From assembly GCA_963796455.1 (NCBI GenBank), contig CAWCLO010000004.1:448001-512000 (forward strand): a stretch of 64,000 nt of DNA. The letters are read 5' to 3'. The stretch comes from Candidatus Sulfomarinibacteraceae bacterium. GTDB lineage: Bacteria > Acidobacteriota > Thermoanaerobaculia > Thermoanaerobaculales > Sulfomarinibacteraceae. A program made the translations under genes and the position numbers. Below are positions 1-64,000 of this stretch, piece by piece (positions within the stretch are counted from its first letter, which is position 1; each line of letters begins with the position of its first letter). A model generated the notes under the pieces. It made no database searches, had not been told where the DNA came from, and worked only from the letters and a program-made list of their open reading frames with translations.

Positions 1-1
1 C

Positions 2-877
2 GTTCGTCCGGATGCGACGATCGCTGCCGGTCTCGGGAAATCTCTGCAAGCGGGCTTCGAGGTCTTCAATATGGGTGTTCTGGCCTATGGGCCGGATCAA
101 TCTCTGGTTTCGCTGGAGCAGGACGGTACGGGATTGAATCCCGACATGGTTATCCTTGGGATCTTTCCAGCCAACGATTTTCAGGACAACATACGAAGCG
201 GGATGTATTCTCTCGACGGCGGCGGCCGACTCTTTCGCAACAAAGAGAATATCGTGAGCAAAAACGTTCCCCGCTTTCGTACGTGCTTCTTGTTGAATCA
301 CCTCCAGTTCCTGGTTCAACCGAAAATCGACCCTCATCACCGCGTTCTGAGCAGAAACCACGAAGTCCTCATGCATCACCTGTTTGCGGATTTTTACGAC
401 ACGGAACTGCTGCTGAAACCTGGGTCGGAAGAGGCAAAAAATAGCATTGAATTGATGAGGTCTATTCTCGCTCGTTTTCAAGAAGTAACGCGTGCCATAG
501 GATCGGAATTCGCGGTTGTTATCATTCCTTCTTATCTCAATATCGTGGAAGAATCTCAGTTCCTTGAGTTGACTGAAAACCGGGAACATTTCGAAGAGGT
601 TCGAAATAGCGAAGATGGTTTTTTTGCGCCGGAAAACATTACCGCCCGGTTGTGCGACGAGCTGGAAATCCCATATCTCAATCTTTATCCGGATTTTATG
701 GGCTTTGATGAAGAAGGACGTGCCTCGCTCTACGATCCCTCGGATTGGCACCTGAGTGAGTTTGGCAATCACTATGCGGGTGAGCTCGTGGCGGCGACCC
801 TCGTCGCGCCACGGCTGTCGGGATCTGTTGTGGGTCTGAGGGCATCGCCGCGCCGACCGCGTGTGCCCTGGCTCTAA
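2..877 (+). CDS. SGNH/GDSL hydrolase family protein, 5'-partial
   Basis: Frame open from base 2; motifs NMGVLAYG, GIFPANDFQDN and DWHLS match SGNH blocks II, III and V. Confidence 0.75.
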   Translation, partial: VRPDATIAAGLGKSLQAGFEVFNMGVLAYGPDQSLVSLEQDGTGLNPDMVILGIFPANDFQDNIRSGMYSLDGGGRLFRNKENIVSKNVPRFRTCFLLNHLQFLVQPKIDPHHRVLSRNHEVLMHHLFADFYDTELLLKPGSEEAKNSIELMRSILARFQEVTRAIGSEFAVVIIPSYLNIVEESQFLELTENREHFEEVRNSEDGFFAPENITARLCDELEIPYLNLYPDFMGFDEEGRASLYDPSDWHLSEFGNHYAGELVAATLVAPRLSGSVVGLRASPRRPRVPWL

Positions 878-1050
878 GAGATATCCTCAGAGGCGCCTTG
901 ATCCGCGAGTGATGGCTCCTCCGGTTGCCTCTTTCAGGCACCCCTCCAAATCTGTTCACGCATCTTGTTGACAGACCGTTTCATTGCATTCGCCGCCTGT
1001 CCGGGACGGTTGGGTCGAGTTTGATTGTTCGACTGTGCGAGGATTGCGCT

Positions 1051-2013
1051 ATGAAAAATGTGTGGGGCCTGTTGATCCTCTCTGTCCTGGCAGTTCTGGT
1101 TGTGGGCTCAGCTCGTTCGTCCGATAAGCTGCACTGGGTGGATCGGGTCATGGCCATCACGATCGATGATCTGCCGGTTGCCCAACCGAGCTGGCACACG
1201 GATGAACAGATGGATCGGGTCACGAACGATCTCCTCGAGACCCTCAAACAGCATCGAGTGCCTGCAGTAGGCTTCGTCAATGAACGCAAACTCGAGGTCG
1301 AGGGTGAGCTCGACCCGTTTCGGCTGCGGATTCTGAAGAGATGGCTGACTGCCGGCTTCGAGCTTGGCAACCACGGTTATGCCCACCTCGACCTGCACCG
1401 GGTGCCGCCGGATGAATGGATGGCGGATGTGGTGCGCGGTGAAACGCAGACGAAGAACATTCTCGAGGCCTCGGGCCGGGAACTCCGCTATTTCCGCCAC
1501 CCATTCCTCCACACCGGGATGAGTGTGGAGGTTCAGGGGGCGACTTCGACCTTCCTGGCGTCGCGCGGCTACACCGTGGCGCCTGTCACCATCGACAACA
1601 GCGAGTGGGTTTATGGACGTGCATACCGTAATGCCTACAACACCGGGGACGAGGAACTCATGGAGCGCCTCGGCCGCGACTATCTCCGCTACATGCTGGA
1701 TGTGGTGCGTTTTTATGAGGGTCAGAGCGTGGCGATCGTCGGTCGGGCCATCCCACAGGTCTTGCTGATTCATGCCTACGCTTTGAATGCGGACTGGCTG
1801 GGCGGGCTGCTCGAGGAACTCGAAGCTCGAGGATATGGCTGGATCAGCCTCGAGGAGGCACTGAACGACCCGATCTACGATCATCCGGTGGATGGTTGGA
1901 CGGGTCGTGGGGGCATCACCTGGCTGCACCGGTGGGCGATCACCGACGATCTCGATCGATCGATCTTCAAGGGTGAGCCCGAGGTCCCGGCCTGGGTCGA
2001 AGAGATTCCGTAG
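1051..2013 (+). CDS. Secreted polysaccharide deacetylase (CE4/NodB)
   Basis: ITIDDLP, GNHGYAH, YFRHPF and LLIHA motifs; signal peptide after ATG 1051. Confidence 0.9.
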   Translation: MKNVWGLLILSVLAVLVVGSARSSDKLHWVDRVMAITIDDLPVAQPSWHTDEQMDRVTNDLLETLKQHRVPAVGFVNERKLEVEGELDPFRLRILKRWLTAGFELGNHGYAHLDLHRVPPDEWMADVVRGETQTKNILEASGRELRYFRHPFLHTGMSVEVQGATSTFLASRGYTVAPVTIDNSEWVYGRAYRNAYNTGDEELMERLGRDYLRYMLDVVRFYEGQSVAIVGRAIPQVLLIHAYALNADWLGGLLEELEARGYGWISLEEALNDPIYDHPVDGWTGRGGITWLHRWAITDDLDRSIFKGEPEVPAWVEEIP

Positions 2014-2619
2014 TTAGCGTTTCGATTGCAGGTCTTCCGCAAACAACCTGACGGCCTCTTCCTGTTCCGGTGTCTCCACCGATCCCGGACGGAGCTCGCG
2101 GAGCGTTGCAATGGCTTCATCTGCCGTTGCGCCTTTCGAAACCAGGTAAGCCGCCGCCATCGTGCCAGACCTCCCGAGGCCCGCAGTGCAATGGACCCCC
2201 ACTGGGTCTCCGGCTGCCGCGGATGCCTCGACCAATGCCGTGAACTCGATCATCTGTTGGAGGGTCGGTGGCGTGTAGTCCTCTACTGGAAAATGTTCCT
2301 GGCGGATCGCGTTCGAAGCCAGGATTTCGCCATCGGGTCGTTCATCGGTCAGTGAAACGAGAACTGTGATTCCCTCCTGCTCGAGGAATGCCGCGTCCTG
2401 ATCAAGAGGCCGGTTTCGACCCGGTAACGGCATCGCCGCCAGTTCTCCAGGTACGACCCAGGAGAAGCCCTCCGATGGCGGCAACGGTTCCGTTGAAACG
2501 GGGGCCTTGGTGTCGTCGTGGGCCTGGTCGCTCGGGGTTGTAGGGTCTTGCGCGTCTCCGCATCCCAGAAGCAATGCGACAGCCACGGCGGCCAAGAGTG
2601 ATTTTTCAAAGTATTTCAT
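2014..2619 (-). CDS. Dual-specificity (CX5R) protein phosphatase, predicted lipoprotein
   Basis: VHCTAGLGRSG P-loop, general-acid D in VEDYTPP, RPGSVET; lipobox LLGC. Confidence 0.85.
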   Translation of the reverse strand: MKYFEKSLLAAVAVALLLGCGDAQDPTTPSDQAHDDTKAPVSTEPLPPSEGFSWVVPGELAAMPLPGRNRPLDQDAAFLEQEGITVLVSLTDERPDGEILASNAIRQEHFPVEDYTPPTLQQMIEFTALVEASAAAGDPVGVHCTAGLGRSGTMAAAYLVSKGATADEAIATLRELRPGSVETPEQEEAVRLFAEDLQSKR

Positions 2620-2661
2620 CGTGAACGCAATGTACCACCACCGGGTGGCAAGGCGGAGCCC

Positions 2662-3009
2662 TCAAGATGGGCGGCTGAGGATGAAGGTCAGGACGATCAC
2701 CCCGATCGCCAGCGCCACCGCGCTCCATGGAAGATCGAGGCGAATCACTGAAATCGAGATCGAGGCGACTACGGTGATGACCGCGACGATTTTTGCTCGC
2801 CGGCTGATCACCCCGTGCTCTCGCCAATCATGAATCATGGGCCCGAAGCGCGGGTGCTCGTGAAGCCACGAGTGAAACCTCTCCGAGCCGCGCGAATAAC
2901 ACGCGGCTGCCAGCAGGACGAAGGGAGTCGTCGGCAGAAGCGGGACGAAGATTCCGATGAATCCCAGGGCCATGCTCAGGTGGCCGATGAGGAGGTAGGT
3001 CAATCGCAT
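2662..3009 (-). CDS. ybaN: YbaN/DUF454 inner membrane protein
   Basis: GIFVPLLPTTPFVLLAAAC...S.RF..WL..HP.FG signature. Confidence 0.9.
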   Translation of the reverse strand: MRLTYLLIGHLSMALGFIGIFVPLLPTTPFVLLAAACYSRGSERFHSWLHEHPRFGPMIHDWREHGVISRRAKIVAVITVVASISISVIRLDLPWSAVALAIGVIVLTFILSRPS

Positions 3010-3110
3010 GCGAAGGGGTCAACCGAGAGCCAGGCCCGGATCTTCCGGCCGTTTGGTCGGATTGGTGAAACTCGGGAAATCTGCGGTCCTCCCTCGGTGT
3101 TTCAATTTAT

Positions 3111-3536
3111 ATGAAACGAATCTTTTTCGCGCTGGTTGGTCTGACAGTCTTTGGCGGAATTATGTGGCTGATGATCGGTGAGCTCGAAACGGGAGCGGCC
3201 CCCCGAGACGAACCACCGGCGGTCATCTTGAGGGCGCCGGCTGAGTTCGACGTGGAGAATATGGGCCCCTCTTCGATCGATATCGCGGCGCGGGCCATGG
3301 TCGATTGGAAGGGAAACCGGATCGGTTTCGAATGGACTCAAGAAGGGGACAGAGTGATCCTCCTCGTCGATCGTGAGGCCGGGAAGGTCATCGAGATGCG
3401 AGCCGCCCGCTCCGGCACCATCGTCGAACGGACCTGGGAGGGAGACGTCGAGCAACGCCTTCTGTGGGCGGCACAAAATGGCAACCTCGACGCACCGGGG
3501 CTGCCATCGGCGACCGGCAAGAACCTGTATCACTGA
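3111..3536 (+). CDS. Hypothetical membrane-anchored protein
   Basis: N-terminal hydrophobic helix, protein-like composition; no family recognised. Confidence 0.6.
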   Translation: MKRIFFALVGLTVFGGIMWLMIGELETGAAPRDEPPAVILRAPAEFDVENMGPSSIDIAARAMVDWKGNRIGFEWTQEGDRVILLVDREAGKVIEMRAARSGTIVERTWEGDVEQRLLWAAQNGNLDAPGLPSATGKNLYH

Positions 3537-3541
3537 CAACG

Positions 3542-3667
3542 CTTGCCCAAGAAAGAGTCGCGGATAGCGTACTGCGACAGCGACGGGGATCGGCAGACAG
3601 CGTCGGCGAACGGTAGTCAGCGGCAGCGATCAAGGACGGCGCCAGCGAACGGCACTCACTTCTTCGA
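3542..3667. repeat. Dispersed non-coding repeat, copy A (copy B at 41710-41836)
   Basis: Core 3593-3667 aligns to 41761-41836 at 63/76 identities by hand; weaker similarity extends about 50 nt upstream. Confidence 0.8.
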
Positions 3668-3932
3668 GGCTCCGGCCTTTGTGGTGCGGCCGTCTCGGCC
3701 GCACGGTGTGCAGGCGAGACGCTTACACCACAACGGCTGTTCCTTCTGTTGAACGACCCGGAGGTGGCCACGCCGTCACGGTATCTGATCGCCGCCCCTG
3801 ATCGCTGCTGCTGAACACTGATCGCTGGTTCCTGACGCTGGTCCCTGGCCCTGTCGCCGTCGCCGCTGTCTTGGACGGCTCTGATACTCGATCCTTGCCC
3901 ACCCAGAAAACCTGATGCCGATCGGTGTGTGA

Positions 3933-3967
3933 ATCGAGCATCGAGCATCGAGTATCCAGAATCTCGT
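3933..3967. repeat. Degenerate 7-bp tandem repeat (ATCGAGC-type, 5 units)
   Basis: atcgagc atcgagc atcgagt atccaga atctcgt. Confidence 0.6.
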
Positions 3968-4087
3968 CGCGAACGAGATAGAAGGGGAATCGGCCGGGAT
4001 TCCCGGTTCTGAGCGAAACAATTTTCGCCCGCCGTGTGTTGGTTTTCGTGAGGCCCGAATGATCGCTACCGAATTGGAAGGAAATTG

Positions 4088-4516
4088 ATGGACATCAAAA
4101 AACTCTTCACGGTGCCTGCCAACCCGGCCGGTGCAGACATTTCGCTGCTCCTGCTCCGATTGGTCGCCGGCTCCGCCATGATGCTGCACGGGTGGGGAAA
4201 GATCCAGAACCCGTTTGGCTGGATGGGGGAGGGTGCCTGGGCGCCCGGTGTGTTTCAGGCGCTTGCAGCGCTTTCCGAATTTGGCGGCGGACTTGCCTGG
4301 GTCATCGGGCTTCTGACTCCCCTGGCGTCCATGGGCATCGGCTCGACGATGGCGGTCGCTTTCTATTCCCACGCCATTCTTCGTGGTGACCCCTTTGTGG
4401 GGCGCGGCGGTTCTTTCGAAAAGGCGGTGTTGTTTCTGTGTATCGCCCTGGTCCTCTTTGCGATCGGACCTGGACGGTTTTCGCTCGACCGGGTCCTTTT
4501 CGGCCGCCGAACCTGA
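4088..4516 (+). CDS. DoxX family membrane protein
   Basis: LLLRLVAG...HGWGK...SEFGGG...GLLT...GPGRFSLD. Confidence 0.92.
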   Translation: MDIKKLFTVPANPAGADISLLLLRLVAGSAMMLHGWGKIQNPFGWMGEGAWAPGVFQALAALSEFGGGLAWVIGLLTPLASMGIGSTMAVAFYSHAILRGDPFVGRGGSFEKAVLFLCIALVLFAIGPGRFSLDRVLFGRRT

Positions 4517-4787
4517 ATTCATTTTTTAATTTTCCCGTTGCCCCACGGTGGTAGACGACGGGATCAATCGCTGATCGCCGTCCCCAGGGTCCTCAGTGAG
4601 GTTTTGTGGGCATCGTCTCAATCCGGGACACCTTGATCCGACCGACATGTCAACGAGGTGTATTCGGCGCCTGCACCCGTCTCAAAGTGGAGTCGATTCT
4701 GGCATTGGACTTGCAACTCAGTTCAATCCAGAAGAGTTTTCGCTTGAAATCTGAACCGGAATCATCGGACGGAAAGGCGGGCGGTTG

Positions 4788-6404
4788 ATGAAACGATTGG
4801 AAATTTTCTGGGTTTTATTGCTCCTGGTCCTGCTTCCGTCGGCTTCCGCTCTGTCGCAGGGCGTGGATCGCGACGGGCTCCAGAACGCCATGGACTCGGT
4901 GGTCTTTCTGAAGATGAACCGGTCATTCGGACACGCCTACTTCACCACATCAGGCACCGGCTTCTTCGTCCACCAGGACGGCTATGTAATCACCAATTGG
5001 CACGTGGTTGCGGACACGGTCGAAATGAGGATGGATGGCGTAGTCCGGGATATCAACGCCAAGGTCCTCGACCTCGAGGTCGTTCTGCACAGCGGCACCT
5101 CAAAAGAGAGGGTACTGCCGGCGAAAGTTGTCGCCCTCGACCGCAAACGTGATCTCGCCCTTCTTTCGGTCTCGGTGAAGGCGCCGGCCTGGCTCGATGT
5201 CTCCGAACCACACGAAGCCCGGATCACCGACCGGGTGTGGGTCCCGGGTTTTCCGCTTGGCGACACCCTGGCGCTCGGTCAGGACAGCAGGACGGTGGGT
5301 TTTGAGCGCAACCCGGAACTCACGGTCAATTCGGGGTTGGTGACCTCGTTGCGGCGTGATGACAGCGGCAAACAGGTCATGGTGCAGACCGATGCTGCGG
5401 TCAATCCGGGAAATTCCGGTGGGCCGCTGGTGAATGATGCGGGAGTCGTGGTCGGTGTGGTCAACGCCAAGATCATGCGTTCTGAGGGGCTCGGCTTTGC
5501 GATCTCACCCGCCCTCCTCGACGAGTTCGTGAGTTCGAAGGCCGCCACCATATCCTTCGACCCGGGTGTGATCTCCCTGCCTCCCGCACCGATCAGAGTC
5601 AAGGTCAAACCGACTCTGGCGGCCCTCGGTGGCAATCTTTCCGGCGAGGTCGTCCTTGAAGGCGATGATATCCGACCGGTGAAGCAACAACTCGAGCTCG
5701 GGGACGACGGCGTGTGGACCGGTGTCCTGCCGGCGACTGCGCCGATTGACGGATCCGAGCCTCCCAAAAACTATGTCGCTCAGGTCACCTTTTCGGATGC
5801 GAGCGGGCGGACCGTGATGCGGCGCCGTTTTCGGCTGCAAAACGTCGCCGCGACCTCGCCTCAACTCAGAGGCGAGCGCGATCCGGTCAACGTGATGGCG
5901 GATCGCCACGACTTTGCCAACGAACGAAATATGAACCGGAGCAGCACGAGATCGAAGCAGGGCGGAAAGAGTTCGCTCTCCGACTACGCCAAAAAACACA
6001 AGGTGAGTGAAGACGGTAAGAAAGTCGTGATCGATCAGAAACTCGTGACCGAGATGGGGAACCCGTTGCTCCGAAAACTACCGGATGAACGCTACGAAGC
6101 GCTCGGCGATGCGACTGTTCGCGAAACCATCAAAAGATATGACATCTGCCGTCTGGCCAAGAAAGAGCTCGAACGAGCGACCGAAAATGTGGAGAAGTAC
6201 GAGAACGATCCCAACTACCAGATGAGGCGCGAGGCGGCCCGGGTCAAAGGAGAGGTCGCCAAGTGGTGGGATCCGGTCATGATCTGCTACGAGAAATATC
6301 GCCACCGGGCAGTCACCGCGGGAGTCCTCTTCTGTCACGATGACGACCGCTGGTATTACCGGCAGGCAGTGCCATCCGAGTGTCGCTGGCCCGAGGAACC
6401 GTAG
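4788..6404 (+). CDS. Secreted S1C trypsin-like serine protease with long C-terminal extension
   Basis: SGTGFF, TNWHVV, RDLAL, QTDAAVNPGNSGGPL catalytic motifs; signal peptide; no obvious PDZ domain. Confidence 0.88.
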   Translation: MKRLEIFWVLLLLVLLPSASALSQGVDRDGLQNAMDSVVFLKMNRSFGHAYFTTSGTGFFVHQDGYVITNWHVVADTVEMRMDGVVRDINAKVLDLEVVLHSGTSKERVLPAKVVALDRKRDLALLSVSVKAPAWLDVSEPHEARITDRVWVPGFPLGDTLALGQDSRTVGFERNPELTVNSGLVTSLRRDDSGKQVMVQTDAAVNPGNSGGPLVNDAGVVVGVVNAKIMRSEGLGFAISPALLDEFVSSKAATISFDPGVISLPPAPIRVKVKPTLAALGGNLSGEVVLEGDDIRPVKQQLELGDDGVWTGVLPATAPIDGSEPPKNYVAQVTFSDASGRTVMRRRFRLQNVAATSPQLRGERDPVNVMADRHDFANERNMNRSSTRSKQGGKSSLSDYAKKHKVSEDGKKVVIDQKLVTEMGNPLLRKLPDERYEALGDATVRETIKRYDICRLAKKELERATENVEKYENDPNYQMRREAARVKGEVAKWWDPVMICYEKYRHRAVTAGVLFCHDDDRWYYRQAVPSECRWPEEP

Positions 6405-6471
6405 GCAGGCCAAAAAATCGTCTCGGGAGTTTTCCAACGACCCTTCTTGGGCGCTGAAGTGGAAGAGCCGA

Positions 6472-7347
6472 CTACCTTGCGGCTGCTTCGCTCAACACCT
6501 CTTCGAATGGCTCCGGCGAGTGGGTCTGACGGCTCGGTTCGCGATTCTCGAGGTCATATCGATCCCCAGGGGCGAGAAAATAGAATCTCCCGTTCTTGGA
6601 CGTGATCCTGTTGGAATCGTAGATCGCCACGTAGCCCTGGCCGATCACCTCGAAGTTGTCACCGCGGACGACGATGGCAGTGTTCTCATCGAGCCCGATG
6701 CCGAGCAGTTGCGGGTGGGCGTCGATCACTTCGAGAAGATCGAACTGTCGGTTGCGGCGTAGCAGATGCTGATCGATTCCCACATTGGTGAGAAACCCGA
6801 AGCCCTCTTTGTGGTCACCCATCATGATGGTATTGGTTGAGGAATCGCCCCGTACCAGATAGCTGCCCTGGATGGTGGCGCCTGCCGACGACCCACCGAT
6901 CACGCCACCTCTCTCGAGTACCCCACGGATCTCGGCGAGGGTTCTGGTGCCGGCATAGGCGTCCACCAGGCGCCACTGCCTGCCGCCGGAGAACCAGACG
7001 CCCTTTGCTAGCCGCAGCGGTGCCACGAACGATTCGGTGTTGGCGACCTCGGGATCGTAGGTGTGGAGCACCGTAATGTTGGTTGCACCGGCATCGCGGA
7101 GACGTCGCAATCCGGGCCAGTACTGGTCGTAGGTGTCGCCGCCACCCGCGGTTGGTATTACCACGATGGGAGCGTTGCCCCCTCCTGCGAGCGCGACGAA
7201 GCGTTCGTAAATGGCCGGGTCGGTGACGCCGCCTCCGGCCACAACGAGCATGCCCCGGTCCGGTCCGACCTCCGCTCCAAAGATGGGAACGGCTGCGCAG
7301 AGCAGGAGAATTGACGTAATTGCAATCGGGGTTTCTTTCGTTTTCAT
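6472..7347 (-). CDS. Cyanophycinase-like peptidase (S51), secreted
   Basis: GGG, IPTA, FSGGRQ, GSSAGA, IDQH, GLDENT motifs; start at ATG 7347 followed by a signal peptide. Confidence 0.9.
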   Translation of the reverse strand: MKTKETPIAITSILLLCAAVPIFGAEVGPDRGMLVVAGGGVTDPAIYERFVALAGGGNAPIVVIPTAGGGDTYDQYWPGLRRLRDAGATNITVLHTYDPEVANTESFVAPLRLAKGVWFSGGRQWRLVDAYAGTRTLAEIRGVLERGGVIGGSSAGATIQGSYLVRGDSSTNTIMMGDHKEGFGFLTNVGIDQHLLRRNRQFDLLEVIDAHPQLLGIGLDENTAIVVRGDNFEVIGQGYVAIYDSNRITSKNGRFYFLAPGDRYDLENREPSRQTHSPEPFEEVLSEAAAR

Positions 7348-7357
7348 GATGTCCTCG

Positions 7358-8884
7358 TCAGTCCTTGCGGTAGATGGGATAGAGGTCTTCGGGCACGTTC
7401 TCATACTCGAGTTTGCTGAGGTCTGCGGGGCCCAATCCCGGTGCGTCGATCTCGATGATGGCTCCGGCCAGCCCGGTCTCGTGAAAGCCTCTCCTGAAAT
7501 GCACTCTGGTCTTGAGGGAGATGATTTCGCAGTCGGAGAGAGCGATATCGAGGCTGTCGAAGATCCCCCTCGTCGTGACCTGATGAAGCTCCGGGGTGAT
7601 GATGATCCTGTTGTTCCGGTCCAAAAGCAGTACTGCGATCTGATCGAAATGACCGTACTCTCCGAGGTATTCGATGGTGCCGTGGAGAGGCACCGGGTTG
7701 CCGGCGTATTCATCTGCATACCCTCCCACCTCCACCGAGACCTCGTCGCCCACCGCGGATTTTTCGGCGATGATTTCGAGGGCCCTGTGGTCGGAGATCG
7801 TGGCGATGCAGAAATTTTCGGCCTGTTGCTTGATGAGCGCTTCGAGGATGTGGGTCGAGTTCCCGGTCCGATCGGCGTGATCCGCGATCACAACCGGGGT
7901 TTTGCCCGCCTTGGCTGCGCTGATCGCCTTGGCGACGCCCTCGACGGTTTTGGGGAGCACGCGGCCTGCGAAATCGGCGCGGACCCTCCAGATGTATTCG
8001 GCCATGTCGTCGGCTATGCGGTCGGCCAACTCCTGATCGTCATTGGTCATGACACTCACCGTCGCTCCTGCGTCGGGAACGTCGGCGTACGCGAATCCGA
8101 AAAAGACCGAGACAAATGCATCAGGCGTCCGACACTCCCATCGTCTTGCGCGTTCCATGATGTCTCGGGCCGGGGAAACCCCGGTTCCCTGATAGACACT
8201 CGGGGTGATCACGCCGGGCTTCCTGGTGGCTTTGGTGGGTTTGTAGGTGCCGCGGATGACGCGTAGGAGGTATCGCGCGGCCCGTTCGCCCTGCAATCGA
8301 GCATCGTAGTGTGGATATCGCTTCACGGTGAAGGTGCCGTCCGCGACCTCGAGAAACTCCTGGTCCTCGTTGCCGTGCAGATCGAAGGTCGCGACGATCG
8401 GGATGTCCCCGACAACCGCCCGCACCCGACGCGCGATCTCGGCCTCGGGTCTTGGGACGCCGGTCACCGCCATCGCTCCATGCAGGGCGAGAAAGACCCC
8501 GTCGAAAGGGCCGTTTTCTTTCAGATCTCTGACGATGCCACCGGTATATTTGTCAAAAGCCTCTTTGGTAATCCAGCTGCCCGACGACCCCCCGACCGCG
8601 TTGCGCGGCGACAGGATCCCAACGAGTTCCACGCCTTGAAATTCCCGAATCTGTCCCACAAAGCCTCGAATATATGACCCGCTCTCGAGTACCGCGTCGC
8701 CTCGGACCGGTGGACCATAGAATTCCCATTCTTCGATTCCGGTGGGTCGTGGACAGAAGGTGCAGGTCTCGTGAGAAAAGGCGGCGACGCCGATTCTCAC
8801 GGCATTCGGGATCTCAGCCTCGCCAGACCACGACGCAAAGGGAAGGATGAGCGAGAGCACGACGGTGATGACGGCACACTTCAT
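7358..8884 (-). CDS. M81 family metallopeptidase (MlrC-like), secreted
   Basis: HETCTF, LHGAM, DLHGN, YPHYD motifs; signal peptide. Confidence 0.9.
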   Translation of the reverse strand: MKCAVITVVLSLILPFASWSGEAEIPNAVRIGVAAFSHETCTFCPRPTGIEEWEFYGPPVRGDAVLESGSYIRGFVGQIREFQGVELVGILSPRNAVGGSSGSWITKEAFDKYTGGIVRDLKENGPFDGVFLALHGAMAVTGVPRPEAEIARRVRAVVGDIPIVATFDLHGNEDQEFLEVADGTFTVKRYPHYDARLQGERAARYLLRVIRGTYKPTKATRKPGVITPSVYQGTGVSPARDIMERARRWECRTPDAFVSVFFGFAYADVPDAGATVSVMTNDDQELADRIADDMAEYIWRVRADFAGRVLPKTVEGVAKAISAAKAGKTPVVIADHADRTGNSTHILEALIKQQAENFCIATISDHRALEIIAEKSAVGDEVSVEVGGYADEYAGNPVPLHGTIEYLGEYGHFDQIAVLLLDRNNRIIITPELHQVTTRGIFDSLDIALSDCEIISLKTRVHFRRGFHETGLAGAIIEIDAPGLGPADLSKLEYENVPEDLYPIYRKD

Positions 8885-9021
8885 AAAAACCCCCAGACGA
8901 TCAGCCCGATGATCTTATCCCTTCGATCGGCGGGGTGTCAGCAGGTCGGCGGTCTGAGCGAGGATTTGAAAGCAAGACCGGCGAAGTTCCCGTGGGTGAT
9001 GCAGACCGCCACGGCAAGGGG

Positions 9022-9444
9022 TCATCCAGTTTTCAGTTCGTGCTTCAACGTCCTGTCGATGGCCCACAGGATCTTGTCGATCAGCAGCTGCTGTTCGAAG
9101 ACCGTCTCCATCATCACCTTCAGTGGCAATAGCCGAACATGTGACGCGGCGTCCAGATTGACCGTCTTCATCGACCAGTCGGGGAAGCGGCGCTCCTGAA
9201 TGTCCTGCTCGAGATTGAGCACCACGAGATCGGTGTGGCGCGAATCGGCTGCAATCGCTCCATAGATCTGATCCACCGCCTCGGCGGGGCCTTCCAGAAT
9301 CTGAAAAAAGATGCCACCGGAGGTCATCAAGACTCCGGTGACCCCGGCTTTCTGGTTTTTCTCGGCTGCGAGTCTGCCGAGATCGTCGAGTTCTGTTTCG
9401 GAGAAGGGTTTCGCAAAACGACTGACATAGGTGATTTGTTTCAT
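9022..9444 (-). CDS. BLUF blue-light sensor protein
   Basis: ITYVSR (Tyr), N..AGVTGVL, FFQILEG (Gln), DSRH, RRFPDWSM (Trp, Met). Confidence 0.93.
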   Translation of the reverse strand: MKQITYVSRFAKPFSETELDDLGRLAAEKNQKAGVTGVLMTSGGIFFQILEGPAEAVDQIYGAIAADSRHTDLVVLNLEQDIQERRFPDWSMKTVNLDAASHVRLLPLKVMMETVFEQQLLIDKILWAIDRTLKHELKTG

Positions 9445-9518
9445 ATACTTCGGATCCTAACGGTCACCGCGCCGAAGGTCAACGGACGGGGGTATGATCG
9501 CCGATGCGCCGGTGATCG

Positions 9519-10127
9519 ATCGACGGGCGTTTCCTTCTGATCTCGACCGATGACGGAGGCCGGACCTGGAGCGAACTGCCGTGGTCTTCCAGACCTGAAG
9601 CGATCAAGGGTGAGGCAAACTTTGCCGCATCGGGGACCTGTCTGACGGTGCACGGTGAGAATGCGGTCTTCTTTGGTACCGGCGGTCCCGCGGCGAGGGT
9701 TTTTCGTTCGGGAGATGGCGGAGCCTCATGGGACGTCAGCCCGACCCCGGTGCGTTCCGGCGAGCCGTCGCAGGGAGTGTTTTCAGTGCATCTTCTGGAC
9801 GAAGCAAGGGGTGTCGTCGTCGGTGGTGACTATCGGGACGAACCGAATCCCGCCTCGACCGCCGCTGTCACGACGGATGGGGGAGTGACCTGGAAGCCCG
9901 CCTCGAGCCCTCCGTCAGGATTCCGTGAGTGTGTCGTTCCACTGTCAGGAAGCTATTCCGACCATTTGATGGCGGTTGGGCCGGCCGGGACAGATGTGTC
10001 CTTTGATGGAGGATCCACTTGGGAACGGGTCGGTGAGGGACAATTGCACGCCGTTGGATTCAGCCGCGACGGTACAACCGGGATCGCAGTTGGTGTCGAC
10101 GGACTGATCTGTCGCTGGCGTCATTGA
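9519..10127 (+). pseudogene. 5'-truncated BNR/Asp-box (YCF48-like) beta-propeller protein
   Basis: Frame reads IDGRFLLISTDDGGRTW...EANFAASGTC... from 9519, with Asp-boxes (S/T-x-DGG-x-S/T-W); in-frame TGA at 9513; N-terminal half and signal peptide absent. Confidence 0.65.
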
Positions 10128-10139
10128 CGATGCGAAAAC

Positions 10140-10159
10140 CACCCGCCACATGGCGGGTG
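10140..10159. terminator. GC-rich hairpin between convergent genes, possible terminator
   Basis: cacccgcc-ACAT-ggcgggtg, an 8-bp stem. Confidence 0.45.
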
Positions 10160-10225
10160 ATATCTATCACGGACGGATTGCCCGAAACCACGAGGGAGGA
10201 TTTCACTTCCTCCTCGGAGGAGCTC

Positions 10226-10330
10226 TCATGCCGTCTTGGCAGCCTTTTTGGCGGCCTTCGCCTTTTTCTTCTCCTTGGTGGAGAGTTTGGGTTTGTTGGA
10301 CTTTTCTTTCTTGACTTGACCCTTGGCCAT
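10226..10330 (-). CDS. 34-aa lysine-rich small protein (MAKGQVKKEKSNKPKLSTKEKKKAKAAKKAAKTA)
   Basis: Strong SD (AAAGGAGG) 8 nt before the ATG; below the ORF-track length cutoff. Confidence 0.75.
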   Translation of the reverse strand: MAKGQVKKEKSNKPKLSTKEKKKAKAAKKAAKTA

Positions 10331-10491
10331 GATTACAGCCTCCTTTGCCGGCGATCGATTGATTTTTGTGAGAAATCGACGAATGCCTGTGACCCGTACT
10401 GTACACCGTCGAGCCGCCGAATGGGTGGAAGCGGCCGCAGTACACTGGGCTGGTACTCGAGTCCGGTCTATTCAGTTGAAGGGATTTCATC

Positions 10492-11025
10492 ATGAAATTG
10501 AATTCGATGGCAGGGTCCGTCGCGCTCGCTGCCGCCACGTTTGTCGCGTTTTCGGCGTCCGCCGAATCGTCATTGCCCGCCGTAGGATCCGCAGCACCAC
10601 CAATAGAATTGACTGCGGGAGATGGAAGCAGCCGATCGCTGGCGTCCATCGATGGTCCCAGGATATTGATCTTCTATCGGGGTCTCTGGTGACCATTCTG
10701 TCGTGGTCAGCTCGGTGAGCTGCAGAAAAACCTGACGGCGTTTGCAGAAGTCGATGCGGAAATCTGGGCGATCAGTCCGGATCCGGCAGAAAAACTCGCG
10801 GAGTATGCGGCGAAAGAGGGAATTGATTTCGCGCTGCTGACGGACTCGGATCTCACTGTCATCAAAGGCTGGGGACTGATCAATGCCTCGAACTCCAAGG
10901 TCCCGCATCCGACCGCGGTCATTGTGGATTCAGATGGCGTCATCCGCTATTTCCGACAGGATGTGGACTATAAGCAGCGACCGTCGGTTGACGAACTTCT
11001 GGAGGCGCTCGCCAATCTCGACTAG
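10492..11025 (+). CDS. Selenocysteine-containing peroxiredoxin-like (AhpC/TSA, thioredoxin-fold) protein, 177 aa
   Basis: IFYRGLW-TGA(10690)-PFCRGQL gives UxxC; the frame continues through AISPD, LLTDSD, PHPTAVIVDSDGVIRY to TAG at 11025. Confidence 0.9.
10696..10727 (+). promoter_or_regulatory. Putative bacterial SECIS hairpin
   Basis: TTCTG...CAGCTC-GGT-GAGCTG-CAGAA; G-containing apical loop begins 22 nt after the UGA. Confidence 0.7.
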
Positions 11026-11735
11026 CTTTCGTTTTGAGCGAAATCGAGGTAGGCGCAGATCGCATAGATATAGACGATAACGCCCGTCATTTCGGCGGTT
11101 TCTTCGAGGATTATCGAGACATCAGTCAGTACACCGCCACCATAGGAGTCGTAGAAATAACCACCGAACATTTCGATGACGATGGCTCCGAGGATGTAGG
11201 TGCATGCCGCGATCATGACCAACCGAAATGTCCTTTGGGGAAGACGGCGTAGAAAAGGCGTGAAGGCCAGGCCGAGCACGAGGACGATCGCGATGCCCGG
11301 AATCACCCAGGTCCAATAAAGAAGCCCTCCCGCGTCAAAAGCTTCTCTGAGCGGTTCGGTCGAACGCTCATGTATGGCGAGGATTTCATCCATCGCCATA
11401 TAAAGGAAAATAACAGTCAACGCCAACCAGGCGCGCTGGAAGGGGCGTTGTTTCCGGACCGAAAAACGCCACGCGTGGAAATTTACAAAGGATGCCCCGA
11501 CAAGCAGCAGCGAGTTGTAAAAGGCCGGGAAGTTGAACTCACCATTGTGATCGAAAAACAGCAGGAATGAGACGATTGCCGACTCACGATTGATACCTAA
11601 GAAAAGCAGCCCGCCATGGAGCAGGTTGATTGCTGCGAGCACGACCACCGGAATCGCTAACGCAATAACAAGGGTACGACCCGAAACGGTAAAGAGCCGT
11701 TCAAAATACGAATCGTTGGTATCAGCTGCAATCAC
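11022..11735 (-). CDS. Multi-pass membrane protein
   Basis: About 6 hydrophobic helices; E.N.P..Y, DE...IHE and EE..EM.G motifs of a common uncharacterised family. Confidence 0.75.
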   Translation of the reverse strand: MIAADTNDSYFERLFTVSGRTLVIALAIPVVVLAAINLLHGGLLFLGINRESAIVSFLLFFDHNGEFNFPAFYNSLLLVGASFVNFHAWRFSVRKQRPFQRAWLALTVIFLYMAMDEILAIHERSTEPLREAFDAGGLLYWTWVIPGIAIVLVLGLAFTPFLRRLPQRTFRLVMIAACTYILGAIVIEMFGGYFYDSYGGGVLTDVSIILEETAEMTGVIVYIYAICAYLDFAQNES

Positions 11736-11822
11736 AAATGCCCCCCAAAAGAATCACAAGAATCAAATGTACATCAATACATGATTCAAACGGCAATCAT
11801 CCGGAACAATCAGGCCGCAGGG

Positions 11823-12653
11823 TTAAGAATCGTTTTTTGTCGAAATCGAGGCAATTTCTTCTTCGAGCTCCTCGCAGCGCTCCAGGGCTTTCTCGATCTC
11901 GCGCTCGAGAAAAATCGCTCGCTCGACCTTCGCCGAAAATATAGGTCCCATCAAAGAGTGGTAAAGACCTTCGTGGAGGCCCACGATGAACTCCACGAGC
12001 TGGCGGGCATGTCGATTCGAGCGCCGACTGAGGCTGTCTGGCCGGATCTCATAGTGGATCAGGGACTCTGCGATGACACGGGTTGTCCAGCCCGCCGCCA
12101 CGATCGAGATCCAATGCTCCCAGTCCTCATAGCCGCCCAGTTCGGCGTTATAGGAATTGACTGATTCGGACGCGGACCGGCGGAAGGTCGATGCCGATTG
12201 AATCTGGTTGGTGGCCAGGATGTCTTCGAGGCCGAATTCCTCCGGCCGCCATTCTCCCTGGCGTTGCCCCTCAAAGCGAACCCACGCTGAGACGATTCCG
12301 ACCGCCGGGTCGGAATCAAACTTCGTTTTTGCCAACTCGAGATAGCGTGGTTCCACCCAGTCATCACCATCCAGGCACAGAACGTAGGGACCGTTCGTCA
12401 GTGCCAGACCGACATTTCGGGCATTCCCTACACCACGTTGTTCGGCGAGCCTTTCAATTCTGACGTGCGGCTCGAGTTCCTTCAATGATTGGAGGGTTTC
12501 CGCATCCTGCGAGGCATCGTCGACCACGACCAGGTCGATTCCTGGGAGAGTCTGATTCTTGATGCTCTCGACCGCGCGTTCCACCCTGTTCCCGACCCCA
12601 AACGACGTGATCACCGCGCTGAAGTCTGAATCCGGTGACACGAGCGACCTCAC
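11823..12653 (-). CDS. Glycosyltransferase family 2
   Basis: VVVDDASQD, G...ARN.G, LDGDD, YEDWEHW. Confidence 0.9.
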   Translation of the reverse strand: MRSLVSPDSDFSAVITSFGVGNRVERAVESIKNQTLPGIDLVVVDDASQDAETLQSLKELEPHVRIERLAEQRGVGNARNVGLALTNGPYVLCLDGDDWVEPRYLELAKTKFDSDPAVGIVSAWVRFEGQRQGEWRPEEFGLEDILATNQIQSASTFRRSASESVNSYNAELGGYEDWEHWISIVAAGWTTRVIAESLIHYEIRPDSLSRRSNRHARQLVEFIVGLHEGLYHSLMGPIFSAKVERAIFLEREIEKALERCEELEEEIASISTKNDS

Positions 12654-12710
12654 TTTCTTTCGGTCTCTTCCATGATGGAATTGAAGGCGGTGACGACAGC
12701 GCCTGGTAGC

Positions 12711-13253
12711 TCAGCCTTCCTTCAAGTGCGAGTCATCCATCTTGAAATAGCTCATCTCCTGGGCGGTGGATTTCACGAAAACATATTGTGGTCGGGTCTC
12801 GAAGCTGAAAATCGGTTGAACTGTCGGGAGGGTCCCGTAGATTTCGTTCAGCGTGCTCTCTGTCGGCATCGCGACGTTTTCGATCCTCCAGTTGGTGATC
12901 CGGTGGTTGCGGGTCATCATGACGAAGCACTCCCGGGTACTGGGCAGTGGGGCTTCGTTGATCAGCCAACGAACGCAACGTTCGAATTCGTCCGCGATCA
13001 GATCCCTGGTCAGGCTCCCGCCGACCGAATCGCTGACGTCTCCGAGGATCTTCGAAACACTCTCGATCATGGATTGAAACGAGGGAGTTTTGGGGCCCAT
13101 GGGAGAACCGATGGTCAGGTTCGAGCTCGAAACCTCACTTCCGATCGTGGCCTTCTCGAGAAATTTCTCCGCCAACTGACGCTGTTTCTCCGGCGAGAAT
13201 CGTTTCATCGAGTGGCCAAAGAAGTTCTTTTTCGGCGGTCGGTAGTAGTACAT
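12711..13253 (-). CDS. Hypothetical protein
   Basis: 180-aa ORF filling the gap, co-directional with the GT2 gene; no motif recognised. Confidence 0.6.
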   Translation of the reverse strand: MYYYRPPKKNFFGHSMKRFSPEKQRQLAEKFLEKATIGSEVSSSNLTIGSPMGPKTPSFQSMIESVSKILGDVSDSVGGSLTRDLIADEFERCVRWLINEAPLPSTRECFVMMTRNHRITNWRIENVAMPTESTLNEIYGTLPTVQPIFSFETRPQYVFVKSTAQEMSYFKMDDSHLKEG

Positions 13254-13680
13254 CGGGCCCCCGTTTTCTCGTGAGCGACCCTACCATCATAGCCCTGGTT
13301 GTCAGGCAGGTCTGCGGGGCTTTCCGATTTTCAAGGGAGGCGTAGAATTGTGTCTACAAAGGCTGTCACAAATGACCGATTCTCGCGAAGACTCGTCTCA
13401 AAAACCACAACATCGTTCAGACGTAGGGCGGAGCAAAAGAGTTCTCCTATCCTGGGACGGAGCGGTACGGATGGTCGGCGATCGGTTCTTCATATGGGAC
13501 ATGGCCCTGCTGTGGTGGATCTCGTGATGGTTGGCGAGCCGGGTCTGTCCGAGGCGTTGAAAACGATGTGAACGAATTCTCGGCGGTGTATCCCGAAGCG
13601 ACTCGACCATTTGTCTCCCGCGCTTGGTCGAGTTATCAATCTCTGGGATCGACGCTGGAATCTCAGTCCAAGGGGGAACG

Positions 13681-15954
13681 ATGAATATTCGGTCTATGAT
13701 TTTCCGTTGTATTTGTGGGGCGGTCATGTGCGGGTGGACTACGGTTGCGATGGGGGAGGAACCCGACGAAGTGACCACAGCAAATTGGGAGCTCGCGTCC
13801 CGGTGGAGCCCCGACAAAATCATGGGCCGGGTCTTCAGCCGCGACGTGCAACCTCATTGGATCAAAAACAGCGACCGATTTTGGTACCGGTTCGAGACCT
13901 CCACAGGGATTCGGTACTGGCTTGTCGATCCGGCGGCTGCGACCAGGGAGCCGCTTTTCGATCACGATCGACTGGCTTTGATGCTCGGTGAGGCCACCGG
14001 CACCGACCAGGATACAAACCGTCTGGACCTTCTGGACCTTGAGTTTGATTCCGAGCTTTCGGGGCTGCGATTCACCCAGGGTGAACAGCGATTCGAATAC
14101 CGGCCGGAGGATCATTCGCTGAGTTCGATCGAGCTGGAACCACCAGCCCCCGAGTGGTGCAGCGTTTCGCCGGATGGATCCACTTGCGTCTTTGCTCGCG
14201 GTCAAAACCTCTACGCGCTTCCATTGATTCCAGCCGGGGCGGAGGAAGTGCAGTTAACAGACGACGGCGTGCGTGGTTGGTCGTGGGGAGATCCCTGGGA
14301 GCTGATTGAGGAAGAGAATCAGGCTCCTCGGAAAGTCCCGGTCGTGTGGTCGCCTGATTCGGATTTTATCGCCATGCAACGAGCGGATTCTCGAGCCGTT
14401 GCTGAGTTGTGGAACGTGGATCATCTTGCCGGCCCGCGGCCGACGCTCCAGACCTTCAAATATCCGATGCCGGGTGAAGATGTACCTCAGTGGCAGGTGT
14501 GGGTGATCAATGTTTCGCGAACGACCGCTTTGCAGGTCGATACAGCCCGTTGGCCGGACCAGACGATGGAGGAGTTTTTTGTCCGCCCTCTTTGGTGGAG
14601 CAACGATTCGAGCTCCCTCTTTTTCTTCCGGCGTTCGCGGGACTACCAAAAACTGGATCTCTGCGCCGTCGACCCCAAGACTGGGAAGAGCCGCGTCCTG
14701 GTCGAGGAACGGCTCGACGGCATGGTCTACACGCGACCCTGGTTCGAGCTGTCAGACGGTCGTTTTTTATGGTGGTCGATTCGCGACGGATGGGGTCACT
14801 ACGGTATCTACAGCGCCGACGGATCGTTGGAGAGAGCTCTCACCCGGGGTGCTTTCAATATCGAGGAAGTGGCCGGTGTCGACGAGGCCGAAGGCTTCGT
14901 TTTTCTGGCAGCGAATGGTCGCGAAAAGGACTGCAACCCCTACTACCACCACCTCTACCGGGTTGGATTCGATGGTGCGGAGCCAAGACTACTAACCCCT
15001 GAGAATGCCGATCACAGCGTGGTCATGGCTCCTTCCAGCTCCTACTTCGTGGATCGGATCTCGAGGGTGGACCAGCCGACCCGGTCTGTCGTCAGGAATG
15101 CGGACGGCGAGCATGTGCTCGAACTCGAAACCGCGGATCTGAGCGCCCTGGAGGGTGCAGGGTGGCAACCGCCGGAAATCTTCAACGTCAGCTCAGCCGA
15201 CGGGACCACGGAGCAGTGGGGTGTCATGTGGAAACCCTTCGACTTCGATCCTCAAAAAAGATACCCGATCGTCACAAAGGTCTATCCGGGGAGGATGGAC
15301 GAATATATTCCAAAACGGTTCCAACCCATCGACACCGAGACTGCGCTCTCCCAACTGGGCTCCATCGTCGTTCGTTTTGGCAATCGGGGTGGATCCAGAT
15401 TTCGAGGTCTGGCCTATCGTGAGTTTGCTCGCGATCAATTCAGGGACTACGGTCTTGCCGACAAGAGGGCCGTGATCGAAGAGCTCGCTGGCCGGTTTGA
15501 TTTCATAGACGGAAGCCGGGTTGGAATCTACGGCGGCTCCTCAGGTGGTTTCATGACTGTATCGGCGATGCTGGTTCATCCGGACTTTTTCAAGGTCGGT
15601 GTCGCCATGAACGGCCCCCACGACCCGTCGATCCAATCGGTGGAATGGGTCGAACGCTATGCCGGCGTCGAACGGGTCCAGCGAGAAAACGGCTCGGCGC
15701 GGTGGCAACCGGCCGAGGTCTCTTCAAATCTCGAAATCGCCGATCAGCTCGAAGGCCGGCTCCTGTTGCTCCACGGGACTCAGGACGAGATCGTGCCCTT
15801 GGCCCAGCATTTTCGAATGATTGATGCCTTCGTCAGAGCCGACAAGAGGGTGGATCAGTTCATCATCCCCGGCGCTGCACACGGTTTGCCGTGGCGGTAT
15901 ACCTATCGTCTGGTGTGGGGCTACTTTGCAGAACACCTCATCGAACAGGAATAG
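13681..15954 (+). CDS. S9B dipeptidyl-peptidase IV-like protein
   Basis: DPPIV N-terminal propeller; GIYGGSSGG nucleophile, HGTQDE, PGAAHG; signal peptide. Confidence 0.92.
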   Translation: MNIRSMIFRCICGAVMCGWTTVAMGEEPDEVTTANWELASRWSPDKIMGRVFSRDVQPHWIKNSDRFWYRFETSTGIRYWLVDPAAATREPLFDHDRLALMLGEATGTDQDTNRLDLLDLEFDSELSGLRFTQGEQRFEYRPEDHSLSSIELEPPAPEWCSVSPDGSTCVFARGQNLYALPLIPAGAEEVQLTDDGVRGWSWGDPWELIEEENQAPRKVPVVWSPDSDFIAMQRADSRAVAELWNVDHLAGPRPTLQTFKYPMPGEDVPQWQVWVINVSRTTALQVDTARWPDQTMEEFFVRPLWWSNDSSSLFFFRRSRDYQKLDLCAVDPKTGKSRVLVEERLDGMVYTRPWFELSDGRFLWWSIRDGWGHYGIYSADGSLERALTRGAFNIEEVAGVDEAEGFVFLAANGREKDCNPYYHHLYRVGFDGAEPRLLTPENADHSVVMAPSSSYFVDRISRVDQPTRSVVRNADGEHVLELETADLSALEGAGWQPPEIFNVSSADGTTEQWGVMWKPFDFDPQKRYPIVTKVYPGRMDEYIPKRFQPIDTETALSQLGSIVVRFGNRGGSRFRGLAYREFARDQFRDYGLADKRAVIEELAGRFDFIDGSRVGIYGGSSGGFMTVSAMLVHPDFFKVGVAMNGPHDPSIQSVEWVERYAGVERVQRENGSARWQPAEVSSNLEIADQLEGRLLLLHGTQDEIVPLAQHFRMIDAFVRADKRVDQFIIPGAAHGLPWRYTYRLVWGYFAEHLIEQE

Positions 15955-16020
15955 AAACAGGGCGCGCATCCGGTTTCGCTCCGCCTCCGCCCCTCCGTTT
16001 TAAAGTGGTATGGGGGGTCG

Positions 16021-16297
16021 ATGTCTCTACAAAAAACCCTTGTCGTGCTCATTTCCATTTTTGCCCTCAACACACCCGTTTTCGCGGCGGCCCCAATGAA
16101 CGGCCGATGTGTCGAGCTGGAGACACGGAGCGGAGACGGTCACCTATCTCGTCGGAGTCTGGGTTTCGGACCAGAAAAGCAAGACGGGCCGGAGAATGGT
16201 CAAATACGAGTGGGAGGGAGCGATCGAGGGTGAGTTCTTTCGCTTCAATTGTTCGACCATCAAAAAGGACTACGAAGGCGACTATCCGATGGACTAG
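16021..16297 (+). pseudogene. Small secreted hypothetical protein, apparently frameshifted near 16105
   Basis: Signal peptide lies in the 16021 frame; a protein-like C-terminal part lies in the 16109 frame. Confidence 0.35.
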
Positions 16298-16332
16298 ACA
16301 TCGGATTGAGGTCTGCGCGTGAGGGGCCGTGG

Positions 16333-17259
16333 ATGGCCGCCGCCCATTCTGTTTGGTTTCGCGCAATAACCGCGCCTCGCTCGACAGCTAAGGACAACCT
16401 GACTACCATCGCCCTTGTGGAAATCTATATTGCCTGTTTTGCCGGTCTGTTGAGTTCGCTGCTCCTGGGTGTGGTGTACCTCGCCGACCGCTACGAGCGA
16501 GAGCCGATCGATCTGATTCAGAATTTCTTTTTGTCCGGGTTGCTGGCCCAGCTCGTTTTGATCCTTGGCGCATCCGCTGTCCGTGGAAACCATTCATGGT
16601 CGGGGCCGTGGATTCTGCTGACCATGGTGTGCGCAGCTCTTTATCTGCCCTTTCAACTTCATCGACTGCGCGAGGTGGACGAGCGATTCGACGGGATTGT
16701 CTACTCGGTGGCCGTGGTGGGTGGGGCCACCTGTGTGATTCACCTCAACAATCTGCCGCGGGTGATTGCGGCATCACCATTTCGTGAATCGCTGGCATCC
16801 GGTGCCGAGCCCGATCTTCGAGATCTGCTGATTGTCGCCACCTCTCCCGGTTTCACTGCGGAGCTCGGACAGGGCATGGTCCTTATCATTGCGGCGGTCC
16901 TGATCGGCGGGGTTCTTGGAACCCTCCAGATTCGGGGATCATCGCCGCAACGAACCGCTTTCTTCTGTGCAGTGGTTGCGGTTGGCGTCGTCGGTCTCGA
17001 TCTGGTCGCAGGCGGGATGTGGCCGGTGCGAGGGGCGCTGGCGATCGCGGGAGTCGGAGTCGCATTGGCGGTGAAACGGCGGTCGGTCTTCAAGGACAGA
17101 CCCGAAGCGCCCGAAGGTGATGTCCTCATCATGGGCCTCAAGACCGTCTTGATCGTCTTTGGAGCGGCCCTGTTGGCCATGGTTCTGCTTCAGGTCGTTG
17201 TGGAACAACCGTCTTCCGCCGATCCCGGCAGCCGCCCGTCGCAATCGGCAGCGTCTTGA
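16333..17259 (+). CDS. PrsW-like membrane protein (degenerate); start uncertain
   Basis: YLADRYEREP and DERFDGIVYS are PrsW hallmarks; the EExxK motif is not visible. Confidence 0.65.
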   Translation: MAAAHSVWFRAITAPRSTAKDNLTTIALVEIYIACFAGLLSSLLLGVVYLADRYEREPIDLIQNFFLSGLLAQLVLILGASAVRGNHSWSGPWILLTMVCAALYLPFQLHRLREVDERFDGIVYSVAVVGGATCVIHLNNLPRVIAASPFRESLASGAEPDLRDLLIVATSPGFTAELGQGMVLIIAAVLIGGVLGTLQIRGSSPQRTAFFCAVVAVGVVGLDLVAGGMWPVRGALAIAGVGVALAVKRRSVFKDRPEAPEGDVLIMGLKTVLIVFGAALLAMVLLQVVVEQPSSADPGSRPSQSAAS

Positions 17260-18503
17260 AAACCTTTTTCCATCTCGCCGTCATTTTTTTGGCCTTTGCA
17301 GCTCTCGGTGCATGGGCTGAGGATCGCGAATGGGAAAACCCGGTCTACGACACCGTCGAGGAGGCGGTCGCAGCGGCCCGGAGTAATGTCTCGATTGTCG
17401 ATCGAGACAGCCCGGCCGCGCTTCGTTTCTTTCTCGATTTCACCCTGGGTGAAGGGGAGGGAGTTTTTCGCCATCCGTCGTCGTCGATGACCCGGGAAAC
17501 GGTCGGAGTGTTTCTCGTCTCCCACCCGACTTCTTTCGTCCGGAACAAACCTCAGCGACAGACCGTCGAGAGATTTATCGACGAGGTGCCCCGTCAGCGT
17601 GAGGTGCTCGAGAAACGGCTGATCCGATTCGGTTTTCCCGAGACTCCGGGGTTGGTCTACCTCCGACTGGTCGAGAGCGTGGATGCCTTTTCAGATCTGT
17701 CGGGAGCGTCGAGCGATAAGATGACCCGGGTCGGTGGAGTGACCTATTACTGCCGATACATCGTGCTCCCGCTTTCGTACGTCGGTGAGCAGAGCGTGGA
17801 CGAACTCCGCCGCTCGGCCGCCCTCAACCCCTCGATCGACGTCGAAGACACCATCCGGCGGTGGCAGCGTGAGTCCTTTGCCAATCTGACGAACACATTC
17901 CGCCACGAACTGGTCCACGTGCGAACCAACTCGACCCTTGATGTGCCGGTCTATTCCGATCGTATGGCGTATCCGTCCTGGTTTCACGAGGGGACCGCGA
18001 CCTATCTCGCGGCGGATCCGTCTTCCGGTCTCAGCAAGGGCTACCAGGAGTTTCAGAGGCTTTTCTTCTTTCTGGCACAGCGCCATGGAATCGAGAAACT
18101 TCAGGACTTCTACGCAGGTGTTTTCAGTGGCAATGATGTGAACACCGCCCTCGCCGAGGTCTACTCCATCGCCGGCTCCGACGAACTCTTCAAGCGGAGC
18201 TCCCGCTGGTACCGCTTCAAAGAAATCACCAAGACCTTGCTCTGGATTGCGGCGATCGCGATCGTCATCGGCGCATTCCGTGGTGGCGAGCGACCGTACA
18301 TCGGCGCTCTCCAGCTTTTGATCGGCGCGGCCCTTGGTCTTGCAGTTGCCACCGGGCTTGCGGAACATCTCTATGGACTGCGAGGTCCAGCGATCGTCCT
18401 GACCGTCAAAGTCGCTGTCGGTCTTGTCGCCGTCATTATTGGCAGCGCCGGGATTCGGAGAATCCTGCGGGCGGTTTCGGCGAATCCGCCTCCGGCTTCC
18501 TGA
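17256..18503 (+). CDS. Membrane-anchored gluzincin-like metallopeptidase
   Basis: RHELVH plus PSWFHEGTATY; signal peptide; 3 C-terminal TM helices; TTGA overlap with the upstream gene. Confidence 0.75.
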   Translation: MKTFFHLAVIFLAFAALGAWAEDREWENPVYDTVEEAVAAARSNVSIVDRDSPAALRFFLDFTLGEGEGVFRHPSSSMTRETVGVFLVSHPTSFVRNKPQRQTVERFIDEVPRQREVLEKRLIRFGFPETPGLVYLRLVESVDAFSDLSGASSDKMTRVGGVTYYCRYIVLPLSYVGEQSVDELRRSAALNPSIDVEDTIRRWQRESFANLTNTFRHELVHVRTNSTLDVPVYSDRMAYPSWFHEGTATYLAADPSSGLSKGYQEFQRLFFFLAQRHGIEKLQDFYAGVFSGNDVNTALAEVYSIAGSDELFKRSSRWYRFKEITKTLLWIAAIAIVIGAFRGGERPYIGALQLLIGAALGLAVATGLAEHLYGLRGPAIVLTVKVAVGLVAVIIGSAGIRRILRAVSANPPPAS

Positions 18504-18724
18504 ACCGAAACACTCACCGATCGGTCTTGCTGCGGATCGATGAGCTGAAAACGATCGACGGGTGATCGTCTTCGGGCTCATTCAGCTGCAACGGGTGAAG
18601 CCATCTTCTCAATTTTCCTGTGCGGTCGCGGCGGTGCTCGTTTATGATTGGGCGCGTTGGAACTGGGTGTTGCCGGATCGTGTCCCCGGTGAAATCTCCC
18701 AACCCAGGAAAAGCGAGGTTCAGG

Positions 18725-19540
18725 ATGAAATCGACGATCTGGAATCGGGCCGGTTTCGCACTCGGCGCCATCGTTCTCCTCTGCTCACCCATCGCCTACG
18801 CCAAGGCCTCCGGCAACTCCCTTGAAGTGGTCTCAATCCATGCCGGGGGCGACTCCAAAACGGAGGTGTCGTCGAGGGGCGGGCTGAGCACCATCGTGCT
18901 CTTCAAGGATTCGACGATTCTTTTTGACACCGGCGCAGAAGGCGAAAAACTCCTGCGCAATATGGAGGTGTCCGGGATCGACGCAAAGAACATCGATGCG
19001 ATTGTGATTTCCCACAACCAGTGGGATCGCCTCGACGGTCTCTCCGATGTGCTGGGCGCAGCCGACATGGTTCCGAAGGTCTATGTTCCTGCTCCCGGGA
19101 GGGAGGAGATCCTGCGGGAGAATCCGCAAGCAGATGTGATCGCGGTCGAGAAGGCGGTCGGAATCCTCCCGGATACCTGGTTGCTCGGTCCATTGAAGGT
19201 TGACGCCGATGACACAAACGCGGCAGCGCAGGTGCTGGTGCTCGATTCCAGGGATGGACTGGTCGTCATTGTCGGGTGCTCATACCCAGGCGTCATCTCG
19301 ATAGTCGAACAGGTCAAAGAGATCATCGGACACCGCAAGATCCAACTGCTCGCGGGTGGATTTCATCTCCGTGGCATCAAGAGAAACGAAATCAAAGAGA
19401 TCTCCCTGCGTCTGCAGACGATGGGCGTCAAAAAACTGGCCTTGGGCGGCTGCACCAGCGAGCCCGCGATCAAGGTCTTTCGCCAGGAGTGGGGCGATCA
19501 AGTCGTTTTTCTGAATCTCGGGAATTCGGTCGGTTTTTAG
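18725..19540 (+). CDS. Exported MBL-fold protein with degenerate metal-binding motifs
   Basis: ILFDTG, IVISHNQWDRLDGL, VGCSYPG, GGFHL. Confidence 0.8.
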   Translation: MKSTIWNRAGFALGAIVLLCSPIAYAKASGNSLEVVSIHAGGDSKTEVSSRGGLSTIVLFKDSTILFDTGAEGEKLLRNMEVSGIDAKNIDAIVISHNQWDRLDGLSDVLGAADMVPKVYVPAPGREEILRENPQADVIAVEKAVGILPDTWLLGPLKVDADDTNAAAQVLVLDSRDGLVVIVGCSYPGVISIVEQVKEIIGHRKIQLLAGGFHLRGIKRNEIKEISLRLQTMGVKKLALGGCTSEPAIKVFRQEWGDQVVFLNLGNSVGF

Positions 19541-19556
19541 AACTCGCTGCTGACCG

Positions 19557-22544
19557 TCAATTGGTGCCCGACCAGGAATCCAAATTCCCCGACTCGAAGC
19601 TGTCCACGAATGCCACGTCCTCGTTCGTCAACAGGGTTGCCCGAAGCATGTAGTTGCCATCCGGGTTGAGGACGAGACCCACGACGCCGTTGGCGGACGA
19701 GAAGCTGTTGCCGGTGTTCGGGCCCGTATCGAACTCCATGTTGAAGTCCTGGCCGGAGTTTTCCGTGGCGCCGCGGTTGACCAGCCAGAAATCCCCGGTG
19801 AGCAGCACGGGCGTCACCAATGTGAATTCGGAGGTGCCGCTTCCATCGCCGGTCAGGATCGTGCCCTTGCCGAGGACAACACTGTCATCGGGGGCACCTC
19901 CCGAATCGGGGTAGATGAAGATCTGGTTTGACCACGGCCCGCCGCTGTTCGAGTTGTCGATGTTGTTGGCCGCGCAGACTGCGCTGACATAAGTCTCCCC
20001 GGGCTGATAGCCGAAGTCGGCCAACTCGTATTTCACTGCGAAGAGTTTGTTGGAATCCCCCGCCTGGCCGCCGCCGAACCAGGCCGTACCATCCGAGGCG
20101 CCGTTGTCATTGTTGACGTTGCCGCACATCCAGACGCCGGCGCAGAAACCGTCATCGCCCACCATCACGGTCTCCGGTCCGCTGGTCACGGTGCCGGCAC
20201 CGTCATACACGATATCAACCGTGACCTGCTTCGTGCCCGCTGTCGCGAAACTGAAAGCCATGGCCGTGCAGTCATTGAAAAGACTCGGCGTGCACACCTG
20301 GATCTCATGGGCGCCGTCGCAGCCTGTCTCGCCGAAATCCCAGATCGCCATGGCCACCTCTCCGGTCAGCCCGGCCATTACGAAGACCACATTCTCGCCA
20401 TTCTCGGGCAAGGTCGGAGACCAGCTGAAGGTGGGTGCCGCCGACCCATCACCGATGGATAGCGCTTTTTGGTGGTCGTCGGAATCACCCTGGTTGTTGG
20501 CGACGGCGAGGGTGATCTGGTACGCCCCCCACTCGAGGGCCGAGCCGGAGATCGCGCAAATGACCGATTCGGGGCAGCCTTCGTAGAAGGAGGCTGGGAT
20601 GCCGTCTCCCTCCCGGTTTGTCGGGCCGTATACCGTCCACTCGTAGCTGGTGATGGTGCCCTTCGATTTCGATCCGTTCAGAGTGATGACCTGGGTGTTG
20701 AAGGGGATCGATGGTGTGATCGTGAAATCGGCCACCAAGGTTCCGACATCATAATCCGTGATTGATGCGGAGGCTTCGTAAAGACCGTCGTCATCGGGGT
20801 CGTCGCCACCACTCGCGGTGTGTTCGTAGTCCACCTGGAGATAGAATTGCCAGATTCCACTCTGGTCGACCTCGAGCTCGACCGTCGCGCCGTTGCGGCC
20901 GATGGGCACATTCGAGGGCGGGATGATTCCCCAACGGAAGCCGTCGCTCGCGGGGCTTCCTTCAGCGGTTGCACTGAGGGTGACCGTATCACCGATGATC
21001 GCGGCCTCCGGGTCGACGGTAAAGCTTGCCTGCGGTGCCCGGTTGATCGTGATGTCCTTGACGTCGCTCGCTTTGATTGGAACCAGGAAATCGCTTTCGA
21101 TCGCAACGTGGGCTGTGTACCCGTCCCCGCCGTTGAGGTCAGTCGGCACAGTGAACGGCACCAGTGTCGGATTGGCGTTCGACGGCTCGGTTTGACCGGC
21201 GACAAAACCACCATTTTTCTCGATCCACACCGCCCAACGGTCATAGGACCCTGCGGTGTTGTCGCGCACTGTGACCTGCCCCCCGGGGAAGACCTCGGCC
21301 GGGGTCACCATCACCTCGGCCACAGCCGGAGATGGAGTCAGACACTCGCTGAGGTCAAAGACCTGGTGGCGTGCATAGCGGCTGAGATAGAGAGCCGAAC
21401 CGTCCGGCGCCAGGGCTCCATCCATATCGAGCACGCAGGTCTGGACCGAGTTATGGGGTTCGGAAGTGTCGCCCCAGAATGCATTGTCGAAGGCCTGGGG
21501 GCCGTCATCAGGATCGATCAGATAGCTGAGGGAGGAATTCAGATATGAGGTGGCGCCGAGCCACATGACCAGAGGACTGAATTGATTCGCCGATCCCAGG
21601 GACACCACGCTGGCGTTCACGTTCAGTGTCCACGAGGGCTTGGGTACGGGATTCCCGGGATCACCGGAAATGTCCCAGAATCGAACTGCGCCATCGCCGG
21701 GGTTGGCAGAGACCACCAGGGAGTAATCTTCGCTGATGGCCAGATTGTGGTTCATGGCCTTCATGCCGGTTGGTGTTGCCGTGTGTTCGAGGGTGAGGCC
21801 GACACCGGAACCAAGGGTCCTGAAGACCTCCGCGTCGCCAAAAAATCCGGTCCCCAGATAGAGATAGGCCGTCGATCCGACCTCGATGGTCGCGCCGCCG
21901 GTGACACCGATCGCGGAACCATTGACCTCCATGCACTGAAGTTCGACCAGACTGTTGACGCCATTGACGGCAAAGAGCGCGTGGCTATTGCAGGTTTGGC
22001 TGAGACCGCCTGCGATCAGATAGATCTGACCTTCTTTGGAGAATATTTTCGAGCTGATCTCGAGACGGTTGCTGCGGCTATAACCCGAAAAGTCGGGTTC
22101 TGAACCTGTGCCGAGATCGAAGACCACGACACCGGCCACCTTGTGATCGATGACGCCATAGCGGCAATCGTCACAGACGTCGATCGCCATGATGTCGTAG
22201 TCCGAGTCTCCTGCGGTGCCGAAATTGAACCTCGAGGAATCGACCTTGCGCGGGTCGGATGTGTAGGGGGTGGCAACTTCGTAGATCACGAGCTCGTTGC
22301 CGCGACTGAAAATCATGTACTCGCCTCCGCCCCAGGTGAATGTCTCGACCTGGAACGCGCGATCACGAGACGGCGACGAAACGCAGTTGTAACTTGTATC
22401 GAGAAGAGTGTCAGTAAAGGTCTGGCAATAATTCGCGGCTTCGATACCGGCAGCCGATCCAAGTGCTGACAGCGCACCGGCGACAAATATCGTGAGTCTG
22501 CAGAGCGGTCTTTTCAACTTCGAACTCCAATCACATACCCTCAT
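19557..22544 (-). CDS. Large secreted PKD/Ig-like repeat surface protein with C-terminal FVDSFESGNLDSWS motif
   Basis: Signal peptide; ASFTV.P, ADFTI.P, SY.W and WDFG PKD-like strands; 995 aa. Confidence 0.8.
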   Translation of the reverse strand: MRVCDWSSKLKRPLCRLTIFVAGALSALGSAAGIEAANYCQTFTDTLLDTSYNCVSSPSRDRAFQVETFTWGGGEYMIFSRGNELVIYEVATPYTSDPRKVDSSRFNFGTAGDSDYDIMAIDVCDDCRYGVIDHKVAGVVVFDLGTGSEPDFSGYSRSNRLEISSKIFSKEGQIYLIAGGLSQTCNSHALFAVNGVNSLVELQCMEVNGSAIGVTGGATIEVGSTAYLYLGTGFFGDAEVFRTLGSGVGLTLEHTATPTGMKAMNHNLAISEDYSLVVSANPGDGAVRFWDISGDPGNPVPKPSWTLNVNASVVSLGSANQFSPLVMWLGATSYLNSSLSYLIDPDDGPQAFDNAFWGDTSEPHNSVQTCVLDMDGALAPDGSALYLSRYARHQVFDLSECLTPSPAVAEVMVTPAEVFPGGQVTVRDNTAGSYDRWAVWIEKNGGFVAGQTEPSNANPTLVPFTVPTDLNGGDGYTAHVAIESDFLVPIKASDVKDITINRAPQASFTVDPEAAIIGDTVTLSATAEGSPASDGFRWGIIPPSNVPIGRNGATVELEVDQSGIWQFYLQVDYEHTASGGDDPDDDGLYEASASITDYDVGTLVADFTITPSIPFNTQVITLNGSKSKGTITSYEWTVYGPTNREGDGIPASFYEGCPESVICAISGSALEWGAYQITLAVANNQGDSDDHQKALSIGDGSAAPTFSWSPTLPENGENVVFVMAGLTGEVAMAIWDFGETGCDGAHEIQVCTPSLFNDCTAMAFSFATAGTKQVTVDIVYDGAGTVTSGPETVMVGDDGFCAGVWMCGNVNNDNGASDGTAWFGGGQAGDSNKLFAVKYELADFGYQPGETYVSAVCAANNIDNSNSGGPWSNQIFIYPDSGGAPDDSVVLGKGTILTGDGSGTSEFTLVTPVLLTGDFWLVNRGATENSGQDFNMEFDTGPNTGNSFSSANGVVGLVLNPDGNYMLRATLLTNEDVAFVDSFESGNLDSWSGTN

Positions 22545-22784
22545 TGCTATTCTAGGTCGCTGGAAAAAAAGGGTGGGTGGCCGGGGTCACATTGTGACGG
22601 ACCCCTTTGATGCGGTGATCATACGGCACTCTGACCGATTCTCACAGCCCGGTCGGGCCTCCCGGTATAACTGAGATGGTGTATCATCGAAATCGTCGTC
22701 CCATTTCAATTGACCGCCGCCAGCTTGTACCCGAGACGAATTGTTCACGCAACTGGTGAGTGGGGGAGACCCCGGGAGGGAATC

Positions 22785-23852
22785 GTGCCGCGTCAAAACC
22801 GTTTTTCCGCAGTCCTGCTCGGTGCATTGTTGTTCGTTTTCATCGCTGCAATCGGAGCTCCGGCGTCGATCTCGGCGAAGGAGCTGGCGTCTGAAGCCAT
22901 CGCCGTGGCGGTCGAAAACGGGACCTTTGATCAGCTTCGCCAGGACCTGCTGATGGATCTGCACCAACAGACGAGATTCGAGTTTGACGAGGAGGGGATC
23001 GAAAGGGTCGGGCGAGCGTTGCTCGATGAAGGCAAAAACGACGAGGCGATGGAGGTCCTGCAGTTCAACCAGATGATCAACATCGACTCCGCACCGGCAA
23101 CGGTCGCGCTTGCTGATGCTTATCGCGATTCAGGGAGTACTGCGGCGGCGCGCACCATGTACCAACGGGCGCTGAGGATCGAACCGGGCAACCAGCACGC
23201 CCAGAAAGAACTCTTGAAGATCGAGACCCGGGGTGGTGCATCCAAATCGCCCGGCTTGCGACAGGCAGGGATCGATCCGGATGCCCTCGCGGCGATGGGA
23301 GCGACCCCCGAACAGATACACCAGATGGAAGAGGCCATAGCCCAGGCACAGGAGACTCCGGTGGGCTACGGCGGCAGTCCGAGGAGCACGAGAGGCGCTC
23401 CGGTTGCCGAGACCACGAGACCGGTGAGCCCGAATTCCTCCGAACCGGTGTATGAGTCCGAGTTCTGTGAGGTTCTACACCGGTACAACGCCGAAAAGAG
23501 GATCACCGACGCTCGGATCCGCGCCCGTGTCGCGGGCCAGTACGGGAAGGCCGATGATGGCAAACACCTTCGGACCTGGAACATCGACACGAATTGTGGT
23601 GAATTCCTTTTGGCGGCCCCCATGTGGGCCGATGTGTCTCCACCGGTTCTTTCCCACAAGGGTGGAGATGTTTTCGAGGATTCGAGAGGAGCGATCTGGG
23701 AGTTTCAGTTCGATGCAGACGACGCGGTGACAGGGGTGACTGTAGTCGCCGCGGATGGCAGCGTCAGCGAGTTGAAACACTGGGGAGACCCGCACGAAAA
23801 CCTGAACGGAAAGCACATCAAGGACTGGCAGGGTTCGGGCAGCAAGCAATAA
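22785..23852 (+). CDS. Secreted TPR-containing protein
   Basis: GGGAGGG SD before GTG 22785; signal peptide; LADAY...A...YQRAL.IEPGN TPR pattern. Confidence 0.7.
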   Translation: MPRQNRFSAVLLGALLFVFIAAIGAPASISAKELASEAIAVAVENGTFDQLRQDLLMDLHQQTRFEFDEEGIERVGRALLDEGKNDEAMEVLQFNQMINIDSAPATVALADAYRDSGSTAAARTMYQRALRIEPGNQHAQKELLKIETRGGASKSPGLRQAGIDPDALAAMGATPEQIHQMEEAIAQAQETPVGYGGSPRSTRGAPVAETTRPVSPNSSEPVYESEFCEVLHRYNAEKRITDARIRARVAGQYGKADDGKHLRTWNIDTNCGEFLLAAPMWADVSPPVLSHKGGDVFEDSRGAIWEFQFDADDAVTGVTVVAADGSVSELKHWGDPHENLNGKHIKDWQGSGSKQ

Positions 23853-23855
23853 CAG

Positions 23856-24611
23856 TCAATCAGATCGAAGATTCCGGACTGCATCCTCGAGATCGCGGCA
23901 GATCTCGCGCACCGATTCGCGAGTGGCCGGCAAGGCTTCGAAGGATCTCGGCCGCCCGACGATGACACGGACCTTTTTCGGGCGGGGCACGGTTCGACCC
24001 TTGGCCCACGCCGCCGATGCCCCTTCCAAGTGGCAAGGTACGGCCGGGACACCGCTGCCGACCAGCAAGCGCCCGACACCCGACCGGAAGCGATTCATCT
24101 CGCCGGTTGTCGATCGTGTGCCCTCCGGAAAAATGATCAGCACATTGCCCGGACGCTCGAGCAGTGCCGCACATACGGCCAGGCTTTGTTCGCCGTTGAC
24201 CTCGCGGTGGAACGGCAGGGCGTTGATGAATATCGCTGAAAATGCCGTCCGCGCCATGTTCGAAAAAAAGTAGTCCGCCGCGGCCGCGGGAAAAACGCGG
24301 TGAAGCTTTTTGAGCGGAAACGCTGAGACCAGGCAGAGAGCGTCGAGGTGGCTGCTGTGATTTGCGACAAGCACGAACGAGCCCTCGTCGGGCAGATTCT
24401 CACGGCCGACGAATTGCAGGCGGTGGTAGATCCGCAGCCAGGTGCGCAACACCAGACCACTCGCCGAACGCATTCCGGAGACCATGATTTCGGGTTCTCG
24501 AGGGAAGTTGCCAAGCCTCTCGAGGAGATTTTGATCGAGACCGGCGGCCGGTCGATACTCCCACTCGTCGTTGCTGGTTCCCGCCCGGTGGTGGTCGTCA
24601 GGTGATGCCAT
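23856..24611 (-). CDS. Lysophospholipid (PlsC-like) acyltransferase
   Basis: NHSSHLD and IFPEGTRS. Confidence 0.92.
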   Translation of the reverse strand: MASPDDHHRAGTSNDEWEYRPAAGLDQNLLERLGNFPREPEIMVSGMRSASGLVLRTWLRIYHRLQFVGRENLPDEGSFVLVANHSSHLDALCLVSAFPLKKLHRVFPAAAADYFFSNMARTAFSAIFINALPFHREVNGEQSLAVCAALLERPGNVLIIFPEGTRSTTGEMNRFRSGVGRLLVGSGVPAVPCHLEGASAAWAKGRTVPRPKKVRVIVGRPRSFEALPATRESVREICRDLEDAVRNLRSD

Positions 24612-25545
24612 AGAACCACCGAACCATGTGAAAAAACAGAGGCGCCACGAAAATGAGGCTGTCGATTCGGTCGAGGACTCCGCCGTGGCCGGGAATCACC
24701 GCACCCATGTCCTTGATGCCGATGTCGCGTTTGATGAAACTGATCGTCAGATCGCCGAGTTGGCCGCCGACCCCGACGATCAGGCCTGTCAGCACGAGTT
24801 GCAGGGTGCCGAAATGGGGAAACGAGATGGTCAACAGCCACGGCAAAGCAAGCGATACCGCCAGGGCTCCGAGCGAACCTTCCAGGGTTTTGTTTGGACT
24901 GATCTCGCTCCGCAGCTTATGTCGGCCGAAAAGCTTGCCACAGATGAATGCCGCGATGTCGTTGACCTCGACCGCAAAAACCAGGTACAGAATATAGCCG
25001 TAGGCGTGATTGGAATTGGCCAGGAAACCGAGGTGGGCAAACATCCAACCGAAGTAGATGAAGCCCATCACGGCGAGGGCCGTCGCCTGAAGTTGACCCT
25101 TGGTGCGGTTCCTCAGGACCGGTATCACCAGAATGAGAGCGACGACGTATACGGGCACGGTCATGAACAACCCATACCAGCCGGGGGTTCTGATCCGTGG
25201 GTCCGATGCCAGACTGACCGCCGCGACGCCTGCGATCGCTGCAAAGACGAAACCGGTCATCCACCAATCGCGGTAAAGACCGGTTGCGCGGGCAAACTCA
25301 CGAAATGCGCACAGCGAAAGCAGGCAGACACCGACGATCACCGCTGTACGACCGGCAATCAAGAACCCGAAGGCCAGGGGCGTCATGATGAGCCAGCCCC
25401 GATAGGTGCGCCAGATCGATGAAAGGTCTTTGTGGAAAAAGTAACTCACGACGGAGAGGACCAGGCCGGCCACGACGATGATCGATCCAACCATCACCGC
25501 GTAGAAGCGAACGATCTCGCTGCTCAGGGCAGCTTCCACGTTCAT
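24598..25545 (-). CDS. Phosphatidate cytidylyltransferase (YnbB/CdsA-like)
   Basis: ISPNKTLEG, GDL..S.IKR..GIKD.G..IPGHGG.LDRIDS. Confidence 0.92.
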   Translation of the reverse strand: MNVEAALSSEIVRFYAVMVGSIIVVAGLVLSVVSYFFHKDLSSIWRTYRGWLIMTPLAFGFLIAGRTAVIVGVCLLSLCAFREFARATGLYRDWWMTGFVFAAIAGVAAVSLASDPRIRTPGWYGLFMTVPVYVVALILVIPVLRNRTKGQLQATALAVMGFIYFGWMFAHLGFLANSNHAYGYILYLVFAVEVNDIAAFICGKLFGRHKLRSEISPNKTLEGSLGALAVSLALPWLLTISFPHFGTLQLVLTGLIVGVGGQLGDLTISFIKRDIGIKDMGAVIPGHGGVLDRIDSLIFVAPLFFHMVRWFYGIT

Positions 25546-26231
25546 TCTTCGCCGCCCGAATTGCGGAGATCTTCGGCGATTGCATGCAGCCGCCTCATCG
25601 ATGTCACGACGCTCCCCAGCGAGATCAACAAGAGTGCGCTGGCTGCCGCACCCCATCCCGATCCGGGGTGGATCGGCTGCCAACCCGAGGGAACCACAGC
25701 GCAGTACAGACACAAAACGGTGACGAGAAACATCCGGTGGGGTTTTGCCATGGGTCCCTCAAAGTGTTGTCGAGCGCCGGCGACCGCGCCCATGGCTCTC
25801 ACGTAGGCGACGAATACCGCAAGCAACGCGGTGCCGTATCCCATGGTCGGCGATCCCCCCACCGCATAGCCGAGCCCGATCAGAATCAGGATGTCGGCGA
25901 TCCGATCCGGAACCTCGTTGTAGAGTTCGCCCACCTTCGAGGCTTTGCCTGATGCCACGGCGACCATCCCATCCATCAAATTAGCCAACAGGCGGAGCTG
26001 CACCATTCCGGCTGCCATCAGCCATAGGATTCGAATCATCCATGGTGCATCGACGCGCTGTGTTGCAATCAGCGCAATGCCCGCCCCGGCCGCAAAAAAG
26101 ACGCTCGTCACCGAGATCGTATTGGCGCTGAGCCCACATTTGGTCAACCAGGCCGAGAGCTTCTGCATGACCCCAAGTTCGCGGCTGGCAATGGGACGTC
26201 GTTCAGCCGGCCGGTACTGTTCATCATTCAT
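25542..26231 (-). CDS. CDP-alcohol phosphatidyltransferase (YnbA-like)
   Basis: NLMDGMVA...G.LYNEVPDRIAD, GPMAKPHR. Confidence 0.9.
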   Translation of the reverse strand: MNDEQYRPAERRPIASRELGVMQKLSAWLTKCGLSANTISVTSVFFAAGAGIALIATQRVDAPWMIRILWLMAAGMVQLRLLANLMDGMVAVASGKASKVGELYNEVPDRIADILILIGLGYAVGGSPTMGYGTALLAVFVAYVRAMGAVAGARQHFEGPMAKPHRMFLVTVLCLYCAVVPSGWQPIHPGSGWGAAASALLLISLGSVVTSMRRLHAIAEDLRNSGGEE

Positions 26232-26701
26232 ATCGTCTCCCAATGTCATTCATGCCCGCCTGTTGCAGGTCCATACGGAAGGCGGTACCACGGGAGGTCG
26301 CATAGGTTTTCCCTACTCTTCAGACTACATCACTGGAGTCCTCTCGAGTTACTGGAGAGACCCGGTCGAGACTCTGATCTGGCGCCTCGAAATCTCCTCA
26401 ATCGTCGTCTGTTGGCGTTGGGCGGATATCGTCAAACCGCATTTCCATGTGGAACCGTCGCTCGGCGACCTTCTCGGGGATTCCGGTTTCGGCCGCGCCG
26501 GCTGCTGTAACGACGACCACAAACAAAAAAAGCAAGACGAATCTGCGCACGAAACCTCCCGAAAGTGACGATCGCCCGGGCTCACGCATGGAGCGTGCCA
26601 GCCTGGGATGCAGACTTTCGAGGTGCCGGATGCCGGATCGACACGGCACCGTGAGGAGGTGGCACCGAAGAGGTGCTCTCCACATGCCCGACCGAATGGT
26701 T

Positions 26702-27010
26702 CTAGCCCGCCCCCGGTAGCGTGATCTTACGCTTCTCGGGATCGGGGTTTTCACGGTAGAGGATTGCCATTCGACCGACGACCCCCACGCATTCACAATC
26801 GAGGCGATCCTCGATGATGGGTACCAGCTTCTCGCGCTGGCTGCGATCGGCAACTATTTTGAGCTTGATCAGCTCGTGGGCCTCGAGGGCATCGTCGATG
26901 GCGCCAAAAACGTTTTCGCTGAGACCTTCTTTTCCGGTCTGCACGACCGGTTTGTATCCGTGTGCAGCTCCCCGCAGGTATTTCCGCTGTGATCCCTTGA
27001 GTTTGCCCAT
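26702..27010 (-). CDS. yhbY: YhbY/CRM-domain RNA-binding protein
   Basis: QRKYLR..AH..KPVV..GK.G...AL.AHELIK. Confidence 0.92.
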   Translation of the reverse strand: MGKLKGSQRKYLRGAAHGYKPVVQTGKEGLSENVFGAIDDALEAHELIKLKIVADRSQREKLVPIIEDRLDCECVGVVGRMAILYRENPDPEKRKITLPGAG

Positions 27011-27206
27011 ACTTCCTCCAAAAACCAGAATGCAGGGTAACACTTGCGAAGCTTGTGGGTGATCAACAAAAAGGACCTGCTAGGTCATAAAGTGCCTAAC
27101 ATTGTGTCAGTTTGTCCCGATTGGTGGAGAGATTTCTGGGTCGATTGCCCATAGATGATACGATATAGTTGTTCATGAGAAGTTTGGATCATCTTTTTGG
27201 GAAACG

Positions 27207-27893
27207 ATGGGGAGGTTCAGAATGGTCAGATCTAGCTTAGGAATAGGTTGTGTCATCGCGATATGTGTGTTGGGAGTTGTTCAGGTCGATGCCGGCAATG
27301 GCGGCAATCAAAAGTGTGTATGCGAAGAAGCCGGACTGGTCGGAGCAGCCTTTGGCGCCTGCAACCGCTATTGCGAGGACTTGAATTGCGACGCGCCGAA
27401 CCCGAACGGGTCCGCGAATGCCTGCAACCGGGTGCTCGACAGGTTTTTTGATCTGACGGGGGAGTTGCCGCCCTGCGAGCCGTTGTGTCCGTGTGCCGGG
27501 GGGTGGCTCGATTCCGACTTCATCCCGGAGGGCGAAGTTGCTGCCAGCTGCTCTGTCGAAATCACCGATAACGGAAAGCGCATGGAACTCCTGGTCGAGG
27601 GGAGTGAGGACGGAAGTGGGAACGCACCGTTAAGCGTTGCGGCCGTTGATATCTTCGATGATGAGGACTTTGGATACTACCGCGTTGGATGCGCGTCCGA
27701 GCATTATGAGGGAGGGCAGTTCGAGCCCTCGGAGGATTCCGGGTCCTTTGAGATGGCGAGCGATTTCAACGAAAAGACCGAATATTTCAATCGCCAACAA
27801 CGTCGGATATTCAAGTCCTGCAAGGCGGTTTTCAAACGAACCGTCAAGAGAACCGGAGTCGAGTGCGAGGTCTTTGACCTTCGAGAGGAATAG
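27207..27893 (+). CDS. Cys-rich secreted hypothetical protein
   Basis: Signal peptide; CVC..GACNRYC...C...AC...PPC..CPC cluster. Confidence 0.7.
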   Translation: MGRFRMVRSSLGIGCVIAICVLGVVQVDAGNGGNQKCVCEEAGLVGAAFGACNRYCEDLNCDAPNPNGSANACNRVLDRFFDLTGELPPCEPLCPCAGGWLDSDFIPEGEVAASCSVEITDNGKRMELLVEGSEDGSGNAPLSVAAVDIFDDEDFGYYRVGCASEHYEGGQFEPSEDSGSFEMASDFNEKTEYFNRQQRRIFKSCKAVFKRTVKRTGVECEVFDLREE

Positions 27894-28227
27894 CGAGTTC
27901 GCGTCGCGAAGGCATCATTTGAAGATTTTCGACCGTCGAATATCATCGACGGCGATCAGGACGAGGCCGGACTCAGAGTGGGGGAGTCCCCGCTTTGAGT
28001 CCTCGTGCTTGGTGAGTCGATCCTGCCAAAAAACAGCACAGCGTGGTGCCTCGGGTTGAAGGTGAGGGAAGAGCTTTTTCCCACTGATCCTGTACCTTCG
28101 TCGATCCCTCAAGGTTGCGCCATGATGAAAAAGATCCCCTTCAGAAACGACGTCCCTTGCGCCACCACGAAACTGTTTCGATATGTGTCCCGTACAACCG
28201 GGAAGCAGGTTTCGACAAGGGGGAGCA

Positions 28228-29259
28228 ATGAGCGTCCTGTCAGGTTCCCGGCGAAGATGGATGTGGGTTCTGGTGGTGGGAGCCACGCTTTTGGTGGGCC
28301 TCGCTGCCGAAGCCAAAGAACCGGTCAAAGTGCAGGCCGCCCGGCGGGCTTTCAATGATGCCTACCGCCACCAGAAATGGGAACGAGCGATCGAAATCGG
28401 GTATGAACTCGTCGAGATGGTGCCCGGCCCCGGCGAGCAGTACAACCTGGCGTGTGTCTTTGCCCTGGCAGGCGATGAGACATCGGCTCTCCACTGGTTG
28501 GCGAAGGCGGCAGCAAACGGCTTTGCCTATTTCTCCGTGATGGAGAGTGACTCCGACCTCGACAGCCTCCGCGACTCACCCGGGTATGCAAAGATCCGCG
28601 ACCTGGTTGTAATGAATCTCGACCGCCACCGGGCGGAATTGATTCGTGAGGCCGCGGAGGTTCCCCCGCTGACAGTTCTCCCGCGGGGAGACGGTATCGA
28701 CGGTCCGCGGCCGTTGATCATCGTCCTCCACGGACACGGCGGCCATGCCGAAGAGTATCCCGCGGTCTGGGGCCCCGCCGCGCAGGAGATCGGCGCCATC
28801 CTGGCCGTTCCGCAAGGAGCGAAACGAGTCGGTGCCGGCCGCGCGTGGACTGATGTCAACGAGGCCGAAGCCATCGTCCGCTTGACGATCGACTATGTCA
28901 GAAGCAGGTTCGAGGTGGACTGGGACCGGGTCGTGCTAACGGGCTTCTCGCAGGGAGGCTTCATGGCAACTGCTGTGGCCGGTCGTCACCCTCGGATTTT
29001 CACCGGTGTGATCCCCATGGCCGGTCCTTATATCCCGGGGATCGATGCTCCGCCGCCGGCGGAGGCAGGCGATCCGCGCTATTACTTCATGGTCGGTTCG
29101 CTCGATCGAGTGGAGGATGAAGTGCGCCAGGCGGCCACGGACTTCGAACACGCCGGTTATGAGGTTGATTTGCGAGTCTATCTCGGAACTGGACACACCT
29201 TTCCCAGGGCGACAAAGAAGGAACTGGTTCGAGCGCTGAAGTTCGTGCTTGGCGAGTAG
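28228..29259 (+). CDS. TPR-like domain plus alpha/beta-hydrolase (esterase)
   Basis: YNLACVFAL, LHGHG, GFSQGG, G..D and GHTF triad. Confidence 0.85.
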   Translation: MSVLSGSRRRWMWVLVVGATLLVGLAAEAKEPVKVQAARRAFNDAYRHQKWERAIEIGYELVEMVPGPGEQYNLACVFALAGDETSALHWLAKAAANGFAYFSVMESDSDLDSLRDSPGYAKIRDLVVMNLDRHRAELIREAAEVPPLTVLPRGDGIDGPRPLIIVLHGHGGHAEEYPAVWGPAAQEIGAILAVPQGAKRVGAGRAWTDVNEAEAIVRLTIDYVRSRFEVDWDRVVLTGFSQGGFMATAVAGRHPRIFTGVIPMAGPYIPGIDAPPPAEAGDPRYYFMVGSLDRVEDEVRQAATDFEHAGYEVDLRVYLGTGHTFPRATKKELVRALKFVLGE

Positions 29260-29282
29260 CGCGAGACGCTAAGCCCAAGAAC

Positions 29283-29792
29283 TCATTCCGGTGGCAGCCT
29301 GACCCCTCCGGGAAGATCGACGGTCGCTCCCAGTTGAAGAACGAATCCGAGCGCATCCAACGAGTCGGTGGCGCGGCTGATTTTCCCGTCTTCGATCGTG
29401 ACCAGGGTGATGCCATGGACCTCGATGGGCCGATTGGTGGCGACGGGCACCCTGCCGGGGATGGGCCCGGATTGAATCGCAGTCATGACCCAGACGGCGG
29501 CGGCCTCCGAGTCATTGCCAAACACCCGGGTCACCTCGATCGAGACGCCGGAAGCCCAGGTGTGAACATGCGAAATATAGGCTGAGGCGGCGTCGATGCC
29601 TTCCAGCGACCCACCGTTCGCCAGGTCTTCGTAGAGGACGTCGGGCGACATGAAGGTTTCGAGTTGTTCGACGTCTCCGGACTCCCAGACGGACATCAGT
29701 TTTTTTGCAAGGATCTCCGGAGACCTATCTCCCGAAAAAGCGCAGGGCGCGAATGCCACAACTACAACATAGGCCAACAGGCGGTTGATCAT
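29283..29792 (-). CDS. SnoaL/NTF2-like ester cyclase family protein, secreted
   Basis: DVLYED, ATNRPIEVHGITLV..EDGKI. Confidence 0.8.
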   Translation of the reverse strand: MINRLLAYVVVVAFAPCAFSGDRSPEILAKKLMSVWESGDVEQLETFMSPDVLYEDLANGGSLEGIDAASAYISHVHTWASGVSIEVTRVFGNDSEAAAVWVMTAIQSGPIPGRVPVATNRPIEVHGITLVTIEDGKISRATDSLDALGFVLQLGATVDLPGGVRLPPE

Positions 29793-29872
29793 CGCTTGTC
29801 TCCATCAATTCTCTTCCCACGTGTGAACTGGGAACCCAAGACGAACTTCGGCAGGATCTCCTCGAGTTCCTG

Positions 29873-30328
29873 TTATTTGTATTCTTCTTCGGCGGCCTTG
29901 TTTCTCTCGAGAATATTCCTGAGGACATTCAGCGAACTATCACGGGGGGTCTTCTGATCGGGCTGGGGCGATGCCGGGGCGAATACACCGGGGTCGATGA
30001 TCTCGATAACGAACGGGTGATTACCCGACAGGGGGCTCGGATGGAGTGTGCATGCGTCGGCCGGGCTCGGCGGACACTTCACGCAATAGTTCTGCGACTT
30101 CGAGCAGCACGCATAGGCACCGTCAGGCGTACTGGCCTCGGTGGCATCTTCGGACAAAATACAGTCCTGCAGAAAGTCTGAGGCCTCGGGGTTGCTGAGA
30201 ATTCTTTCTTGTGGAATCGGTTCGTCAGCCCACCCATCGATAGCTGTCAGCGTGAACGCCAAGACGATGGCACACACGAGTATTGTTCCGAGACGGACGA
30301 TCTCTTTCCGCGGCGCTGCCGTATTCAT
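29873..30328 (-). CDS. Secreted hypothetical protein (Cys-containing)
   Basis: GGAGG SD; signal-like helix; CC...YCVKC. Confidence 0.55.
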   Translation of the reverse strand: MNTAAPRKEIVRLGTILVCAIVLAFTLTAIDGWADEPIPQERILSNPEASDFLQDCILSEDATEASTPDGAYACCSKSQNYCVKCPPSPADACTLHPSPLSGNHPFVIEIIDPGVFAPASPQPDQKTPRDSSLNVLRNILERNKAAEEEYK

Positions 30329-30472
30329 TAGAAGCCTCCTTGCAAGGGTTCGGTTGATTGAAGTCCTCAAGAAGTCTTTGAGGATCAGAGATTTCGTTTT
30401 TTATTGGTACCTGAGGCTAACACGGTTTCCAAGCTTGGAAATCGTTCCAGCAGTGTGGAAGCTGTGGCGTGG

Positions 30473-30679
30473 CTACAAATCGATGAAGAATGGCGCCGCC
30501 AGGAGGGCAACACCGATGAGAACCAGCAGAACAACTCCCTCGACCAGATAGGGGTAGACGCACAGACCCACCCCGGCCGCCAGGAAGGCGATCTTCTCCT
30601 GTCGTTTTCCATAGATGAAATAGGACATCCCGAGGACGCCGAACAATATCGCGGCAAAAAGGGCTGATCCGGATGGCAT
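30473..30679 (-). CDS. Small membrane protein
   Basis: LF..ILFG..G..YF.YGKRQ......G..L..YPY pattern. Confidence 0.75.
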   Translation of the reverse strand: MPSGSALFAAILFGVLGMSYFIYGKRQEKIAFLAAGVGLCVYPYLVEGVVLLVLIGVALLAAPFFIDL

Positions 30680-30917
30680 ACCTCATTTTCTCACGAAGAG
30701 GTGGTGCGTAACGGTTGGCGGCGCCCCAAATACGTGGATCCTGCTGGAATAAGTCACAAACGGCCCGCTGTTGCAACCAATGGTATTTCATTCTCAACAG
30801 TTCGAATGGTCCGTACAGTCAGTGTGGCCGAGGCGCCGGTGTCCTTCGCTCACTGCAACGGTGCGGGCATTCAGTCCGGACGGTTCAGCCGTTCAGACAA
30901 CCCCGGGGGAGGGGCAA

Positions 30918-31328
30918 ATGAAGAGGATTTGTTTTGCGCTGTCGTTTTTTCTCTGCGTGAGTTCCATGCTGATGGCGCTCGAGGGGGACCCCGTCACGAG
31001 CATCGAGGTTCAGGTTGGCAAGAAGCCGCCCGGAGAAGGGGTTGTCGTTGCCCGTGGCGACACGGATGCCGAGGGAAGCATCAGCTTCAGCAAGTTGAAG
31101 GCTGGGACGTACTTCGTGAGGTTTTGGCATTCCGGTCTGATCCATGAAATCTCCAAGAACGGCAGCGGTGAAAAGCTCCGGATTTCGAAAGACGCAGTTC
31201 GTAGAGCCAAGAATGGGGATTCCCCCTCGTCGGATGGCATCGAGAAATTCACCGTGAATTTCGGCGAGGTTGCCGCGATCATCGAGATGGCGGGGAATTC
31301 GATCACGGTAACGATCATCGAACCGTAG
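30918..31328 (+). CDS. Secreted protein with a prealbumin/Cna-B-like fold
   Basis: Signal peptide; TDAEG...F..L.AGTY. Confidence 0.65.
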   Translation: MKRICFALSFFLCVSSMLMALEGDPVTSIEVQVGKKPPGEGVVVARGDTDAEGSISFSKLKAGTYFVRFWHSGLIHEISKNGSGEKLRISKDAVRRAKNGDSPSSDGIEKFTVNFGEVAAIIEMAGNSITVTIIEP

Positions 31329-31361
31329 AGCGCCTCGAAACAGCAACTCAGCTCTCGGCGA

Positions 31362-31529
31362 ATGATCTGGATTGTCGGCCAGGCGCCGGGCTCCAAAGTC
31401 CATGCCAGCGGGGTGCCGTGGGACGACGAGTCCGGCGACCGCCTTCGTGAATGGCTCGGCGTCAGCCGCGGCAAGTTTTACGATCCAGGACTCTTTGCCG
31501 TCTTGCCGATGGGGTCCTGCCTGAGCTGA
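31362..31529 (+). pseudogene. Uracil-DNA glycosylase family remnant
   Basis: IVGQAPGSKVHASGVPWDDESGDRLREWLG...FYD..FAVLPMG, then an early stop; both ends of the protein are missing. Confidence 0.75.
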
Positions 31530-31669
31530 GACGGCGAGTACACGAAGCTGCAATAAATCAGTCGCTGCACCGCAACAGGCAGTGTGTCTTTCTTTGTGGC
31601 CGCCGCGAGGTATTTGCTGTGCAACAATGCGCGGAGAAAATTCTGGTTGCTGAATAATGTGGAGGACGG

Positions 31670-32620
31670 GTGAACAAACGAAATTTCATCATCTGCGGCT
31701 TTCTTTCGACAATGCTCGTGATAACCGGTTGCGGTTCGAAAGGCCTGCAACCGGGCGAGGGATTCGTTGAAGTGACCGGTGGTAAGGTCTGGTACCGGAT
31801 CGTCGGTTCGGGAACCGGGACCCCTCTTCTGACGCTTCACGGCGGACCCGGCGCTCCGAGCGATTACCTGAATCCGCTCGCAGCCTTGGCCGACGAACGA
31901 CCGGTCATCTTTTACGACCAGCTGGGCAGCGGCCGGTCAGACGCTCCGGACGATCTCGCCCTTTGGACCACTGAGCGGTTTGTGGAAGAACTCGGTCAGT
32001 TCCGAGCCGCCCTTGGGCTCGACGAGGTACATCTGTACGGCCATTCCTGGGGGACCATGCTGGCGGTGGACTCGTACCTCACCGGTGCTGACGGTATCCG
32101 AAGCCTGATCCTCGCAAGCCCGGCCTTGAGCATCCAGAAGTGGGTCGAAGACGCCGACCGTCTGCGAGCCGATCTCCCTGAAGAGGTCCAACAGACTCTG
32201 GCGGAACACGAAGAAGCCGGCACCACGGATTCTGAGGAGTATCTGGAAGCGACGATGGTTTTCTACCAGCGTCATCTCTGCCGACGGGAGGAAGCCTGGT
32301 CGGTGCTCGGTCCGATTTTCGAGCAACTGAATATGCAGGTATACGGGACGATGTGGGGGCCGAGTGAATTTTTTGCCACCGGGGCCCTGTCAACCTACGA
32401 CCGAAGCGGTCGGCTCGGTGAGATCTCGGTACCGACCCTTTTCACGGCTGGACGCTTCGACGAAGCCACGCCTGAAACGACGGGCTGGTATCAGAACCTG
32501 GTCCCTGATGCCGAGTTGGTCATCTTCGAGGACAGCGCCCACATGACCATGCTCGAAGAGCCGGAACGGTACGTCGAGGTCATCAGAGATTTCCTGAAAC
32601 GTGCCGAAGGCGGCCGCTGA
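31670..32620 (+). CDS. Proline iminopeptidase-family hydrolase (S33), lipoprotein
   Basis: LHGGPG, YDQLGSG, GHSWG, GRFDE, SAHM; lipobox ITGC. Confidence 0.9.
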   Translation: MNKRNFIICGFLSTMLVITGCGSKGLQPGEGFVEVTGGKVWYRIVGSGTGTPLLTLHGGPGAPSDYLNPLAALADERPVIFYDQLGSGRSDAPDDLALWTTERFVEELGQFRAALGLDEVHLYGHSWGTMLAVDSYLTGADGIRSLILASPALSIQKWVEDADRLRADLPEEVQQTLAEHEEAGTTDSEEYLEATMVFYQRHLCRREEAWSVLGPIFEQLNMQVYGTMWGPSEFFATGALSTYDRSGRLGEISVPTLFTAGRFDEATPETTGWYQNLVPDAELVIFEDSAHMTMLEEPERYVEVIRDFLKRAEGGR

Positions 32621-32996
32621 AACACCAGCATTTACAGCAATACCAACCAGTTTGGACCAGAAAAACCGTTCATTCGGGCGATTGTGGCTGGCGGCAAGGG
32701 GCCTGGGTGAATCAACCTTCGCCGAGTGAAACCAACTCGCGTCGCTTTCCCGTTCGTCTTTCTGCAACTACTGCCGCGCTGGGCCGTAAATTGAGAAAAT
32801 GGTAGTTCGGATAGCAACTACCTGATCACTCATACAAAGGTCGGCGCCAGAATGGACATCCTCATCGCTTTTCGGGTTCTCCCGCCTCGACGCACTTTGA
32901 TGGAAATTCTCGAAGCGCTTCCTCCACGGTGAATTAGGATTTCGGGACGATGGATCTGCCCCGCCGGACTTCCTTCTTGATCCGCGGTGGCCGCCG

Positions 32997-35233
32997 ATGA
33001 AGGGCCGCCACGGCGTGATTCAGTCAATTCTCGGTCTGAGCCTTTTGGCGGCCACGGTGTTGCACCCGAGAGTTGCAGCGACTGCCGAACCCCACGTTGT
33101 ACCGAAAATCGATGACCAGATTCGAATCGACGGTCTTCTCGACGACCCGGGCTGGAAGGAAGCACTGGTCCTCGAGATCGGTGTTGAGGTTCGTCCTGGA
33201 GAGAACATTCCTGCGCCGGTGCGGACCCAGGTTTCGATCTGCTTCAACGACCGTATGCTTTTTGCGGCATTTCGTGCCTTTGATCCCAACCCGGGCGCGA
33301 TCCGGGCCCGCTACTCGGACCGCGACAGATTGTGGAACGATGATTGGGTAGCTCTGGTCCTCGATACCTTCAATGACGAAAGACGTTCCTTCGAGTTCTA
33401 CGTCAACCCGCTCGGTATCCAGGCCGACTCGATCGAAACCGGCAATGAAGGTGGGGGGCCTCAGTGGGACGCGATCTGGGATTCTGCGGGGCGTATCGAC
33501 GGCGAAGGCTATGTGGTGGAAATTGCGATCCCCTTCAGTTCGCTCCGATTTCAACCCACCGGCGGCGAACAGACATGGGGATTCGATGCGGTCCGCAACT
33601 ATCCGCGCCTGGTGAGCCACGTCATCGGCCTCTTCCCACGCGATCGGAGCAACAACTGCTATCTGTGTCAGGCTGACAAAATCCGAGGGTTTTCCGGCGC
33701 CAGTCCCGGCCGCGCCCTCGAATTCGATCCGACAATTTCAGCCATCCACAGCGAAGAACGGGATCCTTTCCCCGATGGGAGCTTTCACGAGGTGGATTCC
33801 ACGATCGAACCAGGTCTGACGGCCCGCTGGGGTGTGACGCCGAACCTCAATCTGAGCGCCACCATCAACCCTGATTTCTCGCAGATCGAAACCGACGCCG
33901 CCCAGCTCGACATCAATACCCAGTTCAGCCTGTTTTATCCCGAAAAGAGGCCCTTCTTTCTCGAGGGATTCGACTACTTCCAAACCCCGTTGAATGCCAT
34001 CTACACCCGGACGCTGGCCAACCCCATATGGGGAGTCAAGGTGGCAGGGAAGATCGGACCCAGCGCCATCGGATTTTTCTCCGTTCGGGACGAGGTGACC
34101 AATCTGCTGTTTCCGGCGACGGAGGGGTCGTCCTCGACTCAATGGGACGCGCAAAGCACCGGGACCGTTTTCCGCTATCGCCACGACATCGGCGCATCTT
34201 CGACCATCGGAGCATTGATCACCGATCGAGAGGGGGATGGTTACTTCAATCGACTATATGGTGCCGACCTCGATCTTCGTTTCACCCCCAAGGACACCCT
34301 GTTATTGCAGGTGCTCGAATCGAAGACGAAATATCCGCTGCACATCGCCGAGGACCATGATCAGCCGGAGTCGGTGTTCGACGGCCGGGCGATCGACTTT
34401 CTCTATGCCCACCAGACCAGGAGTCACGAGATCTACGCCAAGTATCCGTGGGATCAGCCCGGGTTTTCGGGCAGATCTGGGATTCGTTCCGCAATACCGG
34501 GTTCAAGTTCTACGACACCGGATATCTGCATACATGGCAGCAGAACGACCCAACCCATTGGTACAACCGAATCCGAGTATGGCTGGGCTACGAACGCGAA
34601 GAGGACTGGGACGGCAACATGCTCCGCAGTGCTCCCGGGACCTTCGTCATGTACTTCGGTCCGTTCCAGTCCTTCCTGGTAGGAATCTTTTATTACGGTG
34701 AACAGACCTATCTGGGGAGGGAGTACGACGACCGGACCTACGACGTTCGGCTCACGTTTCAGCCCTCCCGCGACCTCGAGTTCGGTCTCCGCGTCGATGG
34801 CGGAGACGATATCGACTACGCCAACAATCGCCCGGGAAAAAGACTCAGGCTCGTGCCATCGCTGGATCTCTTTGCAGGTCGCCACCTTCGATTCGACTTC
34901 AGCCACATCTACGAACAGCTCGACATCGACGAAGGGCGTCTCTACACCGCGAACCTCAGCGAGCTCAGAACCATCTATCAATTCAACCGGCGGGCTTTCG
35001 TTCGTTTGATTCTCCAGTACACCGACTACGCCTTCGATGAGAATCTCTACGCCGACGGCCGGGACCCGGTCTTCCGACACCTCCTCACGCAGTGGCTCTT
35101 TACTTACAAGGTGAATCCGCGAACCGCCCTTTACCTCGGCTATACCGACAACTATCAGGCCGACAGCCGGATCGATTTGACGCAGCTCAATCGCGCGGCC
35201 TTTTTCAAGATCGGATATGCGTGGGTTCCTTAG
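32997..35233 (+). CDS. DUF5916 / CBM9-like plus outer-membrane barrel protein, with two apparent frameshifts (about 34446 and 34494)
   Basis: IDG.LDD..W, NPDFSQIETD, PEKRPFFLEG; the motif SPGFRADLGFVPQ lies in a second frame and the C-terminus FFKIGYAW in a third. Confidence 0.8.
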
Positions 35234-35353
35234 CCTGACTCTTCCTCGGATGTTGACGAGCCTGCGATCCCCGTCAACCCAGCCTCCGCGAGACCTTCCA
35301 TGAGGTGGTCGGTCAAGGCAGGGGTGTTTCCTTGACGCTCGATCAACTCGGGG

Positions 35354-36799
35354 TCACTCTGCTGCAGCCGCGGATGCCCCGGGGATTTCCAGACGGTCCA
35401 CCGGTGCGGCGCTCTGCAACTCCCGAGCGGTGGTTCCTATGCTTTGACGGTGATATCGGCTCGGGACAACCATCAGCGAGGTCGGGAGCACATCTTCGAA
35501 ACGGCGAACGACTCGCAGCCACTGTTCGGCGCCAAGCCACCGGTGCATTTCGGTCAGCAGATTGCGCCACTCGACCGAATCGGGTTCGACGGCGTGCAAC
35601 AACGAATCGAGCAGGGAGAGGGTGTTTTCGATCGGCATATAGGAGGCAAGCACACCGATCAGATGCGGCCGCTCGAGAATGCACATTTCGTAGGCTCCCT
35701 CAAGCATTTCGAGGTGCTGCGCAAGCTCCAGTTCGGCGAGCACCGGCAGGAAATTGGCCTCCTCGTAGTCGAAGTGGGCGAATTGACCCTTGCGCAACAC
35801 GACGCATGTGGAGGCGAGAACCTTCAAGGAGTCGGCACGGGAACCCGGTGTTTCGCCGAGGGTCAGGTCGAAGAGTTCGAGGAGGGAATTCATCTCGGCC
35901 TCTTCGTGATCGTGTTGTCCGATGGCATCGGCGGTAAAACCGGGGTCGTTTCTGGCGGCGTCGAGAGCTGGAAACAGCAACAGGTTTTCGAGTTTGGCGT
36001 GGAGGGCCACCGCGCGGAACAACAAATAACAAAGATCGTGCGCTTCCTGAAGTTCGGAGTTGTCGCGATCCTCGCCCTCGGTGAGGGTCGAGGTACGGGA
36101 AACGACGTCGTCCCACATGGCGCGGAATCCGGAGTGGTGAAGACGTCCGACCTTCATCGGTTTTCCGTACTTTGCCTTTTTTGCATAGAACTGGCGCAGA
36201 AGGTGTCGTTGAGGAGCGATCTCGCGAAACGAGGGTCGGTTGACGATTCGATCCACCCAGGCATTGAAATCATCGTTTTCGAGAAAGATGGCGGGAACGT
36301 GGTCGCGAATCTCCACCATGAACGGGAGGCGGTACACGAACGGTGCGATATGGCCGTCGGCCTGGGAAAAATTATTGCCCCCGAGGTACGGCCCGCCACT
36401 CGCAGCGCGCACGAACTCGACCTTGTCGAGTGCTCGATCGAGTTTGTCGCGGAATTCCCGTTGGATGGGTGGCTTGCCGGCCAGGATGACCTTGGACATA
36501 CAGCGGAAGAGGGAATCCAGTGCATCCAATATTTCCGGATCACTTCGATAGGCTTCGCCCGCCTCACCTGCCTGGTCGATGAGATAGTCGACGATTTCTC
36601 TCGAATCCTGCAACAGCGGACTGCCGTCGGCTGGGGCGAAAACCGGCCACTCGCCGCCGGTGTTGGCTTCACGAACCGTCTCCGGGATATTCGGGTGATA
36701 CGCGACAGCGATATCCAATCCCATTTCGGTGGCCGCGATTTGTGCACGGTGGTTGAAGGGGCAAAGCGGCCCGTTGCTATAGAGAGTGCCGATGGTCAT
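35354..36799 (-). CDS. Glutathione S-transferase (Cys-type) and hemerythrin-like domain fusion
   Basis: CPFNHR, WPVF, QDSREIVDYL, GPYLGG.FSQAD; then LHHSGFR, HAKLEN..LFP, QHDHEE, HFDYEE. Confidence 0.8.
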   Translation of the reverse strand: MTIGTLYSNGPLCPFNHRAQIAATEMGLDIAVAYHPNIPETVREANTGGEWPVFAPADGSPLLQDSREIVDYLIDQAGEAGEAYRSDPEILDALDSLFRCMSKVILAGKPPIQREFRDKLDRALDKVEFVRAASGGPYLGGNNFSQADGHIAPFVYRLPFMVEIRDHVPAIFLENDDFNAWVDRIVNRPSFREIAPQRHLLRQFYAKKAKYGKPMKVGRLHHSGFRAMWDDVVSRTSTLTEGEDRDNSELQEAHDLCYLLFRAVALHAKLENLLLFPALDAARNDPGFTADAIGQHDHEEAEMNSLLELFDLTLGETPGSRADSLKVLASTCVVLRKGQFAHFDYEEANFLPVLAELELAQHLEMLEGAYEMCILERPHLIGVLASYMPIENTLSLLDSLLHAVEPDSVEWRNLLTEMHRWLGAEQWLRVVRRFEDVLPTSLMVVPSRYHRQSIGTTARELQSAAPVDRLEIPGASAAAAE

Positions 36800-36989
36800 C
36801 TGGTGCCTCCCGGCGGAACGATTTTTTGTGCGGTGTGATGAACAGGACGAGATTAGCATAATGAGTTGCAGTATCAGAATCAAAAAAACGATCCAGGCTT
36901 GCACGAATTGCTTCCGACCTTGTCGATCGCCGCATGCGGTTATGATTCGGGAGTTCAGCCGAAACGCGCGATCAGGAGAAGGAAGTGAC

Positions 36990-37814
36990 ATGCGAAGAAG
37001 GAGCACAATCACATTCGCGGGATTTCTTTCCGCCTTGCTCGCCCTGACCGCGTGTGCCGCGTCGTCGATCCCGGAGCCTCCTGCGCTCTGGATCGAACCG
37101 GTGACCGGGATGGAGTTTCTCTACGTCGTCCCCGCCCGGTTCACGATGGGCAGTGGTGAAGAGGTTCCGGGGCGTCAGATCGACGAGGTCCTCCATGATG
37201 TCAATCTGACCAGAGGTTTCTATCTCGGGCGCTTCGAGGTAACTCAAGAGGAATGGGTCGAAGTGATGGGGAACGACCCGAGTCAATTCTCCGCGTGCGG
37301 ATCTCGCTGCCCGGTCGAGACCGTGAATTTTTTCGACATCCAGCAGTTCATCCAGAGACTCGGTGAGCGCTCGGCGGGTCATCGATTTCGGCTTCCGACC
37401 GAGGCCGAATGGGAGTTCGCCTGCAGAGCAGGCACGACAACGCCATTCTCCACCGGCGAGAATTTGACGAGCGAGCAGGCGAATTTTGACGGGAAATATC
37501 CGTACGACGGCGCGCCGGCGGGTATCTTCCGAGGATCACCGGCGCCGGTCGGCAGTTATCCTCCCAATCCTTGGGGATTCCACGACATGCACGGCAACGT
37601 CTGGGAGTGGTGCCAGGATTGGTACGGGCCGTACCAGGAGGGTGAGGTCATCGATCCCCTCGGACCGGCGAATGGAGAGTTGCGGGTTATCCGAGGTGGA
37701 AGCTGGCTCTTTGACGGCAACAGTGCCCGTTCGGCGCTTCGCTACACCCATGCTCCCGAGGATGATGGATTCAGCCTGGGCTTCCGGCTGGTCAGAGAGG
37801 TCGGGGATCGCTGA
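36990..37814 (+). CDS. FGE-sulfatase (SUMF1/EgtB/PvdO) domain lipoprotein
   Basis: FTMGS, EVTQ, RLPTEAEWE, DMHGNVWEW, RGGSW, GFRL; lipobox LTAC. Confidence 0.92.
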   Translation: MRRRSTITFAGFLSALLALTACAASSIPEPPALWIEPVTGMEFLYVVPARFTMGSGEEVPGRQIDEVLHDVNLTRGFYLGRFEVTQEEWVEVMGNDPSQFSACGSRCPVETVNFFDIQQFIQRLGERSAGHRFRLPTEAEWEFACRAGTTTPFSTGENLTSEQANFDGKYPYDGAPAGIFRGSPAPVGSYPPNPWGFHDMHGNVWEWCQDWYGPYQEGEVIDPLGPANGELRVIRGGSWLFDGNSARSALRYTHAPEDDGFSLGFRLVREVGDR

Positions 37815-37826
37815 GTGCCTGGTCGA

Positions 37827-39146
37827 TCAAAAACGGATCGTGAGCCCCGACAACGCCCGCAGTTCCTCGTAGTCGTCGTGGTCGGTCCTTTCGACGACCA
37901 GGAGCAACGAGAAAGTGCGGCTGATGTTGGCGTTCATCGAGAGCGAGAACCGTTGACTCTCGGGCCGGATCTCGATCGTCCCGCCTTCGCCGTCGCGGTA
38001 CTGGAACACCGAAAGCGATGTCAGATAGTCCAGCGAAAGGTAGACCCTTGGACCGATGGTCTTGCCGAGCGAGACCCAGGTCGAGTCGTACTCCCGGTCG
38101 AGACGGTTGATTCGCGATGTGGAGGCGGAGAAATCGAGTCCGATCGCGCCGATGTTGTTGATCGACAGACCGAGATTGCTACGGTCGGCCCATTCGTCGT
38201 CGGAGTTGTTTCGGTCGCGGCCGTAGCCGACCCAGAATCGAACCCGTCGCCACGGGTTGATATTGACCCGCAAGCGGCCCGATTCAAAGAGCAGGCCCTG
38301 GAGCCGCTCCGGATCCACCGGACGGCCGTCCAGCACATCGTCGGTGATCGAACGGGCGTCGATGGAGCGGCCCCGGTGGTAGGTGCCCTGGAATTCGATC
38401 AGCCGCACCGGAGCGTAACGAATGTTGGTGAAAAAATAGCTGAGTTCGTTTTCCCCGAGACCCGCCGGGCCATCGATGTCGTACTCGAGGGCCTGATAGA
38501 AAAAGAACTTCCTTTTCACGGGGATGAAGTTGTTGAAGATCACTGTCGAGCGTTCGGTGAGTTCCTCGTTCCGGATGAGGACCCACCCGAGCACGTGGCG
38601 GCGGCCGTGCGCGGCATCGACGGCCGCGTAAACGCCGCCCTTGGTGATACCGTCCACAAAACCCAATTCGCGGATCTTTGGTTCAACGCCTGCAAAGAGC
38701 CCGAGCCGGAACTGGCCGAGGGAGGAGGCATGGCGAAAGCGGTATTCACCGGCCACGCCGGCAACGGCGCCGATACCGCCCATATCGCGTAGCCACATCT
38801 GGCCCAGACGAAGATTCCATTGATCGCCGGTGCTTCGATATCCGATCCACGCGTCGTAGACGGAAACCCGTTCATCGCGCCCCTCCTCGCCCGGGTAGGT
38901 GGCGATCCGTGTATCGAGGCCGAATTCGAAGTGTGAGGAAGGCTTCGGATCGGAGTAGAGCGAAAGGGTGGCGATCACTTCGGAAAAATCGTAACTCTCG
39001 CCCGCCACGAGGTCGCGGTCGGACCAGTTGTAAAAGAGGGCGAATCGTCCGTTGGCGGGAATCGCTTGAGCCGACACCGACTGGGCCGGTAACAACGAAA
39101 CCGATACCAGAACCAGAACAAAAAGAACCAGTCTGAACCTAGCCAT
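37827..39146 (-). CDS. Outer-membrane beta-barrel protein (putative porin of a porin-cytochrome complex)
   Basis: Signal peptide; alternating amphipathic strands rich in F/Y/W/G/R; C-terminal Phe (GLTIRF); start overlaps the cytochrome stop. Confidence 0.75.
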   Translation of the reverse strand: MARFRLVLFVLVLVSVSLLPAQSVSAQAIPANGRFALFYNWSDRDLVAGESYDFSEVIATLSLYSDPKPSSHFEFGLDTRIATYPGEEGRDERVSVYDAWIGYRSTGDQWNLRLGQMWLRDMGGIGAVAGVAGEYRFRHASSLGQFRLGLFAGVEPKIRELGFVDGITKGGVYAAVDAAHGRRHVLGWVLIRNEELTERSTVIFNNFIPVKRKFFFYQALEYDIDGPAGLGENELSYFFTNIRYAPVRLIEFQGTYHRGRSIDARSITDDVLDGRPVDPERLQGLLFESGRLRVNINPWRRVRFWVGYGRDRNNSDDEWADRSNLGLSINNIGAIGLDFSASTSRINRLDREYDSTWVSLGKTIGPRVYLSLDYLTSLSVFQYRDGEGGTIEIRPESQRFSLSMNANISRTFSLLLVVERTDHDDYEELRALSGLTIRF

Positions 39147-41503
39147 GGCTCGGCCTCATCCGGAACACCGCGTCTTCTGGTTTTCGTCCGTCGGGGTGGC
39201 AGGAATAACAGGCAGCCGAGTCGTAAACATACCCGGTCTCGCCGTCGTGGTCGTCATCGGCATCACTGCGCGGGTGGCAACCGGCCGCGAGACAGTTGAA
39301 GATCCTGAAATTTGATGGATTGCGATGGCAATCGTCGCACTCTGTGCCCGCGTGTTTGCCGCTGTTGATCGGGAAATAGGTGTGATCAAAGGTTCCCTGG
39401 TTCCAGCTCGAGTCCGTTGCGCGGTGGCAGAGCTCACAGTCGGTCGGAAAACCGGCCGCAGCGTGGTTCGGGTTGTTGCTGCCGTTGTAGTCGTTCAGAT
39501 GGCAGCCGACGCAGTCGGTGGGCGTGCCGGCATAGATCTCCGCCCGAGTGGCATGAGGTGCAGTCGAGTGTGGCGTGGATCCCGACCAGGGAAAACGGGT
39601 GATCGAAGGATCGCACCCCCCACGTAGTGGGCTGGTGACATGCGTCGCAATCGGTGGGGAAACCGGCCGTCTGGTGGTTTGGGTCGGTGGTGGCGTTGTA
39701 GTCGTCGCGATGGCAATCGACGCACTGAGAGGGGAGGCCGGCATAGACGCCGCTGGAGTGACAAGTGCTGCATGGTTGGGCGGTGTGCGAGCCGACCAGC
39801 GGCCACACCGAGTGCGGGTAGTTTGCTCGAAACCAATTCGAGTCGGACTGTCTGTGACAGGTGTCGCAGTCGGTGGGAAAACCGGCCGCCGTGTGATTTG
39901 GGTTGTTGGTGGAGTTGTAGTCGTTGAGGTGGCAACCGACGCAATCGGTGGGCGTACCGGCGTAGACACCACCCGAGTGGCAATCAGAGCAGTCGAGTGT
40001 GGCGTGGACCCCGACCAGTGAATAGGGGTGGTCGACGGTAGCGCCCGACCAGGTGGTTGGTTGATGGCAGTTTTCGCAGTCTGTCGGGAATCCGGCCGAC
40101 TGGTGGTCGGGGTCATCGGTCGCGTTGTAGTCGTTGAGGTGGCAGCCGACGCAATCGGTGGGCGTACCAGCATAGACGCCGCCGGAGTGGCAGTTGGCAC
40201 AATCCAACGTCGCGTGGACACCGGCGAGTTGATAGGGATGATTGAATTCCGCGTCATCCCACGAGTTGTCCGCCTGGTTGTGGCAGGCGTCGCAGGTCGT
40301 CGGGAAAGCCGCGGCGCCGTGATCCGGATCGTTCGTGCCGTTGTAGTCATCCTGGTGACAGGTGAAACAGTCTTGTGGCGTTCCCACGTAGATTCCGCTG
40401 CTGTGGCACGCGGCGCAGTCGAGAGTCGCGTGCCGGCCGAGCAGGCGGTACCGATGCTCGAAATCTGCCCCCTCCCACGAACCATCGGTCGGGCGGTGGC
40501 ACGCATCGCATTGAGTCGGAAAACCGGCTGCAACGTGGTCGGGCTCTCGAGCGCCTTCGTAATCCTCGCGATGGCAGGAATAGCAGTCCTGGGACACGGG
40601 ACCGTCGAAGCGTCTTCCGGTGTGGCAGCCCTCGCAGCCCACGGTCAGATGCTGGGTGCCGACCCGAACACCCGTGTTCGCCTGATGGTTCCACTTCGCC
40701 GGGATCCAACCGGTCGGCTCATGACAGTCCTGGCATGCGGAACCGAGTCGAGCCCGGTAGGGGTCGTCTTGACGGCGGATCCAGTGGCAGTCGTAACAAT
40801 TCGTCGGTGTGCCTTTGAGAACGCCATTCCAATGACAGGATGCGCAGGGGACGGCCAGGTGGCGGCCTTCGAGCGGCAGCAGGGTCGATTTGTGAAATGC
40901 CCGCGAGGCATTTTTAAAATGGGTGTCCATCGAGTGACATGTGGTGCAATCCTCACCCAGCGTGCCTTGGTGGGCGTCCAGGTGGCAGGTGGAGCAATCG
41001 GGCGTCAGCTCGAGGAACGATCGCGTGGTGTGACATTTTGAACAATCGCCTGAAAAACCGCCGTGGTACCCCTCGAGGGCGAAGCCGGTTTCGTTGGCGT
41101 GATTAAAATCTTCCCGTTCGATGGGTCTGAGATCGGTGTCACGCCCCTGGTGCTCGACGTGGCATACGGCGCAGTCATCGGCCGAGGCCTCGCGATGGAG
41201 CCCTTTCCTGGCGGCGATGCGGTCACCAATCTGATCGTGGCAGACCAGACACCGATTGCCATCGACCTCGAGATCGTCGTTGTGGCAGCTGTCGCAGCTT
41301 TCCGGGTCTTCAAGGCTCTCGTGGGCCAGGCTGAGCCGACCGGGCATGAAATCGATGTCGTCTTCCTGGGCATGCACCAGAACGGTGAAAGCTATCAGGA
41401 TCGTCGCCAGAATGACCACCCGGGGTCCGTCCGACCGCCACATTGAAGGTGCCGAGTGGCGATCGTCGTCAACGGTCGCAAATTCTTGTTCCGATCTCTT
41501 CAA
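39139..41503 (-). CDS. Exported multiheme c-type cytochrome, 29 CxxCH plus 1 CX4CH, about 787 aa (one +1 frameshift near 39538)
   Basis: 25 CxxCH in ORF 39434-41548, plus CVGCH, CELCH, CDDCH, CLAAGCH and CYSCH in the frame ending at 39139; GAGGA SD before TTG 41503 (start uncertain). Confidence 0.92.
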
Positions 41504-41709
41504 TGTCAGTCCTCGCTTGTTGTAGGAGTCGTACAATCTCAGTTTCACATATGAGCACTTGATTTAGTGCTCAGGTGAAACCGAGTCGCAAAAAACCAGA
41601 GGAAATCTCGACTCGGAGTGACCGGCATCACCCGCAAACCAGATGGGAGGCCCGTTCAACGGCGTACCGGGCTTCCGGGTATTGGGTGGATTCTCGAGAG
41701 TTTCTCAAC

Positions 41710-41836
41710 CTTGTCCGAGACAGCATTCCGGACGGCGTCAGCGATCAGGGACGGAAAAAAGCAGACAGCGTCCGCGGACAGAAGTCAGCGGCAGCGTCCA
41801 AATATCAGCGCTAGCGAACAGCACTCACATCTTCGA
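41710..41836. repeat. Dispersed non-coding repeat, copy B
   Basis: Aligns with 3542-3667. Confidence 0.8.
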
Positions 41837-41969
41837 ATTCAACAGCCGCCAATCCATGGTACGGACCTGATCGAACGCTGGCAGAAGCTTGCTGCCGGGA
41901 GGATTGTCTCGGGTTGATTCAGCAAGGGCCACTTGCCAGGGAGGGTGGCTGCTCGGGGACCGGGCCTTC

Positions 41970-42467
41970 CTATTCACCCTCCCAGTAGTCCAGCCTGCCG
42001 GCCTCTGAAAAGAAACCCCCAAAGGGTGAATCCTGCGGTCGCATGCCGGGTTTCCGACCGGCGACAACACCGAATTTTCCGGAATCGGGGTACTGGAAGA
42101 CATCGGTGTCGATCGTCGTACTCAGCGCGAGATAGCGGAGCTCCAGGTCTCCAGTGTTGATGAGTTGGTGCGCCACCTCCGGGCCACCAGGGGGGCAGGC
42201 GATCATGTCTCCCGAGCGGACCGGGAGATCCTGATCACCAAATCGCAGCACGCCGTTGCCGGTGATCACGAAGAAAAACTCTTCGTTGGTGTGGTGGTTG
42301 TGAAACGGGAAGGCACGTCTGCCCGGTGCCACCTCCGTCAGGTTGTACGAAAGTTTTTTCGCTCCAATCTGATTGCTGATCGGGGCGACTCTCGCGTCAA
42401 AACGATCACCATGACGGAGTTCGTGAACATACTCTGCGTCGTCGATGTTGAAAACCGGACCGGCCAT
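41970..42467 (-). CDS. Cupin domain protein
   Basis: PG..AFPFHNHHTNEE.F.V..G.G, AHQLIN, YPDSGK, YWEGE. Confidence 0.9.
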   Translation of the reverse strand: MAGPVFNIDDAEYVHELRHGDRFDARVAPISNQIGAKKLSYNLTEVAPGRRAFPFHNHHTNEEFFFVITGNGVLRFGDQDLPVRSGDMIACPPGGPEVAHQLINTGDLELRYLALSTTIDTDVFQYPDSGKFGVVAGRKPGMRPQDSPFGGFFSEAGRLDYWEGE

Positions 42468-42664
42468 CTTGATCTCCTTTGTGGGGGTGCAATTTCACGC
42501 ATTGTTGCATGAGCGGTTCCGAGTCGCGGAAATTCGTGCTGGCAACCATCCGTTTCATGGAATTCTTTGGGGCCTCGCGGGTTTCTAGAAAGGGGTTGTT
42601 CTGAGATTAGATCTTAATTTGCCATGCTCGCCATGGGGCGGGTGGGTTTTTTGGAGGAGTGGGG

Positions 42665-45374
42665 ATGATCGGAAGCAGTTTTTCGCACTATAAGGTGACA
42701 TCCAAATTGGGTGAGGGTGGGATGGGTGAGGTGTGGCGCGCCGAAGACACCAAGCTCGGCCGCGACGTCGCACTTAAAGTGCTGCCCGACGTCTTTGCCC
42801 AGGATCCGGAGCGGTTGGCGCGCTTCGAGCGCGAGGCCCGGGTATTGGCATCGCTTTCCCACCCGAACATTGCCGGAATCCACGGTCTCGAGGAGATCGA
42901 CGGGAAACGTTTCCTGGTGATGGAGATGGTGGAGGGTCCGACCCTGGCTGAGCACATTCAGCAGGGCCCGATGCCCATCGAAGAGGTGGTGCGTTTCTCC
43001 AAACAGATCGCCGACGCGGTGGAGGCGGCGCATGAAAAGGGCGTGATCCACCGGGACCTCAAACCGGCCAACGTCAATATCACCCCGGAAGGCACCGTGA
43101 AAGTCCTGGACTTTGGTCTCGCGAAGGCCCTGACCGGGGACCCGATGTCTGGCGAAGGAAGCAATCAGGATCTCTCGTTGTCACCGACCATGACCCAGGC
43201 GATGACGGGGATGGGCGTGCTGCTCGGCACTGCCGGCTATATGAGTCCGGAGCAGGCTCGAGGCAAGCCGGTCGACCGGCGGGCGGACATCTGGGCCTTC
43301 GGCTGCATTATGTACGAGATGCTCACCGGGCAACGGTTGTTCACCGGCGAGACAGCGACCGATGTGATCGGTGCGGTGGTGCACAAAGAACCGGATCTGG
43401 ACGAGCTGTCGACGAGGGTGCCGGTGCGCATTCGCCGCCTGCTTGAGCGCTGTCTGCAAAAGGACGCGAACCGCCGTCTGCAGTCGATCGGCGACGCGCG
43501 GATCGCCCTTCAGGAGTGGATCGAGAACCCCGAGGATGAACCGGTCGAGGCTGCGAGTGGCCGGCCGGCCTGGCTGCTCTGGGCTGCCGCCGCAACGGCG
43601 GGGGTGATCGGTCTCGTGCTGGGAAGTGTTTTTCTTGGGTCGAATGATCGGGAACCGCAGTTGGTCCAACGCATCGAAGCCGAGATCTCCGAAGAGGTGC
43701 TGTTCACCAATCGCGGCGCCGCCGCGGTGCCCTCACCGGATGGTCGATACCTCGCCTATGCGACGAGGATCGACGGCGGCGGCGCGCTTTATCTGCGGCC
43801 CCTGGACAGATTGGAAAGCCTGCAGGTGGCCATCGGTCAGGCTCGTGACTGGCCGCACAATGCATTCTTTTCCCCAGACAGTCAGTGGCTCGGATTCTTC
43901 ACGGTCGCCGAACTCAAGAAAGTGCCGGTAACCGGCGGTTCCCCGATCACGCTGGCTCAAACCGAGATGCCCCGTGGGGGCAGTTGGAGTTCGGACGGAC
44001 GGATCGTCTACGCTTCCAGCATCGAACGCCGGTCTCTCGATCGTGCCGGCAGCGGGCGGCGACGTCGCCTCCTTGACGACGGTGCCGGAGGGCGAGGGAC
44101 TCGAGAGTCATCGCTATCCCCAGTGGTTGCCCGGTGACACGGCGGTGCTGTTCACGGTCGTAGAAGCGACGGGAACTCGGCTCGAAATCGTCGACGCCGC
44201 CAACGGGGAACGCCGGGTGTTGCACGAGGGAGGTGCCTACGGCCGCTACGTGTCGACCGGCCACGTGCTCTTCGTCGACGGCGATGCGGTCTTTGCGATG
44301 CCTTTTGACGACAAGCGACTCGAGCGCACCGGTTCGCCGATGCCGGTGCTCGAGGGAGTCGCCTCGCTTCCGGCCGCAGGTGAAGCGCAGTATGCGGTCT
44401 CGGACACCGGGTTGCTGGTCTACCGGCCGGGATCGGACGACCTCAACCCCTTCCCGATCGCCTGGGCGGACCGCACCGGACGCGTCGAAAGTCTGTGGGA
44501 CGACGAAGGCATCTATGGCTCTCCCCGCCTCGCCCCGGACGGACGTCGGCTCGCGGTCTCGGTTCAGCGCGGGGACGACTGGGATGTCTGGGTCTACGAT
44601 ATGGAGCGTGATGTCGCGACGCGACTGACCTTCGAAAGTGGATACGATGCCGATCCGGTGTGGTCACCAGACGGCCGCTTCATCGCCTTTGCCTCGGATC
44701 GCGACGATGGTCAGATCGCTGCCTACCGTACTCGAAGCGACGGCACCGGCGAGGCGGAGCGGTTGATCGAGCCAGGCAAACTCGAATTCCCGGCTCCTTT
44801 GAGCTTTTCGCCTGATGGTGCGCGTCTCCTGGTGATCACCCCGGGGCCGAACGGTTCGGACGATCTCTGGTTCCTTTCTACCGATGGACAGGGTGAGCCC
44901 GAACCTTATCTCGCCTCACCTTTCGACGAAGGCGACGCACACTTTTCGCCCGACGGTCGTTGGATCGTCTACCGATCCAACGAGACGGGAGACTCGGAGA
45001 TCTACGTCCGTTCGACGACGGGGCCGGGCAAATGGCAGATCTCGGATGGCGGCGGATGGCAGCCTCTGTGGTCGGGTGATGGGGAGACGTTGTTCTACCG
45101 CAGTCGCGAGGGTCTGAACGCCGTCGAGGTCGAAGCCGGCGGAGACGAATTCAGGGCCGGTCGACCCCAGTTTTTGTTCGGGGAGGTTTTCGGCGGTCCT
45201 GCGGGTGTGCGGCTGCCGGGCTATCTCTTTTACGACTACGACGTCAGCGCTGACGGCGAGCGCTTTGTGGTCTTCCCACGAAGGACCGCGGAGGAAGTCG
45301 GGAATGCGGACATTCACGTTGTCAACGGTTGGTTCGAGGAACTCCGACGACTGACTGCGGGTGGCAGCAATTGA
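42665..45374 (+). CDS. Ser/Thr protein kinase - TM - PD40/TolB-like propeller, copy 1 (+1 frameshift near 44021)
   Basis: [29 protein letters not shown] helix; SPDG repeats; the frame switch restores colinearity with copies 2 and 3. Confidence 0.9.
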
Positions 45375-45422
45375 GCAGGGCGTGCGAATTTCAGCAGTCA
45401 GCGAGACAGTGAAGGAGTGGGG

Positions 45423-48161
45423 ATGATCGGAAGCAGTTTTTCGCAATACAAGGTGACGTCCAAACTTGGCGAGGGCGGCATGGGCGAGGTGTGGCGCGCC
45501 GAGGACACCAAGCTCGGTCGCGACGTCGCACTCAAAGTGCTTCCGGATGCCTTTGCCCAGGATCCTGAGCGCCTGGCGCGTTTCGAGCGCGAGGCCCGGG
45601 TACTGGCATCGCTCTCACACCCGAACATCGCTGGGATCCACGGTCTCGAAGAGATCGACGGTAAAAGATTTTTGGTGATGGAGATGGTGGAGGGTCCGAC
45701 CCTGGCTGAGCACATTCAGCAGGGCCCGATGCCGATCGAAGAGGTGGTGCGCATCTCCAAACAGATCGCCGAGGCGGTGGAGGCGGCGCATGAGAAAGGG
45801 GTCATCCACCGCGACCTCAAACCGGCCAACGTCAATATCACCCCGGAAGGCACCGTCAAAGTCCTGGACTTCGGCCTCGCAAAGGCACTGACCGGGGACC
45901 CGATGTCGGGCGAAGGCAGCGACCAGGATCTCTCGATTTCGCCGACCATGACTCAGGCGATGACCGGCATGGGAGTGCTGCTCGGGACCGCTGGCTATAT
46001 GAGTCCGGAGCAGGCCCGGGGCAAGCCGGTGGATCGTCGAGCAGACATCTGGGCCTTTGGCTGCATCATGTACGAGATGCTCACCGGACAGCGCCTGTTC
46101 ACCGGAGAGACGGCGACCGATGTGATCGGGGCGGTGGTGCACAAAGAGCCTGACCTCGACGAGCTGTCGACAAAGGTGCCGACGCGCATCCGACGCCTGC
46201 TCGATCGCTGTTTGCAGAAGGACGCGAGCCGACGACTCCAGTCGATCGGCGAGGCGCGGATCGCCCTCCAGGAGTGGCTGGAAAACCCCGAGGAAGAAGC
46301 AGTCCCTGTGTCCGAGGGCTCTCGCCGCTCGCCGTGGTTGATCGTGGCCGGTACCGCGGCCGGACTACTCCTGGGAGCGCTCCTTGGAGGTTGGTTGCTC
46401 GGCGGTAGCAGCGAGCCGGAGCCGCTGCGGCGCTTTGAAATTAACGTTTCGGAGCAGGGGCTGTTTTCACGGCTCGGAGCCGGTTTGGTTGTTTCGCCGA
46501 ACGGCCAGGCGATCGCTTACAGCCCCGGTGAGGAGGGTGGGACACAGTCCCTTGTGATCCGCCCGCTCGACCGATTCCAGGAGACGGTGCTGGCCACCGG
46601 CGAAGGTGCGAATGGACCCTATCACCCGTTTTTTTCACCTGACGGCTCGTGGCTCGGTTATGTGACACCGGGTGAGCTCAAGAAGATCTCGACCAGTGGT
46701 GGCGCACCAATCACTCTTGCGGAGGTCGATCGGAGTCGCGGCGCGAGTTGGGGACCGGACGGAACAATCGTCTACGCTCGATCGGTGTTGACGGGTCTTT
46801 CTCTCATCTCGGCAGCCGGTGGGGACCCGACACCGCTCACCGAGTTGGACGAGGGGGCCAAGGAGCAGACACACAGATGGCCCCAGTGGCTTCCCGGCGG
46901 CAAGGCGGTGCTTTTCAGCTCCCTCAACCAGGGTGGGCAGTTCGCATTCGAGGATGGTGTCATCGAGGTGGTGGACGTCGAAAGCCGGGTGCGCAAGGTG
47001 ATCCACCGGGGCGGCTACTATCCGCGCTACGTATCTACCGGACACATCCTCTACGTTCACGAAGGGACACTTTTTGCTCTGCCCTTCGACGTCAAGAGCC
47101 TCGAGGCCACCGGTTCGCAAATGCCGGTACTGGAAGGTCTCGAGACCAATGCGGGCCAGGGTTCGGCGCAATACGCTGTTTCGGAGAACGGACTTCTGGT
47201 GTACCTCGAAGGATCGGATGAGCTCAAACCATTTCCCATCGTGTGGGCGGACCGGGAAGGGCACGCCGAGACCTTGTGGCAGGAGACGGGGATCTACGGT
47301 GGGCCGCGGCTCTCGCCGGATGGCGGCCGGCTCGCAGTCTCGGTGCTGCGTGACGGCAACTGGGATGTCTGGGTCTATGACCTGGAGCGCGATGTCGCCA
47401 CCCGCATCACCTTTGGCGAGGCCTATGATGCCGATCCCGAGTGGTCGCCCGATGGACGCTGGATCGCATATGCCTCCGAGGTCGACGGCGTCGACGGCGT
47501 CTTCCGCAAACGAACCGATGGGACCGGCGAAGCGGAGGTCCTGCTCGAGCCGGGAAAATACACATTCCCCGCTCCGCACTCCTGGTCGCCCGATGGCCGC
47601 CATCTCGCGATTCAGGTTGCCGGAGAGGGTGGTCAGAACGACATCTGGATCATGCCTCTTGACGAAAATGGTGCCGGGGATCCGGAACCCTTCGTATCGA
47701 CACCGTTCACAGAGAGCGGGCCGAGGTTTTCTCCGGATGGCCGTTGGATCGCCTATACCTCCAACGAGACCGGTCGCCCGGAGATCTTTGTCGCGTCCTT
47801 CCCTCCGGGCGGTGGCAAGTGGCAGGTTTCCAGCGGTGGCGGCACCCAGGCCCTTTGGTCGGGAGACGGTCGTGAACTCTTCTTCCGCACCGATACCGGC
47901 ATCATGTCAGTCAGGATCTCGACCGAAGGTGCTTCGTTCAGGGCAAACCGACCGGATGTTGTTTTTGAAGCTGGATTCCTTGGCGGGCTGCGAGGAATTC
48001 TCTTACCGGGGTTCAATTTTCCGGATTACGACGTCTCTCCGGGCGGTGACCGTTTCGTGATGTTCCAGGGCACAACCGAAGGCGCCCAGGCGACCGAGGC
48101 AAAGGTCGTGCTTGGTTGGTTCGAAGAGCTGCGGCGTCTCACTGAAGCCGGTGCTCCGTAG
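45423..48161 (+). CDS. Ser/Thr protein kinase - TM - PD40/TolB-like propeller, copy 2
   Basis: Same Hanks kinase motifs; WSPDG/FSPDG repeats. Confidence 0.95.
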
Positions 48162-48239
48162 AAAACGTCGAGGAGCCCGAATCGTGGACACAGCAATTGA
48201 AATCTATAGCTCGAGTGAATTCGAGGGGGAACGCACGCA

Positions 48240-50960
48240 ATGATCGGAAGTAGTTTTTCGCAGTACAAGGTGACATCGAAATTGGGCGAGGGCGGAATGG
48301 GGGAGGTGTGGCGCGCCGAGGACACCAAGCTCGGCCGCGACGTCGCTCTCAAGGTTTTGCCCGATGCCTTTGCCCAGGATCCCGAGCGGCTGGCGCGCTT
48401 CGAGCGCGAGGCCCGGGTTCTGGCATCGCTCTCCCACCCGAATATCGCCGGAATCCACGGTCTCGAGGAGATCGACGGCAAACGATTCCTGGTGATGGAG
48501 ATGGTGGAAGGCCCCACTCTGGCGGAGCTCATCCAAAAGAGCCCGTTGCCGATCGACGAGGTGGTGCGCATCGCCAAACAGATCGCCGAGGCGGTCGAAG
48601 CGGCGCATGAGAAAGGGGTCATCCACCGCGACCTCAAACCGGCCAACGTCAATATCACCCCGGATGGCACCGTGAAAGTCCTGGATTTCGGTCTCGCGAA
48701 GGCCCTGACCGGTGACCCCATGTCTGGCGAAGGAAGCAATCAGGATCTCTCGTTGTCACCGACCATGACCCAGGCGATGACGGGGATGGGCGTGCTGCTC
48801 GGTACCGCTGGCTATATGAGTCCGGAGCAGGCCAGGGGCAAACCGGTGGATCGGCGAGCAGACATCTGGGCCTTTGGCTGCATCATGTACGAGATGCTCA
48901 CCGGACAGCGCCTGTTCACCGGAGAGACGGCGACCGATGTGATCGGGGCGGTGGTGCACAAAGAGCCCGACCTCGACGAGCTGTCGACGAAGGTGCCGGG
49001 CCGAATTCGACGCTTGCTCGACCGCTGTTTACAAAAAGACGCGACCCGGCGACTCCAGTCAATCGGCGAGGCGCGGATTGCCCTCCAGGAGTGGCTCGAG
49101 AATCCCGAAGCCGAAGCACCCACATCGGGGCAGGCCGCAACTTCGGGTCTGCGTCGTTGGCTGCCGTGGGCGGTCGCCGCCGGCGCCCTCCTGCTTGTTC
49201 TCGTGCAGGCGACCGGTTTGGTGGGCGGGCGAGACAGTTCTCCCGAGCCGGTCCGACGGGCGACCATCGAGGTTGGGGAGGACGGGCTGTTTTCGGGCTT
49301 CGGCACCAGCTCCGTGTTGTCCCCCGACGCAAGGATGCTGACCTTCGTCACCGGTTCCGGAAACGAGGGCGGCAATATTTTGTTGCGCCACCTCGACCGA
49401 TTCGAACCGACGACGATCGCAACCGGTGGGGCGGGGGCGGCGCCATACCAGCCGTTTTTCTCACCCGACGGCGAGTGGCTCGGATACGTCACCCCGGCCG
49501 AGCTTAAAAAGGTCTCGACCGCAGGCGGCGCGCCGATCACTCTGTGCAGCGTGAATCTCAGCCGAGGGGCGACCTGGGGGGAGAACGAGACCATCGTCTT
49601 TTCGCCGTCTCCACGAAGCCCGCTCATGAGCGTGTCCTCGGCTGGTGGCGAACCGCAGTCGCTGACCGATCTCGGCGAGACCGACATCAGCCACCGCTGG
49701 CCGCAGTGGTTGCCCGATGGGGAGACTGTTTTGTTCACATCGCTAAACGAAGGATCCGACAACTTCGAGGGGGCGAATCTCGAAGTGTTGACGGTGGCGA
49801 CCGGCGAGCGCAGGGTGGTCCATCGCGGCGGGTATCACGGTCGATACGTGGAGACAGGACATATTCTCTATGTCCACGAAGGCACTCTGTTCGCCCTGCC
49901 GTTCGATCTGAAAAAGCTCGAGGCCCGCGGTTCACAGATGCCCGTGCTCGAAGATCTCGACGCCACCGTCGTCCAGGGCGCCGCGCAATTCGACGTCTCG
50001 AAAAACGGTGTTCTCGTCTATGCCGCCGAGTCGCAGCAGGGCGACCCCTTCCCGATCGTCTGGGTCGATCGGCACGGACGCACGGAATCATTGTGGGCGG
50101 AGCCCGGGCTCTACGCAAATCCCGAGCTCTCACCCGATGGACGTAAGTTGTCGCTCTCCATGCTGCGCGGCAACAACCTGGATGTCTGGATCTACGACCT
50201 CGTGCGGAAAGTCGCAACGCGTCTGACCTTTGACGAGGGCTATGACGCCGATCAGGTCTGGTCGCCGGACAGCCGAACCATCGCCTTTTCTTCGAATCGC
50301 GGTGACGGCAACAACTCCATCTACCGCAAGGCAGCCGACGGGTCCGGAGAGGTCGAGGTGGTCGTCGAGGCAGGTGAGATGCCCGCCCTTTACCCGACGT
50401 CCTGGTCCCCCGACGGGAAGTGGCTCGCAGTCTGGACGGCCAACTCGGATGTCTATGTCGCGTCGGTTGAAAGCGGCGAGCTCGAGCCGTTTCAAAATAC
50501 GGATTTCGGTGAGTTCAACCCGAGCTTTTCCCCGGACGGCCGCTGGATCGCATATGACTCCAACGAATCCGGCCGGCTCGAAATCTATGTCCGCGGATTC
50601 CCATCCGGAGGTGGCAAGTGGCAGGTATCCGACGGAGGTGGTGCACTGGCGCGGTGGTCCATGGATGGGCGTGAGCTCTTCTACCGAACCGACACTGGCA
50701 TCATGGCGGTTTCAGTCGACGGCAGCGGTTCGAATTTCGAGGTCGGCACGCCCCGCAATCTGTTTGACGGCCCTTTCCTGGGCGGGACCAATGGCGTCGA
50801 TATCGGCGGGTTCATTTTCCCGGACTACACCGTCAGCGGCGACGGCCAGCAATTTGTCATGTTCGCCGGTCGGGAGGAGACGAGCCGCCCGACCTCGGTG
50901 CGGTTGGTGACCAACTGGTTCGACGAGCTGAAACGTCTCACGGCCGCTGGAACCAGATAA
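48240..50960 (+). CDS. Ser/Thr protein kinase - TM - PD40/TolB-like propeller, copy 3
   Basis: Same Hanks kinase motifs; WSPDG/FSPDG repeats. Confidence 0.95.
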   Translation: MIGSSFSQYKVTSKLGEGGMGEVWRAEDTKLGRDVALKVLPDAFAQDPERLARFEREARVLASLSHPNIAGIHGLEEIDGKRFLVMEMVEGPTLAELIQKSPLPIDEVVRIAKQIAEAVEAAHEKGVIHRDLKPANVNITPDGTVKVLDFGLAKALTGDPMSGEGSNQDLSLSPTMTQAMTGMGVLLGTAGYMSPEQARGKPVDRRADIWAFGCIMYEMLTGQRLFTGETATDVIGAVVHKEPDLDELSTKVPGRIRRLLDRCLQKDATRRLQSIGEARIALQEWLENPEAEAPTSGQAATSGLRRWLPWAVAAGALLLVLVQATGLVGGRDSSPEPVRRATIEVGEDGLFSGFGTSSVLSPDARMLTFVTGSGNEGGNILLRHLDRFEPTTIATGGAGAAPYQPFFSPDGEWLGYVTPAELKKVSTAGGAPITLCSVNLSRGATWGENETIVFSPSPRSPLMSVSSAGGEPQSLTDLGETDISHRWPQWLPDGETVLFTSLNEGSDNFEGANLEVLTVATGERRVVHRGGYHGRYVETGHILYVHEGTLFALPFDLKKLEARGSQMPVLEDLDATVVQGAAQFDVSKNGVLVYAAESQQGDPFPIVWVDRHGRTESLWAEPGLYANPELSPDGRKLSLSMLRGNNLDVWIYDLVRKVATRLTFDEGYDADQVWSPDSRTIAFSSNRGDGNNSIYRKAADGSGEVEVVVEAGEMPALYPTSWSPDGKWLAVWTANSDVYVASVESGELEPFQNTDFGEFNPSFSPDGRWIAYDSNESGRLEIYVRGFPSGGGKWQVSDGGGALARWSMDGRELFYRTDTGIMAVSVDGSGSNFEVGTPRNLFDGPFLGGTNGVDIGGFIFPDYTVSGDGQQFVMFAGREETSRPTSVRLVTNWFDELKRLTAAGTR

Positions 50961-51076
50961 GAGGCGTCGATGTTCGGAGATTCCGGAGACGGCCGGCGAA
51001 ACGAAAAAGCGCTCATCATCCGAAGATGATGAGCGCCGAGAATACGGTGCGGAGCCATGTCAATTGGGCCGTCTGT

Positions 51077-52596
51077 CTATGGAATATCCCCGAATTGGCA
51101 GCGGCACATCTGGATCGCGCGCTTTCTCTTGCCGGTGATCACACCCTTTTTCCTCAGTTCGTTCGGTATTCGGAGACAGCCGCTACAAATTGACCGTGGC
51201 TGCTGGCGGCCGCGGCGATCGCCGCGATGTCGTCGGACATGCTGCATCCGTCGTCAAACAGATATATTCGGAACACCAGTGTCTCGATCCCGTCGATCAC
51301 AATCGTCGGACTGAGATCCGATGTTGGGTTGCAGTCCACGTCGTCGGGTACGCCGTCACCGTCGGTATCCGTAACGAGACCGAAGACGTAGGCCGAACCC
51401 GAGTATTGCCCGACATCGGATTGATAGGGAGCTCCGGCGAAAACCGTGCCACCCGAGGACGCCACCGACCAACCGAATGCGGCGTCGGGATGGCCATCTG
51501 ACGCGACGATCTTGTCGACCTCGCTCCAGACGGTGCCGGTTCGGGTGAAGACATAGGCCGATCCTGTCCGGGAGTCATCCTCCCAGGCTCCGACGACGGC
51601 GGTATCGCCCGTAACCGACACCGAAACTCCGAAATTGTCGCCGCCCAGGCCATCGGAGGCGGCAAGTTTCTGCTCTTCGGACCAGGTGGTACCTGTGCGG
51701 GTGTAGACATAGACGAATCCTGGGCTCGGGGAGAAGTGGGGTGTGCCGATGAAAGCTGTATTCCCGGAAACCGAAACCGAGGAACCAAAGGCGATGTCGC
51801 TTGTGTCGGGTGATCTGAGCTTGGCCTCTTCGGTCCAGGTGGTTCCGCTGCGGGTATAGATGTACGCGGCGCCTGTATAGCTGTAGCCGCTTGTCTCCCA
51901 GCCTTCATAAGGAGCGCCGATGACACAGGTATCTCCAGAAAGACTCAAGAATCTCCCGAAATCATCGCCCAGGAACGCATCCGACGCGGTCAACTTGGCC
52001 TCTTCTGTCCAGGTCGTGCCGCTTCGTGTAAAGACGTATGCGGACCCGGAGTTCTGGCCATCGTCATCGTCGTAGTAGGCGCCGATGACAGCTGTGTTTC
52101 CTGATATCGTCACCGAAGTACCGAAGCGATCGCCGACCGCGGTGTCCGAGGCGATCAGCTTGGCCTCTTCTGTCCAGGTGCTACCACTTCGTGTAAAGAT
52201 GTAGGCCGCTCCGAGGTTGGGGTCGTCAACATATGTTCCGACGATGATAGTGTCGCCCGAGATCCCCACCGAGACCCCGAAATTATCTTCAACCGCCGCG
52301 TCCGATGCGGTCAGTTTCTGTTCTTCGGTCCAGGTGTTTCCGTTCCGAACAAAGACATAGACCGAGCCTGATGCATACCCGTTTTGGTCGTCATAGGCGG
52401 CGCCGACGACGGCGGTGTCGCCGGAGACAGCCACCGAAAAGCCAAAAGAATCACCTGCGGTGATGCCTGTGGAGGTCAGTTTCAAGTCTTCAGTAGCTGC
52501 ACACAGCACACTCGCCGTTGCCACGACGATTGCGGCTGTCAGCCCGATCTTCCGAAGATCTGTAAAGCATCGTGTTCGCCCGATTCCGATGTTCAT
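51077..52596 (-). CDS. Secreted FG-GAP repeat beta-propeller protein with Ca-binding DxDGDG tail; C-terminal indels likely (ORF track stops at 51154)
   Basis: 7 repeats of KL.ASD....D.FG.SV.ISG.T.V.GA...G.AY.F; DTDGDGVPDDVDC; a shifted frame continues ELRKKGVITGK...AIQ...DIP to TAG at 51077. Confidence 0.8.
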
Positions 52597-53109
52597 GATG
52601 TTTCTCTTTCTTTTCGAGTTCGAAGATGAGTAGGTTGTCCCGCGGTGTTCAGAGAAGAATCCTTGATATGGAATGAACAGTTCAGCCGGAAATCCAAGTG
52701 AGATCATGTGTCTAAATTGTGTCTCGGTCGCAAAGTCTGTATTCAAACTATACAGTTCTAACTGTTGATGTAAGGCTCACCGCGGCATTGAAGTCCTGCT
52801 GCGGCAAAACCGATCGGCTGGTTTGAAAGGATCCAGCATCAACGGAGTGACGCATTCGGAGCGGGCGTCACGGGTTTTCGCAGCCTGCGCCCGATTCGTT
52901 TTTCTCCGACGGTTCTGGCGTAGGCCGAGACGATCAGATTGCTGGTCCGAGGATCATCCACGATCCAGAAAGAGGCGGTCAGGCCGCTGCTCTCGGAGAC
53001 CAGGCCGGCGTGATAGAGGACAACCAAAAAGATGAAAATGTACTCAGATTGTCCAAAAAATTCAGTCTTCCCCTGCAAGCCATGATCTCTCCCTCGAAAA
53101 AGTTGTGGT

Positions 53110-53748
53110 TTAGCGTGTGAAGTCGGTTCGTCCCCGGTAGAGAACTGCGGCGACTCCCATGGTGGTGAGCACGACCACGACGATTCCCATTTGTGCTTGA
53201 ATCGTGTGAAAGAAAAACTGGGATGCCGCGAGCACGAGGATCGCTCCCACGAAAACCGCCCACCCTGCCAGAGCCGCCCTCGACCGACGTTGGCGCCGCG
53301 CCGCCGTCGATTCCTGCGCCAGCGGTCCGAGCTGGGCATAGGCGAAGAACTGCAGCGTGAACCCGCTGGCCTGGTAAAGGGAGGTGTGTTCAAAGTTGTT
53401 GGTAATCAGAAAGGCGAGACCGACAATGGGTATCGCCGCGATGGCGCAGAGTCCGAACAAACACGAGGGGAGGAGCACAGTCACCCCAGCGAGTTGACGG
53501 GGGGTAAGGGGTCCGGCCAAAAGTAAACGTGCACGATGTTCGTCGATCCGGTAACCCTGGGCCACAAAGGAAACCACCATCCCGGCGATGGCCGGAAACA
53601 TGGCCAGCAAGAAGACCGGTGGGCCTTCGCCTTCCTCAAAAAACCGAATAAGGACACTCAGCAACAGGGAGACGAACGCGGCGATGCCGAGACCGCCAAG
53701 GAGCCACGGCTTGAAATAGGTGATTTCAGTCTTGAGCGCGTGCAACAT
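53110..53748 (-). CDS. ABC-2 type permease-like membrane protein
   Basis: About 6 TM helices; LL..PL.PRQ motif; follows the ATPase gene. Confidence 0.7.
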   Translation of the reverse strand: MLHALKTEITYFKPWLLGGLGIAAFVSLLLSVLIRFFEEGEGPPVFLLAMFPAIAGMVVSFVAQGYRIDEHRARLLLAGPLTPRQLAGVTVLLPSCLFGLCAIAAIPIVGLAFLITNNFEHTSLYQASGFTLQFFAYAQLGPLAQESTAARRQRRSRAALAGWAVFVGAILVLAASQFFFHTIQAQMGIVVVVLTTMGVAAVLYRGRTDFTR

Positions 53749-54637
53749 GGTGCCCCTCCTTGAGAATCTGTACGGCAATCTCATCGACGCTCATTCGTGA
53801 GACCTCCACCGCCTCCGCGCCGAGCGCGGAGAGCTGTTGGATCGTCGCTTCGGCTTCGCGGGTGATGACCTGATGCTCGGTCCGGACCCTCCGGTGCTCG
53901 ACGATTCCGGCGAGATCGAGCTCGTCCTGCTGCAGCCGGAAGGAGATCCTGCGCCAGCTCTCTGAAAGCTCATCCCGTCCGGTCCGGAGAACGATCGATC
54001 CATCTCGGAGGAATGCAAGCTCGTCCGCCAGCCGGTTGATGTCGGACAGCACGTGGGTGGAGTAGAGCACGGCATGTTCTCCGTCCTCCGTGATCTCCCA
54101 GAGCACGTCCAGGACCTCCGAACGCACAACCGGATCGAGACCGGCGGTGGGCTCGTCCAGCAGCAGCAGCCGGGGGCCGTGGCCGAGGGCGGCCACGATC
54201 GCGAGCTTGGTCTTGTTGCCCCGGGAGAGCTTGCTGACCGATCTGTCGAGCGGAAGCGCGATGCGTTCGGCGAGCCGCACGGCATTGTCCTTCGACCAGT
54301 CCGGAAGCAGGTGGGCCATATAGTCCAAATTGCGTCTGGCGGACCAACGCAAAAAGAACCCGCTCTCTTCACCAACGTAGCCGATGTCGCGGCGGTATTC
54401 GGTGCGATCCGGGTGAACCGGGTCGCCGTAGACCTCCACGGTGCCGGCATCGGGCACGATCAGACCCGCCATACAGTTGAGGGTCGTCGTCTTTCCGGAA
54501 CCGTTGGGGCCCACCAGGGCGAGCACCGTTCCCGGCTTCAGAGTGAGGTCGATCGGACCGAGCTGAAAACCCGGAAAACTCTTGCTCAATCCGGTCAGAC
54601 GGGCGGCGGCGTCGGCCTGCGGCCAACTATCAGTCAT
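53726..54637 (-). CDS. ABC transporter ATP-binding protein (YtrB-like)
   Basis: GPNGSGKTT, LSRG, LLLLDEPTAGLD, STH. Confidence 0.95.
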   Translation of the reverse strand: MTDSWPQADAAARLTGLSKSFPGFQLGPIDLTLKPGTVLALVGPNGSGKTTTLNCMAGLIVPDAGTVEVYGDPVHPDRTEYRRDIGYVGEESGFFLRWSARRNLDYMAHLLPDWSKDNAVRLAERIALPLDRSVSKLSRGNKTKLAIVAALGHGPRLLLLDEPTAGLDPVVRSEVLDVLWEITEDGEHAVLYSTHVLSDINRLADELAFLRDGSIVLRTGRDELSESWRRISFRLQQDELDLAGIVEHRRVRTEHQVITREAEATIQQLSALGAEAVEVSRMSVDEIAVQILKEGHHVARAQD

Positions 54638-55017
54638 TTGCGAGCCCCTTTCCGTAAGAGCCGGTCAAAAATACGCCGCATGTCCTCTACACTCAAACCC
54701 TCGGCGGTGGCGTGGGTTACCAGTTTGGCCAGCGCGTCCGCGAAACGATTTTTTGCCATCGTGTGCTTCTTTCCCTCAGGGATGGGCGCTACCCAGAACC
54801 CCTTGCCTCGTCGGGACTGCACCAGTCCCTCCCGTTCCAGATCCTCGTAGGCCCGCTGCACGGTGATCACGCTGACCCGCTGCCCTTTGGCAAGACCCCG
54901 GATCGACGGCAGCGGGTCACCGCCGGCGAGGTCCTTTGACAAAATCTTTGCCCGCACCTGTCGCGATATCTGCGCGTGGAGTGGCTCGTCGGAGAGTTCA
55001 GACAGGTTGAGAATCAT
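54634..55017 (-). CDS. GntR family regulator, YtrA subfamily
   Basis: PL..QI..QVR.KI...L..GD.LPSIR.LA....VS.ITV.RAY..LE.EG....RRGKG; short C-terminal domain. Confidence 0.92.
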   Translation of the reverse strand: MILNLSELSDEPLHAQISRQVRAKILSKDLAGGDPLPSIRGLAKGQRVSVITVQRAYEDLEREGLVQSRRGKGFWVAPIPEGKKHTMAKNRFADALAKLVTHATAEGLSVEDMRRIFDRLLRKGARK

Positions 55018-56081
55018 GGCGATTCTCCGTCCGCCCTGCGAACGAGCATCGCAGCCGTCCAGTCGTCTTCCGGTGCCCTGGCGGTGTGCCTTTGAACCCG
55101 GTCGAAAAGACCACTCAACCATGAAGAGGGCGTGCTGCCCGATGGCTCCTGGCCGAGCATCGTCTCGAGAGCGCTATAACCCAGAGGTTCTCCAGAGGTG
55201 TCGAGAGCCTCGGGCAAGCCGTCCGACAGCAGTAGGAGACGGTCATTTTCGGCGATCTCGATTGTGCGGTAGGCGTAGGCGACCTCTTCACGAACTCCCA
55301 GTGGAAGCCTCGGGCCGGGTACCGAAAGGGGCTGTGGCAATTGATCGGGACCCATCAGGTAGGGATCCGGTGCGCCGGCGTTGGCGAGTTCGACCAGGCC
55401 CCGGGACGGCCGGTACCGCGCCAGTGCCAGGGCAACGAATTCTCCGCGACCGAGTTCGAGTGCAAGGCGGCGGTTGAGGTGAGTCATCGACTCGGCGACA
55501 CTTCCCTCGGCGGTCACGAAGGGGAGCATGGCCTTCACTGAAGCCATGATCAGACTGGCCGCGAAACCCTTGCCGGCCACGTCGGCCACCACAACATCGA
55601 CACTGCCGTCGGGGTGGCGGAGAATATCGTAGAAATCGCCCGCGACCACCCGGGCCGGCAGACAGCGCGCCGCGATTTCCCAGCCGGGGCCGACCACGTC
55701 GGAAGGGGGCAGCAAACGGCGTTGCACGTCGCGCGCCATTTCGAGTTCGCGCCTGCCGAGCTCTTGCGCCACCAGCTTCTCGAGCTGCAGGCGTTCGACC
55801 AGATCGCGCCGGCGTTCCGGGCGGAGCTCAGCCACTCTGACCTCTTCCGTGGGCAGACCGGTAAGCAGGCCGTCGTCAATCAGAACTTCGTAGGCAGCCT
55901 CGACTGTCGAAGGCGCAATCCGGTGTTGGCGCGCCAGTTGGCGGTGGCCCGGAAGAACTTCACCGGTCGTCATTTCACCGCGGGCGATGCGATTGCGGAG
56001 TTGCCGGACGATCTGTTCGCGAACCGGTTCAGGGTCCCCAAGGGCCAGGTGAAGGAGCAATGAAGATGGTTTACTGTTCAT
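55014..56081 (-). CDS. GntR HTH and SpoIIE/PP2C (RsbU-like) phosphatase fusion
   Basis: N-terminal GntR wHTH; ARDVQRRLLP, AGDFYD, ADVAGKG, SDGLPE and EDDWT motifs. Confidence 0.88.
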   Translation of the reverse strand: MNSKPSSLLLHLALGDPEPVREQIVRQLRNRIARGEMTTGEVLPGHRQLARQHRIAPSTVEAAYEVLIDDGLLTGLPTEEVRVAELRPERRRDLVERLQLEKLVAQELGRRELEMARDVQRRLLPPSDVVGPGWEIAARCLPARVVAGDFYDILRHPDGSVDVVVADVAGKGFAASLIMASVKAMLPFVTAEGSVAESMTHLNRRLALELGRGEFVALALARYRPSRGLVELANAGAPDPYLMGPDQLPQPLSVPGPRLPLGVREEVAYAYRTIEIAENDRLLLLSDGLPEALDTSGEPLGYSALETMLGQEPSGSTPSSWLSGLFDRVQRHTARAPEDDWTAAMLVRRADGESP

Positions 56082-56121
56082 ATACGGTATATACAGTATG
56101 GCTCGAGCCTGATTCTGTCAA
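56072..56121 (-). promoter_or_regulatory. Sigma70-like promoter overlapped by a palindromic YtrA-type operator
   Basis: Minus strand TTGACA-N17-TACTGT; imperfect palindrome TACTGT-ATATAC-C-GTATAT-GA-ACAGTA covers the -10 element and the ATG. Confidence 0.75.
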
Positions 56122-57275
56122 GGCCCGCCGGAAAGTTTTTTTGGCTGACGGGCGATCTGATCCAGGTTTTCGATCAGCGTGTCGATGTCCTGCCGGTTGT
56201 TATAGAACTGAGGTGAGACTCGCAACGTGTTGCCATCCCTGACGTTGACGACAATCTTGCGTTCCATGAGTTGCCGTTTGACTGTCTCTGGATCGGGCAT
56301 GTCAAAACCCAGAATCCCAGCCCGTTCGTGCCACGGTCTCGGGGTGACGACATTGAATCCGCGTTCTTCGACCCGGTCGTAGAGGTAGGTGGTGAGATCT
56401 TTCACCCGCTCCTCGATCTGGTCGAGACCGATGTCGAGAAGAAACTCCAGGCTCCGGTGCATCACCCAGATCCCGAGGTAGTTCGGGTTGCCGAACTCGA
56501 ATCGGCGCCCATCGGTTGCGAGAGTCAGGTTCTCTGCCCATTTGTCATCCGATGCAAAGCTGAAACGGGCGACATAGGCTGGGTCGATCTTCGAGGCAAA
56601 TCCCTCGCGGCAGTAGAGGAAACCGGTACCGGTTGGGCTGAACAGCCCCTTGAAGCCACCTGCCACCACGACGTCCGCCCCGGTTTCGGGAAGCGGTGTG
56701 GAGAGAATGCCGACGGCCTGGATGCCGTCGACGACCAGGACGATTCCACGCTCCCGGCAGGCAGCGGCGAGTGTTGGAATGTCGAAGCGATAGCCGTTGC
56801 CGTAGGCGACCCATGACACGCCGATCGCGCGGGTCCGGTCATCCATCTTGTCGATGAATGACTCCGGCGGAATCCGACCGTCCGATCCGGCAACGACCAC
56901 CACCTCGACGCCGATTTTTTCCAGCCTCCGCCAGGGCAGCACACAGGCGCTGTGCTCGAACTCGGAAATGAGGACCCTGTCACCGGCTTCAAGACCGAGG
57001 CCGTGGGCGACGATGTTGATGCCTTCCGAAGTGTTCTTGATGAAGGAGAGTGTCGAGGGCGCGACGCCGACGAGGCGAGCCAGGGTGTCGCGGGAGCGCT
57101 CGATCTCGTCGATCGAGAAGGACTGTTTTCCGACCCGTTCCCACATGTCCGCCATGTAACCGATCATTGCCTCTTCGGCGCACTTTGGAAGCGGCGCTTT
57201 TGCGGCGGCGTCGAGATAGATCCAGTTGTCCAGAGTCGGAAACTGTTTGCGAATGGCGGCAAAATCTGCAGGCAT
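56118..57275 (-). CDS. Aminotransferase class V PLP-dependent enzyme
   Basis: YLDAAA, NTSEG, VVDGIQAVG, PLP Lys in AGGFKGL, FEFG, LRVSPQFYN. Confidence 0.9.
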   Translation of the reverse strand: MPADFAAIRKQFPTLDNWIYLDAAAKAPLPKCAEEAMIGYMADMWERVGKQSFSIDEIERSRDTLARLVGVAPSTLSFIKNTSEGINIVAHGLGLEAGDRVLISEFEHSACVLPWRRLEKIGVEVVVVAGSDGRIPPESFIDKMDDRTRAIGVSWVAYGNGYRFDIPTLAAACRERGIVLVVDGIQAVGILSTPLPETGADVVVAGGFKGLFSPTGTGFLYCREGFASKIDPAYVARFSFASDDKWAENLTLATDGRRFEFGNPNYLGIWVMHRSLEFLLDIGLDQIEERVKDLTTYLYDRVEERGFNVVTPRPWHERAGILGFDMPDPETVKRQLMERKIVVNVRDGNTLRVSPQFYNNRQDIDTLIENLDQIARQPKKLSGGP

Positions 57276-57421
57276 CGTTCCCCCCGTCCCGGCGGGTCAT
57301 GATGGCATATCCGATGGTGAGGGAGTTGTTCACTTGACGCGATCGGGGATCTCAAGGAAGCTTCAGCTCTCAGCGGAAGCAGTGAAGACCCCTGGGGAGC
57401 AGATTCTTGCGGAGGAGAACC

Positions 57422-58402
57422 ATGTCCACAGACCCCTATCTATTTTTGCCGTACTGGCAGGGGCACGATTCGTTCCTGATCCAGAAGAGCCTGTTGAACG
57501 AAGGCGAGCTCGCCTCTGACGGGCTCCCGTTGCCCCCGGAGGAACTGCTGCTCGGCCACAACCACGTGAATTACATCGAGTGGGGTCAAGAACATGTTGC
57601 AACCATGCGCCGGATCCTCGGCGAATCGGGTCATCGCTTCGAGGAGGGGCAGCGTGTGTTGGACTTCGGGTGTGGCTCCGGCCGGATGATTCGCGGCTTC
57701 ATCGAGGAAGCGAAAGACAGCGAGTTCTGGGGAGTCGATATTCGCTCCGACCATATATTCTGGGCGAAGCACCATCTCAGTCCGCCGTTCCACTTCGCCA
57801 CCACTACTGTTGTTCCTCATCTGCCCTTCGAGGACTGCTATTTCGATCTCATCTATGCCGGCTCGGTCTTCACCCACGTCGACGACCTCGCAGATGCCTG
57901 GTTTCTCGAGATGCGGCGGATACTGCGACCGGGTGGGATGATGTTCTTCACGATTCACGATCAGCACAGTGCAGAATTGACCAGAACCACCTTGCGTGAC
58001 GATTTCGTCGGCAAGATTTTATACTCGCACGAAAATTTTGAGAGTTTTGTCAACAGCGATTTCGCAATGTTCACTGTCTGGCGCTCGGCAGATTCCCAGG
58101 TCTTTTACGACCTCGACTACCTGCGCGGCAAACTGTGGGATGTGTTCGATATTTTGTCGGTTCACGAGGAGGCTTACGGGTATCAGACGGCCGTATTGGT
58201 TCAGAAACCGGATACCGAGCGTCCCGAACGGTCGATGTGGCGACAAGCGGAGCCCGACGAACAAGCAGCTGACCTCGCCACCGAACACCAAAAGGTCCTG
58301 AACAGCCGGACGTATCGATTTGGTCACGCCCTGGCCGCGCCCTACTGGCGGTTGCTCGAGTTCATGCGAAAACTCAAGGGAACAAAAACAGAACCGGAGT
58401 AA
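57422..58402 (+). CDS. Class I SAM-dependent methyltransferase
   Basis: VLDFGCGSGR, FDLIYAGSVFTH, LRPGG. Confidence 0.9.
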   Translation: MSTDPYLFLPYWQGHDSFLIQKSLLNEGELASDGLPLPPEELLLGHNHVNYIEWGQEHVATMRRILGESGHRFEEGQRVLDFGCGSGRMIRGFIEEAKDSEFWGVDIRSDHIFWAKHHLSPPFHFATTTVVPHLPFEDCYFDLIYAGSVFTHVDDLADAWFLEMRRILRPGGMMFFTIHDQHSAELTRTTLRDDFVGKILYSHENFESFVNSDFAMFTVWRSADSQVFYDLDYLRGKLWDVFDILSVHEEAYGYQTAVLVQKPDTERPERSMWRQAEPDEQAADLATEHQKVLNSRTYRFGHALAAPYWRLLEFMRKLKGTKTEPE

Positions 58403-58491
58403 TGGGGCACAGGGTCGGAGTCCGCGTCCGAGCCCGTATCGAAGCGGTAGCGACAGCGAACCGTGGTCGGCGATCGGTCGCCGAGCTGCCC

Positions 58492-59451
58492 TCAGAGACC
58501 GAAGCGTTCCAGCTCCGCAGCGACCCGGAAGCCTCCCTGCCGGATCGTCTGTTGTGCTTCGCCACCGATCTCGAGTGCGGGGTTCGTGTGGTTGAGGTGG
58601 ATGAACCGGATCTTGGCGCGTTCCTCAGCTGGCAATGGTGCAAAGCGCTTCATACTGTGCGCGATGAATGGGTGCGGAAAGCCGGACATGTCGCGTCCCG
58701 GCATCTCCTGCTGGTTGTAGAAGGTGGCGTCGAGGTAGGCCACGTCGACCGTGGCGATGAGATCTTCGATGCGGACGCCCTGATCGTCCAGCTCTTCCCA
58801 GCTGTCGATGTCGGGAATGAAGAGCGCCGATCTATTCGGGCCCTCGATTCGGAATCCCACGACCTCCGAGAACTCCTGTCGATGAGGAACAGAGAGGGGA
58901 GTGACGCGAAGGCGCTCGTTGAGAGCGACAGGCTTGCCGTTCTCGAGCGGTATCAGCTCGATGTTTTGGTACCGGACGAGCTGGCTCCACGGCCCGTTTT
59001 TCTTGAGGTAGTCGAGCATGCGCGGCATCGCGAAGACCGCGACGTTTTTTGCGCCCATGACCTCGTGGCCAAGGTGCATCAGACCGGTGTAGTGGCCCAT
59101 GTGGGCGTGGGTGAGGAGAATACCCGCGAGCCCGGGCTTGCCCGCCACCGGAAACGCCGTGTCGAGCCGGTGGAGTTGCTCGCGGAAATCGGGCGTGGCG
59201 TCGAAAAGCCAACGTTGAGAAGAAACCGGATCGACCAGGGCCAAACAGCTCGCCAGCCGCCCTTTGCTCGGATCGTCCCACGCGGCGTGGTCCTTGGATC
59301 CGGCCTGCGGCACCCCACCATCCTGGGCGATGCCGAGGACCAAGAGCCACGGGTGGTCCGGTTCCGCGTCGGTGTTTTCCCCGGCGGCAGGGACAACGCT
59401 GATCGCGATCGGAGCGAGGCACAGGAGCGAAATCAAGGTGTATTTCCTCAT
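58492..59451 (-). CDS. MBL-fold metallo-hydrolase (PqqB-like), secreted
   Basis: LGIAQDGGVPQ, THAHMGHY, VPHRQE, DATFY, HLNHTN. Confidence 0.88.
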   Translation of the reverse strand: MRKYTLISLLCLAPIAISVVPAAGENTDAEPDHPWLLVLGIAQDGGVPQAGSKDHAAWDDPSKGRLASCLALVDPVSSQRWLFDATPDFREQLHRLDTAFPVAGKPGLAGILLTHAHMGHYTGLMHLGHEVMGAKNVAVFAMPRMLDYLKKNGPWSQLVRYQNIELIPLENGKPVALNERLRVTPLSVPHRQEFSEVVGFRIEGPNRSALFIPDIDSWEELDDQGVRIEDLIATVDVAYLDATFYNQQEMPGRDMSGFPHPFIAHSMKRFAPLPAEERAKIRFIHLNHTNPALEIGGEAQQTIRQGGFRVAAELERFGL

Positions 59452-59718
59452 GTTCGGGAAGGTACCACAGGGTCCCGGCTTTCAGTTCTCAGGCGATCTC
59501 CCTCCGGCCACGAATCAGGTCGTCGACTGGAACCCGTGAGATCGATCAAATTATGATAAATGTATAAATAAAAAACATTCGGGAATGGAAAGGTTGCGAT
59601 GCTTCGAGGCGTATAATGAACCTCGCATGCGGCGATAGCTGCCGGCGACAGGTGGCTGAGCTGACTACGGGAATCAATGTGTGTTGACCAGGTTCGCTGA
59701 ACTCCAGGATGGTCCATC

Positions 59719-60810
59719 GTGAAAATCGCGTGGGTTTCGTTCGAGTTTCGTGAGTACAGCGTTCTCCAGGCGAACGCTCTATCTGACGAACATCAGGTCC
59801 TCCTGATACTGCCGGACAACAATCTCTTCGATTCCGAGCTGCAGGTTCGATCAGAGATCGACCACTTTCGATTCTGGCAGCCACGTCTTCGTCAACCCGT
59901 GCGCCAGCTTCGATCGATATTGGAAATTGTCCGCAGAATCCATGAGTTCCAGCCCGATGTGATCCACTTTCAAGGCGGCCACCTCTGGTTCAATTGCGCC
60001 TTGCCCCTTCTGAGGCGCTATCCACTGGTGATCACCGTGCACGATCCCAGGCGTCACGAAGGGGACACTGAATCGAGAAAAACGCCGCAGTGGATCATGG
60101 ATTTCGGTTATCGTCGAGCCGATCATGTGATTGTTCACGGGAAGAGCCTGGTGGACGTCACACATGAGGCAATCGGAATACCCCGGAACAGGATCCACGT
60201 CATCCCCCATGTCGCTCCGGTGACCTTTCCCCGCATCAAGGACATCGACGAGGACGAATTCGGAGTACTGTTTTTTGGTCGGATCTGGGGATACAAAGGC
60301 CTCGAGTACCTCATCCGCGCGGAACCGCTGATCTCGAGCCGGGTCCCGGACGTGATGATCACCATTGCCGGATCGGGGGAGAAATTCAACAGGTATCGGC
60401 GCATGATGGTTCATCCCGAACGGTTTTTTGTCGACAATGGATGGATCAGCTACGAGCAGCGGGCAGTGTATTTTCAAAAATGCGCGTTCGTGGTTCTGCC
60501 ATACATCTCGGCCACCCAGAGCGGAGTCGTCTCGACAGCGTTCAATTACGGGAAACCTGTGATCGTGACTTCGGTCGGTGCGCTCCCGGACGCGGTGGAA
60601 CATGGTCGAACCGGGCTCATCGTGCCACCGTGCGAAGAACAGGCTCTGGCCGATGCGATCGTCGATCTCCTTCTCGATGCACCGCGGCGTCGCGAGATGG
60701 GTCTCGAGGCGCGCACCAGGCTTCAACGGGAGTGCGCACCGCAGACCATTGCTCAGAGCAACCTCGAAGTCTATGGGCAGGCCATCCGCGACCACCGGGC
60801 GAAACGCTGA
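59719..60810 (+). CDS. Glycosyltransferase family 4
   Basis: FFGRIWGYKG, LPY..ATQSGV, GKPVI.T.VG. Confidence 0.92.
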   Translation: MKIAWVSFEFREYSVLQANALSDEHQVLLILPDNNLFDSELQVRSEIDHFRFWQPRLRQPVRQLRSILEIVRRIHEFQPDVIHFQGGHLWFNCALPLLRRYPLVITVHDPRRHEGDTESRKTPQWIMDFGYRRADHVIVHGKSLVDVTHEAIGIPRNRIHVIPHVAPVTFPRIKDIDEDEFGVLFFGRIWGYKGLEYLIRAEPLISSRVPDVMITIAGSGEKFNRYRRMMVHPERFFVDNGWISYEQRAVYFQKCAFVVLPYISATQSGVVSTAFNYGKPVIVTSVGALPDAVEHGRTGLIVPPCEEQALADAIVDLLLDAPRRREMGLEARTRLQRECAPQTIAQSNLEVYGQAIRDHRAKR

Positions 60811-60850
60811 AACGCCATCACGTCCTGGTGCACGGCACCCGCCCCGCTGA

Positions 60851-60955
60851 TCAGAGCTTGACGATGACGTCGAAGTCACCCCGGAACATTCGCGGACCAT
60901 CGACAGCCATGTCTTTCGAATTCATCAATTTCCTGAATTGAGCGTTTTGTGCCAT
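60851..60955 (-). pseudogene. Possible DUF1428 C-terminal remnant
   Basis: KDMAVDGPRMFRGDFDVIVKL resembles the MPFDGKRM..GGF.VIV end of DUF1428 proteins. Confidence 0.35.
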
Positions 60956-61129
60956 TCGTGCTGGAGAGACTGTCGCTGAAGACGGCCCCTGATGACCGGA
61001 CAATGACGCCGTCCGCCGGTCCCCGTCGCTATCCGAGAGTCCAACCTGGACCGAGTGATCCAGGCAGTAGGACACAACTCTGAAGGTAGGCCAAGGCCCG
61101 CCCTGCCAGGGCGCTCAAAAGTGGTGGGC

Positions 61130-61306
61130 CTATTTTGGTTTTGCTTTCCCTTTGGAGGCCGGAGTCCTGCCGGAATCCCGCAGCGCCCGCCGCAACAAAA
61201 ACTCCACCTGGGCGTTGACGCTGCGCAGGTCGTCCGCCGCCCACCGTCTCAATGCGTCGAGGACCTTGGGGTCCAGGCGCAGGAGAAAGGCTTCTCGTTT
61301 GCTCAC
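61130..61306 (-). CDS. 58-aa Arc/ribbon-helix-helix DNA-binding protein
   Basis: MSKREAFLLRLDPKVLDALRRWAADDLRSVNAQVEFLLRRAL...; GTGA overlap with the SPFH stop; missed by the ORF track. Confidence 0.88.
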   Translation of the reverse strand: MSKREAFLLRLDPKVLDALRRWAADDLRSVNAQVEFLLRRALRDSGRTPASKGKAKPK

Positions 61307-62262
61307 GTGTAGAGCGAACCAGTGTTGACGACCGGCTGAACGTGGCGATCGCTGCAGAGGACAACCAGGAGGTTCGAGACCATGGCCGCCCTGCGTTCAT
61401 CGTCAAGTTCGATGATGTTTTTCCGCGACAGATCATCGAGCGCCATTTCCACCATTCCGACCGCGCCCTCCACGATTTTGGTGCGCGCGGCGACTACGGC
61501 CTGTGCCTGCTGACGCTGCAGCATGGCGGCGGCGATTTCGGGCGCGTAGGCAAGGTGGCTGATCCGGGACTCGATGACTCGCACACCGGCCTTGTCGAGA
61601 CGGCCCTGAATGTCGGCCTCGAGTTGGTCTCCGATTTCGGCTGTGCTGCCGCGCAGGGAAACTTCGTGGTCCTCGCTGTCATACGGATACCGGCTGGCCA
61701 TGTTGCGCAGCGCCGCCTCGCTCTGCACGGCCACAAAATCTTCGTAATCGTCGACCTCGAAGAGCGCCTCGGCAGTGTTGACAACCTTCCACACGACAAC
61801 TGCAGAAATCTCGACCGGGTTGCCGTCGCGATCGTTCACCTTGGACGGCCGGCCGGCGGTTCGTGACTTCGCCTGGATGATCTTGCCTTCGGCCGACTTC
61901 TGCTCGGGTTTGTGGATCGACCCGGTTTCGAAATTGCGGATGCGGAGCGAGATTTTCTTCTTCGAAAAGAACGGGTTGACCCAGAAGAAGCCCGAATTTA
62001 GAACGGAGCCTTTGTATTTGCCAAAGAGGAGCAGGACCCGTGCCTGGTTTGGCGCAATCGCCATGAAACCGAAAAGGCTGATGATGGCGAAAACAAACGC
62101 CGCGATGCCAAGCGAAAGGAGCAAAACGTTCCGGCCTCCGCCAGCTTCGGAGAACGCGATCACATTCACTAAGAACAGAACCGGGCCTCCGAAGATCATG
62201 GCCAGGGTCACGATGAGTGGGAACCAGCCGCTCATGGGTCGATAGGTCTTTTCTACAGTCAT
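61303..62262 (-). CDS. SPFH/band-7 domain membrane protein
   Basis: 2 TM helices, LFGKY.G, KVND..GNP.EI, QSEAALR, LAYAPEIA.AML.RQQA, SNLLVVLC. Confidence 0.93.
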   Translation of the reverse strand: MTVEKTYRPMSGWFPLIVTLAMIFGGPVLFLVNVIAFSEAGGGRNVLLLSLGIAAFVFAIISLFGFMAIAPNQARVLLLFGKYKGSVLNSGFFWVNPFFSKKKISLRIRNFETGSIHKPEQKSAEGKIIQAKSRTAGRPSKVNDRDGNPVEISAVVVWKVVNTAEALFEVDDYEDFVAVQSEAALRNMASRYPYDSEDHEVSLRGSTAEIGDQLEADIQGRLDKAGVRVIESRISHLAYAPEIAAAMLQRQQAQAVVAARTKIVEGAVGMVEMALDDLSRKNIIELDDERRAAMVSNLLVVLCSDRHVQPVVNTGSLYT

Positions 62263-62279
62263 TTCTTTCTTCCTTTCAT

Positions 62280-62307
62280 ATATCATTATGATATCACTTC
62301 AATATCA
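62280..62307. promoter_or_regulatory. Three ATATCA boxes at 11-bp period, putative Arc-type operator
   Basis: ATATCA at 62280, 62291 and 62302; the middle box lies in the palindrome TGATATCA; just upstream of the SPFH SD. Confidence 0.6.
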
Positions 62308-62407
62308 TATACGCAGTGAGTTCGATTTTTGTTCCAATTCGTTTTTTCGCTGCCGATTCCGGGTTTGTGATCGTTGTGTTAGCCTCCTTTAAAAACCGGA
62401 GGTCAAT

Positions 62408-62761
62408 ATGGAAAAGGCGATGTGTTTCGGTCGTGGAGCCCGAGTGTTGGTGGGATTCGTTTTCGTCCTGGCGGCGGTTTCGTTGGCAGCAGCAGGTGAT
62501 GATCCGGCTGCAGGTCACGAGGTTTTCGGGACCATCGTCGGCAGTGACGGCGGCCCATTGGCCGGGGTGCTCGTCGCCCTTTCCGGCGGTGACGTCAAAC
62601 AAAAGGTGGTATCGGACGCCGAAGGTACCTTCCATTTCGCGGAAGTACCGGCCGGGAGCTACTCCATGGTGTTCAACAAAAAGGGCGCGAAAAAGATCAA
62701 AAAGGAGATCACGGTTTCCTCCGAAGATCTCGATCTGGGCACCATCGCCATGAACGAGTAG
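62408..62761 (+). CDS. Secreted carboxypeptidase-regulatory-like domain protein
   Basis: Signal peptide; G.IV..DG.PL.GV.V, SDAEG.F.F..VPAG.Y. Confidence 0.8.
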   Translation: MEKAMCFGRGARVLVGFVFVLAAVSLAAAGDDPAAGHEVFGTIVGSDGGPLAGVLVALSGGDVKQKVVSDAEGTFHFAEVPAGSYSMVFNKKGAKKIKKEITVSSEDLDLGTIAMNE

Positions 62762-62778
62762 GCAGGGTTACGCCGTCC

Positions 62779-64000
62779 TCAGGATTCCGCATCGTCCGTA
62801 CGGCGTTCGTCGCAGGTCGGTACGATCGGCAGTTTCCTGAGAACCTGCATGAACGGGTCGATCTGGATGTCGTTCTCGCGAAGACCCGGGAGCGTGGCCA
62901 GGTTCCCGGTGAATTCAATGCGAACGATTTCGTCGTTCACGCGAACCGGTATCGGCATCGGAAACTCGAGATCGCCGATATTCTGCCACTCGAGGATGAG
63001 CCCCGCATCGGTTTCGCTGACTCCGAGAACGGGCAGCGGACCTCGTCGCGCGTAGACCTCGAAGAACCAGGCCAGATCCTGACCGGCCTCCTCGCTGGCG
63101 ATGTTCACGAAGTCGTCGGTTGAACGGAGGCGGGCCTGAATGGGTGGCTGCAGCTCCCCGGGATAAACCGTGTCATAGACGAGCCGTCTGGTTGCGCGCC
63201 AGAAGGCGTCCTCTCCAATGAGATATCGCAGCGAATGGAGCAGCCATGTGCCCTTGGTATAAATGTCGCCGGCCGGCCCGTTGCCTTCGGGGTCGTCAAA
63301 ATAGAGCTGGTCGGCGGAGAACTCCTCACGTGGTGCAATTGGGTTGCAGGCGTTGATCCCTAGATAGGACCGGTACATGCTTGAATAGAACGCGGCGTCC
63401 CCCATGACCTCACGGGCGTATTCGGGTTGCATGAAGGCGCCGAATCCCTCGTGCAGCCACATGTCCGAAACGGTCACGTGGGTCATGACGTTGCCGAACC
63501 ACTCGTGCGCCAATTCGTGATGAAATAACCAATCAAAACCGTAAGCGCCGCGTCGGAACTCGTTGCCGTAGGCGTTGATGGTCTGATGCTCCATTCCGAG
63601 ATGCGGGGTCTCGGCGACGCCGAGCTTCTCCTGCCCCCATGGATAGGGACCGACCTTGCGTTCGTAGAACTCGATGGTAGCCGCGAACTCCCGTTCGAAG
63701 AGATCGCGCGCCTGATCCTCGTGGTCCTCGATCGCCCAGAACTGCACCGGTATCTCGGTGCCGTTTGAAGATCGATAGACGTCCTCGATCAGAACGTAGG
63801 GGCCGACGTTGAGCGCCACACCATAGGTATTGGTGGACACGTCGGTCCGCCAGTGGAATGTGTGCCTTCCTTCGCCAGCCTCAGCCACATCGATCAACAC
63901 GCCATTCGAAGCCGCCGTCAAGCCTTTCGGTACTGTGAAGAACAGATCCATGCCTTTCGGTTCACCGCTTGGGTGGTCTTTGCACGGCCACCAGATATCA
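62779..64000 (-). CDS. M1 family aminopeptidase, 5'-partial
   Basis: WPCKDHP, GMEHQT, HELAHEWFG...WLHEG, YTKG. Confidence 0.92.
   Translation of the reverse strand, partial: DIWWPCKDHPSGEPKGMDLFFTVPKGLTAASNGVLIDVAEAGEGRHTFHWRTDVSTNTYGVALNVGPYVLIEDVYRSSNGTEIPVQFWAIEDHEDQARDLFEREFAATIEFYERKVGPYPWGQEKLGVAETPHLGMEHQTINAYGNEFRRGAYGFDWLFHHELAHEWFGNVMTHVTVSDMWLHEGFGAFMQPEYAREVMGDAAFYSSMYRSYLGINACNPIAPREEFSADQLYFDDPEGNGPAGDIYTKGTWLLHSLRYLIGEDAFWRATRRLVYDTVYPGELQPPIQARLRSTDDFVNIASEEAGQDLAWFFEVYARRGPLPVLGVSETDAGLILEWQNIGDLEFPMPIPVRVNDEIVRIEFTGNLATLPGLRENDIQIDPFMQVLRKLPIVPTCDERRTDDAES

What the first reader, a model, noticed from the sequence alone, without database searches (positions are those of the whole stretch)
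37827..41503. Candidate porin-cytochrome electron-transfer conduit: about 30-heme cytochrome coupled to a beta-barrel
Seen: after one +1 frameshift near 39538, a single exported cytochrome of about 787 aa carries 29 CxxCH plus one CX4CH. Its stop overlaps by 8 nt the ATG of a 439-aa signal-peptide protein with barrel-like strands and a C-terminal Phe. Known: periplasmic multiheme cytochrome plus porin gene pairs (MtrAB, PioAB, MtoAB, Geobacter Pcc) move electrons across the outer membrane, and MtrA-type subunits are decaheme. Inference: this is a non-Mtr two-gene conduit with a much longer heme wire that could span the periplasm and enter or pass through the barrel, supporting metal, humic or electrode respiration or interspecies transfer.
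Basis: partly seen in the sequence, partly recalled or inferred. Interest (0 to 1): 0.85.

Follow-up and report, generated by a model that had tools for sequence, protein, structure and literature searches.

The report
Barrel-plugging 30-heme cytochrome wire
Two neighbouring genes of a sediment bacterium encode an outer-membrane pore and one long protein with 30 heme groups that, in a structure prediction, plugs the pore near its front end, so that most of it probably sticks out of the cell as an electron-carrying wire; it is a fused, shortened version of a predicted and still untested type of electron conduit.

Summary
Observation confirmed. Read through one extra base, the minus-strand gene gives a 787-aa exported cytochrome with 29 CxxCH + 1 CX4CH; contigs of two other studies lack that base. 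It overlaps by 8 nt a 439-aa unannotated barrel, modelled as 22 strands without a plug. Barrel relatives lie beside such cytochromes in 74 of 75 testable loci, nearly all Acidobacteriota. Many relatives add a diheme membrane protein with the PCC3 motifs, a fixed 24-heme module A and a module B of 11-113 hemes, so the system is PCC3-like. Here A is cut to 6 hemes, fused to B, and the membrane protein is missing from the genome. This short form arose repeatedly. A complex prediction (0.90, best control 0.02) puts B's first, most conserved triheme unit inside the barrel. Function, electron direction and direct homology to named PCC3 proteins are untested. The scan found this family before on other DNA. 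Verdict: new variant of a known, untested kind.

The parts
39139..41503 (-). Single-chain multiheme cytochrome c, 787 aa when read through, 30 heme motifs, 26 aa per heme; fusion of a short module A and module B
   Evidence: Pfam Cytochrome_C7 122.9 bits vs cut-off 24.8
41369..41503 (-). N-terminal extension and Sec-type signal peptide (cleavage predicted after A45, no lipobox Cys); alternative start ATG 41443
   Evidence: sequence; relatives start their mature chain at the same A-Q junction; cleavage is inferred
40919..41368 (-). Short module A: 3-heme N-cap plus one triheme unit (hemes 1-6); predicted periplasmic; 24 hemes in long relatives
   Evidence: outside the predicted interface
40694..40918 (-). 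Unit B1 (hemes 7-9): most conserved triheme unit, WxRRxDD motif, Tyr/Phe in place of the usual third axial His; predicted to plug the barrel
   Evidence: 63% identity vs 39% for ordinary B repeats; His absent in 54 of 55; interface residues 200-300
39388..40693 (-). Six tandem c7-like triheme repeats of about 70-73 aa (hemes 10-27); predicted to lie outside the outer membrane
   Evidence: units 58-77% alike in DNA; best PDB sequence match 3OV0, E 9e-12; location inferred
39537..39540 (-). One extra base (frameshift), most likely an assembly error
   Evidence: absent from contigs of two other studies
39142..39387 (-). C-cap unit (hemes 28-30, including CX4CH), conserved as far as a Bacteroidota isolate; predicted distal tip
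   Evidence: role inferred
37827..39146 (-). 439-aa outer-membrane beta-barrel, 22 strands, no plug, unannotated family; single copy in the genome

Best explanation
A two-protein porin-cytochrome conduit derived from a PCC3-like cluster. SHOWN in sequence: the genes, the module structure, the linkage in relatives, the absence of the membrane partner in this genome. PREDICTED by model: the cytochrome's B1 triheme unit fills the lumen of the 22-strand barrel. INFERRED: after Sec export and Ccm heme loading, the C-terminal repeats pass through the barrel until B1 locks in. That leaves hemes 1-6 in the periplasm, hemes 7-9/10 in the membrane, and about 20 hemes (roughly 15 nm) outside, ending in the conserved C-cap. 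Long relatives wire the barrel directly to an inner-membrane diheme protein through a fixed 24-heme module. This short form has lost both and must be fed by periplasmic carriers from the genome's other quinol-linked cytochromes. The most likely job is electron export to insoluble or large acceptors (Fe/Mn oxides, humics, partner cells) during anaerobic respiration; uptake is not excluded.
For: Linkage: 74 of 75 testable loci and 18 of 20 further, mostly remote, barrel loci. Barrel model without plug. Complex score ipSAE 0.90, best of 3 controls 0.02; the mark was reached by 116 of 157 solved and 2 of 215 mismatched pairs; runs agree in >=85% of contacts; partner pLDDT >=71. Of the three units offered, the model placed B1 in the lumen, with interface residues on 20 of 22 strands. 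Interface residues are more conserved than the rest (barrel 0.72 vs 0.64; cytochrome 0.64 vs 0.53). Direction: cytochrome residues 230-231 touch the periplasmic ends of strands 11-12; residues 243-248 touch the long odd-to-even loops (my reading of the pair list). Module A is fixed: 20-25 hemes in 50 and 5-6 in 16 of 68 loci, none between. Module B runs from 11 to 113 CxxCH, too long for a periplasm. Membrane partner or cytochrome b: 41 of 47 long-A loci, 0 of 13 short-A loci; the short/long label changes at least 6 times on the barrel tree. The window protein has 30 non-motif His for 30 hemes. The genome has Ccm genes and multiheme cytochrome b fusions with 23 and 11 hemes.
Against: No experiment exists on any member. 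The complex model used a 221-aa fragment, my own alignments and 4 hemes riding along, so the calibration holds only roughly. A cytochrome-in-barrel complex (Mtr, 6R2Q) is solved, so the pass may partly be memory of that kind of complex, although the barrel has no PDB sequence match. Orientation is read from contact lists, not coordinates. Passing a heme-loaded chain of 20-110 hemes through a barrel has no demonstrated precedent (recalled). No lipobox or other outer-surface signal is seen, and Thr/Ser/Ala/Gly content does not separate A from B (35.5% vs 36.2%). The pair is accessory: 5 of 24 genomes of the genus, 30 of 401 of the phylum. The genome has other conduits (MtrC/MtrA-like and GSU2203/2204-like clusters). 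L100 has a related barrel without this cytochrome family beside it. Kin are not independent in the counts, and the tree is the quick version.
Confidence: 0.62

Rival explanations
1. One reading: the whole 30-heme chain stays in the periplasm, spans it (about 22 nm), and only its C-terminal tip enters the barrel, as MtrA enters MtrB; B repeats have replaced the lost A repeats as the spacer.
For: 30 hemes match the about 27 needed for 200 A (PMC7096707). The chain has only a Sec-type signal. The C-cap is conserved (51%) and encoded next to the barrel. No threading is needed.
Against: B1, not a tip, is predicted in the lumen. Total length in relatives runs from 17 to 138 hemes while A stays at 24. 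Short-A forms total 17-47 motifs, not a fixed number. The C-cap stays about 47% identical in Emticicia while the barrel falls to about 20% and B1 changes with it. No membrane partner for the N-cap was found in this genome.
Confidence: 0.15
2. Same complex, but not a respiratory conduit: the barrel is a secretion and anchoring channel and the chain serves as a surface capacitor, redox buffer, or detoxifying or metal-mobilising reductase (in long relatives fed from NAD(P)H).
For: Long relatives carry an FAD/NAD(P)H-2Fe-2S or FAD/4Fe-4S oxidoreductase beside a ferric-reductase-like membrane protein. The cluster sits on a plasmid of Emticicia oligotrophica, which I recall as an aerobe. Repeat number varies freely and distribution is patchy. 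Top Foldseek rows include usher pores, at only 7-12% identity.
Against: The heme density (26 aa per heme) is that of conductive wires (PMC5566968). The short form has repeatedly lost the NAD(P)H branch but kept barrel and wire. The host lineage is rich in anaerobic respiratory cytochromes.
Confidence: 0.17
3. The copy in this genome is a real frameshifted pseudogene that has lost its C-cap and its upstream partners.
For: The frameshift is in the assembly, reads of this genome were not available, and the upstream partner genes are missing.
Against: Near-identical contigs from two other studies lack the extra base. Both halves keep all motifs. Other genes of this assembly are broken the same way (32997-35233 and 42659-45374 in the window; a decaheme on C3). 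Short-A relatives are intact (L005, L009, L010).
Confidence: 0.06

Closest known systems
PCC3 predicted porin-cytochrome cluster (He et al. 2017, PMC5566968; Hoover et al. 2023, PMC10734462; Keffer et al. 2025, PMC12442390)
   Same: Relatives of this locus have the four parts: a membrane protein with two WX3HX13H motifs and SGXXG (25 of 25), a cytochrome of about 24 hemes, a variable repeat cytochrome and a barrel. About 26 aa per heme; the Leptothrix PCC3 example has 24 hemes and a 22-strand porin.
   Different: [quoted passage not shown] The host is an acidobacterium; PCC3 was described in Proteobacteria. Homology to named PCC3 proteins could not be tested. No barrel-binding unit or topology is given in the passages I read.
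Burkholderiales 24-heme + 49-heme + porin cluster (Arbour et al. 2020, PMC7399161, section 18)
   Same: A conserved 24-heme cytochrome, a larger one varying by gain or loss of CxxCH domains, then a porin of 20-24 strands.
MtrCAB / MtoAB / PioAB
   Same: A cytochrome inside an outer-membrane barrel carrying electrons across it; MtrB is a fold match at Z 14.8, below 22-strand receptors at Z 18.
   Different: No decaheme (TIGR03508 24.9 bits vs 192.2 cut-off). The barrel is unrelated to the genome's own MtrB-position barrel (probability 1%) and has 22 strands against 26 (recalled). Periplasmic, membrane and outer segments are predicted in one chain.
Geobacter c7-polymer cytochrome GSU1996 (PDB 3OV0; gene name recalled)
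   Same: Chain of c7-like triheme units; best solved-structure sequence match, E 9e-12, unit by unit.
   Different: 12 hemes and no barrel partner known to me; the third distal ligand is a His just before the last heme here, a Met earlier in the unit there (alignment; ligand roles recalled).
Acidobacteriota EET clusters of Flieder et al. 2021 (PMC8528874) and Fiorito et al. 2026 (10.64898/2026.05.27.727921)
   Same: Same phylum, for Flieder the same family; multiheme cytochromes beside barrels.
   Different: Flieder's listed cluster has NHL-repeat and PPIase genes, absent here. Fiorito's modelled cytochromes have 8-13 hemes. Their supplements were closed, so overlap with this family is not excluded.

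Membership tests
PCC3 | Outer-membrane beta-barrel porin in the cluster | tested here: met
   22-strand plugless barrel, pLDDT 90.6
PCC3 | Periplasmic cytochrome of 21-27 hemes | tested here: not met
   Module A has 6 hemes in the window; met in relatives (20-25 hemes in 50 of 68 loci)
PCC3 | Separate extracellular repeat-rich cytochrome of variable heme number | tested here: inconclusive
   Module B is repeat-built and variable but fused here; location is only predicted; T/S/A/G content does not separate A from B
PCC3 | Inner-membrane protein of about 300 aa with two WX3HX13H motifs and SGXXG | tested here: not met
   No hit of the family profile in the six frames of this genome, 90.5% complete; met in relatives, 25 of 25
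PCC3 | Low residue-to-heme ratio (about 26) | tested here: met
   787/30 = 26 (PCC3 examples 26-30)
PCC3 | Sequence homology to the named PCC3 porin, cytochromes and membrane protein | not testable with these tools
   No named PCC3 sequence could be fetched; the supplements read hold none
MtrAB/MtoAB/PioAB | Decaheme DmsE/MtrA-family cytochrome | tested here: not met
   TIGR03508 24.9 bits vs 192.2
MtrAB/MtoAB/PioAB | MtrB/PioB-family porin | tested here: not met
   No Pfam or NCBIfam family at E<=0.1; no PDB sequence match at E<=10; hhalign probability 1% to the genome's MtrB-position barrel
Geobacter Pcc (OmbB/ExtB porins) | Homology of the barrel to OmbB/ExtB | not tested
   No OmbB sequence or model in hand; Arbour 2020 found a similar cluster with an OmbB model, so a distant link is possible
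TonB-dependent receptor | N-terminal plug domain inside a 22-strand barrel | tested here: not met
   The first strand starts at residue 31; matches cover only the barrel part of the receptors
Cytochrome c7 polymers | Tandem triheme c7-like units | tested here: met
   PF14522 122.9 bits vs 24.8, 9 stretches; TIGR04257 40.8 vs 40; 3OV0 E 9e-12

The most novel reading that the evidence does not exclude
A self-threading, single-chain nanowire. The barrel works like an usher for its own cytochrome: heme-loaded triheme repeats slide out C-terminus first until unit B1 locks as plug, so one polypeptide carries electrons from the periplasm (in long forms from the inner membrane) to a tip whose reach is set by repeat number, from about 9 to over 110 hemes outside (up to about 80 nm in the 138-motif relative). 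B1's missing His would leave one heme in the membrane with an open or unusual ligand site that could gate the wire.
Probability: 0.4. Interest if true: 0.88.

Novelty: new variant of a known kind. Interest (0 to 1): 0.62.

Why it matters
PCC3-type conduits have been predicted since 2017 and are called functionally unverified in a 2025 paper (PMC12442390). That their giant cytochromes might pass out through the porin was only a suggestion (PMC7096707). This locus gives a minimal two-protein version, names the unit that should sit in the pore, and predicts which hemes are inside and outside, which makes the suggestion testable. It implies a nanowire made by gene-internal repeats rather than by polymerising subunits, with tunable length. 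Current Pfam and NCBIfam models miss the barrel, so such conduits are probably uncounted in sediment and soil Acidobacteriota. A cultured carrier with a plasmid-borne cluster exists (Emticicia oligotrophica DSM 17448).

Tried and rejected
Fold searches with the cytochrome-fragment model (pLDDT 76, pTM 0.45, no hemes) gave no match in Foldseek or VIA-align; this says nothing about a new fold. No RNA holder was listed for the stretch, which is no evidence on expression. Runs with shares under 0.2 were not used for habitat. A scan of viral contigs with the Emticicia barrel found nothing. The idea that split forms share an axial His between the two chains was dropped: His counts balance within each chain. 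Identity with Flieder's Sulfomarinibacter cluster was rejected on gene content. A fusion of barrel and cytochrome was looked for among 11 long barrel homologs; the extensions are AMIN, SPOR or carboxypeptidase-regulatory domains or unassigned, not hemes. Weak matches to SLT_beta and OCC1 and EAST1 are far below cut-off and are Cys/His-pattern noise. Attempts to reach named PCC3 sequences failed: plasmid searches gave only Emticicia and porin-less 7-heme clusters; cluster look-ups and homolog lists gave no proteobacterial names. The metagenome scan with the membrane-protein alignment did not run. The careful tree did not finish; the quick tree was used.
Full report
1. Observation. The finding is in the sequence as described. 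On the minus strand two frames carry 25 and 4 CxxCH motifs, and one extra base at codon 655 joins them into 787 aa with 29 CxxCH and one CX4CH; shuffles give at most 3 motifs. The stop overlaps the next ATG by 8 nt. Two of four public runs laid on the region, from different studies, each have a contig across the site that lacks one base, and other genes of this assembly are broken the same way. The frameshift is therefore most likely an assembly error; reads of this genome itself were not seen. On the barrel tree the window groups with two Ca. Sulfomarinibacteraceae loci (Acidobacteriota), and the four best holders include three sediment metagenomes.

2. The barrel. The 439-aa protein has no Pfam, NCBIfam or PDB sequence match, and the 30 nearest Atlas clusters have no common Pfam family. 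It has 340 homologs among 8000 candidates scored. With 92 of them aligned, AlphaFold2 gives pLDDT 90.6 and 22 long strands starting at residue 31, without a plug. The best fold matches are the barrel parts of TonB-dependent receptors (Z about 18); MtrB scores 14.8. It is unrelated to the genome's own MtrB-position barrel and is single-copy. Five of 21 homologs scanned carry N-terminal AMIN or SPOR domains, which bind peptidoglycan (recalled) and fit a periplasmic N-terminus.

3. Linkage. Of 104 relatives found in genome contigs, 80 were returned, nearly all Acidobacteriota. Five have too little upstream DNA. Of the other 75, 73 have a multiheme gene directly upstream and one (L068) directly downstream. 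The last (L055) runs into a contig end, and its relative L117 has the cytochrome further downstream. A profile search found the barrel in 30 of 401 genomes of the phylum. I fetched 20 of those places, mostly the remote ones: 18 have the same cytochrome family beside the barrel, one is cut by a contig end, and one (L100) has an unrelated 19-heme gene. A plasmid of the Bacteroidota isolate Emticicia oligotrophica carries the whole set, with a remote barrel homolog (probability 82%, E 1e-5). Within the window's genus only 5 of 24 genomes searched have it.

4. Anatomy of the cytochrome. Heme spacings split the family into two modules. Module A is a 3-heme N-cap plus triheme units. Module B is a special first unit (B1), n repeats and a C-cap. 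Eleven loci encode B as its own gene; where I read the N-termini, each gene has its own signal peptide, and three have the order A-barrel-B. A is fixed in length: of 68 loci with an N-cap, 50 have 20-25 hemes (38 exactly 24), 16 have 5-6, 2 are uninterpretable, and none lies between. B runs from 11 to 113 CxxCH. One relative has a 3434-aa open frame with 137 CxxCH + 1 CX4CH, more than the 85 and 116 given as maxima in two papers I read; its first repeats are nearly identical, so assembly error is possible. The window's chain is A(6)+B(24). The units are c7-like, and the window protein has 30 non-motif His for 30 hemes. B1 is the most conserved unit (63% against 39% for ordinary B repeats, 51% C-cap, 48% N-cap; 23 proteins). 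It lacks the usual third His in 54 of 55 sequences.

5. Partners. Upstream of many relatives lie an FAD/NAD(P)H-2Fe-2S oxidoreductase and a membrane protein of about 300 aa. All 25 membrane proteins examined have two WX3HX13H motifs and SGXXG, the signature He et al. give for PCC3/PCC4. Others have a cytochrome b instead, and eight loci lie next to ccm genes. Among loci with at least 2.5 kb upstream, 41 of 47 long-A loci have such a partner and 0 of 13 short-A loci do (one of the 13, L045, is an ambiguous call). On a quick tree of 58 barrels the short/long label needs 9 changes, at least 6 of them forced by well-supported branches, so pruning of A with loss of the partner recurred. No membrane-protein homolog was found in this genome (90.5% complete). 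It has Ccm genes, MtrC/MtrA-like and GSU2203/2204-like clusters, HmcA, and 23- and 11-heme cytochrome b fusions that could feed the periplasm.

6. Complex prediction. I folded the barrel with cytochrome residues 130-350 (last A unit, B1, first repeat) and four hemes. Score 0.90, best of three controls 0.02. The mark was reached by 116 of 157 solved and 2 of 215 mismatched pairs, counts that hold only roughly for this job; runs agree in at least 85% of contacts; partner pLDDT at least 71. The interface covers residues 200-300, that is B1 and the start of the next unit, and touches 20 of 22 strands. Interface residues are more conserved than the rest on both sides. Residues 230-231 touch the ends of strands 11-12 on the short-turn side; the RRQDDP motif touches the long loops. 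I read this as N-terminus periplasmic, C-terminal repeats outside.

7. How it most likely works. The chain is exported, loaded with hemes and held by B1 in the barrel. At about 7.4 A per heme (from PMC7096707), 24 hemes span roughly 18 nm, which explains the fixed A of long forms as the bridge from the inner-membrane protein. Six hemes span 4-5 nm, so the window's form cannot bridge the periplasm and needs soluble donors. About 20 hemes, some 15 nm, would lie outside. Export to insoluble acceptors is the likeliest use (0.62). Rivals: a purely periplasmic wire with its tip in the barrel (0.15), a non-respiratory surface capacitor or reductase (0.17), a pseudogene (0.06).

8. Comparison with what is known. 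It works like a porin-cytochrome conduit. It is not MtrAB and not a TonB receptor. Its relatives have the PCC3 architecture, and Arbour et al. describe a 24-heme + 49-heme + 20-24-strand cluster with the same fixed/variable pattern. The window's locus itself fails two PCC3 features (long periplasmic cytochrome, membrane protein), and homology to named PCC3 proteins could not be tested, so I call it PCC3-like, not a member. Passage of a giant cytochrome through its porin was suggested for the 86-heme case. I found no paper describing this barrel family, the fused or short forms, or the B1 plug in searches (no paper holds both 'PCC3' and 'Acidobacteri') and 129; most subscription journals are not searched. 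What I saw of papers: He 2017, passages, text of Supp. Fig. 1, legend of Supp. Table 4, Supp. Table 6; Hoover 2023, passages and supplement headers; Fiorito 2026, parts 1-5 of 8, supplements closed (they may include this family); Flieder 2021, passages and rows of Supp. Table 5; Arbour 2020, passages and section 18; He 2019, Keffer 2025 and Edwards 2020, passages. He 2019 reports unnamed novel clusters in Bacteroidetes and a 51-heme member that may belong here. Earlier notes of this scan describe the same family on other DNA; I read them after reaching the PCC3-like reading and did not use them as support.

9. Verdict. A real feature, a new variant of a predicted and untested kind. The additions are the minimal fused form, its repeated origin, and a testable topology. 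Interest 0.62; 0.88 if the self-threading wire (probability 0.4) is true.

Noticed in passing
L081:1995-12299 (G001:C24): Open frame of 3434 aa with 137 CxxCH + 1 CX4CH (A24 + B114), upstream of the barrel, with oxidoreductase and membrane protein; repeats come largely in alternating pairs; not checked against reads.
   Followed up: partly
window 41710-41878: Dispersed repeat of about 170 nt with roughly 120 blastn hits across 9 of 10 contigs (68-86% identity); REP- or MITE-like, unrelated to the operon.
   Followed up: no
window 41533-41592: Long hairpin just upstream of the cytochrome start (z -3.5), with a weak match upstream of the L013 ortholog (E 0.005); terminator or regulatory site.
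   Followed up: partly
window 42659-50960: Three tandem paralogs of a Ser/Thr kinase fused to a beta-propeller-like domain (labels recalled from motifs); the first is frameshifted near 44000-44137.
   Followed up: no
window 35354-37012: Glutathione S-transferase fused to a hemerythrin domain.
   Followed up: no
window 32997-35233: CBM9/DUF5916 protein split by a frameshift, another probable assembly indel.
   Followed up: no
window 36786-37814: Convergent FGE-sulfatase-domain gene ending 13 nt from the barrel's stop; closes the operon.
   Followed up: no
P0127, P0133, P0134, P0138, P0140: Barrel homologs with N-terminal SPOR or one to three AMIN domains, possibly tying the pore to peptidoglycan.
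   Followed up: partly
L028, L030, L032, L034, L036, L040, L046, L079: The cytochrome-barrel pair lies within or next to a ccm cytochrome c maturation operon.
   Followed up: partly
L033:3373-10155: 57-heme chain of B-type repeats without N-cap or B1 directly before a barrel, with a cytochrome b gene behind it; a test case for the B1 model if no B1-bearing gene lies further upstream.
   Followed up: no
L098 and plasmid hits H22-H45: Porin-less clusters of 2Fe-2S reductase, membrane protein and 7-heme cytochrome on proteobacterial plasmids share the N-cap and the membrane protein with this system; they resemble He 2017 Supp. Table 6.
   Followed up: partly
L119, L121, L124, L125, L126 (own genome): Other electron-transfer clusters: GSU2203/2204-like decaheme pair, MtrC + split decaheme + barrel, 23-heme and 11-heme cytochrome b fusions, HmcA.
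   Followed up: partly
L109:5650-11425: Module A on one strand, module B and barrel on the other: an inversion or a misassembly.
   Followed up: no
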